A stretch of 5,348 nucleotides of DNA from a virus (taxonomy: Duplodnaviria; Heunggongvirae; Uroviricota; Caudoviricetes). Both the position numbers and the translations under genes were made by a program. Position 1 is the stretch's first letter, and each line of letters begins with the position of its first letter. Below, one piece after another: positions 1 through 5,348 of this stretch. Location: IMG/VR virus record IMGVR_UViG_2695420602_000001; one strand, given 5' to 3'. Under the pieces are notes generated by a model. It was not told where the DNA came from. It worked only from the letters and a program-made list of their open reading frames with translations, and did not search any database.

Positions 1-356
1 TTGCTGATTACGTGCAGCTTTCCCTTCAGGCGGGATTCATACAGCGGCCAGCCATCCGTCATCCATATCACCACGTCAAAGGGTGACAGCAGGCTCATAA
101 GACGCCCCAGCGTCGCCATAGTGCGTTCACCGAATACGTGCGCAACAACCGTCTTCCGGAGACTGTCATACGCGTAAAACAGCCAGCGCTGGCGCGATTT
201 AGCCCCGACATAGCCCCACTGTTCGTCCATTTCCGCGCAGACGATGACGTCACTGCCCGGCTGTATGCGCGAGGTTACCGACTGCGGCCTGAGTTTTTTA
301 AGTGACGTAAAATCGTGTTGAGGCCAACGCCCATAATGCGGGCAGTTGCCCGGCAT
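1..356 (-). CDS. insB: IS1 InsB, partial (N-terminal ~118 codons; C-terminus lies beyond window start). Expressed naturally as the InsAB' fusion by -1 frameshifting.
   Basis: Minus-strand ATG at 354-356 begins MPGNCPHYG..., and the window start corresponds to ...[10 protein letters not shown] of InsB. No stop codon before the window edge. Confidence 0.85.
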
Positions 357-550
357 CCAACGCCATTCATGGCCATATCAATGATTTTCTGGTGCGTACC
401 GGGTTGAGAAGCGGTGTAAGTGAACTGCAGTTGCCATGTTTTACGGCAGTGAGAGCAGAGATAGCGCTGATGTCCGGCGGTGCTTTTGCCGTTACGCACC
501 ACCCCGTCAGTAGCTGAACAGGAGGGACAGCTGATAGAAACAGAAGCCAC
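275..550 (-). CDS. insA: IS1 InsA (transposition repressor / N-terminal part of the InsAB' transposase)
   Basis: 91-aa [25 protein letters not shown]...[10 protein letters not shown], with the zinc-finger-like CxxC...CxxC N-terminus and helix-turn-helix typical of InsA. Confidence 0.95.
293..299 (-). other. IS1 A6C programmed -1 ribosomal frameshift motif (AAAAAAC) at the insA/insB overlap
   Basis: Plus strand gtttttt at 293-299 is AAAAAAC on the minus strand, located just upstream of the insA stop codon (275-277), as in canonical IS1. Confidence 0.8.
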
Positions 551-582
551 TGGAGCACCTCAAAAACACCATCATACACTAA

Positions 583-605
583 ATCAGTAAGTTGGCAGCA
601 TCACC
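583..605 (-). repeat. IS1 left terminal inverted repeat (IRL, 23 bp)
   Basis: Plus strand reads atcagtaagttggcagcatcacc, the reverse complement of the IS1 terminus GGTGATGCTGCCAACTTACTGAT. Confidence 0.9.
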
Positions 606-802
606 CATCCGGCACTGACAGTTTACTGAAAGGATATTTCCCTGAAAAGTCAGACCATAACGCGAAAGCGCACGGCGAGGTAGCTGGTTCATAGATAGCC
701 TGTCGTTAAATTTTCGTCGACCGTGCGCTTCCGGTTGTGGCAACCCGCGAAATGGCGCGGCGGTAAGTATGGCGGGGTTATTCCTTCCCCGTTGAGGACA
801 CC

Positions 803-839
803 GGGTTGTCAGGTTGACCATACGCTTAAGTGACAACCC
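803..839. other. Perfect 9-bp inverted repeat (GGGTTGTCA / TGACAACCC) with 19-nt loop inside an ORF-poor segment; candidate RNA hairpin or protein-binding palindrome
   Basis: 803-811 gggttgtca is the exact reverse complement of 831-839 tgacaaccc. Neighbouring short palindromes at 733-745 (ggttg-tgg-caacc) and 746-759 (cgcg-aaatgg-cgcg). Confidence 0.3.
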
Positions 840-879
840 CGCTGCAACGCCCTCTGTTATCAATTTTCTGGTGACGTTT

Positions 880-922
880 GGCGGTATCAGTTTTACTCCG
901 TGACTGCTCTGCCGCCCTTTTT
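880..922 (+). terminator. Candidate rho-independent terminator (imperfect stem followed by T5 run)
   Basis: ggcgg (880-884) pairs with ccgcc (912-916) and cagt (888-891) with actg (903-906); followed by c-ttttt (918-922). The stem is interrupted by an asymmetric internal loop, so this is weak. Confidence 0.25.
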
Positions 923-1015
923 AAAGTGAATTTTGTGATGTGGTGAATGCGGCTGAGCGCACGCGGAACAGTTAAAACCAAAAACAGTGTTATGGGTGGA
1001 TTCTCTGTATCCGGC

Positions 1016-1058
1016 GTTAATTGTTAACTGGTTAACGTCACCTGGAGGCACCAGGCAC
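1016..1058. promoter_or_regulatory. Operator-like cluster of palindromes upstream of the small-ORF/exonuclease operon: tandem GTTAAC sites (1023-1028, 1031-1036) and CCTGG-N5-CCAGG (1041-1055)
   Basis: Palindromes read directly from the sequence, ~40-70 bp upstream of the ORF at 1092. No convincing sigma70 -35/-10 pair could be assigned by eye. Confidence 0.25.
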
Positions 1059-1091
1059 TGCATCACAAAATTCATTGTTGAGGACGCGATA

Positions 1092-1280
1092 ATGAAAACG
1101 TTATTACCAAACGTTAATACGTCTGAAGGTTGTTTTGAAATTGGTGTCACTATCAGTAACCCAGTATTTACTGAAGATGCCATTAACAAGAGAAAACAAG
1201 AACGGGAGCTATTAAATAAAATATGCATTGTTTCAATGCTGGCTCGTTTACGTCTGATGCCAAAAGGATGTGCACAATGA
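1092..1280 (+). CDS. Small hypothetical prophage protein (62 aa), first gene of the putative operon
   Basis: ORF MKTLLPNVNTSEGCFEIGVTISNPVFTEDAINKRKQERELLNKICIVSMLARLRLMPKGCAQ. GAGGA (1080-1084) sits ~8 nt upstream of the ATG at 1092. The longer ORF-track start at 987 overlaps the operator-like region and lacks an RBS. Stop overlaps the next start (ATGA). Confidence 0.5.
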   Translation: MKTLLPNVNTSEGCFEIGVTISNPVFTEDAINKRKQERELLNKICIVSMLARLRLMPKGCAQ

Positions 1281-1468
1281 ATTCAGCATTTGTGCTTGTT
1301 CTGACAGTTTTTCTTGTTTCCGGAGAGCCAGTTGATATTGCAGTCAGTGTGCACAGGACAATGCAGGAGTGTATGACTGCAGCAACCGAACAGAAAATTC
1401 CCGGTAACTGTTACCCGGTCGATAAAGTTATTCACCAGGATAATATCGAAATCCCGGCAGGTCTTTAA
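1277..1468 (+). CDS. Small hypothetical prophage protein (63 aa) with N-terminal hydrophobic segment (signal peptide or membrane anchor) and two Cys
   Basis: MNSAFVLVLTVFLVSGEPVDIAVSVHRTMQECMTAATEQKIPGNCYPVDKVIHQDNIEIPAGL. AAGGA lies 7 nt upstream of the ATG at 1277. The ATG overlaps the upstream TGA stop (1278-1280), implying translational coupling. ORF-track start at 1223 is an in-frame upstream extension. Confidence 0.55.
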   Translation: MNSAFVLVLTVFLVSGEPVDIAVSVHRTMQECMTAATEQKIPGNCYPVDKVIHQDNIEIPAGL

Positions 1469-1561
1469 AACAGTTCCGTAATAAATATCCGGTTTCATTC
1501 TTATATGCCAGCAATGGCAGGGATTTGTTCATCCTTAAATCTGTCATGAGGTTAAAACAAA

Positions 1562-4033
1562 ATGAGTAAAGTCTTTATTTGCGCCGCTATTCCTGACGAA
1601 CTGGCAACAAGGGAAGAAGGCGCTGTGGCTGTAGCCACAGCCATTGAAGCTGGCGACGAACGCCGTGCTCGAGCAAAATTTCACTGGCAGTTCCTGGAAC
1701 ATTATCCGGCTGCTCAGGACTGCGCTTATAAATTTATTGTCTGCGAGGATAAACCTGGCATACCCCGCCCTGCCCTCGATTCATGGGATGCTGAATATAT
1801 GCAGGAAAACCGCTGGGATGAGGAGTCTGCTTCTTTTGTCCCGGTTGAGACTGAATCCGATCCGATGAACGTCACTTTTGACAAGCTGGCCCCTGAAGTA
1901 CAGAACGCTGTCATGGTTAAGTTCGACACATGTGAAAACATCACCGTTGATATGGTTATTAGCGCACAGGAATTGTTGCAGGAAGACATGGCAACATTCG
2001 ACGGACATATCGTTGAAGCGTTGATGAAAATGCCAGAAGTTAACGCCATGTATCCGGAGCTTAAGTTGCACGCCATTGGGTGGGTTAAGCATAAATGTAT
2101 TCCTGGTGCTAAATGGCCCGAAATTCAGGCAGAGATGCGCATCTGGAAAAAACGTCGCGAAGGTGAACGCAAGGAAACCGGAAAATACACGTCTGTTGTT
2201 GATCTCGCCCGCGCCAGAACCAATCAACAGTACACTGAAAATTCAACAGGAAAAATCAGCCCGGTCATTGCTGCCATTCATCGCGAATACAAGCAGACAT
2301 GGAAAACACTGGATGACGAACTGGCCTACGCTCTCTGGCCTGGTGATGTGGATGCCGGAAACATTGACGGCAGCATCCATCGCTGGGCAAAAAAAGAAGT
2401 TATCGACAACGACCGCGAAGACTGGAAGCGTATCTCGGCATCAATGCGCAAACAGCCTGATGCCCTTCGCTACGACCGCCAGACTATTTTTGGCCTTGTC
2501 CGTGAGCGTCCGATCGACATTCACAAAGATCCCATAGCACTGAACAAATATATCTGCGAATACCTGACGACAAAGGGCGTGTTTGAGAATGAAGAAACAG
2601 ACCTGGGCACTGTTGATGTTCTCCAGTCATCAGAAACACAAACTGATGCAGTGGAAACTGAGGTATCTGATATCCCAAAAAATGAAACCGCGCCGGAAGC
2701 TGAACCATCTGTAGAGCGTGAGGGGCCGTTCTATTTCCTCTTCGCAGATAAGGACGGAGAAAAATACGGTCGCGCAAACAAACTTTCTGGTCTGGATAAG
2801 GCACTGGCTGCTGGCGCCACTGAAATCACAAAAGAAGAATATTTTGCCCGAAAAAATGGCACATACACGGGCTTACCGCAAAATGTAGATACCGCTGAAG
2901 ATTCAGAACAACCAGAGCCGATAAAAGTTACCGCTGACGAAGTAAACAAAATTATGCAGGCAGCCAATATCAGCCAGCCTGACGCCGATAAGTTGCTTGC
3001 TGCATCACGTGGTGAATTTGTTGAAGGGATTAGTGACCCGAATGATCCGAAATGGGTTAAGGGGATCCAGACCCGCGATTCTGTGAACCAGAACCAGCAT
3101 GAATCGGAACGGAACTACCAAAAAGCGGAACAAAACAGCACAAATGCGTTACAAAACGAGCCAGAAACGAAACAGCCTGAACCAGTGGCGCAACTGGAAG
3201 TGGAAAAAGTCTGCACCGCCTGCGGTCAGACCGGCGGCGGCAACTGCCCTGATTGTGGCGCGGTGATGGGCGACGCAACATACCAGGAAACATTCGATGA
3301 AGAGTATCAGGTTGAAGTTCAGGAAGATGATCTGGAGGAAATGGAAGGCGCTGAACATCCACACAAGGAGAACACTGGCGGCAATCAGCATCACAATAGC
3401 GATAATGAAACTGGCGAGACGGCAGATCACTCAATTAAGGTGAACGGTCATCACGAAATCACATCCACCAGCAGGACGTGTGACCATCTAATGATCGACC
3501 TTGAAACCATGGGAAAAAATCCTGATGCCCCGATCATCTCAATAGGTGCAATATTTTTCGATCCGCAAACCGGAGATATGGGACCGGAATTTAGTAAGAC
3601 TATCGATCTGGAAACTGCTGGCGGAGTCATTGATCGGGACACCATTAAATGGTGGCTTAAGCAATCACGCGAAGCGCAATCTGCCATTATGACCGATGAA
3701 ATCCCGTTAGATGATGCACTGTTACAATTGCGGGAATTTATCGACGAAAACTCCGGTGAATTTTTTGTTCAGGTTTGGGGAAATGGAGCCAACTTCGACA
3801 ACACGATTTTGCGCCGTTCATACGAACGGCAGGGGATCCCCTGCCCGTGGCGTTACTACAACGATCGCGATGTACGCACAATCGTTGAGCTGGGGAAAGC
3901 CATAGACTTCGATGCCAGAACGGCTATTCCATTCGAAGGTGAGCGCCATAATGCACTTGATGACGCCCGTTACCAGGCAAAATACGTTTCAGTTATCTGG
4001 CAAAAACTGATCCCGAGTCAGGCTGATTCTTAA
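1562..4033 (+). CDS. RecE-like exodeoxyribonuclease VIII family protein (823 aa): N-terminal region of unknown function, acidic low-complexity linker, CxxC-x9-CxxC zinc-ribbon motif, C-terminal DEDDh-type 3'-5' exonuclease domain
   Basis: Long uninterrupted ORF with GAGG 10 nt upstream. Residues ~474-600 (DADKLLAASRGEFVEGISDPNDPKWVKGIQ...CTACGQTGGGNCPDCG...) match what I recall of the central region of Rac RecE. The C-terminal ~180 aa carry DEDDh motifs: MIDLET (Exo I), VWGNGANFDNTIL (Exo II), HNALDDARY (Exo III, H-x4-D). Confidence 0.85.
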   Translation: MSKVFICAAIPDELATREEGAVAVATAIEAGDERRARAKFHWQFLEHYPAAQDCAYKFIVCEDKPGIPRPALDSWDAEYMQENRWDEESASFVPVETESDPMNVTFDKLAPEVQNAVMVKFDTCENITVDMVISAQELLQEDMATFDGHIVEALMKMPEVNAMYPELKLHAIGWVKHKCIPGAKWPEIQAEMRIWKKRREGERKETGKYTSVVDLARARTNQQYTENSTGKISPVIAAIHREYKQTWKTLDDELAYALWPGDVDAGNIDGSIHRWAKKEVIDNDREDWKRISASMRKQPDALRYDRQTIFGLVRERPIDIHKDPIALNKYICEYLTTKGVFENEETDLGTVDVLQSSETQTDAVETEVSDIPKNETAPEAEPSVEREGPFYFLFADKDGEKYGRANKLSGLDKALAAGATEITKEEYFARKNGTYTGLPQNVDTAEDSEQPEPIKVTADEVNKIMQAANISQPDADKLLAASRGEFVEGISDPNDPKWVKGIQTRDSVNQNQHESERNYQKAEQNSTNALQNEPETKQPEPVAQLEVEKVCTACGQTGGGNCPDCGAVMGDATYQETFDEEYQVEVQEDDLEEMEGAEHPHKENTGGNQHHNSDNETGETADHSIKVNGHHEITSTSRTCDHLMIDLETMGKNPDAPIISIGAIFFDPQTGDMGPEFSKTIDLETAGGVIDRDTIKWWLKQSREAQSAIMTDEIPLDDALLQLREFIDENSGEFFVQVWGNGANFDNTILRRSYERQGIPCPWRYYNDRDVRTIVELGKAIDFDARTAIPFEGERHNALDDARYQAKYVSVIWQKLIPSQADS

Positions 4034-4044
4034 TGTTCAACTGT

Positions 4045-4076
4045 CGCCGGTTGTGACTGGTATTCTGCAACCGGCG
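4045..4076 (+). other. Intergenic GC-rich hairpin between exonuclease and excisionase genes (9-bp stem, 14-nt loop, no U-tract)
   Basis: cgccggttg (4045-4053) is the exact reverse complement of caaccggcg (4068-4076). Lies 12 nt after the exonuclease stop and 30 nt before the xis-like ATG. Confidence 0.35.
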
Positions 4077-4105
4077 CTCGTCTAATGTAAGAGATAAAGA
4101 AATCG

Positions 4106-4357
4106 ATGAGCGAAGTAATCATGATTGTCTCTCCCGGCAAATGGGTATCCGAAGAGCAGTTAATTGCGCTGAAAGGAATAAAAAAAGGTACGTTAAAAAA
4201 GGCCCGGGAAAAATCGTTTATGGAAGGAAGGGAATATAAGCATGTCGCTCATGACGGTATGCCATGGGATAACAGCCCATGCTTTTACAACCTGGAAGAA
4301 ATTGATCGCTGGATTGAGCGCCAGGCATCAGCGAGACCAAGACGTCATCTTACTTGA
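4106..4357 (+). CDS. xis: Excisionase-like protein (Rac YdaQ / DUF1233-type putative Xis), 83 aa
   Basis: MSEVIMIVSPGKWVSEEQLIALKGIKKGTLKKAREKSFMEGREYKHVAHDG...NLEEIDRWIERQ. Small basic protein immediately upstream of the integrase; the KWVSE...AREK.FMEGRE...IDRWIE pattern fits enterobacterial prophage excisionase-like proteins as I recall them. Confidence 0.65.
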   Translation: MSEVIMIVSPGKWVSEEQLIALKGIKKGTLKKAREKSFMEGREYKHVAHDGMPWDNSPCFYNLEEIDRWIERQASARPRRHLT

Positions 4358-4391
4358 CTAAAAGCCACACTAACTAATGAGAGAAGTTGAA

Positions 4392-5219
4392 ATGAAATAT
4401 CCGACAGGCGTGGAAAACCATGGAGGGAAATTACGTATCTGGTTTGTTTATAAAGGCGTAAGAGTCAGGGAAAATCTGGGGGTTCCTGACACAGCAAAAA
4501 ACAGGCGCGTTGCAGGTGAACTACGCGCCTCTGTTTGTTACGCAATAAAAACTGGTGTTTTCGACTATGCAAAACAGTTTCCCTCCTCACGCAATCTGGA
4601 AAAATTTGGTGAGGCCCGACAAGATTTAACCATAAAAGAACTGGCTGAAAAATTTCTGGCACTGAAAGAAACTGAAGTCGCAAAAACATCACTCAACACA
4701 TACCGTGCCGTCATCAAAAATATCCTGAGCATAATCGGTGAAAAAAATCTTGCCTCATCGATTAATAAAGAAAAATTACTGGAGGTTCGTAAAGAGCTAC
4801 TGACTGGATACCAGATCCCCAAAAGTAACTATATTGTTACACAACCAGGGAGATCGGCTGTAACTGTAAATAATTACATGACAAATCTTAACGCCGTGTT
4901 CCAGTTTGGTGTTGATAACGGTTACTTGGCAGATAACCCGTTTAAGGGGATCTCGCCATTAAAGGAATCAAGAACCATTCCGGATCCTCTTTCGCGGGAG
5001 GAATTCATCCGTCTTATCGATGCGTGCAGAAATCAGCAAGCCAAAAATTTATGGTGTGTTTCTGTTTATACTGGCGTTCGCCCTGGTGAGCTGTGTGCAC
5101 TTGGATGGGAGGACATAGATCTGAAAAATGGAACAATGATGATCAGGAGAAATTTAGCAAAAGACCGTTTCACGGTACCAAAAACACAGGCGGGAACCAA
5201 TCGGGTCATTCATCGGTAA
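4392..5219 (+). pseudogene. int: Lambda/Rac-type tyrosine integrase, 3'-truncated by IS1 insertion (~275 of an expected ~400+ codons; catalytic H-x-x-R and Tyr region missing)
   Basis: Translation MKYPTGVENHGGKLRIWFVYKGVRVRENLG... resembles the N-terminus of IntR-type integrases, and TGVRPGELCALGWEDIDL carries the first catalytic Arg box. The ORF ends at TAA 5217-5219, which lies inside the IS1 terminal repeat GGTAATGAC starting at 5215. Probable start is the ATG at 4392 (GAGAAG RBS) rather than the ORF-track ATG at 4377. Confidence 0.85.
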
Positions 5220-5237
5220 TGACTCCAACTTATTGAT
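5215..5237 (-). repeat. IS1 right terminal inverted repeat (IRR, 23 bp)
   Basis: ggtaatgactccaacttattgat at 5215-5237 forms an imperfect inverted repeat with the IRL at 583-605. Confidence 0.9.
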
Positions 5238-5348
5238 AGTGTTTTATGTTCAGATAATGCCCGATGACTTTGTCATGCAGCTCCACCGATTTTGAGAACG
5301 ACAGCGACTTCCGTCCCAGCCGTGCCAGGTGCTGCCTCAGATTCAGGT
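5230..5348 (-). CDS. insB: IS1 InsB, partial (C-terminal ~39 codons; start lies beyond window end)
   Basis: Minus-strand reading ends ...[15 protein letters not shown] with stop (tta on plus strand) at 5230-5232, matching the InsB C-terminus. Confidence 0.85.

Follow-up and report, generated by a model that had tools for sequence, protein, structure and literature searches.

What does the stretch of DNA between a partial IS1 element and the first credible gene of this viral sequence encode, and what has the IS1 insertion done to it? The window, that is, the whole stretch analyzed here, comprises 5,348 nucleotides of a Caudoviricetes virus record (IMGVR_UViG_2695420602_000001). A sequence-only reading, made from the letters and a list of open reading frames (ORFs), had singled out positions 721-922 as a GC-rich, hairpin-dense, ORF-poor segment, and had proposed a small structured RNA, a cis-regulatory RNA element, or a recombination/packaging site. 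The first of these options was right, in that the segment carries DicF (76.7 bits), a name the reading did not offer. Specifically, we conclude with high confidence that what was flagged is a dicF locus, belonging to a Qin-like lambdoid prophage, and that it holds the 53-nt, Hfq-dependent DicF together with the stretch that precedes it in the 190-nt precursor. The hairpins ahead of DicF belong to the precursor and its processing and lie outside the mature sRNA. As for "GC-rich", the description holds only mildly: 721-922 has a GC content of 0.56, IS1 one of 0.54, and the prophage portion of the window one of 0.465.

By the measure of its sequence, the element is DicF itself and not just DicF-like, given its score relative to the Rfam threshold, its identity to the E. 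coli K-12 gene, its terminator, and the synteny downstream. The Infernal/Rfam covariance search that had been suggested for the region returned DicF (RF00039, gathering score 48 bits) on the plus strand at 866-917, at 76.7 bits and E = 3e-16, aligned across the full model (1-52 of 52). When the entire window was scanned against Rfam with a permissive cutoff (E up to 1), DicF and a sub-threshold STnc100 were the only hits, leaving 721-865 unmatched. Against K-12 MG1655 (NC_000913.3), positions 606-1100 differ at 2 positions and 721-922 are 100% identical. This stretch corresponds to the untranslated ydfC-dicB spacer of the dicBF operon in the cryptic Qin prophage of K-12, whose annotation lists dicF (b1574), a 53-nt ncRNA, between ydfC and dicB; via the alignment, this gene falls on 865-917 of the window. 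The stem and T5 tract at 880-922, read earlier as a plus-strand terminator, is indeed the Rho-independent terminator of DicF. The sRNA alone folds at -15.9 kcal/mol and the Rfam structure line agrees with the terminator stems; a simple terminator scan missed them because the loop exceeds 8 nt. The other landmarks of the reading held as well: the IS1 boundary at 605 is borne out by insA on the minus strand and by a match of 520-605 to an annotated IS1-family transposase in E. coli genomes, and the first credible ORF, placed at 1092, is DicB (Pfam PF05358, 136.8 bits). The coordinates of all features are collected in Table 1.

Table 1. Features of the dicF region and its flanks in the window, with the basis for each assignment.
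Feature	Position	Strand	Basis or remarks
IS1, partial at window edge	1..605	-	IRL end at 605; insA 275-550 on the minus strand
Stem A, 22-bp interrupted helix with a hypervariable apical loop (~680-716)	655..740	+	Fold, inverted repeat, covariation
Stem A pairs	655-661/734-740, 663-664/732-733, 666-675/721-730, 676-678/717-719		
5' domain of the 190-nt precursor	734..848	+	RNAalifold consensus (78 sequences) and constrained fold
5' domain helices (predicted)	Closing 734-741/841-848; hairpins 746-749/756-759, 771-777/787-793, 803-811/831-839		
Weak hairpin, AUUUUC loop with the candidate RNase E site	855..876 (855-862/869-876)	+	RNAalifold and constrained fold
dicF, mature 53-nt DicF sRNA, identical to K-12 b1574	865..917	+	RF00039, K-12 annotation
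Rho-independent terminator of DicF	880..922	+	Stems 880-886/910-916 and 888-891/903-906, then U918-922
Stem B, 20-bp long-range helix 926-945/1055-1074 enclosing the dicF-dicB spacer	926..1074	+	Fold, variants
dicB, cell-division inhibitor protein, downstream gene of the dicBF operon	1092..1280	+	Pfam PF05358, 136.8 bits; K-12 synteny
ydfD (DUF1482; lysis protein in the K-12 annotation)	1277..1468	+	Pfam PF07358, 91.1 bits

The locus is common. Of 5,426 complete E. coli genomes, 4,712 contain positions 606-1091, at a median of two places per genome, and many lambdoid phages match as well. The gene order ydfA-ydfB-ydfC-[spacer]-dicB-ydfD-exonuclease-xis-int is intact in strain CFSAN064036 and in phage Tritos, with dicA preceding ydfA, and in Tritos DicF is annotated within the spacer. 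Compared with the K-12 dicBF operon, the window has the whole 190-nt precursor and the mature sRNA in identical form, the same terminator and processing stems, and the same genes from the spacer rightwards (dicB, ydfD, a ydfE-type exonuclease, xis and int, with the excisionase and integrase confirmed by Pfam). It differs upstream, where IS1 at 605/606 stands in place of dicBp, ydfA, ydfB and ydfC. It differs downstream as well: the exonuclease gene (1562-4033), an IS2-truncated pseudogene (ydfE) in K-12, is intact in the window and encodes 823 aa, whereas the integrase of the window is cut by a second IS1. In the exonuclease, a Pfam domain was detected at residues 642-813 only (Rv2179c-like 3'-5' exoribonuclease, 226.5 bits), and the N-terminal ~640 residues matched no Pfam domain. 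Phage records label proteins of this type "exonuclease VIII".

The published biology of DicF in K-12 provides the frame into which the structures of the window can be placed. There, DicF is processed from a polycistronic transcript and no internal promoter was found (PMC10448788). A 190-nt species has its 5' end set by RNase III and its 3' end at the terminator, and Northern blots and primer extension showed it to build up upon RNase E inactivation and to vanish without RNase III (PMC10448788). The 53-nt form acquires its 5' end through RNase E (PMC10448788, PMC5069750) and ends at the Rho-independent terminator, while a 72-nt form arises from RNase III processing of read-through transcripts (PMC5069750). 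DicF requires Hfq; it engages the ftsZ and pykA mRNAs through its 3' region and the xylR mRNA through its 5' end (PMC5069750). This pairing blocks translation and causes filamentation and metabolic changes. Identity to K-12 suggests the same Hfq-dependent repression of ftsZ, xylR and pykA for the DicF of the window. In the intact K-12 operon, the transcript starts at dicBp, a pL-like, DicA-repressed promoter upstream of ydfA, and runs through ydfABC, the long untranslated spacer, dicF, dicB and ydfD. The transcript of ~150-250 nt ending near 922 that had been anticipated from the letters has its counterpart in the published 190-nt species of K-12, made from an identical sequence (PMC10448788).

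When these fragment lengths are transferred to the window, the processing sites would fall into recognizable structures. Counted back 190 nt from 917-922, the 5' end of the precursor would lie at ~728-733, inside stem A, so an RNase III cut, whose position here derives from the published lengths, would be expected on the 3' strand of that stem. The interval 721-922 would then be essentially the 190-nt precursor, and 728-733 matches the left boundary region drawn by the sequence-only reading. That interval approximates the published precursor well; it takes in one arm only (721-733) of a 13-nt inverted repeat within stem A, the partner of which (663-675) lies outside it. RNase E prefers AU-rich, single-stranded sites with a U two nucleotides downstream. 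A cut by this enzyme between U864 and U865, in the hexaloop of a weak, wobble-rich hairpin, would produce the mature 5' end, and the context there (A863-U864/U865-U866-U867) fits that preference. Within the precursor, this hairpin (855-876) would hide part of the 5' seed of DicF, which cleavage would free. Further, stem B is the likely second RNase III site: 72 nt counted forward from 865 lead to 936, in its 5' strand, so a cut there would generate both the 3' end of the 72-nt form, at ~936, and the 5' end of the dicB mRNA. DicF would thus be bracketed by two RNase III-type stems, A and B.

As a 96-nt stem-loop, stem A folds at -37.4 kcal/mol (z = -3.33) and contains a 13-nt inverted repeat (663-675/721-733). 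Relatives were gathered from IMG/VR, by two pattern scans, and from phage records, and among 64 non-identical sequences 21 of 23 tested positions stay paired, the exceptions being the outermost pair, 655/740, and 665/731, which is unpaired in the fold. Within a diverse subset of 24 sequences, standard pairs make up 91.9% of cells, and offsetting the partner by 1-3 columns lowers this share to 27-45%. Four pairs changed on both sides in this subset, among them A667-U729 to G-C (with a G-U intermediate) and G674-C722 to U-A in Rac-type sequences; as the double changes stem largely from one lineage, the Rac type, they represent few independent events. The covariation score was reached by none of 500 shuffles. 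Stem A is thus supported by covariation across aligned Qin-, Rac- and Stx-type prophage sequences, and the compensatory changes that had been named as a check on the region are present in this stem (655-678/717-740) but not in the inner hairpins, including the 9-bp one. For the apical 35-40 nt (680-716), six or more unrelated versions occur between conserved arms in prophages that are otherwise 85-100% identical, which is the pattern expected if the helix rather than the loop is selected. The hypervariable loop itself could be a recombination breakpoint or reflect diversifying selection. With a double-stranded helix of about two turns at the expected 5' end of the 190-nt form, we infer that stem A is the RNase III substrate.

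For the hairpins between stem A and DicF, the picture is one of conserved sequence with little variation to learn from. The perfect 9-bp inverted repeat at 803-811/831-839 is present as reported (repeats of at least 9 bp arise in 1.7% of dinucleotide shuffles of 721-922), as are the palindromes at 733-745 (GGTTG TGG CAACC) and 746-759 (CGCG AAATGG CGCG), and the folding check that had been proposed gave -76 kcal/mol for 721-922 (z = -2.46 vs. shuffles). RNAalifold on 78 sequences recovered the closing helix 734-741/841-848, the hairpins 746-749/756-759 and 805-811/831-837, and a short inner helix that single-sequence folds lengthen to 771-777/787-793. Across 645-925, none of the 63 consensus pairs showed double-sided changes among 78 non-identical homologues (covariation term, -0.48), and these homologues are too similar for that to either back or refute the inner helices (742-865). 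It is thermodynamics and conservation (84-100% identity among homologues over 734-848) that argue for the predicted helices within 742-848. Part of this domain behaves as a unit: positions 742-829 (88 nt; three hairpins, the 9-bp one represented by its 5' arm) are absent from Rac-SA53 and phiSTEC1589-Stx1c and form a discrete module that is present or absent among relatives and highly conserved where present. The motif GGTTGT occurs at 733-738 and again at 804-809, with its complement at 833-838, and its recurrence around 742-829 suggests an insertion with partial duplication.

Might this Qin-type domain (~734-848), absent in the Rac and Stx1c types, be a regulatory RNA in its own right and not only ballast? 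Its conduct as a discrete, well-conserved module speaks in favor, and we nevertheless regard the idea as a long shot. A specific version, to which we accord an equally slim chance, has the GGCGCGGCGGUAAGUAUGGC tract (754-773) and the 5' half of the terminator vying for one partner, the terminator's CCGCC-containing 3' half (900-917); if true, the 190-nt region would be an RNA switch setting the ratio of terminated DicF to read-through dicB mRNA. The unconstrained minimum free energy fold of 730-922 does pair 754-773 with 900-917, at -69.6 kcal/mol compared with -68.9 kcal/mol for the modular fold that keeps the terminator, so the two are essentially isoenergetic. However, natural variation shows no compensatory change for this pairing, and where position 917 is substituted (C to G or A, 14 of 78 sequences), its partner at 754 stays unchanged. 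Further, folding kinetics during transcription should favor the local terminator hairpin, the 193-nt fold reaches a z-score of just -1.88, and the K-12 studies explain termination and processing without such a switch (PMC10448788).

Two more radical readings, in which the segment is not an RNA element at all, fare worse still. That it is the remnant of a protein gene disrupted by IS1 would require one of two existing ORFs to be real, a 94-aa frame on the minus strand (579..863), which is, as described, the sole long ORF and runs into IS1, and a 36-aa frame on the plus strand (723..833). Neither matched Pfam. A 1-nt indel in the C-run at 786/787, found in ~40% of 78 non-identical homologues, frameshifts both, other indels in homologues also frameshift one or the other, and the substitutions lack a codon pattern. 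The minus-strand ORF moreover takes its start from IS1 sequence, and the curated K-12 annotation has no CDS at this position. The coding hypothesis was therefore rejected on its Pfam-negative ORFs and frameshifting indel polymorphism, and we give it next to no credence; by the same evidence (Pfam-negative ORFs, frameshifting indels in homologues, no curated K-12 CDS), the earlier statement that 606-1091 has no convincing coding frame stands. The scenario that the sequence-only reading had set against its own proposal, with 606-900 as the 3' part of an IS1-disrupted gene, likewise fails, as the site of IS1 corresponds, in intact loci, to intergenic sequence 81 nt beyond the ydfC stop. A DNA-level recombination, packaging or attachment site appears just as remote. 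The density of inverted repeats, and nothing else, favors it, whereas the segment is part of an early leftward-type operon, with the immunity region on one side and xis-int on the other, which is not where cos, pac and attP lie. The repeats map onto RNA helices with wobble-tolerant, strand-specific variation (G-C to G-U), and RNA products have been documented experimentally in K-12 (PMC10448788). Genomic position and an RNA-type variation pattern thus leave the recombination/packaging option raised earlier without support, and the dicF locus, with its precursor, is the reading we retain.

Downstream of DicF, stem B belongs to a fold with z = -4.26, and its pairing is kept in natural variants, with U.G, C-G or U-A at 941/1059 and a change from U-A to G-C at 936/1064. 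The sequence around it resembles the STnc100/PasD family (RF02076), which is prophage-associated (bioRxiv 10.64898/2026.05.13.724894). Positions 915-1124 align with that model end to end, including its outer long-range stem, and score 34.4 bits (relatives, 30.8-43.8 bits); as the gathering score is 47 bits, the region is not filed as a member. In contrast to a free-standing sRNA gene, the region in the window is the dicF-dicB spacer and the dicB leader. A leader with stem B also precedes kil in Rac- and Stx-type phages.

That last correspondence is part of a broader pattern among relatives, which shows the dicF region to be a mosaic of shared modules. Rac-type and Stx phages (Rac-SA53, phiSTEC1589-Stx1c and Shigella phage 75/02 Stx) carry DicF-like terminator hairpins upstream of kil, and the module order that they have in common with the window is stem A, a GGCGG...CCGCC-U5 hairpin, an STnc100-like leader with stem B, and a small division-inhibitor gene. 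Individual modules come and go within this order. Rac-SA53 and phiSTEC1589-Stx1c keep stem A without 742-829, while Shigella phage 75/02 Stx and the Actinobacillus phage pPE4 record keep the module of the 9-bp hairpin but not stem A. All four of these distant relatives keep the GGCGG...CCGCC-U5 hairpin and the leader with stem B, placed before kil instead of dicB. The hairpins of Rac-SA53 and phiSTEC1589-Stx1c, the only two that Rfam detects, score 35.6-41.1 bits against the DicF model, below its gathering score.

Two records with non-enterobacterial host labels also contain an E. coli-like dicF region. In "Actinobacillus phage vB_Apl-pPE4" (PP818812.1), it spans 1501-1915 at 81% identity, with the DicF-like hairpin and the start of the leader tandemly duplicated; in Aeromonas phage AP1 (MT713136.1), identity is 98.7%. 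These labels may reflect misassigned hosts or chimeric assemblies.

With respect to biogenesis, DicF has company. Other sRNAs are reported to be released from longer RNAs by RNase E, RNase III or both (PMC9438474; for RNase III, PMC8687705 and PMC11745405). DicF appears to be like them in being matured endonucleolytically from a longer or polycistronic RNA with a terminator-defined 3' end, and it differs in its place in mid-operon, between coding genes and flanked by two RNase III stems.

What, then, has IS1 done to this locus? In the intact locus L003, ydfA-ydfB-ydfC occupy the place where the window has IS1. Its insertion point is 81 nt beyond where ydfC would stop (L003 position 4919, compared with a match start at 5001) and 50 nt upstream of stem A, and the ydfC-dicB spacer of the window is 81 nt shorter than in intact loci. 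IS1 thus landed in non-coding DNA, which is why gene disruption does not apply to 606-900. The processing signals and DicF are intact, but the sole known promoter, dicBp, was removed together with ydfABC. A consensus promoter scan of 500-1300 found no plus-strand site and a single one at 598-571 on the minus strand, facing away from dicF. An internal promoter feeding dicF after the IS1 cut was considered and rejected, since the scan was negative and K-12 experiments found none (PMC10448788). With dicBp lost and no plus-strand promoter-like site in the scanned interval, the dicF copy of the window is probably silent, or else depends on read-through for its expression.

The 4.6-kb dicF-dicB-ydfD-exonuclease-xis-int' segment lies between two directly oriented IS1 copies (1-605 and 5216-5348). 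The pair gives a composite-transposon-like layout, with the integrase truncated at 5215 by the second copy. No match to the left junction turned up among 5,426 complete E. coli genomes or among GTDB species representatives. For the right junction, the GTDB species representatives likewise gave nothing, and E. coli yielded only split, non-equivalent matches. Given their absence from the genomes searched, the insertion appears to be lineage-specific. In a separate viral record, IMGVR_UViG_2690316210_000010, another IS1 end, independent of the one in the window but in the same orientation, interrupts the apical loop of a Rac-type stem A (minus strand, ~174-189). Taken together, the two records indicate that IS1 has struck the spacer between promoter and division inhibitor at least twice.

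DicF was first described in the late 1980s, its 190-nt, 72-nt and 53-nt forms date from 1990, and they were re-confirmed in 2023. The dicF locus and its 190-nt precursor are therefore already known and not a new element, and the discovery value of finding them here is small, as DicF and its three RNA forms had been published. What our analysis adds is a coordinate-level account, in which two covariation-supported stems, the likely RNase III substrates, bracket the sRNA and the probable RNase E site sits in an AU-rich loop, together with evidence for a mosaic of modules common to Rac- and Stx-type phages. It further adds a case in which IS1 has cut a toxic division-inhibitor cassette off from its promoter, and the independent insertion in the second record hints that such promoter disconnections recur.

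Follow-up and report, generated by a model that had tools for sequence, protein, structure and literature searches.

The cell-division inhibitor DicB of the Qin prophage of Escherichia coli K-12 and the lysis protein YdfD, whose gene overlaps that of DicB, are the closest described systems for the locus analysed here. DicB binds MinC, and ZipA targets the complex to the septal ring, leading to FtsZ-ring disassembly and filamentation (PMC6832061). Through the same MinC interaction DicB also inhibits ManYZ, with about 100-fold more lambda resistance and no growth on mannose, and this block excludes lambda-like phages by hindering entry of phage DNA (PMC6832061). Induction of YdfD lyses nearly all cells, dividing cells within hours, and lysis is averted by co-expression of dicB or sulA, both of which stop division (PMC8835842). 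YdfD binds IspG, as measured by pull-down, size-exclusion chromatography, isothermal titration calorimetry and in-vivo FRET, and the lysis is relieved by ispG overexpression or by HMBPP; YdfD is reported to inhibit this cytoplasmic enzyme of the MEP pathway and thereby to starve cell-wall synthesis of its undecaprenyl carrier (PMC8835842). In this mechanism, the work of one laboratory, binding was measured and enzyme inhibition is putative.

The window, i.e. the whole stretch of 5,348 nt that was analysed, carries two small overlapping ORFs on the plus strand. ORF1 runs from ATG 1092 to TGA 1278-1280 (62 aa) and ORF2 from ATG 1277 to TAA 1466-1468 (63 aa). A previous reading of the sequence alone could put a name to neither of them, and the protein searches it asked for returned DicB and YdfD. 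ORF1 is a full-length match to PF05358 (residues 1-62 of 62, 136.8 bits against a cutoff of 27, E 1.9e-40) and reaches 132.8 bits against the NCBIfam model NF049927, named ‘cell division inhibition protein DicB’, whose cutoff is 100. ORF2 matches PF07358, the DUF1482 family (91.1 bits against a cutoff of 25, E 3.9e-26), with residues 4-61 aligned to profile positions 1-57 of 57; it also matches phrog_1092 (E 7e-36), and no model matching YdfD was found in NCBIfam. Compared with K-12, all 62 residues of DicB and all 63 of YdfD are identical, and the sole DNA difference is a synonymous one in ydfD, G versus T at 1351. By megablast, positions 1092-1468 were found in 4200 of 5426 complete E. coli genomes and are 99.7% identical to K-12 MG1655 and BW25113, and the E. 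coli annotations of the matches read ‘dicB: cell division inhibition protein DicB’ and ‘ydfD: lysis protein YdfD’. We hold it as nearly certain that ORF1 and ORF2 correspond to dicB and ydfD of a Qin-type E. coli prophage, genes that have been characterised before; nothing counts against this identification. The product of ORF1 is the same protein as DicB of Qin (WP_000854559.1), encoded in the same place, 3′ of DicF and overlapping ydfD, and the 63-aa product of ORF2 is identical to YdfD of Qin (DUF1482/YebW family, WP_001083297.1).

The prophage segment occupies positions 606-5214, which by nucleotide matches are 100% identical to many E. coli chromosomes, and an IS1 copy flanks it on each side, both with the same orientation. 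On the left the copy is partial (1-605, minus strand), with an InsA-like ORF of 91 aa (insA, 275-550, minus strand), and its end, which we take to be the IS1 terminal inverted repeat, adjoins prophage DNA at 605/606; of the second copy the start lies in the window (5215-5348, minus strand). Beyond 606-5214 the matches carry the annotation IS1-like IS1A transposase, and the IS1 half of the left-junction query matches tens of thousands of places. Between the two copies all features lie on the plus strand. The DicF small RNA (866-917; Rfam RF00039, full length, 76.7 bits against a gathering threshold of 48, E 3e-16), whose terminator U-tract extends to 922, is followed by a structured spacer that forms the dicB leader (918-1091, with an inverted repeat at 927-945/1056-1074), by dicB (1092-1280, including the stop codon) and by ydfD (1277-1468, including the stop codon). 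Downstream lie a gene for an 823-aa exonuclease (1562-4033), with a Rv2179c-like 3′-5′ exonuclease domain (PF16473) at residues 642-813 (E 2e-67) and a partial match to exodeoxyribonuclease VIII in NCBIfam, an excisionase gene (DUF1233, 4106-4357; PF06806, E 1.6e-31; annotated in relatives as excisionase family protein), and the 5′ two-thirds of a tyrosine integrase gene (4392-5214; Arm DNA-binding and partial Phage_integrase domains), which is truncated at 5214 by the right IS1, the full-length gene being 1281 nt in relatives. The long N-terminal region of the exonuclease matches only the middle of exodeoxyribonuclease VIII, and the gene is intact here whereas K-12 has a truncated pseudogene at the same position; judged by position, the 823-aa exonuclease would be the intact counterpart of the K-12 pseudogene ydfE.

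The map of K-12 reads dicC, dicA, ydfA, ydfB, ydfC, (dicF), dicB, ydfD, truncated nuclease pseudogene, IS2, intQ pseudogene, rspB. In other strains this stretch is uninterrupted and holds the same exonuclease gene of 2472 nt together with xis and a complete int beside rspB, so that the gene order of intact relatives is dicA-ydfABC-(dicF)-dicB-ydfD-exo-xis-int-rspB, and the order in the window (DicF, dicB, ydfD, exonuclease, xis, int) fits the dicBF early-left operon. This synteny with K-12 and with other strains identifies the window as coming from a Qin-type lambdoid cryptic prophage of E. coli, of which it forms the int-proximal arm. The sequence-only reading had likened the position of the pair to that of genes in Rac-like prophages and had put it at the head of the exonuclease operon; instead the prophage is of Qin type, next to rspB in relatives, and within the dicBF early-left operon the pair has a central position, 3′ of ydfABC and dicF in intact relatives. 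Its proposal that the pair fills a slot of host-interaction genes which include a cell-division inhibitor was right on both counts, since the two genes occupy the early-left host-interaction position of a lambdoid prophage and ORF1 encodes the division inhibitor DicB.

The difference from the K-12 Qin dicB locus lies to the left, where dicA, dicBp and ydfABC are replaced by IS1 at 605/606; the junction at 606 is 81 nt past the position of the ydfC stop codon of relatives. Transcription of the operon starts at dicBp, 5′ of ydfA, and is repressed by DicA and derepressed by the antirepressor Rem; a 1,608-nt ydfABC-dicFB-ydfD transcript has been observed, with an internal promoter not found (PMC10448788). 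The IS1 at 605/606 would thus sever dicF-dicB-ydfD from dicBp and DicA, and because of this cut the pair in the window is probably silent, or expressed just by read-through. No sigma-70-like hexamer pair was found on the plus strand between 560 and 1620. In RegulonDB, as cited in PMC11430063, additional promoters are placed upstream of dicF and of dicB, and therefore the IS1 insertion need not silence the pair.

Neither IS1 junction (605/606 or 5214/5215) is present in the 5426 complete E. coli genomes, and the left junction was not found in viral contigs. The left junction was found once, in the metagenome contig SKEO01009092.1, which is 100% identical to window positions 361-4067 and carries a further IS1 after the exonuclease gene (locus L097). 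We also noted that the IS1 pair around a 4609-bp remnant (dicF, dicB, ydfD, exonuclease, xis and truncated int) resembles a composite transposon or the residue of deletions mediated by IS1.

The stop codon of dicB and the start codon of ydfD share the sequence ATGA at 1277-1280, and each gene is preceded by a Shine–Dalgarno sequence, GAGGA at 1080-1084 (7 nt 5′ of the dicB ATG) and AAGGA at 1264-1268 (within the 3′-end of dicB, 8 nt 5′ of the ydfD ATG), as had been read directly from the DNA before. We examined seven distinct dicB-ydfD loci, from E. coli, E. ruysiae, E. albertii, four phages and a metagenome bin with the label Veillonella, and each of them retains this 4-nt overlap. The overlap persists even in the PPompW-type allele, in which DicB is 61% and YdfD 48% identical to the proteins of the window and the start codon is GTG. 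In the informative pairwise comparisons among the seven loci (Nei–Gojobori), dN/dS was 0.10-0.71 for dicB and 0.10-0.59 for ydfD, with dS up to 0.85 and 1.66, respectively. All these ratios are below 1, and purifying selection therefore acts on both frames.

These data bear on whether the two ORFs could have arisen by chance in a region that is non-coding or makes only RNA, an idea in favour of which only the RNA-like leader 5′ of dicB can be cited. Full-length Pfam matches with E values of 1e-40 and 1e-26, a dN/dS below 1 throughout and published genetics and biochemistry on identical proteins leave it a vanishingly small probability. The sequence-only reading had named a non-coding substitution pattern as the observation that would speak against its pair of real, coupled small genes; the pattern is coding-like, and the pair is borne out by the family matches, the dN/dS values and the conserved overlap.

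The geometry of the overlap and its conservation suggest that ATGA couples translation of ydfD to that of dicB. If translation of ydfD follows that of dicB in this way, YdfD would be produced only together with DicB, and never without the protein that restrains it. At the ydfD start the predicted local hairpin does not exceed shuffled sequence in stability (z −0.88). Some gene callers place the ydfD start at ATG 1223, giving an 81-aa protein; this start was rejected, as distant homologues start at the equivalent of 1277 and the Shine–Dalgarno sequence precedes 1277. The 62-aa DicB frame is contained in a 97-aa GTG-initiated frame at 987-1280, with which the title of a report by Cam et al. is said to agree. 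Locus L009 of Shigella flexneri has a seemingly disrupted ydfD copy at about 2970-3081, in which the match is limited to residues 12-63 and the frame from residue 12 stops after 26 residues.

ORF2 begins MNSAFVLVLTVFLVSGEP, and its hydrophobic start has also been written MNSAFVLVLTVFLVSG. The observation of a hydrophobic start and two cysteines holds, with a Kyte–Doolittle mean of 2.1 over 15 residues and with C32 and C45, which among 24 family members are invariant and conserved in at least 90%, respectively. From these features it had been proposed that YdfD is exported or anchored in the membrane, by a Sec signal peptide or a transmembrane helix, with the two-Cys domain outside the cytoplasm. 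A 19-residue mean of 2.0 (threshold 1.6) agrees with this proposal, with the qualification that the 19-residue stretch includes charged residues; the V-S-G before E17 fits the −3/−1 rule of signal peptidase, and the two cysteines are nearly invariant across the family. Association of YdfD with the cytoplasmic membrane was reportedly proposed by Masuda et al. in 2016. However, the hydrophobic run is preceded by M-N-S alone, so that Lys and Arg, and hence a basic n-region, are absent there, likewise in 24 of 24 aligned homologues, and the uninterrupted run covers just about 11 residues (A4-V14), short of the roughly 18-20 needed for a membrane span, and is then followed by G16, E17, P18 and D20. 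Homologues moreover carry polar substitutions within the run (N14/T15 in some, TITMTNGD or TVSMLTGGN in others).

AlphaFold2 models YdfD as a compact beta-beta-alpha-beta-beta-beta domain (mean pLDDT 85.9, pTM 0.62), with the reservation that the input was a shallow alignment of 24 sequences with members at least 70% identical and that agreement between models was uneven (85.9, 83.9, 73.4, 60.5 and 55.8). In this prediction the supposed signal or anchor would be strand 4-12, paired with strand 18-26 in a beta-hairpin with pLDDT 84-92. Searches for solved structures returned none for DicB and only chance matches for the YdfD profile (E ∼0.8-0.9), and no convincing structural neighbour of YdfD was found. 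The published experiments point to the cytoplasm as well: GST-YdfD is soluble and binds cytoplasmic IspG via residues 1-28, a C-terminal YdfD-CFP fusion fluoresces and gives FRET with IspG-YFP in vivo, and Cys mutants keep IspG binding (PMC8835842). Because of the soluble GST fusion, the IspG binding by residues 1-28 and the fluorescing CFP fusion, YdfD fits a cytoplasmic protein, which may associate peripherally with the membrane. With its short run, absent n-region, predicted beta-strand and cytoplasmic target, we consider an exported or anchored YdfD quite improbable.

The spacer between dicF and dicB has a minimum free energy of −62.9 kcal/mol (z −4.4), and none of 200 shuffled sequences was as stable. 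Its predicted closing helix of about 27 bp, formed by 918-945 with 1056-1084, covers the dicB Shine–Dalgarno sequence and matches the outer stem of a sub-threshold Rfam match to STnc100 (RF02076) at 915-1124 (34.4 bits against a gathering threshold of 47, E 7e-5). STnc100 and PasD are prophage sRNAs (bioRxiv 10.64898/2026.05.13.724894), and we treat the likeness of the dicB leader to STnc100 as an apparent resemblance only. Variable sites in the helix arms show only changes of U.G to C-G, i.e. wobble to Watson–Crick, and no double compensatory changes were seen in the leader helix; covariation support for the helix is therefore weak. The leader may serve as a substrate of RNase III or control translation, and a leader that buries the ribosome-binding site of dicB would, if this is true, bear on the control of dicB translation.

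The flanks of DicF, the spacer and the first ∼16 codons of dicB (∼700-1140) were observed to be ∼99% identical in E. albertii and PPompW-type loci (L008, L012 and L013), and in the same three loci the rest of dicB and ydfD differ at 20-58% of third codon positions, with the switch in identity near codon 16-20 of dicB. The upstream DNA of E. albertii is conserved except for the DicF hairpin, which is replaced. The conservation of this upstream DNA reflects either a mosaic boundary or a constraint at the RNA level. Conservation of the leader was judged from a pairwise table, and a nucleotide-diversity profile over 70 unique loci was dropped because these loci had been selected for near-identical DicB and because gaps and replaced flanks inflated the upstream values.

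Farther to the left of dicB, similarity to the window was seen to end exactly at 1006-1008 in 9 of 91 DicB loci, 84 nt 5′ of the dicB ATG, at the site TATCCGGCGTTAATTG...; the loci named as having the 1008 endpoint are L016, L019, L021, L026, L037, L039, L071, L075, L081 and L096. Their left neighbours differ and are partly truncated, and include a replication-like gene, DUF977, a SAM methyltransferase, a tail-fibre-like gene and dicA. None of the 1008-endpoint junctions carries an IS, and the 1008 site has no similarity to the int-proximal att region. One junction of this type is present in complete genomes, e.g. E. coli 1303. For all three junction types whose uninterrupted left sequences could be traced, TAnCC stands at the breakpoint, where the right side reads TATCC. 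Across complete E. coli genomes, positions 1008-1095 were found at 8723 places versus 6454 for 920-1007. We also observed a 22-nt direct repeat (607-628 and 1009-1030, 16 of 22 positions identical, 402 nt apart) that brackets the DicF region; the copy at 607-628 lies exactly at the IS1 junction of the window and the copy at 1009-1030 at the recurrent 1008 endpoint. A repeat of 22 nt with just two copies could be due to chance.

One way to read the endpoint is that dicB-ydfD with its 84-nt leader is a self-contained cassette, kept while its regulators were repeatedly removed, and that 1006-1008 (TATCCGG...) is a specific recombination or deletion site used with at least eight different upstream partners. 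We regard this as unlikely, though if it were true, the removal of regulators from an intact toxic cassette at a precise, recurring breakpoint would bear on the domestication of cryptic prophage toxins.

A related proposal concerns the two genes themselves, namely that dicB-ydfD is a cassette with the antidote first and the toxin second, in which the upstream protein gates lysis, coupling fixes the ratio, and the arrangement recurs with other partners. YdfD lysis is indeed abolished by DicB co-expression, the overlap is conserved at every level of divergence examined, and where dicA, dicF and ydfABC have been lost the pair remains intact and encodes identical proteins. Homologues of ydfD with 38-42% identity also occur in Klebsiella and Salmonella phages without DicB, where each is overlapped by an unrelated upstream small ORF of an uncharacterised family (phrog_22279 and phrog_3722), by 4 nt in the Klebsiella phage and by 1 nt in the Salmonella phage; the ydfD homologue together with the upstream small ORF spans 2391-2692 in locus L015 and 2301-2698 in locus L014. 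However, SulA blocks YdfD lysis too, and therefore protection by DicB is indirect, via halted division, rather than the action of a specific antidote. Moreover, the examples outside Escherichia are two only, and early operons of phages commonly contain small genes that overlap. An antidote-first cassette is thus a tentative and rather doubtful reading.

What we retain is dicB and ydfD as two real, overlapping genes of a Qin-type remnant. As the proteins are identical to those of K-12, DicB of the window would be expected from the literature to block division via MinC and ZipA and to exclude phages via ManYZ, and YdfD to lyse dividing cells through IspG unless DicB halts division. Work on dicB goes back to the 1980s and work on ydfD to 2016, so the finding itself matters little; its value lies in the correct filing of the window as a Qin-type remnant with two host-toxic genes and the DicF sRNA, severed by IS1 from the DicA-controlled promoter.

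Among known systems, the FtsZ-ring inhibitors Kil of lambda and KilR of Rac, an analogy already drawn in the sequence-only reading, share with dicB the genomic slot, from the immunity region to exo/xis/int, and the block of division. In contrast to these, DicB belongs to a different family, PF05358 being its only match at E ≤ 0.01, and it acts through MinC and ZipA, not directly on FtsZ. YdfD has been likened to phiX174 E, Qbeta A2 and LysM of phage M, small proteins that cause lysis by blocking the supply of cell-wall precursors (PMC8835842). No sequence relationship of YdfD to phiX174 E, Qbeta A2 or LysM was found. Unlike these single-gene lysis proteins, YdfD is encoded in a dsDNA lambdoid prophage that also has lysis of the holin/endolysin type, and its reported target, IspG, is cytoplasmic and acts upstream of the lipid carrier.
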